DNA of 64,000 nucleotides. It comes from Halocafeteria seosinensis. Its lineage: Eukaryota. This document shows, piece after piece, positions 1 through 64,000 of this stretch. The DNA lies in contig LVLI01000146.1 in the NCBI GenBank assembly GCA_001687465.1, forward strand, positions 62,001 through 126,000, in the 5' to 3' direction. The position numbers and the translations under genes are program-made. The notes below the pieces were generated by a model. That model did not search any database. It was not told the origin of the DNA and saw only the letters and a list, made by a program, of their open reading frames with translations. Within the stretch, counting starts at the first letter, position 1. Every line of letters begins with the position of its first letter.

Positions 1-1916
1 ACAAGCAGTTTTTGGAAACTCTTCTTCCGGGCGCTGGTAAAGATGACAGCAAGAGCAAGACCAAGTCTTCCGGCAAGTCAAAGAAAACTGAAGAGGAAGG
101 AGCTGAGCCACAGGAACAGTACGGATGGATCACTGAGTTCAAGGAAGGTCACACCGAAACTACCGTGTCATTCACTTTGATGATGACTAAGGAAGGTCTT
201 AAGCAAGTGAAAACAGACTCGGCGCTGCACAAGAATCTCAAACTTGATGGTAGCATGACAACTACCAACATGCATCTCTTTGACTCTAATCAGCAAATCA
301 AGAGATACTCTAGCCCCGAAGAAGTTCTCCAGGACTTCATGGATATCCGGCTGCCCTACTACCAAAAACGCAAGGACTACAAACTGAATCTTCTTCAGGA
401 AGAATGGGAAAAACTCAACAACCGAGTTCGCTTCATCATGGCAGTAGTGAACGGCGAGTTGAAAGTCAACAATGTCAAGAAGTCGGAACTCATGCAGACT
501 CTCAAGAAGGAAGGTTACAAGCAATTCTTTCCCCAGAAGAAGGCCAAGAGCCCTGAAGACGAAGATGAAGCAGAAGAAGATGAGGAAGGTGAAGACGAAA
601 CCACCGCGTCATTGTCCAGGGGATACAATTACCTTCTCTCAATGCCGCTGTGGAGCCTTACGATGGAAAAGGTGACAAACCTTCGACAGGAGCTTGAAGG
701 GAAAGAAGAAGAACTGGAGAAACTGAAAAATATGACACCTGAGGACATTTGGTTGGAAGACCTTGATGCTTTAGAAGCTTCGATAGATGAATTCGAGAAG
801 GACATTGCTGCCGATGCGGAAGACGAAAAGAAGGCACGTTCTGCCTATAACAAATGGCACAAGAAGAAATCAGGTGCTAAGAAATCTTCCGGCGGAGGCA
901 AAGCGGGAGGCAAAGCGGGTGCTAAAGCGCGTAAAGAAGCCTCCCTACAAGCATTGAAGGAGACCAAGAAGGTAGATGGGGTGGATGTTCCCACCGAAGA
1001 AAACAACGATGAAGACTTGGATGCTTCCGATGAGAGCGACGAAGACAGCGACTTCTCCGAAGCCGACTTCAAACCTGCGAAGCAGACGAAGCAACAACCG
1101 GCCAAGAGGTCAACTAATACGAGAGGAGCCTCAAACTCAAAACCATCAGCTGGATCACGTTCTAGCAAACCTCAGGCAAAGATCGCTTCCACCAAGCAGT
1201 CAGCGGCTTCATCAGAATCCAAAAGCTCACAGTCCAAAGGAACGTCGCAATCCTCGTCAGATGCAGATGCTGGCGAAGAAAGAATGCTTTCTCTAGCCGA
1301 AAGGCTACAGATGAGAATGAATGTTTCTCCTCCCGGAAAGCATTCAGCGCCCACAAACCCGTCCACAGTTTCAGACCTGGGCGAAAGTGGAATGACGCCG
1401 TCAGATGCCGAGGATTTTGACGATTTTAATTCCGTAGAAGCAACTCCGTCCGCACCAAAGGGATCAAAGAAGAGTAAGGCCGTAAAGCAACAGACGGCTT
1501 CGAAGAGTTCTGGGAAACGAGAAATTAGCGATGAGCGTGCCGCCGCAAAGAAGTCAGGCACAGCTGCTACTTCTAAGAGCGCAGCAGCTGCCGGAAAATC
1601 TAAGAGCCGCACGAAGAAAAAAGAACAAGACGAGAAATTATTCTCTCCTGTGAAAGCCTCACCTGCTCCAAAACGCGGCAAGACTTCTGCCCAAAAGAAG
1701 AAAGAAGACGCGGTGGAAATCGACCTCGATAGTAGCGGGGAGGAGGAAGCTGTCACTCAGCCAAAGAGGGCACCTCGGCGAACGGCGGCCGCCTCAAAGA
1801 AAAACTTTGCCGAAGTGGACGATGACGATGACGAGAACGAGAACGAGGAAGATGATTCTGAGGAATGGGATAGCCCGGATGAGGAGGACGACGATGAGGA
1901 CTTCGAATTTGAGTAG
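1..1916 (+). CDS. TOP2: DNA topoisomerase II, 3' part (end of core plus charged C-terminal domain); 5'-truncated by the window edge
   Basis: Frame is open from base 3 (KQFLETLL). Eukaryotic Top2 motifs: 'EGHTETTVSF', 'TTNMHLFD', 'RLPYYQKRKDY', 'NRVRFI', 'YNYLLSMPLWSLTMEK', 'WLEDLD'. Lys/Asp/Glu-rich tail ends DFEFE. Confidence 0.97.
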   Translation, partial: KQFLETLLPGAGKDDSKSKTKSSGKSKKTEEEGAEPQEQYGWITEFKEGHTETTVSFTLMMTKEGLKQVKTDSALHKNLKLDGSMTTTNMHLFDSNQQIKRYSSPEEVLQDFMDIRLPYYQKRKDYKLNLLQEEWEKLNNRVRFIMAVVNGELKVNNVKKSELMQTLKKEGYKQFFPQKKAKSPEDEDEAEEDEEGEDETTASLSRGYNYLLSMPLWSLTMEKVTNLRQELEGKEEELEKLKNMTPEDIWLEDLDALEASIDEFEKDIAADAEDEKKARSAYNKWHKKKSGAKKSSGGGKAGGKAGAKARKEASLQALKETKKVDGVDVPTEENNDEDLDASDESDEDSDFSEADFKPAKQTKQQPAKRSTNTRGASNSKPSAGSRSSKPQAKIASTKQSAASSESKSSQSKGTSQSSSDADAGEERMLSLAERLQMRMNVSPPGKHSAPTNPSTVSDLGESGMTPSDAEDFDDFNSVEATPSAPKGSKKSKAVKQQTASKSSGKREISDERAAAKKSGTAATSKSAAAAGKSKSRTKKKEQDEKLFSPVKASPAPKRGKTSAQKKKEDAVEIDLDSSGEEEAVTQPKRAPRRTAAASKKNFAEVDDDDDENENEEDDSEEWDSPDEEDDDEDFEFE

Positions 1917-2141
1917 CCTGTTTTTAGTTCGTAACTAATTCGGATTGTTATGTAAGTATTACGTATATTTCTTATTACAGAATAACACACGATGCTCCCC
2001 ATTCGACCAATGGTTCATTATACACTAGGGGGTATCACGTAGTAGCTGCAGCGTTCAAACCTGCATTGTTCTGATTAGGGACTTCAAGCGTCCCTGTTTC
2101 CAACTGCCATGTGTTACCAGCAAGAAGGAGATGAATACGCA

Positions 2142-3485
2142 CTAATACAATTCTGACATGATATCCGCAGTGGGTGGGATGTTCCTTCTTCGAGCGGATG
2201 TCTTCGGGCCGTATGCTGATACTGGTTCAGCAAAGAGACCACTGCGGCGATGCATAGTCTGTTGTTGCGCTGAATAAGGTGTTTTCAATTCTTGGCCATT
2301 GAGGCCTTCGAAAGTGACCCTGGAAGCTGCTCTCCGTTGAATCGGTGTTACCTCGCTGAGATGATGAGGAGTGCTATAGTGGTGAAATTGTGCGTCTGTA
2401 AACGGTGTATCCTTTTCACCGAGATATGAAGGTTGGTCACGCATTGTAAAGGGAGTATGCGATGCAGCTCCGGTGCCTAGCATATCTGTATCAGAGGAGT
2501 AATTCCCCTTGCTGTTGTCCGTGTTCACAGCCGGCGTCTGCTGTGTCGGTGAACCGTCACCAAAGATAGCATCGAATTCCATTGATGTATCATGCATACC
2601 GCTTTCATGCTCTTTGTACGAGCGATCGTAGCCATTCCGTTCATCACTGTGCTTCAAGATGCCCTTCTTCCAAGGCTTCCCAGTACTTTGGTCCGTCTGC
2701 TTTGTATGATACTCTGGTTGAGTGTGAGAACTGTTCCACGAAGCCTCCCCTTTCCGAGCTTGATTGCCAGCTGTGTGCATCGTTTTGTTCTCTTCTTGCT
2801 GGTGCGCCTCCTCGTTTTCATTGTCTGAGGATTTTCCCGGATCTGGGCGTATCCGACTTATCACAAAGGAGCCACAAGCACTTCCAACTCTTTTCGTGAG
2901 TTGCATCAACTGGACAATTCGCGCAAGATGAGTCTGCAGCCCAAATAGCAGGATCACTGTCGTCGGGATTTGCAAGATGAAGGTAGTCAGTATGGGTGTC
3001 CAAGCATGGAGAATTAGTCTATCCGCCAATAGTGTAAGTATACATATCGCGGCCACTCCAGTCAGGAAGCCATTCCACGTTGTCATCCATCGGACCACTA
3101 CTCCAATTCCAAGGGCGGCCCAAAAGGCCCCTGTGAAAACGCAGACGAACCTCCAAAAGGAACTGGTAAAACTGGCATCATACATTACTCTATAAAACTC
3201 GTTCTTTGCAATCTGTCTGTCCGCGGTTTGGTCGTATTTGGCCAAGATCTCTCGAGGATTAGAGACCTCGATATCCAGATGTTTCAGTCCAGTGAGCTCT
3301 CCCTCACTCAAGCGGCCATTTTTATCGCTGTCTAGCTGATCAAAAATCGTATCATGAAGGTTCTGGCGGCCTGATAAAACTGAGAAAGTGTCCTCCGTAG
3401 AAGCTTCCTGGGCCTTAATGGCCTCCATACAGCTCATTAAGGCCACTATACTGACCACCACAGCATGCCTACTATGCCCTACCAT
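2142..3485 (-). CDS. Signal peptide + EF-hand pair + about 3 TM segments + disordered tail; unknown function
   Basis: 447-aa ORF with hydrophobic N-terminus. EF loops DSDKNGRLSEGE and DQTADRQIAKNE; hydrophobic segments at about aa 110-185; polar tail. Confidence 0.75.
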   Translation of the reverse strand: MVGHSRHAVVVSIVALMSCMEAIKAQEASTEDTFSVLSGRQNLHDTIFDQLDSDKNGRLSEGELTGLKHLDIEVSNPREILAKYDQTADRQIAKNEFYRVMYDASFTSSFWRFVCVFTGAFWAALGIGVVVRWMTTWNGFLTGVAAICILTLLADRLILHAWTPILTTFILQIPTTVILLFGLQTHLARIVQLMQLTKRVGSACGSFVISRIRPDPGKSSDNENEEAHQQEENKTMHTAGNQARKGEASWNSSHTQPEYHTKQTDQSTGKPWKKGILKHSDERNGYDRSYKEHESGMHDTSMEFDAIFGDGSPTQQTPAVNTDNSKGNYSSDTDMLGTGAASHTPFTMRDQPSYLGEKDTPFTDAQFHHYSTPHHLSEVTPIQRRAASRVTFEGLNGQELKTPYSAQQQTMHRRSGLFAEPVSAYGPKTSARRRNIPPTADIMSELY

Positions 3486-3804
3486 GATTATGGAGGGAAT
3501 CTATCATGCAACGGGAGTGAGTGAATACGGATTAATAGACACACAATACCAAGCATCTAGTATCATCTTCACAAGAGCATTAACGCTGGAACCTTCACAG
3601 ACTGTGGAGTTAAGGTAGTAGCCTACCACTACCAGTGGCCCACGTTGATGTTGATATTCCTGGAAGCAAGCGCACCAAAAGTGTTCTATTTTATTACGCT
3701 TTGGTGGTTATGTGTGCGAGCTTCAGGTACTGCCGTCGAGTATCATGATGAGTCAGAGTCGGCTCACGCGAAGATATATGTTTCGAAACTCACAGATAGT
3801 TGTA

Positions 3805-5254
3805 TCAGAGCTCACGCTGATCGCTCTCGTCCGTGTCTATATCTGTAGTTTCAGCCTCCTCTTGCATTGTCGCGCTGATGAATTCGTGCACGATAGCATA
3901 TTTGGCAACTTCACTAGCTACTTCTTGACGCTTCTGCAGCAATTGGATACGATGTACCATACATGTCAATATAGACTTCTGTACTGGAAACGTACACTAC
4001 GGATGGACTTCAAGGCTTCCTCCGGTTTCCAACCGCGGCGTATAAGGTGGCAATATACAACGGTGGCAGATCTGCCCATTCCACACTTGCAATGAACAAA
4101 TACTTTTTCCTCGCTAGTTGCACGTTTTTCAATTAATGTCACAGCCTGAAAAACGAGTTGCATCCGTAGCTTCAGTTCGTTTAGTAGAGCCATCTATACA
4201 ACGAAAACTTACTTTATCGATATACTCGAGACTCGGACAGTCACCATCAGACACAGGAAGATGCAGTTGCTCGATTCCATGCCGCTTATATGCCTTAACT
4301 GGACCCTTATATTCTCGGCAAAGATTAATGACATACTTTACCTTCTCTCCTGGCAAAGTTCATTGATTCCAATCAAATTTGTACGTATTCACAACTCGTT
4401 CCAAACAATGTCCTGAGAGCAGCTTACGTTTTAATCTGGACACATCCTCTGGAAATGGTGCAGCGCCTAGTAATATTTCATCAGTGATTGGAGTGTAAAG
4501 ACTATTAATTCTCCATCCAAACAAATGGTACGTCCACTGCATTCACCAAGGAACGCAACTTCAGTTGATCCAAGACAGCAACTGCAACGTGACTATAAAA
4601 GCTGCAAAATTTCAGCACTTACCACCACGAATAACCCAGGTATGTCGTAAAATATATACGTGAGATCCTTTGATATCCGATTCGCAACTACTGGTTTAAA
4701 TACAAATAAAAACAGGACCAAATACCAGGACCAGACTGCTGGCCTCCAGGAACCCGTCAACGCGTGGGCCAGCGGCGCACATATAAGCGTTCCCCTGTAG
4801 TTATATCGTGCAACCGCGTAAGCAGACTTAACGAACTGAAGTCACCACTCACCGCTACATACCATATTTGGACGCAGGTTAACCAGCTGACGAGCCGGAG
4901 GTATCCTACAATGTGTCGTATTCCAGGTGGTATAAATTTGCAGTAAAGCACGAGTATGAGCACGTATGACGGCAACAACGGAGCGATGAGGAAATTCGGC
5001 ATCGCCCACGCGGCAGCCGTTCCCACGGCTAGGATGACGAACGCTAGTGCTTGTAACATGATCCTCCGACCCGAATGCTTCCTTTTAGCTCCTTTGGGAT
5101 CCGATGGAGGCTTTGATGCACCTTTCTTGGAGGCAATATCTTCATTATCGCGCTTGCTATCTGCATGCTTTATCTCCTCTTTGGAGGCAGCTGAAGTCCC
5201 ATGGTGGCCTCGTTTGTCAGTGGATGTACCAAGCTGGCCAGTGGCTGTCGTCAT
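3805..5254 (-). CDS. Dual-specificity / PTPMT1-like phosphatase with N-terminal TM segments (multi-exon)
   Basis: Exon pieces YTPITDEILLGAAPFP, VINLCREYKGP, GIEQLHLPVSD, VFVHCKCGMGRSATVVYCHL (CX5R loop), WKPEEALKSIRS|KRQEV. GT-AG introns; stop TGA at 3805-3807. Confidence 0.88.
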
Positions 5255-5871
5255 AGCTCAGTCGGATTTATAATACGCATAAATTATGAAACGATTTCTG
5301 ACAACTCAGACCGTGTATAACGCATTGTATTGCATTGAAGAGGACCGCTTCGGGTCGCAATTTGCCCGCATCATCATGACTCATGGAATCAAGGAAGTGA
5401 GTGGAACATGGAGAGGAAACTTTATAGATGGCATTTCTATGCGGCAGCTGTAGTGCTTGTATTGTAAAGTTAGCCATTCATTGGCCGTTAAAACTAATAC
5501 AAACCATATTATGGTACAACAGTATTACCACGAAGTCGACAATTCATGCGGTTTTTGGACTACCTGTCCAGGGATAATTTCGGTGGTCAGTTTGAGGTTT
5601 ATCTGAGAAATGCTATTTTTTCGTCCAATATTGTTCGATTCCGGTGCCTACTGACATAGGGTGCGCCTTATGGAAGTTGTTGGGATTCTTGTCGCGGACA
5701 AGTTGTCGGCCGCATACCGAGCAATCTTTTCGCACACTTATTTGGCGAACTAAATTTTCCAATCAAAACAGCCTCTGTGTTGTATCATGTAGTGTCTATC
5801 AGTAAAGCTTTCCGCTTGTACATGTCCTTCCAACCTGAATGAAGCCGTAGGTACGCCTTAGAGTGAAAAAA

Positions 5872-7752
5872 ATGGAGGAGCAATGCATCTTACGGGCTCC
5901 GAAAGACCTGGCTCGACGCTTTCACAAAGTGTGTCTAGGTCTCGAACCAGTCCATACAGACCATAATGACAATAGTACTCAATCCAATGGAGCTCAAACG
6001 GCCTCCTCGGCATCGGCTAGTGGGCGCCAGCGCGGTGGTAGTCGACAGCAACAACAGCGGCGGAATCAGCAGCCTTTCTTACAGCTGCAACGAATTGACG
6101 AACCCACGGAGGACATACGCCAAGCTGCCACACAAGCATACCAGAATGGGAATATTCCTTCGAGTAGCTCCTCGGCAGCAACTGTCGCCGCGGAGGCGGC
6201 CTCCCAGGGACAAGCGACTGAGGACCAACAAAAGGAAGGGGGCAAAAATGAGGACGGCAAAGATAGAAATAATGTACGGAAGGACATTACGTATAAGGCT
6301 CCTGAATTTGACTATTTTGAAGTAACAATTCAAGGCAACGAAAAGTACAATGCCGTACTTGGTAAGTGAATCAGTTCTCGGCAATTGTGGAGGGAACACT
6401 TGCTGACGATGTTGTCCCTCATACAGTTGACTTGCCTACACTTGTGGAAACGCATAGAACTAACGACCATAAACAGTATTATAAAAGTGGAAATATATCT
6501 AAGGTATGTATACTTTGCTTAAGAGCGAGAAGTAGCGGGGGAATAACAGTGTCTGCTACGTTGGTTTTGAGCGAGCAGATGTTGTACATTTTACAACCGG
6601 GGAACACTAACCCTAGTGAGGAACTGACAATAGTTGACGCTCCAATGCGAGATAATGTGTTGAATAGTGGGCTTACCCCGCCGACGAGACACATCGTGAA
6701 ACGGAGATTCTGGAAAGCACATCGAAAGGCTCAAGGGAAGTTTTCTGCGGATGAAATTAATCACGCGGAAAATATGATCTACGAAATATCGGCAAGGAAG
6801 GGATCAGAAATTGCGAGATGGGACTTAATAGAGCCTCCACAGTTTATGAAATACTGGTATGCCCTCCAACGGAAAACTGCGCTCTTGCTTGGGATGTATT
6901 TGGTTTTGTTTCTTACAGGCCGGAAAAGATGCAGGAGTTTACCATCAGATACAAAAATGGAATAGCCGAGCAAGGTGGGTGCTGCGCCTGCTGGTAAAAT
7001 ACGGTTACCGCTGGTTTGACTATTCTTTTGTCTCATTCCCCTCTGCAGCAACCGAATTTAAACCAACAGAGCCAATTCCCACAGAAGACGAGGAAACCAC
7101 GCCGTCTCGTCGTACCATGGACTGGGCGGAGCCGATCCATCCAGTTTCAGCTGGCGAAGTCTCAGAAGCACCTTCAAGTCAAGTTGAACCTGAGCCTACA
7201 TCTTCTCTACCCCTAGTTTCGAATGCGGATGATGAAGACCGTGACGATGAAGACTTATTTGTTGAAGGTGAAGAGGACGAGAATATGCTAGCGGAGAACA
7301 ACTATGAAGCGCAATTGAGATCCGAGCAAGAAGTTGAGATGTCGGGTAAGTCGTTGTCGTCTATTGAAGAAACCACAGGGGCTACAAATACCACTCAAGA
7401 GACCGCGACTGCGCCTAGTCCTACTTCTGAGGCTTCCACTACCGAGGCTAACGTAACCGAAAGCGAAGTACAATCTAGTAGTGAGGTAACTGCTGTTGCA
7501 ACTACCACGACGGATCAGCTACCTTCCGCTGCGTCAACAGAAAATGTTGCCGAAGTGGAAGAAGATCCAGAGGTAAAGAGCTTAAAGGAACAAGTACACA
7601 GGCTGCAATCTGAAATAGATGAATTAGAACGAAAAAAGAGGGCGGCCAAAAATGTTGCTCTTCGGAAGAAATTCGACAAGAACATTGCGGACAAGAACGA
7701 AGCTCTGGATAAGACCAAAGCTAGTTTGCAAGCAAAACAAGGCCAGTCATAA
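5872..7752 (+). CDS. TAF7: TFIID subunit 7 (TAFII55_N domain) with acidic/coiled-coil tail (multi-exon)
   Basis: MEEQCILR start, 'VDLPTLVETHRTNDHKQYYKSGNISK|ML', 'SGLTPPTRHIVKRRF', and a C-terminal 'NVALRKKF' coiled coil, all typical of TAF7. Confidence 0.9.
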
Positions 7753-8021
7753 TGTGCGCGATGTGAGCGCTCCGAAATACACTCGCCATTATACAGGTTT
7801 ATCTGTGAACCTCTGTGCGTGGTAAAGTTAAGAACCTCGTAGCTCACCCGTGTTTTACGCTGTGCAACCACCGTTACAATCAGTAGCTTTCGTTGAATGA
7901 ATTGGAGGAAAAAGAAGAAAACAAACAATCAGTTGTGCTCCTCCAAAAACTTGGGTGCTATTGGTACCAAGAAAGGCTACAGCGACCACGTTTATTGATA
8001 TCTACACGTCGTCGTCCGGCC

Positions 8022-9953
8022 TTACGAAAGCCACTGCTCGTAGGCATCCAGAACTTTCTGTCTCTCGTTCTTTAACTCTGTCGGATCAGAGTCGGTGGGG
8101 GTGTACAAGTCTACACAATGCGCGCATCCTTCACAATCTACTACTTCTGCCGGAAGTGTAGGACCTTGACTTGAGCGTACACCGGCCCACTGCCACGGGT
8201 CCTCGACCCCGTTAGCGAAGAAAATGTTGGTGCTTCCACCCACGTTCGTTCCACCGTAGTAGTTGTTAGTTTCATTCACCCCCGGTAAGAAAGATATATC
8301 AAATAATTTCTTACACAAGCCTTCAAAATAATTCATCGTAAGCGAAGTAGAGCGAATAGGTTTATCGGAAGGGGCGGTTTGCATCCAAGACAATTCCGAA
8401 CATTTCTGCCACCACCAAGAACGCGAGTTGCCTCCCTTGGTGGGACTCTGTGGGAACATTTGAAGCCGAATTTTGGGAAGTGGCAACTTCAGTACTCATA
8501 CACAAACTCCTTACCTTCCAAGTATTAGAGTCGTAATCTTTCGGCGAATTCCCCATTTTCTCGAAAAAGAAGTCGTTGGTAAAGCTGATGAATGCTGGCA
8601 AGGGATCATTCCCTGCTTTGTAGGGGGGCGTCACGGCGGAACAAACAACTTTGGTATGGCCTGTACGTCATGCATTATCCTACTACCGTCGCAAAAAGAA
8701 ACCGTCGCGCGGACTTTAAGCGTACCATACTGTACCGCTTCCGCGGCTGAATCCGCGACAAGCAGATAGAAGTCATTGTCTTCCAAGAATGAAGCATCGA
8801 ATTTATCTTTGACGCTTGGCATGTTACTTTCAATGTTCTTTGTAACTGTTCTAAGGGCATCAGCGCACTCTTGGCCCGCTGCACGCCGACCAATCACCAG
8901 TAAAGCAAGAATTTAGACATCACACAGTTGGAAGTCAACACTTACCAGACGTAGCCACTTGCTTATCAAATTGGGTAAAATTGTAGATAGCGTTGACGAC
9001 ACCGGAGCTACTATGCGCCCCCAAAGTTAAGTGAGGGAACTTAATCCGGTACCAAGCAGCTAGGGCGCCTGCATCAGATGTTTTCTTTGTTGTGATATCA
9101 AGGAGAGCAAATACGTGACTTCATAGCTTACCGGGATAACTTCCTCCAACGGTGACCCACTTGTTTTTGTGGTCCTCAGACAACCCAAAAGGCTTATTGA
9201 TCTTGTTTTTCTGGAACCACTGTGTAAAGTAAGCAAGATCATTGAGAGCCTGGCGCGAGTTTGAATACTGAAGGTTTTCCTCCGTCAGTTCTTCAAACGG
9301 GAGACTCTTGCCGAAGAACCGATGCTCCACTGTAAACAATTATAGGCGAGGCTTAGCTTTGCTGTCTTTACGAACAAGCACTGCTTATCATACTTACCAG
9401 ACACGACAAGAGCTCCATGCTTGTAGGCCACTTCCACTGCAACAAATAGAGAGAATTTCGATGAATACCCTGGATAGGCCAAACAAAATCCCCTAACCGG
9501 CGAAGCTGGGGTACTTAACTTACAGGGAAAGAGCCGAGCGGGCATAATTCCAGGACAAGTGTACTGCAAGAACCAACAACGACAGTCGTCCTTTCCATCG
9601 CTTCAGGGAGAGAGGCAAAGCATACGTACTTCGCCACAAACGTGGAGTAGAATCGGGCCGTCTGGTTCGGTGAAAAAGTCGTCAATAACGAAATATCGCT
9701 GGGAATACGTTCTCCGATCCGCCATGTTGAAATGGTCCAGTCGCTGCTCCGTGAACCAATACTCCTTTTGGGTGTAATTCGTCCACGGCGGGGATTCCAA
9801 GTGTCTGTCGTGGAAGCGGCGCAGATAATTGCCCCGCTTATCGACATGGTAAGGACCAGGCACGTGGGGTGCATTCCAAGGCGCAGCGCAAGCTGAATGC
9901 GCCAAGAGACATAATCCCGTCGCCAGGATCAATGCCTTATTATTCAGACCCAT
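8022..9953 (-). CDS. Secreted serine carboxypeptidase family S28 (PRCP/TSSP-like), multi-exon
   Basis: Signal peptide; QRLDHFN, QRYF, EHRFFGKS, QALNDLAYF, nucleophile GGSYPG, WWWQKCSELSW, NGVEDPW, AHCVDL. Confidence 0.95.
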
Positions 9954-10835
9954 TCTGTTTGTCTCGTTGTTCCCACTCTATTCCTTCTGGTGCAATCGTT
10001 TGTGTACTTGTAAAGTGGTCACGAAACAACCCTTCATAGCGTTAACAGACTTGTCCGCAAGTGTTCCCAGGATTCCACGTTGAAGTTGGGCGAACCGTAA
10101 CTTTTTTGAACTCTTGACGTCACAATCTTATGGGCAGCAAGCAAGCACTAGGCCTAGAAAGCGAGCAAAAGATAGCAAGAAAAACCTGGTCGCGAAGAAA
10201 CTGAAGATATAGTTTTTAAGGTCCAGATGGTGTATTTGTTTAGGGTCAACAAAAACTTAGGTTAGGTTGTACTTGTACCGTACGAACCCAAAAGTTTCCA
10301 AAACTACTTTGGAGATTTAAACAAGATCTTAAGAAGCCTGCACTTCAACTGTCGACTGTTCATTTTTAGACGCATCCGATAATACAATACCAGCTGACTA
10401 GACACACTCCCAGTTGTTGAGCCGAGGCCAGGAGACATGCCATTTGCTGCTTTGGTACCAACATAGACTTCACCTTCGTATCCTGGAGAGAGATCGAAAG
10501 CTCCGCATGACCATTCTCGTCCTTCGTCCACGTCAAGGAGCCTCCCTGAACCTTGAACATAACCCACCAGCACGTCTTACCAGGCACTATGGATCATGGC
10601 CGCAACTTGAACCACCTTCTGTACACGCAATATATGCACCATACTCACGCAACCGCAAAGACGTGGTTTGCCATACTTCCCTGTGAGACTATCCTCAGGT
10701 AGATCTGCTGTGTCAGCACTCGGCGATGGTGCTATCTAAGATAATTTACGGTACTCCTAGAAGAAATGACTCATCACTTATCACTTCGTCCTGCGAGAAT
10801 CCTAGGTGCTCAGATTTGCATTTGGCATGTATATC

Positions 10836-12271
10836 TCAAGGGCGGCCCCATTCCCTCGGGTACCAGCACCGATAGCCACCTTGTAGGTAGGTCGTTTCCT
10901 CTGCGCCAGCATGATCATTTTGGGGATTATAGAGTTGTGAGATTGCATTCAGTGTTTTCTCAGAGGCGTAGTCTCCATAATTTTCCCAGCGTCCTTCTCT
11001 AAAGTCACACTCGACAGCCCGAACGTTTTTTACTGCAGTATAAAATCTCCGTCGAGCTTGTTTTTGCTGATTTTTGGAGATGTTAGCATACACCAACTGA
11101 GAAAGAGGCCGGCCCTCTACAAATGTACTAGTTATCTGCCTTTCATGAACTTTCTCCTGGGGCAGTACCCTTCCGCGAGAACTGCTTTCCCCCTTTTCGC
11201 TTCCAGCCTCCGGAGAAACTCGGCGCAATATAAGAGCACTGACCGAGAGGTTATCAAGTTGATCCCAAGATATGGTTTGCTTGTTCTCCAATTCTCCCTG
11301 AACGGTTGCAATCGCTAAATTTTTGGAAATGCTACTGGCGATTCTGGCATTTCCTAACAGGTCAGACCACGATTGCATTTCAGGAATATATTGATATGCA
11401 TACGAGCTTATGTGCGAATAAATTTTTATACAGGCCTTTGCATGCTCTTTCTCGACATCTTTCACATAGATAACAAAGTCAGCTCCGTAATTGAAGCCAG
11501 GTCGGACGATCCATCCGTCACTCCTCAGTCTTTCGTAAACCTTATAACGCTGTAGGAAGTTCGGCCCATTATGCAAAATCAAGGTATCCCATAGTTTCTC
11601 GGTTTCTAGAAGAGCATCGTTTTCCCTTGCACACACTTTCAGCTCCTGTTTCACGTTAGCCAAGTAGCACGTTTCTTCCGGCGTCAAGAGTGCAAAAGGA
11701 AGGTCCGAGATCTGCTCCGAAGTTAACGCAGCCATGTCAATTTTTCCAATGGTTGCCGTCTTTGTCGACTCTTCACATGCCTCTTTGATCGTCTTCCGCT
11801 TCTTGGACACCTGGAATGGTGTGTTTTCCACATCTCGAGGATCTCCATGCCGAATCCAGTGCTTCGTAAAGTTGCTAGCGTAGTACAAGAACCGGCGCTC
11901 TTTCAGCTCGTCTGCACGGACAGGAGAGTCTAGTGAACTGAGGCTAGCAACACAGCACACTCTCCCTGGGCATCAAATATCGTCCCAACTCACCATTGGG
12001 GCGGGAAGCGCTATTTGCAGCGCTGGTGCTGCTGCTGTTCGGTGTCGGCGTCGGCGGTACAACGGTGGGTTCAAAGCCTCTGCTGTAGATGTTTTTCCCA
12101 TAGTACCCATTTCGCCAGAGCTGCAATTTGCAAAGCACAAAATTGATGTTGACGTTGAGAATGGTGCATAGAGGAACTCATTGTGTGTGGAAACAGACAT
12201 ACGGCTTTGGCGTCATTGAAGTTGTACACGAGCGCTGTCCCGTAGAAGTCGCTCCATACAGCATGATACAT
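10836..12271 (-). CDS. TSEN2: tRNA-splicing endonuclease catalytic subunit, Sen2-type (multi-exon; start inferred)
   Basis: Upstream exon LWRNGYYGKNIYSR (Sen2 N-terminal motif), 'LTPEETCYL', and catalytic domain 'YKVYERLRSDGWIVRPGFNYGADFVIY...EHA...RIASSISKNL' with the Tyr/His/Lys triad. Confidence 0.88.
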
Positions 12272-12601
12272 CCTGGACGATGTAGAACCATGGGGATGTA
12301 GCTTGAAGTGTACGCGCACACATGCTCACTATACGCACGAACTCATGTACATTTAAAGACGTAGAATGAACGAAATACCTGAGGTTCACAAGCAGCTTCA
12401 CAACCTATTACGTTACAGAAGAAGCAGGAACCCTGCTGAGGATGGCCACTACGAGGATTGGGTCATATGCAAGTAGTAGCGAGGAAATTGCTGCAAGAGT
12501 GCAGAGTTAAGAAACAGTGACACCTTAAAGTGGTGAAGTTGATACGTGTGTGATTTCTTACGACTACCAATTCCTCCATCTTGCGAAATAGAACGCGTTT
12601 A

Positions 12602-15600
12602 TCATCCTTGGGTTACCTCGGGTGGGGCCGTGGACTTAAAGCGACGCATCTCTCTCTGCAACTTTCTCCAATACTTACGGTTGGAATCTCTATATTTTTC
12701 AAGTACTTGGGAATGGGACTGTATCAGGGACTTCGTCAAGTCTGCGGGAGTCAGTGTTGGAGTACTCAGGGCCCCAGAAAGTCTATGGCTAGAAGTCGAT
12801 TCAGCGGGAGCGATAGCTATTACATCTCGGTTGTGCCTAAAATGTCCACCTGTTTGGGAACTAATGGTTTTGCTGCCTAAAGTTGGAAGCTTTTTCCCCC
12901 TGCCAAGCTTTTTCCGAGCTCTGCGCTGTTTCCGGGCTAGGCAGCGAACCAATGGATCGTCTTGCTCCTTGGAGCATTTCTGTTTGTATTCAGTAGTGTT
13001 TTCCATCTTAGCTTGGGGGCGAGGAAGAAGATTGCTACTGTCGCTCAACCTCTTTTCCTCCCTCCGCAGACGGGAAACCAGAGTGTTTGACTTCCTCAAT
13101 CGATCCATGGTTAGTTCACTCGCTCTTTGTTCGCCGCGCTGTACCAGTTCTTTGACCTCTTCTCGGGTTACCCTTACCCCAGAGTCCTCTTCTCCTCCTC
13201 GAACTCCGCGGCCACCGAATCCTCCCGCAACGGTACCGTCCTGAGGGCGCCTCGATTGCATATCACTCATCATAGATCCACTCATGAAGGACGCTGATCC
13301 GGAAATGTCGGTTAAGGAACCAAACGAGTCAGAAGGGGTACTCCCTCCCCGCATCAGTTCAGCGTTGAACGCGTCAACACTTCCGCTGCTTTTACCACCG
13401 TCATCGTCGAAATTATCTTCAAAATTCAGGCTGATATCCTCCTCAAAATCGAAACCATCGCCATCATCATCTTCCTCAAACTCGGGCTGATCCTCAGTGC
13501 TTGCCTCGGACTCATTGGCATCGTCCGAGGAGGACGATTCAGTAAGACTGTCATAGTGTTCCGAGTTCTGTTGGGTGAAACGCCGATTTCCTCCACCTTG
13601 GAACCTCCTTCGTCCTTGCATCACATCATCCTGCGATATGCAAATACACAAATGTGATTGGGATCACCTTGCCTTACGAGAGAGAAACGTACCTCAGCAT
13701 ATGTTTCTTCACCTTCAGCTACTTCTACTATGTTCTTCATTCCTTCCTTTCCTCCTCTGAACAATTCGATCAGGTCTCCACCCGCCTTGTGTTTAGTCGC
13801 ATTCAGCACAGCATCTTTGTCTGTAAAGGCAACGATGTCACTTTCTTCCTTCTTTTTATGCCCTCGGTATATCTCTTTTCGGAGCCTTGAAATGTTGTTG
13901 TATAGTGAATGGTTGACTGTGTCTCCTGCCAAATATAGTCCGTCATCGGTATCAACTGATATGCGGAAACAGCCTCCATTCTCTATTCCCATGTTTGCCA
14001 TGTTATCCCTAGCCCCACGGCCGAGCGATCGGGAGCCCTTATTCTCATAGAGGCCGGGTTTTCCACTCGGGACCTCTTCGGAGTGAGCGGAAGGAGGAGT
14101 TGCCCTACTTCCCTTGTTGGCACCTTCATCTGTTAGAACTTCCTCAAACGATGTCTGCTGCCTCATTCCGGAAGTGGACTGTTCACGACTACGCCGAGTA
14201 TGCGATTGAGTTGAATCTTCACCTGAGTGGGCGCTGGATTGTTGCCTCTCAGTATCGAAGTAGCCCGGTACTTGGCGTTTCTGGGTCTGGAGCAGAAAGG
14301 TACGAGCATTGTATACCATTTGAGAGCGATACTTGTCCTCAAAAAATATGCCTATGAAGTACATCTTCTCCTCTTGCTTCAACCTTGCTTCGGCCCTCTC
14401 TCGCTTATTCAACTCTTCTGATGTTAATGCCACCTTCTCCTCCTCTGTGATGGGGTCATTCAGATAGCGAGGATCATCGGGTAAAATGACAACGCGTCTC
14501 TTGTTCCGCCCGTGGAATGAGCCTCTCCAACAATACTTCGAGGGAGTCGGTGGCTCGCCAGGGTTCACGTACAGCTCCAGATCCTTAATGGGAAAATTGG
14601 GACCAATTGGAGGGTCCTCGTTCTCATTCCCGCTGGAGCTTGAATATCTTAACGTCAAAGTAATAATAGGCTGAAAATGTTTCAGGCTTCTCGGAGCCGG
14701 GAACTTATAGTATATCCACCCTCCATATTCGGGAAGCGAAATATCCACATCCGAATTCCCATGAACTCTTTGAGCAGCCTTTCTTGCGCGCCTCTCTATT
14801 AGCTGTGTGGTAGGAGGCTGATTGTTCAATGGTGAACGCAGAGATTGGTCAGTTTTGGGTCTGTTAGATCCTCGCGAGTCAAACACCGTTTGTGGACGGT
14901 ACTGAGCAGTATGTGCTCTTCTACCACTTATTGCGGAACTTCTGGCGGTAAGCTTTGAGCTCTTTGAAACCCTGTCTGAGTTGGAACCTTTGATGCGGGA
15001 GGACAAGGCGGAGAGACGGGAAGTAGCTCTAGATACCACATTGTTGTCAGAGGTTTCCTTGGTGGCGTCAGTATCGAGTAGACCGAATTGTGATAAGTCA
15101 TATCCAGAATCGGAGGTGTACAGAAGCTCTTCCTTCGCATACTTCATGGTCTTGAGGATCTCCGTTTGCTTCTCAAAATATTGCTCAAATGGCAGCTGAT
15201 AACGCCATAGCATCGGTGGTGCATCCGAAGCTCCTTGTTCTCCTGACGATATTTCATTCGTCAGTCCAGAAAAGAAAATTCCCTGAGTGGAAACTCCCCA
15301 AGATGCTCTTCCATGCCGCCTTCCCTTGTTAGCCATGGAATACGTCCAACTGTATGGGGCAACGTCTTCATGGACGCTACATAGCAGTCTCAAAGGGGGA
15401 GGAATAGGTACTGTGTATGAGGTGTCGTCTCCCGCACCAACAACCCGCGGAGAAACCGGGTCTTTCCGGCCACCCCCGTCGACGTTGAACTCGCCGGAGT
15501 CTTCATCCTGGAAGTCTGGTTTTAAGAGTTCCGGATCGCATAAGGTCACACCACGCATTAAATGAAACCCAGTGTAAGGAGGTTTCGCTTCCCTTCGAGA

Positions 15601-18600
15601 TGAGTACTCAATATCCGTTTCCTCAACCTGGGTAGTCGACTCCTCAGTCTTTCCACCTTGTTGTTCGACTTGGTGGTCCGAACCGCTTCCAGCTGGAATT
15701 TTCTCCATTTCCCTCTTACCAGAGACTTGCTCTTGAAATGAAACGCGCTTGCGATTCGATAGAAAAGTTTCTTCTCCACTGAGCTCGGTCTCCTTGGCGG
15801 CGTCCTCTTCTTCAGAACTCTTTAAGTCTTCCGGATGCTTGGCGGCGTCCTCTTCTTCAGAACTCCTTAAGTCTTCCGGATGCTCGGCGGCGTCCTCTTC
15901 TTCAGAACTCTTTAAATCTTCTGTACGCTCGGCACTCATATCCTTTGATGACTCATACGTTGGGGGAGGGCTGGCTACGGCTCTATCTGCGGTAGTTTCT
16001 TTGCCGTCTGATGCATGGTCAGTTGCATCACTACCTTCGGTGGGGATCTCATGAGAAACATCTCCCATTTGCGAAGCGCTGCCCTCCTCCGTGTAGATTT
16101 GTGATGCTTCGGCACTATAGCTGCTTTCATACTGAGCAGCGTTCTGGATTTCAATGGTAGAATTGCCCGGTGACATTTCAACTTCTCCAGAATCAAGTAC
16201 TTCTGAACCCTGTTCAGAAGCAGCTTCTGACTTATTAAACTTTAATTCTTGGGAGACTGAAACAGAACTTGTTGGACGAGGTCCCTCGGCAGTAGCAGGC
16301 TGACTCTCTTTTTCCCATTCCCGTGGAGTTGGTTTTCGTCCGCTTGACTTTTTGTCGGGTTTCTTCTTTGATGCGTTGCCAATGTTCCTCCGGCCCCTAT
16401 CCGTATTGCCAGTCTCAGGTTTTGCTGGGCGCGAACGAACTTCATTTTTCTTACCACTCTTTGCGGGTTTAGTGTCTCTTTGTCCTGAGTGACTGTCACC
16501 ACTTGTCTTGGTTGCTTGAGCGGCGGCTCCTGACTTGCTGGCTCCGTGGCTTTCTACTGACTTGCTCATTTTTTCATCATGCATGTAATGGGGAAAATTG
16601 TCAGGCTCCACTTTCCTTTCGCTAAGGTTGCGACCGCTTGTCTTGGGTGCTTGAGTGGCGGCTCCGGCTCCACCGTTTTTATCATGCTTCCATTCGGCAT
16701 ACTGCGGAAAGCTGTCAGGTTGCGTTTTCCATTCACCAAGACTTCGCGCATCTTCTGTCCCAGCAGATTCAGGGGGCTCTCGCACGCTTCGGGAATTTAG
16801 TTCTGCATCCCGCTTCCTTGGACGATCGGTATTGTCTCTCGAAACGGGAGCGGTTGGTTGAGTACTTTCCTGAGAAACAGTGGCACGAGGTGTCGCAGCG
16901 TCCACCATGTGTTCTTCAGGCATCTTGCGGATAAATTGCTGCTGTTTCTTCTTGGAAAACTTCTTGACGTCCTTCGTAGCCTTCTGGGTTCCTGCTTGCT
17001 GCACCTTTTCGTGAAGCAATGATTCTGCCTTAGGATCACCCAAGTATTCTGCTTGAGTACGACCATCAGTGTCTTGGGAGCTAGACCCCGTGTTCGGTTG
17101 CTCTTCTCTGCTTTCTCGGCTATCCGCTTTTGCATTCGTCTCTACCATGCTCTTGTTCGGCTCGTTCGCCATTTTGTGATTAGAGATTTTATCACTATTG
17201 GTTGTGTCGGACTTACTCGAGGATTTTCTAGTAGCTGACGCTGAAATGTTCACTAAGTACTTCGCAGCGTTGCCAGTGGGACCATCCTCTACTCCTCTCT
17301 CCCCTTCATCTTCTAGCAAGAACTGGTTTATCACTTCTTCATTAAAGGATACATCAACTGCTTCCTTCGATATGCGATGGGATTCTCGCTCAATATCTGC
17401 GGAACTTGCTCTTGGGCTATGCCCTTGTTTTCCAGAAAGGCTCATGGAAGAACCGTCATTAACCTGATGGCCATCTTGTTGTACTTTCGAGAGGGACGTT
17501 ATCGAATAAGCGTGTTCGTACTTCCTCCTCAAAGAATCCATCAATCGGGAAGCTTTAGCGTAACGCCTTTGCTGGCGGTCCATTAGCGATACGTAAAAAT
17601 GTTGAGCTACGCCACGCGCGAAACCAACGTTCTCTCCGTACAGTTCCTCTATATTGTTAGACTCAGGAACAACTTCCCAATCGATTTCTGGGGGTTCACT
17701 GCTCGGAGCATTGTCTACCCTATTTAGTACCGGAGCCGGTCTGACCACCAAGAAGTCAAACTGAGAGGGTGTTGTACTGCGTAGAACAAATGGGTCTTTC
17801 AACGTGAAAGCGCCACCAACCGTTTCCAATGAGTTAAACCTCGTTGGAGACTTCGTTTTCTTAAAGTCTGCCTTAGAGGACTCGTTATCCACATAAGAAG
17901 CAGTGGAGAGGACTCCATCTGCAACACCAAAACTCATCGTAGTCTTAATTTTCGATTTCTTCCGTTCATTCGCCTTTTGACCATCTTTTGTTACCTCGCT
18001 GTCCTGGAGAGCAACAGAAGCACTCGTTTCGGAGTCAGCCATCGAGACATCATCCATCACCAGGGAACAAATCATATTGTACCCGTTTTGACAATTCTCT
18101 AGCGTACCTGAGGAAATGTCCTGGATGATGATGCGTTGATTCTTCTTGTCAAATTCGAGATCAGTGCCCTCAAAGAGAATCGAGCTGTATACAGCGATAT
18201 AATCCACATGGGTTACTTCGATTCCAGAGGTCCGAATGTTCCTCAAAATTCCCGCGTTATACAATCTGTCTTGAATGACTCTTTTACCTAGGTTGCTTAT
18301 GTCAACGGCCCATGGCTCATTCGACAAAACTACTTCAAGCGTCTTCAATGGAATATATCCTTTCCGTAAAATATCGCAGCCAATCGTCTTTCTCAAGAGT
18401 TTAAGAAGATGAGTAGTCACGCTCCCATTAGTCTTACTCTCTCGGTATATCCCGTTCCATTGTACCCTTCTCTCGGCAACGGCTTTTAGCATTGTTTCTC
18501 CGACCAATTCCAAAACTAAGTACATGTCGATGTACGTCGTTGTTGGGTCATCTGAAGGGTCAGTAGAGGCACCAATTAATTCTTCATAAAGATCATGCTC

Positions 18601-20307
18601 GAAGGTGCCCGCAGTTGCAAGGGTATTACTCCCGCTTTGATCAATGCCTTTGAAATGAGGGCACACTAGAAGTAGCCTGCAAAGAGTCCAAATATAATGA
18701 GGCGCAACATAGCCTCCCAAACAGACTTGTACTGCCTGCACTACCCGGTGTAAAGGTACGACCCTCGTGGGTGGGCCACCAGTCTCGTCGTAATCAACCA
18801 TACGACTCAATGATTCAAGCCTACTATGTAGAAGCGGAGATTTTGAGCAATACTTCTTTGTAGCTAGCCAATTGAATACCGTTTCGTCAACGAATTCAGA
18901 ATTTTCGTATATGCCATCCGTCGAAGTATATAAGTCCCGATAGTGCAAGTTAAACACTCCATTTTTTCCACATAGATAGTGATAATAGGAGTATACGCTC
19001 GATTTCAACCACGCAGGGGGCTTTTCATTGTCGAAGAACTGGTGAACGTCATCAGATCGCGCGTCTGAGATAGTTGAGGCGACAGTTGAGGCGATATTCC
19101 AAAAGCGTAGTAATGCTTGCAAAGGGATTAATTTCGATGACTCTTGTGCAACCTCGGTCAAAAGCTTGTAGCATCGAACTACTAAGAAGGTCAAGTCGTG
19201 ATAGTCTTCGGAAAGGAGGCGCCTTTGTACTTTGAGGTAAGGTTTTACAGTTAACCCAAACAAGTCGCATAGGAGTGAACATATCGGCGCACCATGGTGG
19301 TAGACAAGGGACGAAAAGAAGTTTGATATATGAGCATCTGCTGTTACGGTGCCAAATTGTTCTTGATAGTGCCTTTCGAGGATTTCATATATGTTTCCGC
19401 TGGTGGATCCGTCTTGTAAGTTTGTCTTCTGTCTGACGTTAAACTTTGTGGCCAATACGCGAAGCAACTCTGTCGACTTGGATATTGTGTAGTTTAAAGT
19501 CCAAATACGGAATTCATTACCGGATGTTGCCCCTGTAAGTTTTTGTTCTGGAATACTTGTAGTTGACTGCCGCCGCGACCTTCCTGGTGGATATGCTTCC
19601 GAATTCCACAGACGAGTATTGCAATCTAACCCCTCATTGACTCGTCGAACTTCTCCCAAAATTGACAGTAAATCCGACCACGTTAATCGAACAAGCTTCT
19701 CCGATGCGGTGGACCCACTGCCACTCGTAGTGGGACGAAACATCTCTCCAGACTGCCCCCTCGCAAGTTTCTCAGGACTCCAGCTTGAACTTCCTGTTTC
19801 TAGCCTGTTAGTCTCCCTAGATGAACTCGGAGAGGATAACTCTTCATTACGTTGCTGCTCACGGACTGAGCTCAAACGGCTACTTCCGCGCGATGCATGC
19901 AGGGACAATTCTGCGCTATCCACCCCTCGCGAGCCACCGAAGAATCCATCGAGAAAATAAGGTGTCACATATTGCCCTTTGGTACTTTGATTGGATCTAA
20001 CGGAGGAATTGATTAGGTTCGCCAGTTCACCAAGGGTCAAGTGGCAGCCGGCTTCAGAAGAACTCTCGTCCCGAGATGGAGCTCGTTCGTTTCCACGAAG
20101 GTGCTGCAGGGTCTCCAATTGTACCGCCCTGTCAAACTGCTGCTTAAGGGCGATGGTATCAATGATACGAAATAACTGCTCTCCTGCTTCTCCTTCATTG
20201 GTCCTCGAAAAGGAAGGACTGGAAGGAACGAGCACTGCCGATCCACTCTGAGGGCGGTGAGAAACACGATGTTGGCTGCTTCCTAGCTGGTAATTGTTGT
20301 TCACCAT
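12602..20307 (-). CDS. Very large (~2550 aa) uncharacterised protein, 2 exons (intron 13692-13631)
   Basis: The 2228-aa ORF joins in frame to the 349-aa ORF through GAG|GTACGT...CGCAG|GAT (62 nt). It has a globular N-terminal third, a long disordered middle and a small beta-sandwich-like segment. Confidence 0.85.
15796..15921. repeat. Coding tandem repeat, 45 bp x about 2.8 (HPEDLKSSEEEDAAK)
   Basis: Unit ggcggcgtcctcttcttcagaactc(t/c)ttaa... starts at 15796, 15841 and 15886. Confidence 0.95.
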
Positions 20308-21273
20308 CCTACTTCTTCAGCTTTCCGATAATCTCTCCCTCAAAATATGGAGATTTGTCGTATCAGTGGTTGTGTTTTCCGTACATCACGCTCCACATGA
20401 CTCTGCCTTTCGCGCGTCTGAAACACCTAGCACCGCGTAGGAACCCATAAAGCTCGCCTACACGACGCGAATTCTTCAGATACCGTATACATGGAATTGT
20501 TGAATCTGGAGAAAATACTCTATCAAACACGTAGAGAATACTTGAATCCCACGATATGTTGAAGTTTGGTTCTCGCCAAGCTTGGCAACGGGCGTTGCGA
20601 CTGAAATCTGCGACCAACTTCAAACGACCAGAATTCCCATAAATGACAAAAAGGATCCAAGGGGGGCGATTATGGGGAAAGGGAGAGAACAGGTGTGCGA
20701 CAAACCATGTCGCTCAAACACTGGCAAAGGACTGTTTTGAGGGCCACAATCATTGTAAGCAACCGAATACATGTTGATAATCTCTGAAAGAGCTTGTCTG
20801 ATAAACATCTTTCCAGTGAAAACCAAGTTGGGAACGCAATTGCCCACAGTATCCTTGAAGAAAGGCCTTGTTTCCCGGCGTTGGACACTTGACGTCGCAA
20901 AGTATCACTGTGGTCGATACATCAACTCCCAATAAACGTACGTCTGCTTCCGTATAGGCTCATCCAAGTTCAGAGCACTTGCAGTGAACATTAGTTGCTT
21001 AAATGGGGGTGTATGCATGGGCAATGTGCCGAGGAATACACCATGTTGGCCGCCAAGAATGCGAGTGTGACCGTGCGTTTGAAGCCTCGTTTCCTCGCTA
21101 TTTTAGGATGCATGCCATGCTTCAGTACCGTTGCCGCACGCCGATTGAGAGCTCCACATCGAACGGCGTACTACTGAAACAGCGATATTTACCGAATTTC
21201 CTCCCCTACATGTTTTGTACGTGCTTACACTCGCAGGTGGGCTACAAAAGTGGACACGCAAGAAATAGGGAGA

Positions 21274-22850
21274 ATGTCGCACAGTAAAGACCCATCTCGT
21301 TTGAACCAGCTTCCAAACGTGAATCGAACATGGGAGGAAATAATCTCTTCGTCGGGGGCGGCTCCCATGGCTGTATCGTCTCCAGCCGAACGCCACGAAC
21401 CACCGTCAACGAGCTCAAGTCAAGTGAAAACGAACAACCACAATGTGCATGAAGTGCAGAACGTGCCTATCAGTCTATCCAGCGCCACTGAGCATAATGA
21501 CGCTGACCAGGACGAGGATGAGGGTAAGTAATATATCCCAAAGCGGCGTGCAATACCCCCCTTGCTCATCGTCTTCTCAATTTTGCAGGCACCACAAGCC
21601 GTCAAATGCCTGGAAAGCGTCCCATTAAACGGTCCTCTACTGCGCGAGACTTTGAAAGTGATTATTCGGATTCCTTGTCCGCGATATCAGAAGATGACGA
21701 AGAATACCATGCAATTGGAGGTCGGCGATCCGGCAAGGTTGCGTCCCGAACTCCGCTCATTAAAGGGGAACCAGGAGACAGGACGATCTTCAATAGCCGC
21801 CCCGCTGATGTCGAAAGACTTTTCGCCCAAAGAGAGGCTGGAATTGAAGGTGAACAACCCAACTACGACTTCTTTAGGACGGAGATCCCAAAGCCTCTGA
21901 TGGAAGCCAAGGTGGCCATGGCAGGTAGGCATTTATACGTTTGCTATCAGAAGTCAAGTGACAAATTCGAGGTGCGAATTTACACCGAACGATGCCGATA
22001 CAAATTCGTCGGAGGGACCTTTTACTCCCTTTCTGAGGCCGTACGAAGCCGCAACATTGCACTGAAAGAAGCCGGCAGGGATCCTCCTCCAAACGAGCAA
22101 ACCCCTGAAGAATCTGATGCCTTTATCGAGCAAGTTAAAGAAGATCTTGGATTCTTCAACGATGGCACGTCCAAACATTCCAAGAAGACATCTCGGAGAA
22201 CGAATTACGAGAAGAAGTATGCCAAAATGCTTCCCAAGTACATCTCGGTCAAGTCTGATCGAAATATTTTCCGGGTTGTTCTTGGCATCGACGGGAAGCG
22301 TGTAAATGTTGGAAATTACAAATACCTCAGTGAAGCCATTGCAGGGCGTGACCAAAAGCTCATGGAACTAGGCAGAAGCATTCCCGATACTGTTGACGAA
22401 GATTTTAACCTGGTAAAATTCCCCGCATCACGTAAAACACCTGATCCAAAGATATACAATAACACGCAACCGAGAGATGTATCCTCAGTTGAAGCTACAC
22501 CGGTGCGCCGAAGTGGCCGCAAGCGAGCTCCCAAGCGTCCCCCAGTAGATGAATCTTACGATTTCGCCGAGGATACGTCACCTGAAAAGGCCAGTAAAAT
22601 GCCTGCTTGGATGTCAACGGCTATGAATCCTCAGCTGGAAACCACCATCAGGCAAGCATGGTGGAGCAATCCAGACTCTGTCACATTGTCCGAAGATCCT
22701 ACCCATCCCGGCTACTGGAAACAGAAGAGCGAAGAGGAGACCAAAGAGTTCTTTGAAAAAGTGTCTGCTGACGTTCTGGAGGAGGCCAAGAAACACCCTA
22801 TCTTGGAGAGGCTTATCAACAACTACGCAGTTAAAAGCAATTTTGTGTAG
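21274..22850 (+). CDS. Putative transcription factor with two AP2/ERF-like DNA-binding domains (intron 21524-21588)
   Basis: Two ~50-aa internal homologues, RHLYVCYQKSSDKFEVRIY...VGGTFYSLSEAVRSRNIAL and PKYISVKSDRNIFRVVLGIDGKRVNVGNYKYLSEAIAGRDQKL (three strands, G-x-F/Y, EA...R helix). Basic NLS-like stretches are present. Confidence 0.75.
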
Positions 22851-22854
22851 CCAT

Positions 22855-23928
22855 TTATTCAGGCTCCCTGACAAACGTCTGCTTTTCTCTACCGAAACTA
22901 ATTTGTTTTGTATCGAGCAGCTTCGTAAGCCTTTCGCTTTGTTCGAGGGTGATTAATGCACTGGGAATAAAGACATTCGCCCATTCAGCTGAAATATCCA
23001 ATGCAGCCATATTCCCTTGCTCCCTGCTGCCTAGCCACTTGCCACATTGAAAGTCCTGTGTACAACTCCCGTCGTCGATTATCAAAACTGCTGCTGCCCC
23101 TGCCTGCATTGCATCGATGTTTATCGAGAGATGAAGAGAAAATCGAAAATAGATGTCAACATACCTGCTGAGCATTGAGAATCTTCGTGTAGAAAGGCAC
23201 CTGTGGTAATCGAACCTCTCAGATGGTGAAAACTGTAGGAAGTACCTTAAAGAGTATAACCACATACCTTTCCTCTGTAAATCAGTACTATAGTATCTCT
23301 CACAGGGTTGATCAGATGTGACTCGCCATGATTTGGTACCGCAAATACTACTTCTGCGTGAGGTGTAAAATCTGTCATTCTTCGTTAACTACCCGCGAGA
23401 CACTGTAGAGAACGATTTACCTCCGGAGATTTCAAAGTTTCGAGGGCCATGATGGCAATCCCACGCGTCCACTGTCATAGAGAAGAGACTGTACTATCGC
23501 AATCATTCACGAAATGCATGCATGGGCATCGACTTACCGAAGGCGCCGTGTATGAAGGAGTTGCTACAGTCTCTACAAAACATTACACCGTGACCTCTTC
23601 GAAATGATGCAAAGACTCCGATAGGACGGCAAAACCCATCTGCATCGCACAATTGTTTTTCTTTCCTAAACTGACTTTTTTCCTTCTGCTCTTTCCACTC
23701 CTTGATGGACTTCTCTCTACGCAGCTTCAAAATCTTTTGGTTATGCAGTCGAATTTCCTCTTGAGTTTGCGGTACTTTCTTCGGTGGCAGCCCAGGCTCC
23801 AGAGCCAATGCACCGGGGAACCGGTTCAGTATCTGGTCTCCAAGGGCATCCAATAGTACTATCAGCATCAGAAATTGAGCGCAGACTAACTTGTTCAAGC
23901 TAATCTGGCGATGGAATGGAGCCATCAT
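22855..23928 (-). CDS. Secreted protease-associated (PA) domain protein, multi-exon
   Basis: N-terminal hydrophobic segment; spliced pieces including 'AGAAAVLIIDD' and 'VFIPSALITLEQSERL' typical of PA domains; no catalytic or RING domain seen. Confidence 0.75.
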
Positions 23929-24399
23929 TCCAGCCGGCAGCTCATCAACGCATCGTCGACTACGCAGCTCAAGGGGCTATGCATTTTGCCACATTCGATC
24001 AAGATCTTTGCAAAACAACACTTAATACACGGGCTTCACCTTCACTTCCTACGTGCACTCAATGTTAATACGTCAATAGGCATCTAAATGAAGCGTAGGA
24101 CGCATTAACAAGTCAATTGCTCTATCTATGCAACTGCCGCACAAAACACAACAACCAATCCGCCTGGTAGGAATTATCGTCTACCCACATACTCAATGTG
24201 CTGCACAAATCAATTTTGTGTCCCTTTTCTATACCGTACGGTGTTTGTGGTCGGTTGCCACAGCCTCCAGCGCCCAAGTCGACGGCGGGCCGTTTAGCGC
24301 TTTAACACCAACTTCAACAAAATTAGGAACTACAGCATACGTGGAACGATTTAATTTGTGCAATGTAGTTATTCATAGTTTCTTAACATGGGAACTTAC

Positions 24400-27300
24400 T
24401 TACTCACCGTCGAGATGTTTCCTTAGACGGTTCATCAACGTGGCCTTGAGGCCAGTGGAATCCAAGCCACGTTCCTGAAGAGCCTCTCGCAATTCGCCCA
24501 CCTTCATTGATTGTATAGGCATCTCAGGTTTCTGGGGATACGCAGCCTTACGGTTTCGGAGACGATTTATCAATTCGGCTTTTCTGCCAGTATCATCGAG
24601 CCCATACTGGCGAAGTCGTTGTTTCAGGTCGGACACCTTTAAGGATACATAGTCTTCCTCCTGTTCCTGAGGCTGCTGAGGCGCTTCCTCAGAAGTTTCT
24701 GTCTGTCCTGCTTCCACAGGGGCACTCAACCTCTGTATCAAGTCGGCCTTCTTCCCGCTAGTGTCCATTCCTTTTTCTCGCAGCAGCTGTCTTAACTCAG
24801 TCACCTTCATCGAAGCAAGCATTTCTTTGTCCTGCTCAGGAGCCGATGCAGCCTCATCCGCAGCAGCAGAGCAAGGACCTCCTTGTAGTCTTTCGATCAA
24901 CTCTGTTTTCTTTCCGTTGGTTGCCATGCCCAATTCCTGCAACCTTGCACGTAACTGAGGTACGGTCCACGAACTGTAATCGGTTGGAACCTCCGCGTCC
25001 GTGTTTGCTGCTTCTTGTGCAGCTTCGGTCTCCTCGGTATCCTGTAAACCATCTTGTAGCCTAGAAATAAGTTCTTGCTTCTTCCCATTCGCGGGTAAGC
25101 CACGATTTGTTAGCTCCTTGCGCAGTTGCGTTACCGTCCACATGCTGTAGTCTATCGGCTCTGCTTCGGCAGGTGGTTGCTCAACTGCTCCGTCGGCGAC
25201 CTGAGACGTTGCGGATAGTATCCGATCAATAAGTTCCTGCTTTTTCCCCACCGAGCTTAAGCTGTACGAGTTGGCAAGTTCCCGAAGCTGCGGAACCGTT
25301 CGCTTCTGTAAATCACCGTGGGTGAAAACTGGGGATTCTTCAACGTCTTGTTGCTCTTGGTCTTCCTGGGAATCTTCCCTAGTTTCTTCACCTTCCATTT
25401 TTGTATCATCATCAAAAACCTCTGCCGAGCTAACTTCACGGTCCCGAACATCCCCTTCCCCGCTGGTTCGGCGGCGCTTCGTATCATCAGTGGCCTCCGG
25501 AGTCTCAGTACTGTGTCGTTTGACAGACTTCGAGCGCCGGTTCTGGAAACCTGGCGTCGAGTACCGTGCTGACATTGAAAATCGTCCGGGGGTTGTGCCG
25601 ACATCTGTCTCCACTTCTGACTCCGAAATCGTTTCGAGCTCAGGAGAGAACACGTAGCCTTCTTCGCTATCGTATTCTTCTTCTTGATCATTACCAGTTT
25701 CTTGCACCCCAGCGTCAGCTTCTTCACCTCCGCTTAACTCCCCTTCTTCCGGACCTTCGTCCTCCTCCGCAGGTTTGCTATTCAAGTCATTATGCCCCTG
25801 TAGCTCATCGGGTTCAGCCTCTTCCTCTTCCATTTTATGGGTGTCCTCAACGGCACCTTCAAAACGGCCGGTAGACTGTTCAGCAGCTAAATCATCTTCG
25901 GTAGCTTCCACTGGCCGCTGTGAATCCTCCTGTTGCACATTGACTTCGTCTGATTTTCCCTCATCATACACGGAATATAACACCCCCATCCCTTCTTTTG
26001 GAGGTGCTTCTGCGTCATCGTCACGGGCCCCCATGGCAACATCTTCCCGCTCCACATTTTCATCTTCCCCTTCGAAGAACTTATGGTCGTTGGGACGATC
26101 CAACCCTTCGCTTAGCCCCATACTCTTGCGCGCAGCATATCGACTGTGCAGGCCACTACCATCCTGTACTCCTTCCTCATTTCCGGCACCAGCCTCCGCA
26201 ATTTCTTCTTGCAAAGCAGGATCCATCCTTAAATGACCGTTGAGGATCAATGAAGAAATATCTTTGGAGCTTAAATTTTCCCAATCAATCTCTTGATCTT
26301 CTCCTTCGGCTTCGGGTTCTTCATCCCCAAAGCCTTTCTGATCTGCCTGCGTGAACAGGCCTTCGGCGGGTTCTATAACAGAGCGGATGACTTCACCCTC
26401 TTCCCCAAAGAACAGATGGACATTTCCGTTTTCGGAGTGTAGGGATCGGTACGAGGTTACACCTGCTTCGTGAAGACTTTGCGCTTGCTCTTCATCAAAG
26501 TGCTCTGAAACATCGACTTGATCCACCGCACTTGCTCGATTGGAAGAACCGGTACTTTGACGTCGCGAGCGGATTGCTTCTCTGATAGGGGTAGCAAGAG
26601 CCTTCCTAATGGAGGTATCCACGTTGTTCACTTCATCCGCAGATTCCTGATAATTTTCTATATCCTGCTCGTTGCTTGCGGAAAACAATTTTCCCACGGA
26701 AACAACCGCCGAGGCTGGGCTCTTACCCGGAGTTCTGCGTGACCGCGGCGTCGCATTCTTCAAGGATACAGGTGTCTTTGTAGACGTGCCCTTGTACGCA
26801 GACTTAGCACCGTAGCTTTTTCGCAGCTGCTGGATGTCTTTTCTCACAGGAGTTGCAAGCTTCTGGTTGTTTGCATCTTCGGCCGCTTCTCGTTCCTCTT
26901 CTTCATCTTCAGCAGCTGTAGGAAGCTCAGACTTCTTTGAGGTAGAACTGCGAGCCACTCTCCTAGAAGACTTTGCTCCGGAACTCTTTCGGTGCTTTTG
27001 GATCTCTTTACGCAAAGGCGTGGCAAGCTTATCTCTAGCAGCTGGTTCTACGCTATCATTCGAACTGGTATGACTTTCGTAGCTCCCCTCTGAAGGCTTG
27101 CGAACAGACCGAGCACCATAACTCTGCCTCGGGGCTTGGATTTCTTGACGCAGTGGAGTAGCAACCGTGGATTTTGCTGGCAACCCTTCCGAATAGTCAG
27201 TTTCTGCTTCGCTGTCCTTGTAAGCAGATTGAGCCCCGTAACTTTTCCTGCGAGATTCAATGTCATTCCTAATTGCTTCGGGGATTCTACTTGCGGACTC

Positions 27301-28608
27301 CTCTTCTGGCACATCCTGGCTCGACTCAGTTGCTGTTCCTTCCCCTTCGTTGGTGTCAGGCCCCGATGGTCCGCCAGGGTTGCTCTCTTCAAATGTAGTG
27401 TTTGCAGATTCAGCGGCATCCTTCGGGAACATGTAAGAGGACTTCGCCCCGTAGCTCTGACGTCGTTGCTCAATATCATGTTTGAGAGGGGTTGCGATTG
27501 TCCCCTCGGTCGTATTGAACTGGTTATCGCTAATAGACTCGGGCTCATCATTTCCACTGTCATGATGTTGTTCGTCAGTAGCATTTCCTTCAGATGACGC
27601 CTCGCTATCAGCGTCATCTTCTTCGGCGTTATCTGAGTCGCTCCGATCATTTGACCTCTCAGTCTCTTCTGAGGCGCCCATGACTTGGTCTTCAGCCTCA
27701 ACTTGCTGATTGCCGCTCTCTTCATCAAGAATTTCAATATCCGAAGAGTCACTTCCATCGTCTTCATGCGCAGGCGCTTCCTGAGTCTTGACAACAGACT
27801 TTGCTCCGTAACTTTGTCGCTTGCTTTCAATAGCCTGTTTCAACGGCGTCCTCAAATGGGTGGTAGAAGTGGAACCCGCGGGGGAATTGTCGTCGAAGAA
27901 TTGATGCCGAGGAGTACTCTCAAACCCTCCCTGATCAGTGAAAGAATCTTGTTCACTTTCGACAACTTGAGGTGCTGGTGCTCGAGGAGTCTGGTTTTCG
28001 GCTTCAACAGAATTGTTCAAGGACGCAATCCGTTCTTCTCGTTGTTCTTGATGACTTTGACTTCTCTCCCTAAGGCTTTGTAGGGATTGTTTCCCAGTTG
28101 ATCCCATAGATTTCCGTGCAGCCGGAGACTTCGAGGTTTGAGAGGTATCTACGTTGCGTTCTTTGAGCACACTATCCAATGCAAGAGTCTGTTCGAGAGA
28201 ACCGTAGTCCTGACTCCCTTGGTAAGGCTGCGGCACAGTTTGGAGTTTCTCAGGAGTGGGGAGGTTCTTGTATTCATCCATATACACGAACTGAAACCGG
28301 CGATCGCTGATATGGAGCATATCACCGTCACGCAGACAAAGCGGTTGATCGCTAAGAAGGTCATTGTTCACTCGAATTGGGTTCGTTTTGGACAACTGGG
28401 TGAGCCAAACACGCTGATTTTCCACAGAGAGCATTGCATGCTCACGTGAAACATCAGGCCTGCGGACACGAATGTCACTGTCTTGGCATCTACCCATGAG
28501 GGCATCCGTTTGCAGTGGGAATCTGCCTTGCTCGTTGCCATTGCGTCCAAAAACGATTAGTTCTCCGTAGACGGGAGCGTCATCGGTTTCTATATCAAGG
28601 GCTTCCAT
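24400..28608 (-). CDS. FHA (Ki-67-type) + 7 internal repeats + acidic region + 6 SAP domains; putative chromatin/mitotic chromosome protein
   Basis: 1402-aa single ORF. FHA: GR..SDIRV..PDVSREH...SKTNPIRVN...LRDGDML.I.DRRF. Six SAP motifs of type (T/K)VxxLRxxLxxxGLxxxGxKxELIxRL at about 24403-25315. Confidence 0.92.
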   Translation of the reverse strand: MEALDIETDDAPVYGELIVFGRNGNEQGRFPLQTDALMGRCQDSDIRVRRPDVSREHAMLSVENQRVWLTQLSKTNPIRVNNDLLSDQPLCLRDGDMLHISDRRFQFVYMDEYKNLPTPEKLQTVPQPYQGSQDYGSLEQTLALDSVLKERNVDTSQTSKSPAARKSMGSTGKQSLQSLRERSQSHQEQREERIASLNNSVEAENQTPRAPAPQVVESEQDSFTDQGGFESTPRHQFFDDNSPAGSTSTTHLRTPLKQAIESKRQSYGAKSVVKTQEAPAHEDDGSDSSDIEILDEESGNQQVEAEDQVMGASEETERSNDRSDSDNAEEDDADSEASSEGNATDEQHHDSGNDEPESISDNQFNTTEGTIATPLKHDIEQRRQSYGAKSSYMFPKDAAESANTTFEESNPGGPSGPDTNEGEGTATESSQDVPEEESASRIPEAIRNDIESRRKSYGAQSAYKDSEAETDYSEGLPAKSTVATPLRQEIQAPRQSYGARSVRKPSEGSYESHTSSNDSVEPAARDKLATPLRKEIQKHRKSSGAKSSRRVARSSTSKKSELPTAAEDEEEEREAAEDANNQKLATPVRKDIQQLRKSYGAKSAYKGTSTKTPVSLKNATPRSRRTPGKSPASAVVSVGKLFSASNEQDIENYQESADEVNNVDTSIRKALATPIREAIRSRRQSTGSSNRASAVDQVDVSEHFDEEQAQSLHEAGVTSYRSLHSENGNVHLFFGEEGEVIRSVIEPAEGLFTQADQKGFGDEEPEAEGEDQEIDWENLSSKDISSLILNGHLRMDPALQEEIAEAGAGNEEGVQDGSGLHSRYAARKSMGLSEGLDRPNDHKFFEGEDENVEREDVAMGARDDDAEAPPKEGMGVLYSVYDEGKSDEVNVQQEDSQRPVEATEDDLAAEQSTGRFEGAVEDTHKMEEEEAEPDELQGHNDLNSKPAEEDEGPEEGELSGGEEADAGVQETGNDQEEEYDSEEGYVFSPELETISESEVETDVGTTPGRFSMSARYSTPGFQNRRSKSVKRHSTETPEATDDTKRRRTSGEGDVRDREVSSAEVFDDDTKMEGEETREDSQEDQEQQDVEESPVFTHGDLQKRTVPQLRELANSYSLSSVGKKQELIDRILSATSQVADGAVEQPPAEAEPIDYSMWTVTQLRKELTNRGLPANGKKQELISRLQDGLQDTEETEAAQEAANTDAEVPTDYSSWTVPQLRARLQELGMATNGKKTELIERLQGGPCSAAADEAASAPEQDKEMLASMKVTELRQLLREKGMDTSGKKADLIQRLSAPVEAGQTETSEEAPQQPQEQEEDYVSLKVSDLKQRLRQYGLDDTGRKAELINRLRNRKAAYPQKPEMPIQSMKVGELREALQERGLDSTGLKATLMNRLRKHLDGE

Positions 28609-29844
28609 GGTGAAGGCTTAGTATCTGTCGACTCGATTCCAAGGGGAGATGGACTCTGCGCCGGAAAAAAAAAGCAGGGATGACGCCCAAATCCAAAACA
28701 CATCCCATGGGTCGATTCAACACTTCGCGTGTGAGCTAGATGACGTTTTTACCTAACTACTCATGTTACTTGGTTTTTATGAGGATCCGTAGAAAGTACC
28801 GAATAAGCCTCCGAAACGACCCACCGGAGCAGCCGTTAAGCCAACTTGTTGCGAGAACACCCTGTGTAAACGGCTCCCCTCAAGACGAAGCACGACACTC
28901 ACGCAGGCACATTTGCCTACCATACGTACTGTATGGGTGGAAAAATACCCTATCCTCCCCTTGTACAAGTGCAGTAGCAATTTAACACCCTTCATTGTAT
29001 GCCCTCGCCGTGTATGGGTCCTGTTTGCTCTTCGCCAATCTCGACTCTTTGGGGAAGTGGTTCCCAGGCTCGAAATATACGCTCCACTTACCTACAAAAT
29101 ACTTCCGCTTCTCTTTAATGCAAGGCAACACATTCACTTACACATTCATTTTTGGTGGGAAAACACAATTAATTCAACCCATTTCTGGCTACTTCGTATA
29201 GGCGGGCACACTTCCACAAAAAATTTTCGCGCCACAAGTTAGTGCGCGTTAAATTGTAATTGCGCCAAATTCTACGTCAGGATAGAACTGGCCATTACTA
29301 TGTGTGTGCTATTATTTTGGACATTGAGAAAATGCGTAGCCTACGAGTTGTGACCCATCCAGTTCTCTACATGCATGCATGCCGGCTGGGGTTGCCAGCT
29401 TGGAACCGCGGAAGGCGAGAAATGCAAGAGCCTGACAAGACATCCTCCTGCACCTATACTGCGTTGATATTATCATAATCGTGGAAAGACTATAGCATTA
29501 TTGAATTTATTATTATAGCGGCAGGGTGGCCCACATCATTCGCGAGCGACCGAAGACACCTCTGCTGGACACACTTCCTTTAGACGCTAGCACCCGAGGC
29601 AAATAATGAACCATTGATAAGCAATGGTCAATAGCAGTTCAACATTTCTCTTCATGTGTATTCCTTAAGAAGTAATCACTACCATGGTTCGCCCTGTCCA
29701 CAAGATGACTTCCACAGTGGAAGTTCCACTCTTCCCTTGAAGTTTGCCAAGGGCATAGGTTGTAATTCAAACAGTGTCAAACACATGCGACTTGATAGTG
29801 TTGATTCCCAGTTCGGTCGATTTTCCACATTGTGTTTGAGCACT

Positions 29845-30591
29845 ATGTCCTCTATTCAAGCGGAGTATGACCAATCCATGCGCGTCGACGCCATCAGCAA
29901 GGCAGCGTATCGTAACAAGAGCATGCTGCTGTTGGCGTTAAGCTTTGCTGATGTGGGGCTAAACAGCTTTGCTGACCATTATCATCGCCCAGATGAGGGC
30001 CGATGGTACCCTATGGTACTTGTCGGGTACGTTCAAAAGTGTCATATCCCATGATTGCAGTGTATCACACTTTATGAGTCCCTACAGTTTGCAATTCTTG
30101 ATCCAAGTGCTGAACCTCCTAACCGTCTCCATGATGTTTTTTGGGACCTACGTGGTGCAAGTGGGTCTCTTGAATATATTGCTACGACGCTTCCGGATCT
30201 CTGTCGGTATTATAACGGCGTACTTTGTTATTTTCCTCATCTACGCTGCGGTGAAATCGGTATGTGTTCCCTATTCAGCCTCGTACACTTAGTGAGCTGG
30301 ACCTTCTACGCCAAGTATTTGAATTCCAGGTGGAAGTTCTAGGAGAGAAAAGAGGACGTATTGAACTATGGGATCAAGATGGCTTTCTTGCAGTTTTTAT
30401 GATACAGAAAATCGGTACGTTCTCGCCATGGTTAGCCATTACTGCTTTAAGGAGCGTGCAGGGGTGAGAAGTCTTGTTGATCTGCAGCCGTCTTCGTCTA
30501 CTACGCTGCCCTTCTGTTTACTGTCCTGAAGCTGGGCGAGAGCAAATGGTACATTCCCTCGATATGGTTCCACCATTTAGAAAGCACATAG
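29845..30591 (+). CDS. TMEM138: Transmembrane protein 138 (ciliary membrane trafficking), multi-exon
   Basis: Spliced: DVGLNSFAD, FLIQ...MFFGTYVVQVGLLNILLRRFR, WDQDGFLAVFMIQKI|AVFVYYAALLFTVLKLGESKWY. Confidence 0.85.
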
Positions 30592-30617
30592 TGCTATCAA
30601 GGAGAGTCGGATGTACA

Positions 30618-32207
30618 TTAGTGCATACTATTACTAGCATTGTCAGCGATATTGAAAGCGGTAGTTGCTCCTGTGATGGCTGGAAGCATCGTATCCCTCA
30701 GGAAGCTTACTCTATCTGCTTGAGAGGAAAAGCGGGGATTCCACTCATAGAATGGGACTGTAAATACACGCCATTGCGTGCATTGCTCAAATAATTCCAG
30801 TCGGAGTAACACAGAGGGGAGCACCTCCATGGGCTCATCCCATTCGGCTACCGCCGGTTGCTCAGGAGGACGCAGAAACGATTCGACATTAACCGAGGCT
30901 TCTACAGGAGCGTTATCTAGCACCTGCTTACACCATGAAATATTATCCTTGAACAACCTTTGCGATGCCGTTGGCCCCCTTTCCGTTGACGAACCTGCTG
31001 TCCGTTCTTTGACAAGGGTGCTGTCGAAGAGAAAATGTTGGTTGCCGAGAACCTCTATTGATGCGCATTGGACCGGAAAAGCTAGATCACTAAGTAAGGC
31101 TGCTTCACGTATGAACATATGCGGCACGTAGCATCGATCTGTTGCTTTCCTCAGCATGGCTTCCACGTCGCCGAATTCATCAGCTAGGGATATGGAGTGC
31201 GCCCACAGGGTCCACTGTTTGTCGCGTTGCAGATCGGTCAACGCAGCTTTCCTAGCCGTCCTCCGTATGTAGCCAAGGAACCCTTTCCATCTTATCCAAT
31301 CTTGCTCACCAATATCAGTAGAACCTGGGGGAGCTATTGTTTGAAGTGCTCGCACCGAAAAGTATATCTGCCTAGCCACTTCCAGTGGTGGTTCGATCTG
31401 TCGTCCTTGCGAAATCGTGGTCGCTAACGTGTCCAATACAATGCGATACAAGTCTATGTCTGTTTTCCAGATGCGTCCCAGAACAAAAGAATACAAAATG
31501 GCTGATAAGCTGGTCACATCCATGCAAGTGTAGCCATCTCTGAGCTTCTTGGCAGTGGTGTAGAAACACTGCTCGGAATTCCATCCAAGATGTGCAAACC
31601 CACTAATCAGCTTCACTGCTTCATTTGTCGTAAATTCTTCGTGGCTCTCATTGTACACGTGTTCAAAGACACTCATTAACCGCGGACTGCGCTCTGCCGC
31701 AATAGCTAGCGAGTAGACCAAAGTGGATATGTCACCGCAGGTGAATTTCCCATCTATAGCATGCCGAAAGACCAGTGGTTCAAGTTGCTCTCTCCAGAGA
31801 TATCGTAGTTCTTGCCTGATTTCCGGTACGTGCGCTTGGCGAATCAGCTTACATACTCCCGTTACTAGAGATAACAAAGCTCGCTTCCCGTCCAGTTGGT
31901 GAGGCAACCTTTGGGAAATGAAGTCGATAAGGCTCTGAATGGTCGGTAAATGGTCCGGAAGGATGCCGTGGTTCCCCATTCGCGCCAGCGCCACCGCCAT
32001 CGAATTGACCGAGAGTGCCTCTTGATGCGCATGAATGATGTCCACAACATGAGAGCTAGTTTGTGAGGTGGTTAACTCGTAAATCAGTTGATTATCGCTG
32101 CTGCCACTGTAAAGGCGGCTGAAGACAGCTCGTTGGAGCACCGCCAAGTGGAACCATCGATTGCTTTTGGAGATACAGCAACCCGACGTCCATATTAAGC
32201 GCTGCAT
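30618..32207 (-). CDS. FASTK/OPR-like helical-repeat protein with C-terminal RAP domain, probably organelle-targeted
   Basis: Arg/Ser-rich N-terminus; helical repeats (DISTLVYSLA, EAVKLISGFAHLG, SLSAILYSF); RAP-like 'DLAFP..ASIEVLGNQHF' and 'WRVFTVPFYEWN'. Confidence 0.85.
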   Translation of the reverse strand: MQRLIWTSGCCISKSNRWFHLAVLQRAVFSRLYSGSSDNQLIYELTTSQTSSHVVDIIHAHQEALSVNSMAVALARMGNHGILPDHLPTIQSLIDFISQRLPHQLDGKRALLSLVTGVCKLIRQAHVPEIRQELRYLWREQLEPLVFRHAIDGKFTCGDISTLVYSLAIAAERSPRLMSVFEHVYNESHEEFTTNEAVKLISGFAHLGWNSEQCFYTTAKKLRDGYTCMDVTSLSAILYSFVLGRIWKTDIDLYRIVLDTLATTISQGRQIEPPLEVARQIYFSVRALQTIAPPGSTDIGEQDWIRWKGFLGYIRRTARKAALTDLQRDKQWTLWAHSISLADEFGDVEAMLRKATDRCYVPHMFIREAALLSDLAFPVQCASIEVLGNQHFLFDSTLVKERTAGSSTERGPTASQRLFKDNISWCKQVLDNAPVEASVNVESFLRPPEQPAVAEWDEPMEVLPSVLLRLELFEQCTQWRVFTVPFYEWNPRFSSQADRVSFLRDTMLPAITGATTAFNIADNASNSMH

Positions 32208-32635
32208 CGCAGTGAAAAACCCATGGTCACCGTTGTCAAAGTTTGCCCTTGACGTTACAATCCAAATTTGGAGACTTGTTTGATTCCAGTGGTTTCACAA
32301 GAAGATCGAGAAAAGCAACGCCGCTTCTTCTGCAAAGAACAATGAAGGCAGTGAGGAACAGGCCGCGGAGTGTAGTGGCACTGAGCCCGAGACCAAGACC
32401 AAGAACACTGGTTGTCGTCAAAGAGGACCTGCTCCGTGGGGTGTCCTCGCTTCGCTAATCTGCCTGTGAAGTTCGGCCAATGGGGAGCCTTATGGATCAT
32501 ACAAGGGATTCCAGGTACCTGTGGTAGTTGTTGGGCTGGCTCAATTTGGCAGAGTTGTTAGTGTAGATTATGCTATGGATGCTTCCGTGCGGTGTTGTAC
32601 GCTGTCCATGAGGAATCTAAACGAAGAACAGTAAA

Positions 32636-33264
32636 ATGGAATTTTGGATTGAGAAACTGAACATGGAACAACACCCGGAAGGGGGATACTGTGCCGAGAC
32701 ATACACGTGCAAGTCTAGAATTGCTGCGTGTAAGTCGATAGTAACTGTATCAGCATCACTTATCTGCGGCATAAGGATGTCTTGGGTTTGCCTTCAGCGT
32801 CGTTTTCGGATGATCCTGCTACAAAAGAGGCATCGACCATGACGGGAATATATTTCTTGCTGGAAGAGAACGACGTATCCGCCCTCCATAATCTTTGCGA
32901 TTCTGATGAAATGTGGCATTTTTATGATGGCGATCCGCTTATTATCCTTGAGCTCGAATGGAGCCCCGAGCAAGAGAAATACACAGTACACCAGACCAAA
33001 CTAGGGAATCCGATGACCAGTTCGGAGGAGCACCAGGATGCAGTCCCACAGCATGTTGTCAAAGGTGGCCGGTGGTTTGGAGCTGTCCCCGCAAAGCCTG
33101 CTGGCAAAAGATATAGTCTTGTGGGTTGTACATCATCTCCAGGATTCACCTTCCATAGGTTTAAACTTTGCGACAAATCACTTGCCTCGGATCTTCAGCT
33201 GAATTATCTAGAGCAACCAATACCACCCTCCTTGGAGACGTTGCTACCGAAGAAGGAATCCTGA
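32636..33264 (+). CDS. Cupin_5 / DUF985 family protein (1 intron)
   Basis: LNMEQHPEGGY..ETY, TGIYFLL, SALH..SDEMWHFYDGDPL, PQHVVKGGRWFGA, YSLVGCTSSPGFTF. Confidence 0.95.
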
Positions 33265-33781
33265 GACTTACCCATCCTTCGTGGTCAAAACAATGTTGAT
33301 ACGACTTGCAGAACTTTGTTTCTATCCAGTCATCCTCATGATCTCGGAATACGGGGTATCGATAACGCGGAACAATTAGATGTACTGTGTTACTCTTAGC
33401 AACTTTGATAGGAGCACATTTTGCGTAACAATTTTTACCATGGATTCCAACATACGACATTTGTCACACAGGAACCATGTCCGCAATTCCTAGTGTACTG
33501 ACAGACTGACTGTACCTAGTGTACATGGCTACATACACATACAGTATATGTAATCTTCAGCGGTTGATATTCAGACGCGCATCACTTAGTGTTGTTGTGG
33601 TATTGATGCTGTAACAGATATGTACATGCTCCAGACTTCTCTTGTTCGAATGAGGTAGTTGGGGAATTCAAATTCAATGTTCCCAACCAATTTGAAGTTG
33701 GGGGCAGCTATTGACTCGAGTTTTTGTTGGGTTGTTGGCTACCTCTATAGGAACCCATCCTCAGAGAAAAAGTCAGTTACC

Positions 33782-36700
33782 ATGAATAGAGACTATGAGC
33801 TACCCTCGTCATCGTCGTCGGCTTCCTCTGAAGAGAGGAAAGGCCATAAACAGCATCATAAACGACGCAGTAGGCGTCGTCAACGGCGCTCTATTCCGTC
33901 TTCGTCGTCCTCAGAGGAGCGGCATGTACCACCGCCCGCTACAATAGACCAAATAGACGCTCCCCAGCAAGGATATGATTCTCCAGTTTCCTCAGAGAGT
34001 GACGCATCCGGCTCAAAACGGAGGAAGCAAGCTGTAAAAGCAGTGGTTGAAGATGAGACAGAGGAGAATTATAAGGTGAATATTCCTTATGATGAAATTT
34101 TGTATCTTTTGCACGATACTTTGGATCAAATGGGTCTGTATGGTACGCTGCGCACACTTGAGAAGGAATCACAAAAGACGTTTGTTAACTACAACGAGGT
34201 AAAGAAGCTCCAACTACGCCTTTGATTGTTCAAAATTTGGATATACGTTTGGACGTGTGCAGGATGCCTTATTTTTGCGAAGTTTGATTTTGGATGGGAA
34301 ATACGAAGAAGCTCAGGAATTCCTAGAGGTGGGTTCTGTTGAGGTCGTCTTAATCGTACTCGGGTGAAGTTGCTGTAACTCCTTAAATCTGCAGCCGATC
34401 TTGTCCAGGTTGTCCAAAAAGAAGCAGAAGGAAGTATTACGTACCATCGGTATTCAGAAATTTTTGGAGATGTTTGTTGGAGAGGTGGGTCGCCATTTAC
34501 TGTGTTGTGTTGCTTTGTGGGAGAGGTTACACTCCACTCTGAATTGCCGCAGACATTGGATGCTAGCGTTCAAGCGTTGATTGACAATCTAAAGCGCTTA
34601 GAGTCGATTTGCTCTAAAGAAGAGTTCAATGAATTATGCTATATCTTAACTCTAGAGGATCTACAAGGTAAGTTAGAAGGTTCCTGTGTGAGTTGTCTGC
34701 GTCTTACATTGCACCGGTATTCGCCAACAGATCATCCATCATACCAAAATTGGACTGTTTCCATGGGAAGGGCGGATTGTTTTCGTACCCTAGTGCCCTT
34801 TATAGAAGAATGCCTTGGTGACGTATCCTGCGCTCCGAGGGCGAGTTCGGTTAACCCTGCCGGCGTGTTGTTTGGAATACTCGGCTGCCACGCAAGAAGC
34901 GCAGATAAAAAGTCTGAAGCTGGTCATGCGCTCATGTATCATCCCGTGTCAAGTATGTGCATTGCTTCTCGGCGTATAACTCTTCGGTACGTGTTAGTGC
35001 TCTTTCCCCGCAGATCATATAGAAAGCAGAGATGGACGATTTTTTTCTGCCTCGTCCGTTGCCGACGTGAGGACCAATATTACACGCGAGGCTTCCTCGG
35101 TATTCTCTGAAATACAGCGAGAGGATCCCGCTGACTTAATGCAAAACCAGTTTATTGTGAAAAACGAGGAGCATGTAGAGAAAGGATCAGACTTCCGAGT
35201 ACAAGTGGGAAGAGGAGGCCGTAAGAATGAGACCCAGGGTTCTACGGGGGAACATGTTCGGCTCTCTCAAACACAGCTCTTGTCGCCCTACCTTGAAAAG
35301 GCAGCTTCAAAAAACGGAAATGCCCGCCCAAGGACGGCAGGAGACGATTTATACCGGCGCTATGTGAAACATCCACACGATAGTGGATCAAACGAGCCAA
35401 GTGTAGTGGCTAAACTTGGTGGTAGAGAAGCAACATTGGAGGAGTCACAGGACATCCAGGAGCTTTTGCGCCGCAGCTTAGATCCCAGTCAACTTCGCTC
35501 TTTGAAAGTGAATAACAGTGAGACCAGGGAAGTGCACAACGGTTCGGGTACGGAAGAGGCGGAGGAGGAAGCGGAAACAAAGAAAGCGCCTGTGGCTTGG
35601 GAAATCCCCTTCTTCGAAGACGCCAAAGTGAAGGAAACCAAGAAAGCTCCGAAGGAATCTAGATCAGCCAGACAAGTTGAACCGGAACTGGGACCTCAAA
35701 AACCAACTCGCCACTTCCATCCGACTGACGTTATGCGAATGAGACGTGTCTCAGGTAATCGTAGACCGCAAACTGCTCCCAGCTCCAGGGATCAAGGTAA
35801 AAGCAACACTCCTGTGCATGTTCCTTCCGCTCCCCCAAGCAGCGACGCTGAACATACAGATCGGCCAAAAACTATGGAAACTACGGTGAGACGTGCGAAT
35901 ACAACGGAAGAGACTAGTGTTCCCAAGAGTGAAGACGCTCAAAGATTACTTACTCCCACCTCGGAATCTTCAGAGGATGATCAACAGCCAGTAGAAGAAA
36001 AGAGGGAGCCGGAGGAGGAGCACTTGCGCCCTCCCCCGTCCGAGCTTGAGCAAAATGAATGTGTGGATTATGATGCCGCCCAGCAGAACCTTCCACACTG
36101 GTCCTGGCACAAGGGTGATAATACTTCTTTGGAGTTTAATGTGGTGTCCTCATTTTCTGATGTATCTCCTATACGTACTATTGACTTTGACGGATCTGGT
36201 TCATTCTTGTCAATTGGTAGCAACAGCAAATACCTGAGGGTCGGCCATTTTCCTCTTGGGGTGTTTAACGCTTCGTCATATATGGATGTAAATGGGGACT
36301 ACGACGTTTACGAGTCGTTCAGTAATCCTGAGCGGATAGATGGTAAAATCAAAATCCTCGAAGCCTATCGGGATTTCCATATGGGGAGCGTTTATTCGAT
36401 AGATTGGAGCAATCACCGCGGAAACACCATCAACCAGCAAGATCCATTGAATATTTCTCAAGGGGACACCGCACTGATTGCCACCGGGTCGAACGACACC
36501 GTTGTAAAGCTGTTGCGCTGGGAATATGAGGGAATGAAATCAGCCGGCGATGTGTCTTCCTCGTCAGATGTGCTCTCCACTTGTGGAAGCAGTTGGCTAG
36601 CTGGCCAGGCTGTAGGAGAGCCGCGTATCAAAAGGCCCGAAGCTGGGACTGTGAGAAAAGTGCAATTTTTAACTAGGCGATGTTTAGCTACCGCTGGTTC

Positions 36701-37316
36701 AGGTCAAGGGGCTTTGTGTGTTTTTGATGTTGAAGCTTCCGGAAGTGAACCTACTCAACGATTCTCCGGCCATTCCGGAGTTGTGTTTTCTCTTCAGAAA
36801 TGGGGGCATGCAGATGATGGCAACATATTTTTGAGTGGTGGCAGCGATAATACAGTTCGTTTATGGGATCTTCGCACCGGTTCTAGACCAGTGATGGAGA
36901 GTCAACTTTCCGGAGCACACCCAGAAGTTCATTCACTTGCATCCAATAGCTATACCATGGAACGTCAGGTGTTTGCCGCCGGATGTAGTGACGGAAGTGT
37001 TCGTCTGTTTGATTTGCGGAGTACCTCGCGTGAAGCTGCAAGCTCTTCATCACTCCATACGTCCGAATGTCGCTCAGTGGAATTCAGTCCTGATGGGAGC
37101 CTTCTGTTGTCTGGGTCGTTTGATAAATCTTTCGCGGTGTGGGATGTAAGCAATTCCAATTTTAAGGATACATCTGGAGACCTGAAACTCATTCACCATC
37201 AACAGAATGCCCATGAGGATAAAGTGTTGCAAGTGAAGTGGCACCCTATTTGTCCTGCAATTGCCACAAGTAGTGCAGACAAAACTGTTCAATTATGGAA
37301 AGTGACGCCTAGCTGA
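33782..37316 (+). CDS. WDR47: WDR47/Nemitin-like LisH-CTLH-WD40 protein, multi-exon
   Basis: LisH (ILYLLHDTLDQMGLYGTLRTLEKES), CTLH (FLRSLILDGKYEEAQEFL), 'CSKEEFNELCYILTL..DHPSYQNWT...R..CF', and WD40s with 'IGSNSKYLRV', 'HMGSVYSIDWS', 'IATGSND', 'HEDKVLQVKWHP'. Confidence 0.88.
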
Positions 37317-37557
37317 GTGGAGACTTCCAAAAGCAGTAGCCAATGAGGGCATCGAATCCTTCCATGTTCAATTAGGGATGTACAAATGTTCGAGTTTGAA
37401 AAGCTGCAAACGTCTTCGTCTAGGATAAGTACGTATGGCTGGAGTGCCATACTGCGTTTACTTAAATTTCATCAGTATGTGTATTTGTTTATCAAGGACC
37501 CCACGAGGTACTGAAGGAGAGTGCACTATCAAATTTATTCATATATACCGCAGCTAT

Positions 37558-39649
37558 CTACCTATTCTTCTTGGGTTTCTTTTTAGAACTCTTATTATTC
37601 GGAGGTTTAGGTTTATGTGCAGATTTCTTGGAAGAGCCATTCGTCGCTGATACGGCGCTACTTCCCGTGGTGTTGTCTTCGGAGCTGGCAGAAGCAACAG
37701 TAGAAGCCGCCGCAGAACTCGCCGCACTTGATTGCTGTGGGGATGGTGTCTCTACTAGCCCATTTTCCACACCACTAATCATTTGTTGCATGAAGCGCTG
37801 AGTCACCGACATGTAATTTCGCACCTCTCTAAGATACTCGAACATCTTAGCGGCGCTTAGTTCATTACTTATAAACCTGTAGAACAAGTGCACGTATCTT
37901 CTTAGACTTACTCAGGCCACAACGCTGAACACATACTTGTTAACATCGTCTCTCAACTCTACAAGCTCTTGCAAGTACTCCATGTTTTTCTCTAACTTCT
38001 GTTGCAAGAATTCAAATAACAAGAGCTCTGCCTCATTTTCGCAATAGTAGCCAAATACATATCTGCGGAAATAAGCAGCAATCATTCATCAGCATCACCC
38101 AAAGTCGCTACAGCAAGCGATACGTACGTCCACTTCAATACTCTTCTTGCCTCCATAAGTAAGTTACATGCGTTCTCTAAACACTCAACATCTTTGTAAG
38201 TAAGTCCTTTAACGCTCTGGAGACTATTTAGTTTCTCTCTCAAGTCCGAGAGCAGACGTTCGGTAGTCTTCCGAGCCTTCTCATGGTTCGCATATCGGCT
38301 GAAGTAGTGCATGTACCTATCCAAGTATTCACTAGCTTCTCGAGCGCTCTGCTCAATGTTCTGGAGATTGGGATCACGCTTAGCTTTATCAGAGTATTTA
38401 TTGCATTCATAGTATCCCCCACTGCTGGTTCCATGGTCGGACCATGGTCCCAGACACATCCAACAAAACTCATGACCACATCCACCACTATGTTGCTTAC
38501 ATGTCATGTGATTGCAACCTTGATTCTTCTCAATGTGGACTCCGCATTTTGGACATGGCTTAGTGTTAGCCATGATCCACATTGTGTTTTCACTCTCACT
38601 ACTGTTCTTTATCTTCCACTTCTTCACGTCCCTACAAACTGCCGGCCGATGAGCATCCTCTAAACATGCGAAGCAGTACATATGCCCACAGCGACACAAC
38701 ACATCGTAAGCACCACCTCCTGAATACAGCGACATATACGGGCAATTGGGTGCCGGGCAAAACTTGGCATGAGGATTTCGATCCACAAAGGCTTCAACAA
38801 GGAAACGATCAAACTGATTAAGCTCTTCTTCTGAGCAAAATTGTCGAAACAGTCTTCGTCTAACTTTCTGCAAACGCGTACGTTAATGCATTTAACTACT
38901 ACTTCAGCGACATGTTTATCGTTCTATACTATACATACTTCTGTACAGTCGGCTTCAGGGCACACAAGATTTATACAACCGTGACCGCGAGCAATTTCTT
39001 CTTTGATGTACGATCTCCATCCCTCCCATGAAATCCAGTGTCCACACGGGAGCGCTTCACATTCTGTATAGGCGATATCATCATCCAAAGTTATCGGGCA
39101 CATCTCTAAATATCCTTCAGGCCTCGGAGGCGGATCCCCAGGGGAAATTCCGACTTCTCTCCGGAGCTGTACCAAGACGGTGTGCTCGTAGTCTCTAAAC
39201 AGAGGCGAGAAACAGTGAGGAAACACACTTACTTGTTCGGGCCGATCAAACCACTGCGTTTTCAGTTTCTGATCGTCCCACCGAAAATGATTTAGCAACA
39301 CCAGCACTTCATCTGAAGGAAGGCATAAAACTTCCGCTGTTTCATTGACGACTCGTAGCATCTCCTCCTTCATCTCGTGGAATGTAACTATGACACATTC
39401 TTTCCTCTCATCAGCACTGACGCTTCCATGGAGCAATTGTTTCAAAGCGTACTGTGTGGAGGCTTCCGCCGTAGCACGTCGGCTCGCTGAGTGCTCATCG
39501 TTTGCCAGAGCGTGGTCTTTCGCCTCTGGTGTGGAGGAGCCTTGGTGATCCTCGTCAGATTCGTACACATAGTCCTCTTCCTCTTCCATCGCCACATCTT
39601 CCTCCGATTCGTACTCGTACTCCGAGTCCTCATCCACTAGATCGTCCAT
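37558..39649 (-). CDS. ARIH1: Ariadne-family RBR E3 ubiquitin ligase, multi-exon
   Basis: Acidic N-terminus, 'LLNHFRWD', RING1-like segment, IBR (CPAPNC...CRCGHMYCFACLEDAHRPAVC), RING2 'NTKPCPKCGVHIEKNQGCNHMTC', Ariadne domain 'RYMHYFSRYANH', 'RRVLKWTY'. Confidence 0.95.
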
Positions 39650-40092
39650 CGTTCCTCGGGGAAAGTCAAGTACAACAAAAACGACTTCAAGACGATTCAC
39701 TTTGCTTTAAGCCTTGCTCTATCAATTTTCTCTTTGCACACTCTCTCTCTCGTTTCTCCTGTACTCCTCCAATGGACATCGAGAAAAGACAAGGAAAACA
39801 CGTGCAATACCGAGTCGGTACACAGACAAACACGGTTCTTAGAGGGCTTTTGTACGATTCTTAAAAGACTACTTCTCGTCAAACTTCAACTTCCCCCCAC
39901 CCGGACCCGGACAACATCGTTGGGGAGTGCCACGGTGAAAATTTCCAAACGTCGGGCGGCGGGACGGGAGGTCACCGCACCCTTCATTCGCTTCAGGGGA
40001 TTATTAACCATGGACATCATTTGATAAGGGTTCATGCACTTTGATGGAGTGGTACTTTACTTAGGTTCCATTTCTGGTCGAATTAAAGCGCC

Positions 40093-41439
40093 ATGTCGTC
40101 GTCATTTTACCGCCCACCGGGCGCTTCTCCCATGTCGTCTCCTCCGTCAGCCCACCAAAATGGCTCCAATCAGCAATATAATGGCCGTAGAGACACGACA
40201 GATACGACAGGAGGGAGTGTAAGCAAGAGTCTCACCTATGACCAACCTACACAAGGCAACGAGAAGTTTAGACACCCCAGTGGTAAGTGCCAAACCCCGT
40301 GAGTGACAGGTGCTCTTCTTCAAATTAGTCCTAAATCGAGCATTATACACCCTTTCCATATTTATTATGGCCTAATTCTTGTTTGATCTATGCCTATCAA
40401 TGCAACTGCAGGTAAAATTATCGAAATACGAGATGTATGGGCCAGCAATTTGGATGAAGAAATGGCCTGCATACGTGAAATTGTGCAGAAATACAATTAT
40501 GTTGCAATGGTATGTATTAAGCAATTGGGCTCATCCACCAACGTTGTTTCAGCAGCAGAACACTAAGCATGATTGGATATTGCTATGCACACACTAACAG
40601 GACACTGAGTTCCCCGGTGTTGTCGCACGACCTGTTGGAAGTTTTGCCAGCCACACAGAATATACCTATCAAACTCTGAGATGTAACGTGGATTTGTTGA
40701 GGATTATTCAGTTAGGTTTAACGTTTGCGGATGAAAACGGAGATATACCAGAAGGATGTGCTTGCTGGCAGTTTAACTTCCAGTTCGACCTCAAGTATGA
40801 AGACTGTTGAACGTGCATGTGGCTTCCATGGCCGTGGTCATCATTCTCCCATTCGAATGGTTTTGCAGGGAAGACCTATATGCTCAAGATAGTATAGATT
40901 TGCTGAAGCGCTCGGGAATCGATTTCGACAGACATCAACGAGAAGGCGTTGATGTCATGCGTTTTGGTGAATTACTGATGTCATCTGGGTTAGTGTTAAT
41001 GCCGAATGTGAAGTGGATTTCATTTCACAGCGGTTACGATTTTGGTTATTTATTAAAGGTACGTGATATCATGGGGACTGATTTCCAAGTTCCCAAAGAT
41101 GTAGTACTGCTGTCAAACAATTTGCAGCTGTTGACATGCCAAGCACTCCCGGAGGATGAGCACTCATTTTTTAGTCTTTTAAGTCGATATTTTCCTTATA
41201 TTTACGATATCAAGCAACTTATGAGGTCGGTAGATGGCCTTCAGGGTGGATTGAATAGAGTGGCTGAGGATCTAGGTGTTGATCGAGTCGGGCCAAAGCA
41301 CCAGGCCGGAAGTGATAGTCTTCTAACCAGTGCTGTCTTTTTCGCTATGAGTGAAAGATTCTTCGAGAGCAATGTCGAGAAGAAAGGGTTTACAGGTTCA
41401 TTGTATGGCCTTAAGAACCCGTTCAACCAAATTCAATAA
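40093..41439 (+). CDS. CAF1: CCR4-NOT deadenylase subunit CAF1 (CNOT7/8, POP2), multi-exon
   Basis: Spliced IRDVWASNL, YVAM|DTEFPGVVARP, YQTLRCNVDLLRIIQLG, WISFHSGYDFGYLLK, HQAGSDSLLT (DEDD nuclease). Confidence 0.97.
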
Positions 41440-41702
41440 TTAATATGCAACAGTCGCAAATCTGTAGTGGAAATGCTATGATTACATTGTTGTTACTAAT
41501 GAAACGGTCCAACGAATCATTGGCGAATCGCCATTGCTACGTGGCCAGAAAAAACTTTGTCGAAGTCCTTCAATTGGCCGACTTCTTGAACAAAGCCATT
41601 AGCTTCAAGGAGCGAGGTGATTGAAGCGGAGGACAGTGTTACAACAGTATGATAGACTCCGACGATATTGTTGTATGCACGCGGTAATTTTTGAAGCCTA
41701 AG

Positions 41703-43574
41703 ATGTATTTCGTCTGCATCGACATCATATGCGCAGCTTGCTGCACTTGGAAAGCATGCTGCTCATGTGGAGCAAGCAGCCAGCGCAGTGCCAAAGCCAC
41801 TAAACTCGTGTATGTCTCCATCATTCTCCTGGCCTCCATTGCCAGTATATGTTTCCGATTTGTCGGTCTCGACGCCATTGACAGCGTCCTGGACCAATTC
41901 AAGTCATGCACGGGGAAGCATTGCCTGCGAAATCAAGCTGTCATGCGCACGAGTTTAAGCGTATTCATCTTCTTTCTGGGCATGATTCTCGCTGTCACAA
42001 TCAATGTGGTACGTACTCCTGTTGTGGCCTGAGAATGATGGTGATATTGATGGTGGTGGGATTACGGCACCTATACAGCGATACCACCTCGGAGCATGGT
42101 TGTGGAAATTACTGGCATGGATCGCGCTGTTTGTAATCTGCTTATTCGCCTTCCCGCATGGTACGTGAACCTTCTGAGGCTGCGAGACTTGGTACTCGAC
42201 GAGATACGCATGGTTTTTTGCCCCGTCGTGCAGAATTCTTCAAGGTGTACACGTGGATCTCGCGGGTGGGATCCATGCTGTTTCTCATGGTTCAAGTGCT
42301 CATGTTGATAGACTTCGCGTATGACTTCCAGGAGTATGCTTTGGATAAAATCAAAGAGGTAATTGTGCTAGTTCGTAGGTATCCTTATAAGTCCTGTAGA
42401 TTGATTCGTTTGTGATTGTTCAACAGCGTGATAATGAGCTTCATGATGAAGGAATCGAGCCCGGGTGCCTTTCAAACCACTGGAAGGTTATTTATGTTTT
42501 TGTCAGCGGTAGCTTGTTCATCGCAGCAGTTGTTGGGCATGGCATCATGGTTGACCGTTTTGGAGGCTGCTTTGAAGGCCTTTTCTTCAGTGTGGAAAGT
42601 CTCGTGGCGGGTATTCTATTGACAGGCTTAAGCAGTAAGTAGGACATTACGCTTATTGTACCCGAGAGTGCACAGGCTTGACGCCGCTTCGTTTGCTTGT
42701 CCAGTTTCCGCGGGTGTAGGAGCTGGCCTACTTCCACCGTCAATGGTGTTCGTCAACTTGGCAGTCTACACTTGGGGAGCTGTGTCCAACAATCCTGATA
42801 CAAGCTGCAATCCTGGATTGGGAAGTGTACGTCAGGGCCAATTGGTTTCACTTATTTGAAGCACTAGTCACCCTTTGCTACAGGGCTCCACATGGAGGAT
42901 TATAATTGGGCTAATTCTAGCAATAGGATCCATCTGTTGGGGAAGTTTCCGAGCTGCAGGCTCTGCGTACGACATCATCGCTAAGACTGGGGGTCCGCCG
43001 AATACGTTCGAATCAATATCGGACAATCGCCAAGGTACAGCCGACGACAACGGGTATCAAGAAGCCAACTCAGCTTCAGACATTGACGATGACTCATACG
43101 CAGAGGCTGGAGATGGTTCCGCGAAAGAAGAGAACGCTGACGAAGAAAGTGGGGAATCAAGAGGTGATATTCGTACCGCGCAGCTTCGAGACGCCCATGA
43201 GGAGTCAGGGAGTGACAACAAAGCAGAATTCGAGGAAGAAGAGGAGAAAAATCGTATAAATGACGCCGATCCGCAAGCTGTTAGTTATCACGTCATTATG
43301 GCTATCAGTGGCTTGTACATAGGCATGTTATTTACAAACTGGGGCGACACCAATGCCGATTTGGACTCATCGGACCCTGAGCTAAGTAATACTGCAATGT
43401 GGTACGTGTCCTCACTGTTGCCTGTTTGAAATGCTGATTAACGACAACAATGGTGAATGAGTTGACTGCAGGACGCGTATGGGGGCTGTCTGGGCAATTC
43501 AACTCATTTTCTTGTGGACTCTTGTGGCGCCCAAGGTAGGCCCTGTCATTTGTCCCGGTAGAAGTTTTGAATGA
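41703..43574 (+). CDS. SERINC: SERINC/TMS1 family membrane protein, multi-exon
   Basis: Cys-rich N-terminus, 'ATKLVY', 'AVMRTS', 'FLMVQVLMLIDFAYD', 'GLLPPSMV', 'YIGMLFTNWG', 'WTLVAP...PGRSFE'. Confidence 0.93.
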
Positions 43575-44433
43575 GCTTGCGAGCTCTGGATTGTACTGCT
43601 GGAGCGACTGCTCTCGAAGACCAAACGTCTGCTACTCTTGATCGATATTTTGTGGCACCCTCCGGTATCAGCAGACCTCGGCTCAGCGCGCGTAGCCGGA
43701 CTACTGGCGCCTATAACCGTCTGTCTCCCTACGCGTTTTGCAAATCGCCCTTGCTTGTAGAGTACTCGTAATTTGGACTGGTTATTTCACTTCCAGATAG
43801 TTACTGTGTCCTGAGGTGCCGAAGTGGTGGATATTGTACTCATTTTCACCCACAGCGGAACATTAAGCCGAACGATGTATTCGTGGAAGGAACGAGTTAT
43901 GTAACAAAAGACGCGTTAATTTTTATGGAGCAAACCTAACAAATAGCTTGTTACGCCCTGCTAGTTGGTAAACTCAAGGGGGGATTCTAACGACACTGGA
44001 AACAACCATAGGAACGGAAGACAACTGTCAGCCGTCTGAGGCTGCGACTATGCGAGATTCTCAGACCTTGCTTCTGTTAAGCGACTTCATCCCTTGTTTG
44101 CTCTTAACATGGAAGTTGGGAGATCAACAATCCGTCGTGCATGAATAAAATTATCTCGGCCAGGTAAAGCACATTAGAACTCTGTTTGCGCGTCGTGATA
44201 CAGGTGACCTAATATTAAACGGGAATTTCCAAGAATACAGCATTTAAGCTCATAGGTGATTATGCGCCTTGTGCTTAATCATATCATGAATAAAATGTAT
44301 GACGCGTGTATGAAATCTGAATATAAGCGACATGGAAAGAGGCAGGGGAAATAGTGTGCATTTGTTAGCCCAAAAAACGATTACTCATCATGTCAGCGAA
44401 GCGAAGTGAATTCGCGCTAGGGGTATTATCCAT

Positions 44434-46875
44434 TTATGCAGCAAAACGAAGAAAGCGGCCCCCTCTCTTGCCTTTCTTACCACGGCCGCGACGATCTTCT
44501 CCGTCTTCATCCTCATCCTCATCCTCTCTCTTGCCTTTCTTACCACGGCCGCGACGGTCTTCTTCGTCCTCATCCCCTTCTCCGTCTTCTTCATCCTCGT
44601 CGCCACCATCTTCTCCGCGACCGACGATCCGCACTTCAGCATTCCCAGTCAAAGGAATACCATTTTCATCTTGCCCGACCAATTCCAATGTGCCAAACTC
44701 ATTTTCAAGGGATAATCCCGTGTCTCCTTTGCAGTGAAACTTCAAATCGATGACACCATCGTTGTTGACATCCTCCAAGTGTCCGTTGTGGCGAGCCTTG
44801 CATCCACCACCAGAGGCCACAACCGAAGCAGTTCCGAACCGAAGGCTACTCACGTCCGTGGTAGTTGCATTAAAGTAGGAATCACTCAGAATAGCAACCG
44901 GGAGCACCCCTTTTGCGTGAGGGTGCACTGGGGCTTTCCCATCTTTGTGCCCTTCATCTTCGTCTTCAGTCGGCTTCACCAACAGTGTCACCAAATGAGG
45001 GACGACGATAGACTCTTGACGAGTAGCTGAAGCTAAGTCATGATCAGTAACTTCCAACAGCACATCATAACTTCCTCCCTTCGAGTACACGTGCGTTGTT
45101 GTGACTACGCGGATGGGGCCAGTAGGATCAGGTTGGGATACGGCAGGGGTTGTTTGTTCCCCATCACCCCATTTCACAGAGGCCGATAAAACGTCAGCCA
45201 CACCGGCATCGCCAACGGTTGCCTCTAAGCTGACTGGACTACCTCGAATCGCACTGTCCAAATCCAAATCCAAAATTGAAGGGGCCACATTTTCAACAAC
45301 GAGTGAAAACGTATCACTCGCTGTCTGCCCGTTACTTCCTGTAACCGTAATCGTCACTGTCTGACTGCCACTCGGACCATCCACAGGAGTATAGGACCAT
45401 AACCATTTTCCGTTTCCGATGTTGCTGATATTCCCTATAGAGGCATGCAGGGATCCATCAGCAGGGAGATGAGTGCCAGTGTTTCCCACAGCGCTACCTT
45501 CTGGGCCATCAACTTCCTTCTCCGACACTTCCACTTTCGAATTCGCAACAACTAATGTAACCGACTCTGGAGCGCCTGCTGTTCCAAGTTGACTTGTTGC
45601 TAAGAATGTGACGGTGCTGGTACCTTCCTGTGTAGCAGTGGGAATCCATTTGAATTCGAAAATGGCTCCGGTGGCACTGCTCGAAATTTGAGTGAGGGTA
45701 GCTCCTACCGGCATCCCAGAAGCCTGAAGAGAGGGTGTATCACATCCTCCATTTTCATTCCCTGTTTCAATTAAAAAGGAACCCTCGGTGCCTGTGCTGA
45801 ACGTCACGGTGGCATCTGAAGTCGCTACCCAGGGAGTCGATCCTTGAAACGCGGGAGCGGAATCCAGAAGGCATGAACATCCTCCGCATTCACTGTCGGA
45901 GCTGCATGCTTTCCCACAGTTGGGGTCAGTCAATGCACTGCATTGTTGGCAGCTTTTCACTTCTTGCTGGACTTGGATGATGAAGTCGACAGGAACCTCA
46001 CTAATTCCATCCGAGATTTTGACCTGGATGCTGTAGAGCAACGGGGTTGAGCCAGTAGGCGGACTTGTCCAGGAAACCAGACCAGTAGTTGCATCGATGA
46101 TCAGATTTGGAGGCTGTTGCAAATTGAGCCATTCGACCCCGGATGCAAGCCGGAATGTAAGCGCATTACCGTCTGAATCTGAGGCCCCAACGAAGAATTG
46201 GATCGGTCTACCCTCCAGCACGGGAACGATGGGCAAGGTGGCCGCCACAGGAGGAGTGTTGACTTGAGTTCTTCCGGGAAGAATTCGCAGATCGACTGTT
46301 CCCTGGATTCTGGTGGACGCATGACTATTTAGAACGAGGTTTCCTATCCGGCAGCACGTGTCGAAACTGAAGACCCACGGATTTCCGAGGGAATCAACGG
46401 GGCTTGGGTAAGTATGGACGACTTTTACTTCCGTGTCGATCCATCCTTCAGCAGGGAACGCGGCAGTCACAGTAGCAGTCAACCAACCACTGGAGGATCC
46501 ATCACCAAAAGTAATAGGAGAAAGGAAGTAGGACTGTCCGACACTGAATACGCCTTTCCTGCGGAACACACGAAGCGTTGTACAGTATTAGAAATCTCAT
46601 TCTGTAACCGTAGCAAAGAAAGAGAACCTACCAGGCGGTTCCTAGTTTGAATTCGACCGTCGTTCCATTTAGATGCTTCCAACTTGCGGTGGCGTATCTG
46701 ATATCAAAACAGAACAGAACAACTATTGATTCTGTAGAAGACAATAGCAAACCAGGCTTTACTGGAGGAATTCGTACCGTCCGTGAGATGCCTCCACCGT
46801 GAGGCATGAACCGATTGCGAATATCAGTCCGCATAACCACTGGCGTGCAGTGCTGGTACTGGCGTTGGTCTTCAT
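44434..46875 (-). CDS. Secreted cadherin/Ig/PKD-domain protein with bacterial-like terminal domains (introns 46777-46698, 46631-46559)
   Basis: Spliced N-terminus MKTNAS...CLTVEA-SHGRYATASW..VEFKLGTAWKG; FGDG, HTY, CCRIGNL; cadherin-like 'ASDSDGNALTF', 'IDATTGLVSW'; 'NVAPSI'; PKD 'WGDG...HVYSKGGSYDVLLEVTDHD'; C-terminal 'GVLPVAILS...EDVNNDGVIDL'. Confidence 0.85.
44463..44588. repeat. Coding tandem repeat, 63-bp period x2 (acidic run + DRRGRGKKGKR)
   Basis: ctctcttgcctttcttaccacggccgcgacg occurs at 44463 and 44526. Confidence 0.92.
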
Positions 46876-47299
46876 CGGTTGGGGTCGCTGCAATCGAGGA
46901 GACATTTTATTAGTGAGCATATCCCATAGACATGTATGTATCTCAGGTTGCATAAGTGTTTCGCTCTGAAATGAATTTCGTACACTATATACAATTGTTC
47001 GAAATGGAAATCCAGAAATTCCGGCGCTGGTTTCTTCAGTTACATGGTTTCGTGCAGGGCACCCACCAAGGGTATCTTTCCGTCGCACTAATACCGGACA
47101 AATACAGGTACAAATGGTGCAATTCGTCCAGTAAAAGACTTACTCTTGACACTTGAACGTTAAACTCTTTAACTTAAGCTCAGTTTTCTTTTCGTTTCTG
47201 TGTTGGCACAATTGTCCGTAAACAACTTGCTTGAGGTTGTCGACAAACAATCCCTTCGAAACTTAAACTGTAATTGTGTGTGGATAGGAAGCACTGGTT

Positions 47300-47349
47300 C
47301 CACCGTCCCACCTGACGAAACCACCGTCCCACTTGACGAAACCACCGTC
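47300..47349. repeat. Intergenic 21-bp tandem repeat x about 2.4
   Basis: ccaccgtcccac(c/t)tgacgaaa at 47300 and 47321, partial copy at 47342. Confidence 0.9.
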
Positions 47350-48226
47350 TCCCGGTTCTTCATGAAGGATCCAAGATACACCCGTTCAAGCGACCAACCA
47401 CAGTTTCAATTTGAAGTCGTAGGGCGAATATTTACACAGAAAGCAGTTCGCTGAGCCTACCGGTATACGAACCTCAGAGCATGGATGTGTGTTGTATAAG
47501 AGTTGAACGCCGTACAAGTACCAACGAAACCATTGTTCCTGTCCGTGGAATTGTCGGTGGTTTCACACTGCCGGTGGTACGGTGTCCAGGAGTGTTTGCA
47601 GCTCCGCCGGGAGCAAGCCCTCACTTTTAGAGTGCAACTGGGACCAGTAGTGCGAGCCATTCATAACCAGCAGTCGTCAACAGTTTTGTCGGGACTGTTG
47701 GTGTCCCAAGCTTCATAGCTACCACATGAAATCAGGTTAAATTACCAAGATATCGGTCTCCGAAATCCTGCCAGGTCGGTGCTCGCATATTCCGACCGAC
47801 CGTGGTGCCCGAACCGACACGCTAGTTAAACCCATGCCGACAGCAATATTGAGAAGAGAACCCTGAATTCTCCCCGAGTTTACTTACCTCTATAAGATCG
47901 TTGGACTGGTTAACACTCTACGCAGATCCGCCGTACCCAAACTACGGGGCGCAGTGCCGTAGTGTGAACCCAGGAGAAACCATAAAAGATGTCAGGTCAT
48001 TCCTGCCTATGGTTGTACGACCACGTAGTAACAAGAGCAGTAGAAGCAAGGCATAGCCAAGAAAATGACGGGAATATGCTGTGCTGAAGGGAAGGCTTTC
48101 AAGAAATAATCCGCGACAAGTCTACAAGCGAGCAAGAGTACAGACAAAGTAAGTGAGCAACTCCGTTTTCTTAGGTCTGAGGACTGGAGTATGCGCAAAT
48201 ATTTACAACATAGAAAGGAGGTAACT

Positions 48227-49216
48227 TTACAAGTAGGCTCTCATTACTATATTGTTCGCTCTTCGCTGGGCGACCTCTATGCAGGATCAGCGTGGAAATT
48301 GCCGCAATGCTTGTGGCACTCACCGGGGTGCAAAGTATTTATCGAACGCTGGACTGCTTGATGCTGTTTCTCTCGCATCAATGCCAATAGTGTCTGAGAT
48401 ATCTAGCGCTACTGTCTTCTGAGAATCAGATTCTTCGTCAACGTTCTCTTCAGTTTCGCGCACGTGTGTTGATTGGCCTAATACTCTTGCCTGCTTCGCA
48501 TCCGAGGTGGAGGTCTTCTCGCATGGAGGAGTATTGTGGCCTCGCTCGTCGGATTTTCCCGTAGGAATCTTATTTTCCAGTAATGTTCCCCATTCAATTG
48601 ACTGAGTAGTTGTAGCGTTGGTGCTCTCCGGTGTTTCCGCTCTCTTGCACGGGGGGAACTCTTCCAGTGTCACTGCAGAATCCGTTTCAGGTTTTCGAGG
48701 TATCCTAACTGTCTTTTCATGTATACATTCGAGCAGCATCTCAGCCAGTTGACCGTTGTTTGTACTTTCCGATACGTTCTTGCGCATATCGAGAAGCAAT
48801 TTGAAGTCCTCCGTTGAATACATGGAGGCTACTACTGCCCGCGTTCGAGTAGCTGGATCAGTCAACCTGCTCAAGAGTAACAGTCGTCTTAAACTGGCAT
48901 AAGACTCGTGCTTTTGACGTATCACACGAACAGTCCTAGATTTCTTTGACATCTGTTGTACCTTCAATTTGGCGCCACTGCGTGGTTTGTTCATCACTTT
49001 GCTCTTTCGTTTCGGGAAGAGCTGAACTTGATTCAGCATTTGCTGGGAACTCTCACTTAGCCCATAGCCATCGAAATTATGGTTGGTCGAGTCGCGTAAG
49101 GGCTGAGATTCTTTCCAAGGAAGTGACAAACCTGTATCTCCTCGCTGACTCGACTCTTGGGATGAATAATGAACATGCTTCCACTGTGAGAATGCTAGGG
49201 GAGAATTCTCGTCCAT
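48227..49216 (-). CDS. Hypothetical protein (~313 aa; intron 48323-48277)
   Basis: 298-aa ORF whose apparent stop lies inside a GTGAGT donor; splicing adds EVAQRRANNIVMRAYL*. SQ-rich N-terminus. Confidence 0.7.
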
Positions 49217-49674
49217 TTTCCGTCTCTAAGGGAGTGGACAGATTTTACCGCGGCTTAAACGATAAGCAGGAAGACTGAGCACTGGATAGCGGTGACTTGG
49301 TCGTGATATGTAGAAATTAGGGTTGTAGCTGCTAGACCAATGCCGCGGTTCACCACAATGCACCCCCACAGGAATTCTCGAATTACCTTCTCAGCAGAAT
49401 TCCTTTCGTTGAAATATCCAACTATCCACCATAATTTTCGCAATGGCACTGTATATAGCGAAAATACATACAAGTCTTTATCAATTGTTGACGTGAACCT
49501 GGAAAGTCACGTTCCGAACGTACAAACCAACGTATACTACGGTATAATGCGTGCAGTGAATTCAAATTTCTCCGAGCTTTGTGAAGTTGCCGCATCTACT
49601 TCAGCCTGGGCCAATACGGCTTATTTCATGGCATTATTAGTACTATCAAGGTGATCCAAGTACAATACTAGAAG

Positions 49675-52329
49675 ATGAAATACATTGTTGTCACAGGAGG
49701 AGTGATCTCCGGTCTGGGGAAAGGGTATGTGCATCAAATATAAAGCAAGGAAGACGGGAATCCCGTGTTTGAACCCACTCTTTATACAAGCTGTATACAC
49801 CTCGTTTTCTTACTTTTTTACCACAATTTTGCAGGATTTCGATCTCTAGTATCGGAGTTCTCCTGAAGCACTGTGGGCTGCGCGTCACTTCCATCAAAAT
49901 CGACCCGTATCTCAACGTGGACGCCGGCACCATGAGCCCATTTGAACACGGGGAGGTCTTCGTGTTGGCCGACGGCGGAGAGACGGATTTGGACCTCGGA
50001 AATTATGAAAGGTTTCTAGACAGTACTCTGACGAGAGACCATAATCTGACGACTGGAAAGATATACAACACGGTCATTACGTCGGAAAGGAGAGGCGACT
50101 ACCTCGGGAAAACTGTGCAAGTGATACCGCACATCACGGACGCGATACAGGATTACATTGAACGAATCAGCCATGTTCCTGTAGATAATGAACAGCTAGC
50201 TCCCGACGTATGCCTCATCGAAGTCGGAGGCACAGTCGGAGATATCGAGAGTCTAGTGTTTTTGGAAGCTCTTAGACAATTTGGCAGTAGACAAGGAAGA
50301 GACAACGTAATGTTTTTACACGTTTCATTAGTGCCCGTAATGGGGTCAGACGGGGAACAGAAAACTAAGCCAACACAGCACAGTGTAAAGGAACTTCGTA
50401 GCCTGGGAATTCACCCCGATGTCTTGATTTGCCGCTCATGTAAGTTCACCAAGATCTCAGCCAAGGTTTCTGCTGTGCAAGTAACTGTACATCGACGCGC
50501 AGCGATTTCATTATCACGCGATACCCGGGAAAAACTAGCACTGTTTTGCCAAGTTCCAACGGCAAATGTTATTTCTGTTCATGATGTCTCCAACATCTAC
50601 CGTGTTCCTCTGCTGATGCAAGAACAGGTAAGAGCTGATACCATCCACGCGAATATTTATTGCCATCACATTTCACCCCCTTTCCAGGGAGTAGCCGAGT
50701 TCATATCGAAGCAACTTGGCTTATCGCTTCCACAGCACCCGACTATGGAAACTTGGAAAAAGCTTGCTGGACTTGTGGATGACCTTGAGGAAGAGAAGGT
50801 GGTTCGTATTGCTCTCGTTGGAAAGTACACTGGGCTATCAGATGCCTACTTAAGCGTTATTAAGGTATGATTTCAATGATATGCTCATTTTTCCGATAGA
50901 GCTCCTTTAGTAAGTCTGTGTGTCGTTGCCTCAGGCTTTGAAGCACGCGTCTCTGTGGGTAAAACGAAAAGTAGAGCTAAATTGGATCGACGCGTCTCGA
51001 CTGGAAAGCAGGAGCGATGCTGACGATGCTGAAAGAGAGCGCTGCTGGGAGTCTATCAAGTCTGCTGATGGTAGGTCGTGAGCAGATTGCTAATACGATC
51101 TCTACTGCGCGAAAATACTCCGATGACGTGATTCGCAGGTATATTAGTTCCTGGAGGCTTTGGCGGTCGTGGAGTTGAGGGCAAAATAGCCGCCATTCGC
51201 TATGCACGGGAAAAGAAAATCCCATTCCTGGGAATATGTCTAGGAATGCAGTGTGCCGTGATCGAATACGCTAGGTGCGTATCTCGCGTGATGGGCTGGT
51301 CGGTTTGACACTCGCATATGCTATTCGGCTCCTATTTGTGCAGGAATGTACTCGGTCTTGACGATGCCCACAGCAACGAGTTCGATCCCGCTGTAGAAAA
51401 CCCAGTGATCATTTTTATGCCAGAAATTAATCCCGGGCAGATGGGAGGTACCATGCGTTTAGGATTACGTCCCACAGTCCTTCAGTATGTCCAAAGTTTG
51501 TTTCTTGAACATGGTAGAAGCGTCACTGGACGTGCTACTTGGCTACAGTGCAAGGCGAGATGGACAAGAGACATTGACTAGCAGCCTGTACGGAAATAAA
51601 AAGGCGGTGTTAGAGCGGCATAGACACCGATACGAGGTTAACCCGGAGTATGTACCGAGAATTCAAGTACGTTCCAAATGATTACAGTCGGTTTCTGTGT
51701 TAACTAAAGTAATGGTGCTTCAGGAGCAAGGACTGAACTTTGTAGGAACAGATGAGCGACAGCAGCGGATGGAAATCGTTGAGCTCGATATGTCAGTGCA
51801 CCCTTTCTTTTGGGGATGCCAATATCATCCGGAATTCCTGAGTCACCCTTATCGACCTAGTCCTCCTTTCCTAGGTTTTATTTTGGCCTCAGCTGGCATT
51901 GAGGATCGTACGAGTCAGAGTATAGCGGCAAAGATCAGTAAGGCCACCGCTGGAAGTAGATATTTCTCTGAGGCATTTATTGAGAAATGCTTCGCTGATT
52001 TTGTGCTCGGAGAAAAAGAAGAAGAGGTATCCGAGTGGGAAACCGAATTTGCTGACACAGGTCGGGAAGGCGCTGCCTCCCCGGTGTCTGTCGGAGACGG
52101 ACCCATGTCTTCAAAGCCTTGGGCTTCAGGAAGCTCGTCTTCTCCGGCGCGAAAATCTAACCCTCCAAAGCGAAAATCATCGGAGGACCATACAAGACGA
52201 GAAAGCTCGGGAAGAACTGCTGAGCTACATTTCACGACGGAAGCTCAACTTGCTCAGGAAGTATCGACCGGCAGAGTGAACTCTCCTGCTGTCAAAATGT
52301 TCTCCTATGGTACACATCCTAAAGAGTGA
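49675..52329 (+). CDS. CTPS: CTP synthase, multi-exon
   Basis: [84 protein letters not shown]. Confidence 0.98.
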
Positions 52330-52375
52330 AACCAACATAGTCAGTCAAGAAATCTCATGTTTATTCTTTTTAAGT

Positions 52376-53271
52376 TTACTGCTTTCCCTTGTTCCACTCT
52401 TCTCTCGGGATAAACTTGAGCGCTGCTGAGTTAATGCAGTAGCGGGGCTTTCCTCCTGGCCCATCATCGAAGACTGTATTGCAAGCGAAACGGAAAAGTA
52501 GTGATAATGACATGATGCCGGCCTTGAATCAGTTTTTCTATACGTACCGTGACCAAGATGAGCTTCACTCTTGGCGTCAAGAACTTCCGTTCGTTTCATA
52601 CCTGCATTCCGAATTCCACATCAGAGCGATCGTCAATTCCTGTGTTTCGAAGCGATTCGTACCTAGTGATACATCCGTCTTCTCTTCCACATGATCTTTA
52701 TCATAGGGTTCCTGCGAGAATAATGTCCAGAACTTGGTCCCTAATTTAGACACGAACTTGCTTCTAGACTTACGGTGAACGAAGGCCACCCCGTGCCGGA
52801 ATCGAATTTGGTTTTCGAGTCAAATAGCGGTAGTCCGCTGATAGCCGATACGTACACGCCATCCTGATGGTTATCCCAGTATTTCCCCTGCAAGAACGTC
52901 AGAATAGCCATTTCAAACAAAGCACCTCCAAGCCTAGGAGTCCAGAGGGCAAGGAAGCCAAAGCCACCTACCGAAAATGGTCGTTCAGTTCCCGATTCCA
53001 GTGTTATATGTCGTTGTTCAGGTTCCAATGTTTTCGCCACTTGTTCGATCTCCTCCTTCGACATGGGTTCGACGTTGAATCCGGACTCTGAAACGGACTT
53101 GGAACTCATTGTTCGATGGCTCTGCTGCGCAATGGTGGCCGCCGAGGAACTCAATGCTGCTGAAGCTGAAGTCTGCCGCAAGGGACCGTAGAAATGGTGA
53201 TAAACGATGAAACTCGCCAGAAGTGGACCAAGAGCAACTATTATCAAGAAACCTCGACGTTGGAAAAACAT
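52376..53271 (-). CDS. MSRB: Peptide methionine-R-sulfoxide reductase MsrB with N-terminal signal/anchor, multi-exon
   Basis: [35 protein letters not shown]...[21 protein letters not shown]; stop TAA at 52376-52378. Confidence 0.96.
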
Positions 53272-53466
53272 CGAAAATTAGGCCCCCGAAAGAATATTGA
53301 ACACCACTTACAAACACGTCAGACGAAGAACTACAGAGTTCTGGAGCACAAATGCGACGGTTGGAGTGTCGTAAAGCCACACTCACAACACGGCGGAGCA
53401 GCATTTCAATAGTGGAACAAAAGGACGACGCTGGAACTGGCGTGTGTATCGACACACAATTGTGTA

Positions 53467-56323
53467 TTAACTCTGGTGGGACAGACCGTGGGGTTGAACT
53501 ACCGCTCGAAGATTGTCGAGTTGAGTTGACTCATGGCATCGAGCGCCTGCGAAGTCATAACATTTATCGAAGAATTCATTCACATCCAAATAAGCTTGAC
53601 GCGCAATTTTTTGAGAGTCTGTCATCTCTTTTGTAGATTCCTGACTTTGCGACGAGGTGCTGTCGCCGGCATCTTCTTTATTTTCGGATTCTGAAGCCAA
53701 CCAGTTGAAAGTTGTATCCTTACTTTTTTCCTTATCCAGCAAGTCTTTTACATAGCGAGTAATCGAGATACTTGCTACTTCAATGCAGCATAAGCTAAAC
53801 AGTTCAAAACTAGTACTAGATGACTCATTACTCGATTGTATCGACGGGAGCAGGTGAGCGTAAGGCTTGAGCTCCCCTAAAGGTTTCAGCAAGGACCCTA
53901 CTTCCTCAGAAGCCTCGACAGGCGCCGTTTTCCCTCTCATTCTGTATCGAGCTGGCAAGCCTTTGACTAATTCTTTCCATCCCCGAGAAATCCTATAAGC
54001 TGTCTGGACGATTGGAACCGTAAGCATCGGTACCACATATCCTGCTAGTGCGGAAGCGCACATGTCGAACGCCAATCGACATTTCTCATGAAACGAAGAT
54101 ATATCATGTAGACAATCGTCGATACTAGTTTCATCAGAACCACTGTCCGGCGGAATACAAACTTGCCAGTCTGCCGTCACGTTCTGTACATGGGGCAATA
54201 TAACACTTTGCAGAAAACTACCCAGATACTGCAGGTCTCGACTAAAACCAAGGTAAAATGAAAGACTATAATTCTGCTGCCAATTGTTTTGATCCTCTTC
54301 GTCCACGCCAGCTGGAATTTTGGGAATATCGTATTGATTCGAACCCATCAACACAGTCTGATATTGCCGCAGAATATCTACAGCTTCAGTGACGAAATTG
54401 GAGGAAGATCCGTCACTCACATCTGCCAAGCAGTCCCTGTTCATTCTAAGCAAGTGCTTTCCGCAATCGGTGGAGCTCTTTCCAGGAGCTACAATTCCTG
54501 CCTCGGCCCATAAGCAAGTGCGCATAATTGCTTGACAGCTGAATGTCAACAGCTTGGAAGCGATTGGGGGCATCACCTGGTCGCGTCTCCAAGTTTTGGC
54601 TAAAAGAGTCACGATAGGGACTGCTGCTTCAGTTTGAAGGTAAAACCTTGAGTTAAGCTCAGGACTAATATGATTCTCGGCACATATCGTATTCAGCGTT
54701 TCTGTGTCCCCTGGTAGCTCAGTCTCTAAGTCGCATGATAACGTAGCAGATTTCAATTCAATATCTAGCTCTGACGAGAGATCAGAAGCCCGAATCCGGA
54801 AATATATTGGCGCCGACTTACGCCAGAACTGGGCTATCATGCGCGTGGCTTTGTGGTTGAGTAGTCGTGGCACGGAAGGCAAGCAACTCTTACGGGCGAC
54901 AGTTAATAAGCGCCTGAAGAAATACGAAATGCCCCAATAACCATTCTCAAAAGCAGTAGAGTCAGTGGCTGCAAATAGGCCGGGAGCGGTCTGGTCTTCT
55001 TCCGGCTGAGAAGAGCGCAAGGGAACTCCAAGCTGTTCCATGGTGGCCTGCCAGACACAATTCACCAGGAAATCGACATTTGAACACGACGCCGCCGCTT
55101 CGATTATTACTTCCCAATCATTTTCAACTTTGTCCCCCAACTCCCCAAGCAATTCTCGAAGATTACTAAATGAGCCTCTCGTATCTCCGTCCACTCTGCC
55201 TGTACTAAGTCTGTTAGATATTTCAGGATATACGATCGCATCGTCCAGTATCTGTTCTGTCTCTCTGAACTTATGTAGGGATTCCATGCAAGAAAAACAT
55301 ATCTCTAGGCCATCACGTAGAGTTTCACGAGTGAAACTCTTCTTACTACTTGTTTCCAATGAGGCCAGCAATGCCGTAAGTATCGATTGACACGCCCGGT
55401 ATAGCCTGTCAGATAACTCTTCCTTCTTTGGATTCAGTTTTGTGAAGAAAGGGGTTTTTTCCCTTCCCCTCCTATACTTCATATACTGCTGCAACCGTTT
55501 TACACAGCGTTGTATCAACTGGAAACACGCGTTAACCGTGACGAGGGATAGGTCTGTATCATTACTGTCGCTTGCGTCTTGATCCTCATCCTGTGGTGCT
55601 GCATCTGTTTCACCTTTAGTATCATTCAGATCCTGCAAATACTTCTCCAAAACAGGAAGGCTCTCTTCCATCACGCTGATACATTCCCTCGAGTATTTTA
55701 AATGCCCTAGAGTTTTCAGTTTCTCCTTATAAGCTTTCCTCTCCTGTTGAAGCCTTTCAAGGTCCGAGTACTTCTGAAACGCGGCATCACATAGTTGCTT
55801 TAGCCGAGTCTTCAGATCATCTAATGGCTGCTTGAGATAATTGACATCATCGCTGGCATGTTCCAGTTTCTGAGCCACGTTGAGGAAATGTGAGTAGTCT
55901 TCGTTGATGACCCGAACAAGCTGCAAACCACCACCGTTGGGAGGACGACAGTATCTTTGATATAGCACATAAAATAATCATATGCTTTTCAGCAAAATAG
56001 CGTACCTCTGGCGGCAAATCTTCCAATAGCGTTTGTACAATGGATCGAATTTCATGGAGTGATCGTTTCTCAGCCTCTTTTTCGATGAATGAATCCACCG
56101 AAAATCCTATTTCCTCTTCACCAGAGTGATTGGTATCTTGTCTAGTTTTGGAATATCCCTGCAGAAAGCCATGAGATGAGGTAGCGGCATCGTCCGAGGA
56201 TGGTTTGTCACGAGCCGTGTAGCGGCGTTCATATCCCCGGCTGTGGGCTCCTTTGGAGAAGGCTTGTCGAAACTCCAGAATCGCTCGCTGGTACTCTTTC
56301 CGCCTATCCTCTGCGCCGTTCAT
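53467..56323 (-). CDS. COG2: Conserved oligomeric Golgi complex subunit 2 (intron 56005-55921)
   Basis: FSVDSFI, L(V)RVINEDYSHFLNV, DFLVNCVW, LPARYRMRGKTAPVEAS..V..LLKPL, MTDSQKIARQAYLDV. Confidence 0.88.
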
Positions 56324-57607
56324 TTCTCTATACTGCAACACTGTAGGACCACATAAAATCGAAGAGGAAAGCCCCCAGACAACCTCCTAAATACTGCGAC
56401 TCTGGGCCAAGATGAAGCCTGTAACACGACAATCTTTTCATCGACTGTCCGAGCTTCACAAACTCTGACGTGTCCAGGGGTTTCGCACCGAAATTTCGGC
56501 CCAAAAACCCGGCGGCCGGGCTTCAACGTTGTAAGTGACACCGTCGCGAACTTCAAATACACAGCGTGGAAGGCGTACAACACCATCAAATAAGTGAATT
56601 GTCCTATGCATAGTATCTGATCATAGTGCCTATACGATTGAGAACTGCTTGGAAGGTAGTCTGGTACTCCAGCGGTGGATACATCCCAACAAAATACCCA
56701 GAAACAGAGCCCAGGGAATCTGGTGTCACTCTGTATGGTGTTTTCGACCCTGTATAGATAGCGAAAGAGGAGGTATATTTGAACATTTTGGGGACAATGT
56801 ATTTCCTTTGAAGGTAAGTTAACGTGTGCAATAATTTCCTGTCCATTGACGTCCGAGATCCCTCAATAATGAACCATTTGGGAGTGAGACGGGCGTTAGC
56901 CATTCTCACCTTTCTCACTCCCGCAACCGGAATTTTACCCTCCATGCAAGGAAATGGTGCGCGATACCTAGGCAACTGTTCAGAGCAGGAGGACAGCTGG
57001 TTAGAGACGTATATTGTTTAATTCGGAGAATTGAAGATTAGAAGCGAACCTCGTCCTCGTTCAGGCGAGTGACGAGTCTCCGAGGGAGATTGACTCACCT
57101 CTTCAAGCCGGGGTGTGTTCTTGGTGTTCTCCATAGTGGTACTCCATAGTGGTACGGTATCAGATTACTGGTAATATGAGCGTATTGGTGCGATAGTTTT
57201 GCATACCGTGACAATATCGCATGGTATTCTCCGCTCTGTACTTCGCCGAGGCTTTGTGAACATGGGGGCAATGAGGGTGAGGTGAGCCCGTGAGCCAATA
57301 CAGCTCATGAGCTTAGGAGAGGGGTGATGAGGCAGTTAAGATTGCTGAAGAGTAGTGAATAGTAGGGTGAAAAGTTGTTTCACCGGAAAGATATAGTGTG
57401 GTGGTCTTTTAGAATTTGTTCATCAAGGTGCTCATCTGACACCTGCCTGCATGTTCGATGTGTTGTCCTCTTTTGATTCGCAGCTTCGCGAGGATAACGT
57501 CGTGTGTTACCGTGGGAAATTAATCACCTGACTGATATTCACGAGACCTGCTTGACAATCTTAGGTGGCCAAAACATCTGAATTCAGCAGCTTCACTGTG
57601 ACAAATT

Positions 57608-58472
57608 ATGTCTAGCCTTACGTTTGAAAAAGAGAGTGTCAGCGAGCAGCAAACACCACAGGCTTCCTTGCTCTCATCTTCTCTAACTGGGTTAGGAAGT
57701 CAAAGGTTGGTAGAATCCATAGAGTCGTCCATATACCGTCTCAAGATATGTCGTTTTGGTTCTTGTTCTATGAATTTCAGGGCGACTTCTCCACAAGCTA
57801 CCCATGGGTCGTACTCCACCTATCCGGCAACCAATGCTCAGGTGAATCACTCGAGAATTGAGACGAAGCCTACCTTTGATGGATATACGGTAAGTTCTAT
57901 TTGTCTAATGCCGATAATTGATGAGATACTATTTACCTAGTGGTTGGCATGTGTTTTCGCTTCCAGGCCCAACAAGTAGTGAAATGTTGTCTGAGAATGG
58001 CCTCTAAAGAGGGGTTGCGTGAAATATCCCAAAATGTACGTATATTCGAATGTCTATAATGGAAATTTGGGTACTTAGTTATGACGTGGTACTTCATATA
58101 TTCCTTGCAGACGGATGATTACGAAGTTCGAGTTGGAAACGATGATGGTTCTGTAGACACTGACTTTCCAGGTGAGTAGACGCATATGACGTGCTGTGCA
58201 ATGTTTATGTAATGCATCTAGAATGTTTTCTCGTGGTTCGAGTAACTGCAGAACTCGATCTAAATGTACCTATTACATCTGTCGGGGTTACCCAGTTCGT
58301 ATTATGCCGAACTGGAACAGAGCAGCCGGTATTAAGGATCGCTTTACCCGAAAAGCAGATTAGGCATCATGCCTGCGAGTCCGATAGCGACTTAAGTGTG
58401 ACATGCTATTCATGCGACTCAAATCGCAACTACGCATTCAGCGTTAAATTAAGTAGCACAAATATGGAATAA
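57608..58472 (+). CDS. Small SIN1/Avo1 CRIM-domain-like protein, 5 exons (introns 57706-57780, 57890-57966, 58036-58110, 58172-58251)
   Basis: Four canonical 75-80 nt GT-AG introns give one reading frame containing YTAQQVVKCCL...DDYEVRVGNDDGSVDTDFPELDLNVPITSVGVTQFVLC. Confidence 0.75.
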
Positions 58473-58910
58473 TGATAAGGATCCAAGTTTTTTTTTCTTG
58501 GCAATGAGGCGCAAGGGTTTAGAAGTAACGATGATCTGAAAATCCTCTGAATTTGTAGTGAACTATATTGACCGAAGAATATAGAACTTAAATTATGTTA
58601 TATGGAAGAAATCTTTTGGCTTCTATCTTTATTCCACTCTAACTTCATCTTTACAGATAGGGAGTTATCGTCCCGCATCAACTTGAATTCTCTGCTTCCA
58701 GTCTAGATAGGTTCAAATTCTTCAATTCCACCAAGAGATGCTAGGAAGACAAGAAGGGTGATAATTCTTTTCATAGGTATACAAATAAGTATTGAAACTC
58801 TAATAATATGAAAATTACATAAATACTGGTAATAGTTAGTTAAAATGTCATGCACACACAGCAAGAACAAAAAGGAATTCTAGGTTCTTGAGCCGACGCT
58901 TGCAACCACC

Positions 58911-60179
58911 ATGAACACCCCTTCTACGCGCCAAGATCGTCAAGCTTGGTGTAGCGGTGCTCGAAAATTGTGGCAATCCCCTACACCTCCAACTTACAGT
59001 GGAAATACCTCAGCCTCGTACTCATCTTCCTCAGCCACGGGAACGAAAAGAATTCAAAATCCCTCCGCCTCCAAATTCGAGGAACTAAAGAGGCAAAATA
59101 AGGTGCTAGCCTCGTTCAATGTGCGTCTTTTGACCTTTCATTGAGTATAGAAGATGATTGGGATTATATCCGTGTGATCATGTGGTACGTTGCAGAGCCA
59201 GCTACAGAAAACAGCGTATTTGACTAAAAAGAAGAATGTGGACCTCTACGCGGAGACAGTGAGACTAAAAGAGCTATTAGTAAGCATTTCAGAGTAAATT
59301 TGCTGTTTCAGAGGCCGTCTATCAACGGATCCCCTAATCGTAATGGAATTTGCAGATTGCTGCAAAACAGGAACTTGATACAGGAGCGAACCAGCTATAT
59401 CAGCTTCAAGCACCCAGCAGGAATCCCAGTGTTGTGGATCATGAGTACTTTCGTACTGGAATAAGTAAACCTGAATTGCCAGAAGAGAAACTTCCCATTG
59501 TCGACGAAGCAGCTGATGGTCGAGAAGATGATGAGGAAAGCGTCGCTTCTCAAGGAGGGTCCAGAAGATGTAGTTCTCGGGGACAGCGCAAACGTGCTGG
59601 CAAACAAGAAAGAGCCAATCCGCCTACAAAGAAACACGATAAAGGTAGCGACAAAAGAAACACTAACAGAAGAAATAAACCAAAATCAAAGGAAACAAGT
59701 GAGTGTCGCCATGGACCAAGCTGCCTCCAGTCCTTCTTTGCAAACTCACTGTCTTTACAGAGAAGTCCCAGAACGACTCTCCAGGTATCAGGCCGAAAAG
59801 GAGGTCAAAGAGACTATCGCAACAGGAAACAGTAGACACGGGGACTGCAGCTGCTTCCCATACAGAGACAGGTGGTGATACTACCGCTGGCACTCTTACG
59901 GAAGGAACATTGGTACAATCCGCGAAACCGATCGTAGACACTGAGAATCTTGCTCCAGAAGACGACAAGGATCACACTCCACCATCGTACAGGAAGTTGT
60001 CTTCCTCAACTCATCGCAAGGGAGCTGTACTGGAGGAGAACTCGCAAGAGAACTGGCCTTCTCTTGAAACACATCAGTCCAAAGATTCGAAGTACCTGCA
60101 CACGCTGCGCCCTGCCAGACGAGAGTTCGGAGGCTTTGGCAGTTCATCCCGATCGGGAAGTGGGGTTGACTGGTGCTGA
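58911..60179 (+). CDS. Hypothetical protein with N-terminal coiled coil and disordered basic tail, 4 exons
   Basis: Introns 59103-59195, 59280-59355 and 59699-59760 keep the frame: SKFEELKRQNK|SQLQK...RLKELL|IAAKQE...KET|KKSQ...GVDWC*. Confidence 0.65.
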
Positions 60180-60529
60180 CGCAGTCTAAGAGGAACAAAA
60201 CGTTGAAAAATAATGGTAGAAAAGCCATTTAGCATTGGTTTCGCTTAAGCATCCCCACTGCATCGGCACTGCAGGAGGTCGGGTTGAAGTTATGGAACAC
60301 CACCGTAGCATTTTACGTTGCTATAAGGTCTTTACACAGGATAAAGACACTACATATGGATACTCCGAGGGTTTGTTAGTTTACTGTTAGTTTTTAGACA
60401 AGCAACGAATACTGAACACCATCTGAACGCTCTACGCTGCCTGTGAGAGAGCTCCACTTGGAAAACACAGTGCCCATCCCTTTTACTTATTTTGGTAGGT
60501 GCCTCTCCTGGTGTCTTTCGTGCAGGATC

Positions 60530-62520
60530 ATGAGAGTCCTGCAGATCCAGCGGCTCTCAGCGTGCCCATGGAGGTAAGCTCTTGCATTTAGCCTTTTAAC
60601 AAAAGAACATACGTCATTCTCGGCGAAACTTAAACGTGTATTGCGGATGCAGTGTTAACCGGAGATGGGCGTATACGAGATCGCTTCTACCTGGATTGAA
60701 TCCATTTCGCTGTACATCCTATGAGAATGGAAATTTGCTCGCCGGCGCTTGTAACACTCGCCAACAATCGACTTCCTCGAATGCGTTGTCAAGATATGAC
60801 AACTTCGCAGCTAAAGTCTTGGAGAACGGATTGCAGCATCACCAAAATAAGGAAGCACTCATACAACCCGGCGGTGACGCTCTGACGTATGAGGATCTCT
60901 TAGAAAATGTAGCAAAATTGACCAACATGCTCAAGAAAATTGGTGTCAAGAAAGGCGAGCGGGTGCTGGTACTGGCTGAGAAAGAACTCCTCGTAATTCA
61001 AATCTATCTCGCAACACTGTCCCTAGGAGCGATTTTTCTTCCATTGAACCCTGGCTACACGAGGAATGAACTGAGTTATTTTCTTAAAGACGCAACTCCA
61101 GTCATTTCGATCTGTTCCTCCCGAGACCTAAAATCTCTAGGATCACTTTGTCAGGAAGAAGGTATCGGCAGAGCCGTCGATTTAGACACATTGAAGAGCA
61201 AAATGGAAGACTTCCCGTCGAACTTGTCCTTGGAAAATGTCGATGATACCGATATTGCATCTATCTGTTATACAAGCGGGACTACAGGGAAGCCTAAAGG
61301 AGCCATGGTAAGTGCTTTTCCTTGCAACACCTTGGCACACGTACACGGACTGAAGTGTGCTTAGCAATGACCTCAGATAACGCACCAAAATCTTTCTGCA
61401 AATGCGCAAGACTTAGTCACCGTCTGGGGATTCACCGCGTCAGATGTCTTAATACATCCGCTTCCTATATATCATGTTCACGGATTGTTTGTTGCTACGA
61501 ACACTGCTTTGTACAGTAGCAGCACAATGTTGTTCTTACCGAAATTCGACTCAGCGGAAGTCATCAATTTACTCCCAAATGCTACATGTATGATGGGAGT
61601 TCCAACGCACTATACCCGACTGTTGAGCGAAGATAGACTAAACGAGAGTCTATGTAAGAATATGAGACTCTTCATATCGGGGTCAGCTCCGATGCATATT
61701 GATACCCATTCGGCTTTCCAGAAAAGGACGGGACACAAGATCCTGGAGAGATATGGTTTGTCCTTCAAGAATTAGGAACAGTCAACGTTTCACACTTCTG
61801 AGCGAATTTTCATTGATTTGCCATTGCAGGCATGACTGAGGCTCAGATTATAACATCTAACCCACTGGAGAGAGAAAGGAAAGTTGGAAGCGTTGGCCAC
61901 CCATTGCCCAGTACAGAGATTCGCATAGCCGACTCCGATGGAAATCCGGTGGAAACAGGAACTATAGGCATGGTTGAGATCAGAGGGAAAAATCTATTCC
62001 AAGGGTATTGGAATAAGCCCGAAAAAACAGCTGAAGAATTCCGCTCTGATGGATTTTTCATCTCGGGAGATCTCGCCTATCAAGACGAGGAAGGTTACTT
62101 ATTCATTGTCGGGAGGGAGAAGGATCTTGTCATTTCCGGAGGTTTCAATGTCTACCCGAAAGAGATTGAGAGCGAAATTGATGACATATCAGAAGTCCTG
62201 GAATCTGCTGTTATTGGAGTACCTCATCCAGAGTGGGGTGAAGCCGTTGTAGCTGTCGTGGTTCCTCATGAGGGTTGCAAAATTGCTGAGGAAGAAGTAA
62301 GTTGTCAGTGGAACGTAGCTCTTTCTGTGATAAAGTTCCCCGGCGTGTTTGTCCGTGTTTACCTTCCGCACAGGTCATTGAGAAGCTTCGGAAGAACTTG
62401 GCTGGTTACAAGGTTCCGAAAAAGTTTGCTTTTGTAAGCGAATTGCCTCGAAACGCCATGGGTAAAGTACAGAAAAACGAGTTGCGGGAGACCTATCGCA
62501 GTATTTTCGACGAGTCATAG
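60530..62520 (+). CDS. Malonyl-CoA synthetase-like acyl-CoA ligase (MatB/ACSF3 family), probable mitochondrial presequence, multi-exon
   Basis: YTSGTTGKPKGAM, LPIYHVHGLFVA, MMGVPTHYTRLL, RLFISGSAP, GHKILERY|GMTE, GREKDLVISGGFNVYPKEIE, LPRNAMGKVQK. Arg-rich N-terminus. Confidence 0.92.
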
Positions 62521-62576
62521 CACAATCCACATAGATAAATAGCACCCTCGTTCCACTTTCGGTAGTTCCAATTCAT

Positions 62577-63124
62577 CTAGCTGCGTTTCTTCTTCTTGGA
62601 TTGTCCCTTCATGTAAGACACCATATGCCTCGCTAAGAAAGCCGGGTGGACTGCTTGATCCAGATAGCTGAGGTCATAGCTTCCTCGTCGCCGCAGGTGG
62701 TTGTTGAATGAGGATTCTCGGTAGGACCTTTGTGTATAGGGATCCTTATTATCGATGGCATCGACATTGATCCTCATCTGCGTTGATAAAAAGGGTCTGG
62801 GGTGCAAATAAGGTACGATTCCACAGGTGACTTTGAACGTACGGGTTCCGCCAAGTACCATGCCGGAATCAAGATAATTCCAATGTATATCAGGACGATA
62901 ACTCCCAAGCATTGTAGCACATGCGGCTGCGTATACCAGGAACACAGTTTCGTAAAAAAATTCACGCACGGAGAAGTACGCGAATTTGATGCGCCAAGCA
63001 TCCGGCTTACATCGGTAACGGTGACCTGAAGTGCGTGGATGAGAGGCTCAATGTGGAAGTTGCATTGGGCGATGGCGTAACCAAGACCACACCCGACGCC
63101 CAGTGTAATAATTTTGTCAAACAT
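62577..63124 (-). CDS. Small (~130 aa) membrane protein of unknown function, 3 exons
   Basis: Two GT-AG introns give MFDKIITLGVGCGLGYAIA...VTD|PHVLQCLGVIVLIYIGIILIPAWYLAEP|MRINV...SKKKKRS*. Confidence 0.65.
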
Positions 63125-63240
63125 GAATCCATCAACCGAGATAATAAAAAAAGATTAACTCTCCTATTTGTCAACACGGACGCATCAATACCAACTACTG
63201 GTCACTCAGTTGGCAACTAGCCAACAAGAGCAAACAATTC

Positions 63241-63278
63241 AGTCTCAGAATTGAATTCTAGTCTCAGAATTGAATTCT
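63241..63278. repeat. 19-bp direct tandem duplication
   Basis: agtctcagaattgaattct occurs twice, at 63241 and 63260. Confidence 0.9.
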
Positions 63279-63789
63279 TGGCGAAGATGCGATTTTATAC
63301 TTGTCAAGTGATGAACAGCGCAATAAAACATGCGGTCACATCGTATTTTCTAACTGCAGTCACTACAAGGGTAGAGTGGAAGAAGAAGTGGAACTGTGGA
63401 AGTATAGTTGCATTAAGTACTCCGTTGGTCTTACTACTGACGTTAGTGCGAATTCTAATCTGTTATGTCCAAGATAGGATGTCTGAAGATTTTCCATCAC
63501 AGTCGAAAAGAAGAGGAAGAAACTCCTTGTTACATTATTATAGGAGCATGTCAACTGGTTTCCCTAGAGCAAGGCTCGGTTCGCAGAAATACTCTTCATG
63601 CCGTGGAACACAAGCGATGTTCGCATTACATTACCGTTCCTTTCCATGTCAAAATGCATGAAGAGCCCTCATATTGAGAAGCCGTAGTTCATCCTGAAAC
63701 GTATCACTTCGATGGCCAAGCAGCCAAGAATAAGCTGGGGCGCCTATGGACTAACTGGAAAACATTAGGGTCTCCAATTCTTCATAACA

Positions 63790-64000
63790 CTACATTACAT
63801 CCTCCGATCCACGTAAGCTATTACCATCTCCCTGTTCTTCCAGCTGCAATCGCCCTGGAAGAGGATGGTTGTGGCCAGGTGCAAGGGATGACGATAAAGT
63901 TGCGGATGAAGACGCTGAGGAGCGCAATTTCCACTCGTGGGCTTGAAGGGCTTCTTTGGGGATTTGATGCTGATGTCGCGGGTGCTTCCCCGGAGAACCT
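63790..64000 (-). CDS. Probable 3' end of a gene extending beyond the window
   Basis: Open minus-strand frame from the window edge (GSPGKHPRHQ...SEDVM*), GC-richer than its flank; reading frame uncertain. Confidence 0.4.
   Translation of the reverse strand, partial: GSPGKHPRHQHQIPKEALQAHEWKLRSSASSSATLSSSLAPGHNHPLPGRLQLEEQGDGNSLRGSEDVM

What the first reader, a model, noticed from the sequence alone, without database searches (positions are those of the whole stretch)
24400..28608. Ki-67-like protein in a protist: Ki-67-type FHA, phospho-repeat array and six SAP domains
Seen: an N-terminal FHA, about 1000 aa of disordered sequence with 7 repeats, and 6 tandem SAP domains at the C-terminus. 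Knowledge: the FHA shares motifs I recall from human MKI67 FHA (FPL, GR..DIR, PxVSxxH, SxTNPxxVN, PxxLxxGD, IxDRxF). Ki-67 is FHA + CDK-phosphorylated repeats + C-terminal DNA-binding domain, acts as the mitotic chromosome surfactant and is mostly studied in vertebrates. Inference: this is a Ki-67 homologue or analogue in which a SAP array replaces the LR domain as the chromatin anchor, implying a perichromosomal-layer system in a unicellular eukaryote.
Basis: partly seen in the sequence, partly recalled or inferred. Interest (0 to 1): 0.88.

Follow-up and report, generated by a model that had tools for sequence, protein, structure and literature searches.

The report
Ki-67/bridgin relative with six SAP anchors
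This real, spliced gene encodes a relative of the chromosome proteins Ki-67 and bridgin, a family already reported outside vertebrates, but it ends in six folded SAP domains that likely replace the usual positively charged tail as its grip on DNA.

Summary
A single-exon 1402-aa CDS (24400-28608, minus strand) lies on one spliced contig and carries an N-terminal FHA, seven 20-aa TP/RxS repeats and six SAP domains. The FHA is Ki-67-type: human Ki-67 is the top PDB hit by sequence (54.5 bits, next 27.3) and by fold. An animal Ki-67 profile scores it 82.5 bits, against at most 34 for other solved FHAs. The family outside vertebrates is not new: fungal bridgin (2021) and a 2026 preprint list fungal, amoebozoan and other protist members, and this scan noted three on other DNA. 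A perichromosomal layer does not follow, because bridgin is a kinetochore linker. This protein is acidic (pI 4.6), lacks RVxF and has no basic tail. What I did not find described: (1) a SAP array in place of the basic tail, also seen in one unnamed protein with a Ki-67-type FHA (two more are partial cases); (2) a TP(L/I)RxxI repeat shared with a Rhodelphis Ki-67-like protein. Lineage, localisation and a NIFK partner were not determined. Verdict: new variant of a known kind.

The parts
29092..29169 (-). Upstream non-coding exon (5' leader)
   Evidence: Joined to 28655 in contigs of X2, X3 and X4
28656..29091 (-). 436-nt GT..AG intron in the 5' leader; an in-frame stop lies 4 codons upstream of the ATG, so the start is fixed
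24400..28608 (-). Single-exon CDS, 1402 aa (P0001), pI 4.57, net charge -126
   Evidence: covered without a gap by one X4 contig; public record P0002 differs by one residue, P494R, matching the variant at 27131
28279..28569 (-). Ki-67-type FHA domain, aa 14-110; canonical phosphothreonine-binding residues G39, R40, S54, H57, N76, N81 present
   Evidence: the GRSHNN set as named in 10.64898/2026.06.18.733134
27796..27852 (-). Repeat 1 (aa 253-271): TP(L/I/V)(R/K)xxI, then RxS(Y)G
27439..27495 (-). Repeat 2 (aa 372-390)
27226..27282 (-). Repeat 3 (aa 443-461); lacks the TP here, kept in relative P0003
27106..27162 (-). Repeat 4 (aa 483-501)
26968..27024 (-). Repeat 5 (aa 529-547)
26800..26856 (-). 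Repeat 6 (aa 585-603)
26539..26595 (-). Repeat 7 (aa 672-690); aa 478-700 form the main basic patch of the middle region (net +13, 8 S/T-P sites)
26173..26511 (-). Conserved islands, aa 700-750 and 776-812 (16-18 of 25 identical to P0003); no Pfam match
25543..25665 (-). Strongly conserved island, aa 982-1022, with three S/T-P sites (18/25 and 22/25 identical to P0003)
25210..25317 (-). SAP 1 (aa 1098-1133); not present in P0003
25048..25155 (-). SAP 2 (aa 1152-1187)
24877..24984 (-). SAP 3 (aa 1209-1244)
24718..24825 (-). SAP 4 (aa 1262-1297)
24550..24657 (-). SAP 5 (aa 1318-1353)
24415..24522 (-). SAP 6 (aa 1363-1398)

Best explanation
The protein is a member of the Ki-67/bridgin FHA family that likely grips chromatin through its six SAP domains and would act as a phosphorylation-switched polymer brush on chromosomes. 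Shown: Ki-67-type FHA, seven TP/RxS repeats, an acidic middle region, six SAP domains, all on one transcript. Inferred: (1) the SAP array binds DNA with little sequence preference and high avidity, doing the job of the basic tail of Ki-67 or bridgin; (2) the ~1000-aa acidic chain extends from the chromatin and keeps chromatin masses apart by steric and charge repulsion; (3) the basic repeat patch (net +13, 8 S/T-P sites) is neutralised by CDK, and possibly Aurora/PKA-type, phosphorylation in mitosis and becomes sticky for RNA or acidic partners again on dephosphorylation; (4) the distal FHA captures a phosphothreonine partner such as NIFK. Family membership is about 0.9 likely. The broad chromatin-coat mechanism, rather than a kinetochore-restricted one, is about 0.5.
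For: FHA: human Ki-67 is the top of 24 PDB sequences matched, 54.5 bits against 27.3 for the next, and the top two Foldseek hits (E 2e-9 and 4e-9, rmsd 1.3-1.5; next E 3e-7). A three-sequence animal Ki-67 profile gives P0001 82.5 bits, against at most 34 for any other solved FHA and 27.8 for MDC1. A 50-sequence vertebrate-type profile gives 75.6, against max 54.2 and median 30.6 for 90 multi-FHA proteins. The tree groups it with Ki-67 at 97/89. Phospho-sites look selected: 12 of 14 S/T-P sites are kept in P0003 at 44% overall identity. The repeat recurs in proteins with a Ki-67-type FHA: 17 motif copies in Rhodelphis marinus P0004 and 3-4 in P0050. FHA + repeats + acidic region + SAP recurs in P0050. 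The anchor is exchangeable: Ki-67's basic domain replaces bridgin's without sequence similarity (PMC7794384 passages). [quoted passage not shown] Acidic family members exist: Drosophila pI 4.5, bridgin middle pI 4.65. Mitotic phosphorylation turns human Ki-67 net negative.
Against: No localisation, binding or cell-cycle data. No RVxF motif, no PP1_bind or KI67R Pfam match, no LFxTP motif. Net -126, with the last 150 aa net 0, whereas vertebrate-type hits have median pI 9.6. R/K is 1.4, while the preprint reports low R/K in all its homologues. Bridgin, the closest match in layout, is kinetochore-restricted. The tree holds no eukaryotic non-Ki-67 FHA, and its rows were picked by similarity to the query. 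Some multi-FHA proteins (one named as deltaproteobacterial) reach 49-58 bits on the animal profile. The AF2 model used an alignment with three animal Ki-67 rows and only 1 of 5 models was confident, so the fold ranking is not independent.
Confidence: 0.5

Rival explanations
1. Bridgin-like kinetochore linker: the FHA and the acidic repeat region are recruited by outer-kinetochore proteins, and the SAP array then holds centromeric DNA. There is no perichromosomal layer.
For: Bridgin is 1295 aa with an N-terminal FHA, an acidic (pI 4.65) unstructured region with 13 repeats and a non-specific DNA-binding C-terminus (PMC7794384 passages). P0001 is 1402 aa with an acidic middle (pI 4.46), 7 repeats and a DNA-binding-type C-terminus. 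Bridgin is the non-animal member with functional data in the papers I read.
Against: Six folded SAPs would be expected to bind chromatin broadly (inference). Bridgin's C-terminus is basic and unstructured and it has a putative PP1 site; neither is seen here.
Confidence: 0.3
2. A Ki-67-family FHA reused in an interphase nucleolar or RNP scaffold. The SAPs bind RNA or DNA as in SAF-A or Tho1, and the protein has no special mitotic role.
For: The nearest solved SAPs include hnRNPUL1 (E1B-AP5), Tho1/Hcc-1 and SF3B2. The SAF-A SAP binds RNA as well as DNA. No PP1 motif is present.
Against: Conserved full CDK-type TPxR/K sites in 6 of 7 repeats and 12 of 14 S/T-P sites kept in P0003 point to cell-cycle control. 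SAP hits of 18-30 bits on 35-aa domains do not assign function.
Confidence: 0.12
3. Not a Ki-67 orthologue: an FHA of another eukaryotic or bacterial subfamily joined to a SAP array, for example a DNA-damage scaffold, resembling Ki-67 by convergence.
For: FHA identity to Ki-67s is only 40-47%. Eukaryotic non-Ki-67 FHAs were absent from the tree. Bacterial-type FHAs score up to 58 bits on the animal profile.
Against: MDC1, CHFR, KIF13B, Dun1, aprataxin and Mek1 FHAs score at most 27.8 bits on the profile that gives P0001 82.5. The repeat is shared with Rhodelphis P0004, which has a 115.7-bit FHA, an RVxF motif and Ki-67-like FxTP motifs.
Confidence: 0.08

Closest known systems
Bridgin (Bgi1), Cryptococcus neoformans, and homologues (Sridhar et al. 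2021, PMC7794384; seen: passages, Supplementary Data 4, peer-review passages; main supplementary PDF unreadable)
   Same: N-terminal FHA, ~900-1000-aa acidic low-complexity middle with repeats, C-terminal DNA-binding region, similar length; Ki-67 is named as its metazoan homologue.
   Different: Bridgin ends in a basic unstructured domain (pI 11.2) and has a putative PP1 site; this protein ends in six SAP domains and has no RVxF. Repeat similarity was not testable.
Vertebrate Ki-67 (MKI67) (review PMC8354752; seen: abstract and passages)
   Same: Ki-67-type FHA at the N-terminus, repeats with CDK sites encoded in one exon, C-terminal chromatin-binding position.
   Different: No PP1_bind, KI67R or LR domain; acidic rather than basic; 20 S/T-P sites (1 per 70 aa, against 1 per 35 in human); unrelated repeat sequence; 0 of 50 vertebrate-type hits carry a SAP.
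Non-vertebrate Ki-67-like proteins (Haider et al. 2026, bioRxiv 10.64898/2026.06.18.733134; seen: text parts 1-4 of 11, Discussion, passages; Table 1 and supplements not seen)
   Same: Family defined by a Ki-67-type N-terminal FHA and a long disordered region; includes Capsaspora, Monosiga, Thecamonas, Dictyostelium, Hondaea and the acidic Drosophila protein.
   Different: No SAP domain is mentioned in the main text, and the paper describes no conserved sequence outside the FHA. It trims an unnamed structured C-terminus from Hondaea (aa 920-1139), which could be a comparable folded anchor.
Rhodelphis marinus EukProt protein P0004 (2062 aa)
   Same: Ki-67-type FHA and the same TP(L/I/M)(R/K)xxIxxRR repeat (17 copies).
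   Different: Basic (pI 10.2), has RVxF and FxTP motifs, no SAP.

Membership tests
Ki-67/bridgin family (broad) | N-terminal FHA of the Ki-67 subfamily | tested here: met
   caveat: no eukaryotic non-Ki-67 FHA in the tree, and no CDD search was available
Ki-67/bridgin family (broad) | Long, mostly disordered middle region | tested here: inconclusive
   Composition and absence of Pfam matches fit; no disorder predictor run; conserved islands present
Ki-67/bridgin family (broad) | Repeats and CDK consensus sites in the middle region | tested here: met
   7 repeats; 20 S/T-P sites, 9 of them S/T-P-x-K/R; density within the published range of 1 per 8-128 aa
Vertebrate Ki-67 (strict) | PP1-binding RVxF motif / PP1_bind domain | tested here: not met
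   0 matches to [RK]x0-1[VI]{P}[FW]; no PF15276. The preprint says most, not all, homologues have one
Vertebrate Ki-67 (strict) | KI67R repeats / FKELF-type motif | tested here: not met
   No PF08065; no [LMIV]Fx[TS]P
Vertebrate Ki-67 (strict) and bridgin | Basic C-terminal DNA-binding domain (LR domain / BD) | tested here: not met
   aa 1091-1402: pI 5.15, net -9; six SAP domains of net +1 to +3 each instead
Vertebrate Ki-67 (strict) | Net basic protein | tested here: not met
   pI 4.57; acidic members are nonetheless published
Ki-67 (function) | FHA binds phosphorylated NIFK | not testable with these tools
Ki-67 (function) | Nucleolar / perichromosomal localisation and proliferation-linked expression | not testable with these tools
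   Only contigs were available; they show transcription, not level or timing
Bridgin (function) | KMN-dependent kinetochore localisation; bridgin consensus repeat | not testable with these tools
WH2 actin-binding repeat | Match to the WH2 profile or to solved WH2 peptides | tested here: not met
   No WH2 among Pfam hits for aa 247-700 at E<=10; repeat profile against PDB gave 6 hits, none WH2; weak power for 20-aa motifs

The most novel reading that the evidence does not exclude
Ki-67/bridgin is an ancient eukaryotic chromosome-coating scaffold with a swappable anchor. One or more microbial lineages use arrays of folded SAP domains plus an acidic brush instead of a basic tail. An ancestral TP(L/I)RxxIxxRRxS repeat, lost in vertebrates, is the CDK-controlled switch. 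These organisms would then build a perichromosomal layer with reversed charge logic.
Probability: 0.3. Interest if true: 0.75.

Novelty: new variant of a known kind. Interest (0 to 1): 0.45.

Why it matters
How Ki-67 holds on to chromatin, and whether its brush works by net positive charge or by tethered length and charge patterning, are open questions, and its natural anchor is disordered and hard to dissect. A natural variant with six discrete, mutable DNA-binding domains and an acidic brush is a ready test of both. A short repeat conserved between distant lineages runs against the published view that nothing outside the FHA is conserved, and gives a defined phospho-switch to assay. The existence of protist Ki-67-like proteins is not itself news.

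Tried and rejected
No genome was held, so no NIFK, kinetochore-gene or paralogue search and no lineage placement. A word-seeded search with the FHA found only the self record (1 of 22 candidates). A full-length alignment search gave 3 hits among 7979 scored candidates and was limited by the candidate cap, so the range of the SAP variant is not measured. Two metagenome scans found no relative (0 of 355 and 0 of 598 pattern matches). ESM Atlas gave only FHA clusters at 0.82 or below, with no SAP family shown: leads only. Single-sequence AF2 failed (pLDDT 34.5). A full-length Ki-67 profile against PDB (8 hits) lost nearly all other FHAs to filters and was replaced by an FHA-length profile. The regular expression was miswritten (0 matches) and is disregarded; the self-match test in that call is used. 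Assembly chimera or spurious ORF: rejected. Genome-wide acidity as the sole cause of the low pI: 4 of 14 window ORFs have pI below 5, so it may contribute, but SAP-bearing relatives P0003, P0050 and P0167 are acidic too (4.5, 4.4, 5.0). Plant BORI/FHA3 (10.1101/2022.01.07.475321, one passage): no Ki-67 or SAP mention; dropped without a sequence test. PMC11164224 (passages) added nothing. No run is on record as RNA; the RNA nature of X2-X4 is inferred from skipped GT-AG introns, and all four runs are one study, possibly the window's source. No complex prediction was run, as no partner sequence was available.
Full report
Observation. The minus strand holds a 1402-aa ORF at 24400-28608. Pfam finds one FHA (aa 38-100) and six SAP stretches. 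Seven 20-aa repeats lie between aa 253 and 690; each has TP(L/I/V)(R/K)xxI followed by RxS(Y)G, and one lacks the TP. Their mean pairwise identity is 52%, and the best self-match is 15/20 against at most 10/20 in 100 shuffles. Contigs of runs X2-X4 skip a GT..AG intron at 28656-29091 in the leader. One X4 contig spans the whole CDS without gaps, and the same runs skip further GT-AG introns in neighbouring genes. The gene is therefore transcribed as one unit. These runs are one study and may be the window's source. A public record, P0002, differs by one residue. No genome is held and I did not place the organism, so 'protist' is likely but not shown.

The FHA is Ki-67-type. Of 24 PDB sequences matched, human Ki-67 scores 54.5 bits and the next 27.3. 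A search of 1.84 billion representatives gave 3625 hits at E<=1e-3, of which 150 were listed. They split into single-stretch hits at 40-47% identity, mostly at the start of long proteins, and multi-FHA proteins at mostly about 30%. Of 25 listed hits scanned in Pfam, 17 carry PP1_bind, 5 have only an FHA, 2 are multi-FHA/TPR proteins and 1 (P0050) has FHA + SAP. Named ones include fish, frog, turtle and mussel Ki-67, and two multi-FHA proteins are from Deltaproteobacteria. In reverse, a profile of three animal Ki-67 FHAs scores P0001 at 82.5 bits, while all other solved FHAs score 34 or less: MDC1 27.8, CHFR 24.4, KIF13B 24.2. A profile of 50 vertebrate-type FHAs gives 75.6, against at most 54.2 for 90 multi-FHA proteins. 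A tree of 42 rows (14 of the 50 vertebrate-type, 6 candidates, the 22 best-scoring multi-FHA) groups P0001 with Ki-67 at 97/89, with the base of the group unresolved. Foldseek on an AF2 model (pLDDT 80.7; 1 of 5 models confident; alignment included Ki-67 rows) ranks the two Ki-67 entries first. Limits: the training rows were found with the query, no eukaryotic non-Ki-67 FHA was in the tree, and three multi-FHA domains reach 49-58 bits.

It departs from vertebrate Ki-67. It has no RVxF, no PP1_bind, no KI67R and no LFxTP motif. Its pI is 4.57 and net charge -126, and the SAP region is not basic overall. The vertebrate-type hits have median pI 9.6 (range 5.2-11.1), and 0 of 50 carry a SAP. The basic residues of the middle concentrate in the repeats (net 0 to +8 each), between mostly acidic spacers; aa 478-700 is net +13 with 8 S/T-P sites.

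Relatives. Searching with the repeat region found P0003, P0004 and P0005 besides the self record (4 hits of 7992 candidates scored). P0003 (unnamed, 1141 aa, 44% identical) has six repeats and five SAPs but starts at about aa 285 of P0001, so it shows no FHA; I could not tell whether it is truncated. It keeps 12 of 14 S/T-P sites and several islands at 16-22 of 25 identity, against 2-6 of 25 in the acidic spacers. P0004 (Rhodelphis marinus) has a Ki-67-type FHA (115.7 bits), 17 copies of the repeat motif, RVxF and FxTP motifs, a pI of 10.2 and no SAP. P0050 (unnamed, 942 aa) has a Ki-67-type FHA (92.6 bits), 3-4 repeats, an acidic middle, two SAPs and a weak Tudor-like end. P0167 (unnamed, 1919 aa) has four SAPs and an RVxF motif, but a divergent FHA (43 bits, below some bacterial-type ones; long branch) and no such repeat, so it is a doubtful member. 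The repeat pattern occurs once in 1 of 50 vertebrate-type hits. All four SAP-bearing proteins are acidic and the SAP-less Rhodelphis protein is basic; the sample is too small for more than a hint. The repeat matches no Pfam family, WH2 included, and no solved natural motif.

What is known. Bridgin of Cryptococcus (PMC7794384; passages and Supplementary Data 4) is FHA + acidic unstructured region with 13 repeats + basic DNA-binding tail. It is recruited to outer kinetochores, its tail can be replaced by Ki-67's, and homologues are listed in fungi, Dictyostelium and animals (Ki-67). A 2026 preprint (10.64898/2026.06.18.733134; text parts 1-4 of 11, Discussion and passages) reports Ki-67-like proteins in invertebrates, fungi, Capsaspora, Monosiga, Thecamonas, Dictyostelium and Hondaea, including an acidic Drosophila one. 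This scan noted three such genes on other DNA. I found no description of SAP-bearing members. The search for Ki-67 + FHA + SAP domain + homolog gave 1 unrelated paper. The search for FHA domain + SAP domains + tandem + protist + chromatin gave 19, none on this by title or abstract start. 'SAP' occurs once in each key paper's main text, where the passages show 'saprotrophic' and 'sapiens'. Table 1 and supplements of the preprint and the main supplement of the bridgin paper were not visible and may bear on this; the preprint trims an unnamed structured C-terminus from the Hondaea protein.

Mechanism. I commit, at about 0.5, to a chromatin-tethered brush. The SAP array would be the anchor; SAF-A's SAP binds DNA and RNA (PMC12176297 passages), and avidity from six copies is my inference. 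The acidic chain would be the spacer, the repeat patch a kinase-switched basic block, and the FHA a distal phosphothreonine reader. Human Ki-67 itself turns net negative when CDK1-phosphorylated, so an acidic chain is compatible with the mitotic state. The main rival (0.3) is a bridgin-like kinetochore linker, which fits the layout equally well. An interphase RNP scaffold (0.12) and a non-orthologous FHA-SAP protein (0.08) are less likely. None of the functional steps is shown.

Verdict. A real gene and a very likely member of the broad Ki-67/bridgin family. It fails the strict vertebrate Ki-67 criteria for PP1 docking, KI67R repeats and a basic tail. The family's presence in microbial eukaryotes is published; the SAP-array anchor and the cross-lineage repeat are the new parts. 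New variant of a known kind, interest 0.45.

Noticed in passing
window 12602-20307 (-): ORFs of 2228 aa and 339 aa that overlap by one base are joined by a 62-nt GT-AG intron near 13630-13691 in contigs of X2-X4, so they probably form one gene of about 2500 aa; neither part has a Pfam match at E<=0.01.
   Followed up: partly
window 27131: Variant giving Pro (window) or Arg (contigs of X1, X3, X4; record P0002) at aa 494 inside repeat 4; Arg restores the RRxS consensus.
   Followed up: partly
P0050 aa 897-933: Weak Tudor-like match (E 0.03-0.04) after the two SAPs, a possible histone-mark reader beside the DNA anchor.
   Followed up: no
P0004 (Rhodelphis marinus): Carries both the TP(L/I)RxxI repeat seen here and Ki-67-like FxTP motifs plus RVxF, so it may link the microbial and vertebrate repeat types.
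   Followed up: partly
window 29848 onward (+): Reading frame whose start resembles the ciliary protein TMEM138 (recalled resemblance; the 68-aa piece had no Pfam match); it would point to a flagellated organism if confirmed.
   Followed up: partly
window 180-62437: Neighbours are ordinary housekeeping genes (topoisomerase II end, tRNA intron endonuclease, RAP-domain, WD40, Ariadne, CAF1, PKD-domain, CTP synthase, COG2, acyl-CoA synthetase), with no sign of a functional cluster.
   Followed up: yes
ESM Atlas clusters: FHA clusters of 683-968 aa mostly from Streptophyta scored 0.75-0.82 to these proteins, although the 2026 preprint concludes plants lack Ki-67; below the tool's threshold, a lead only.
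   Followed up: no
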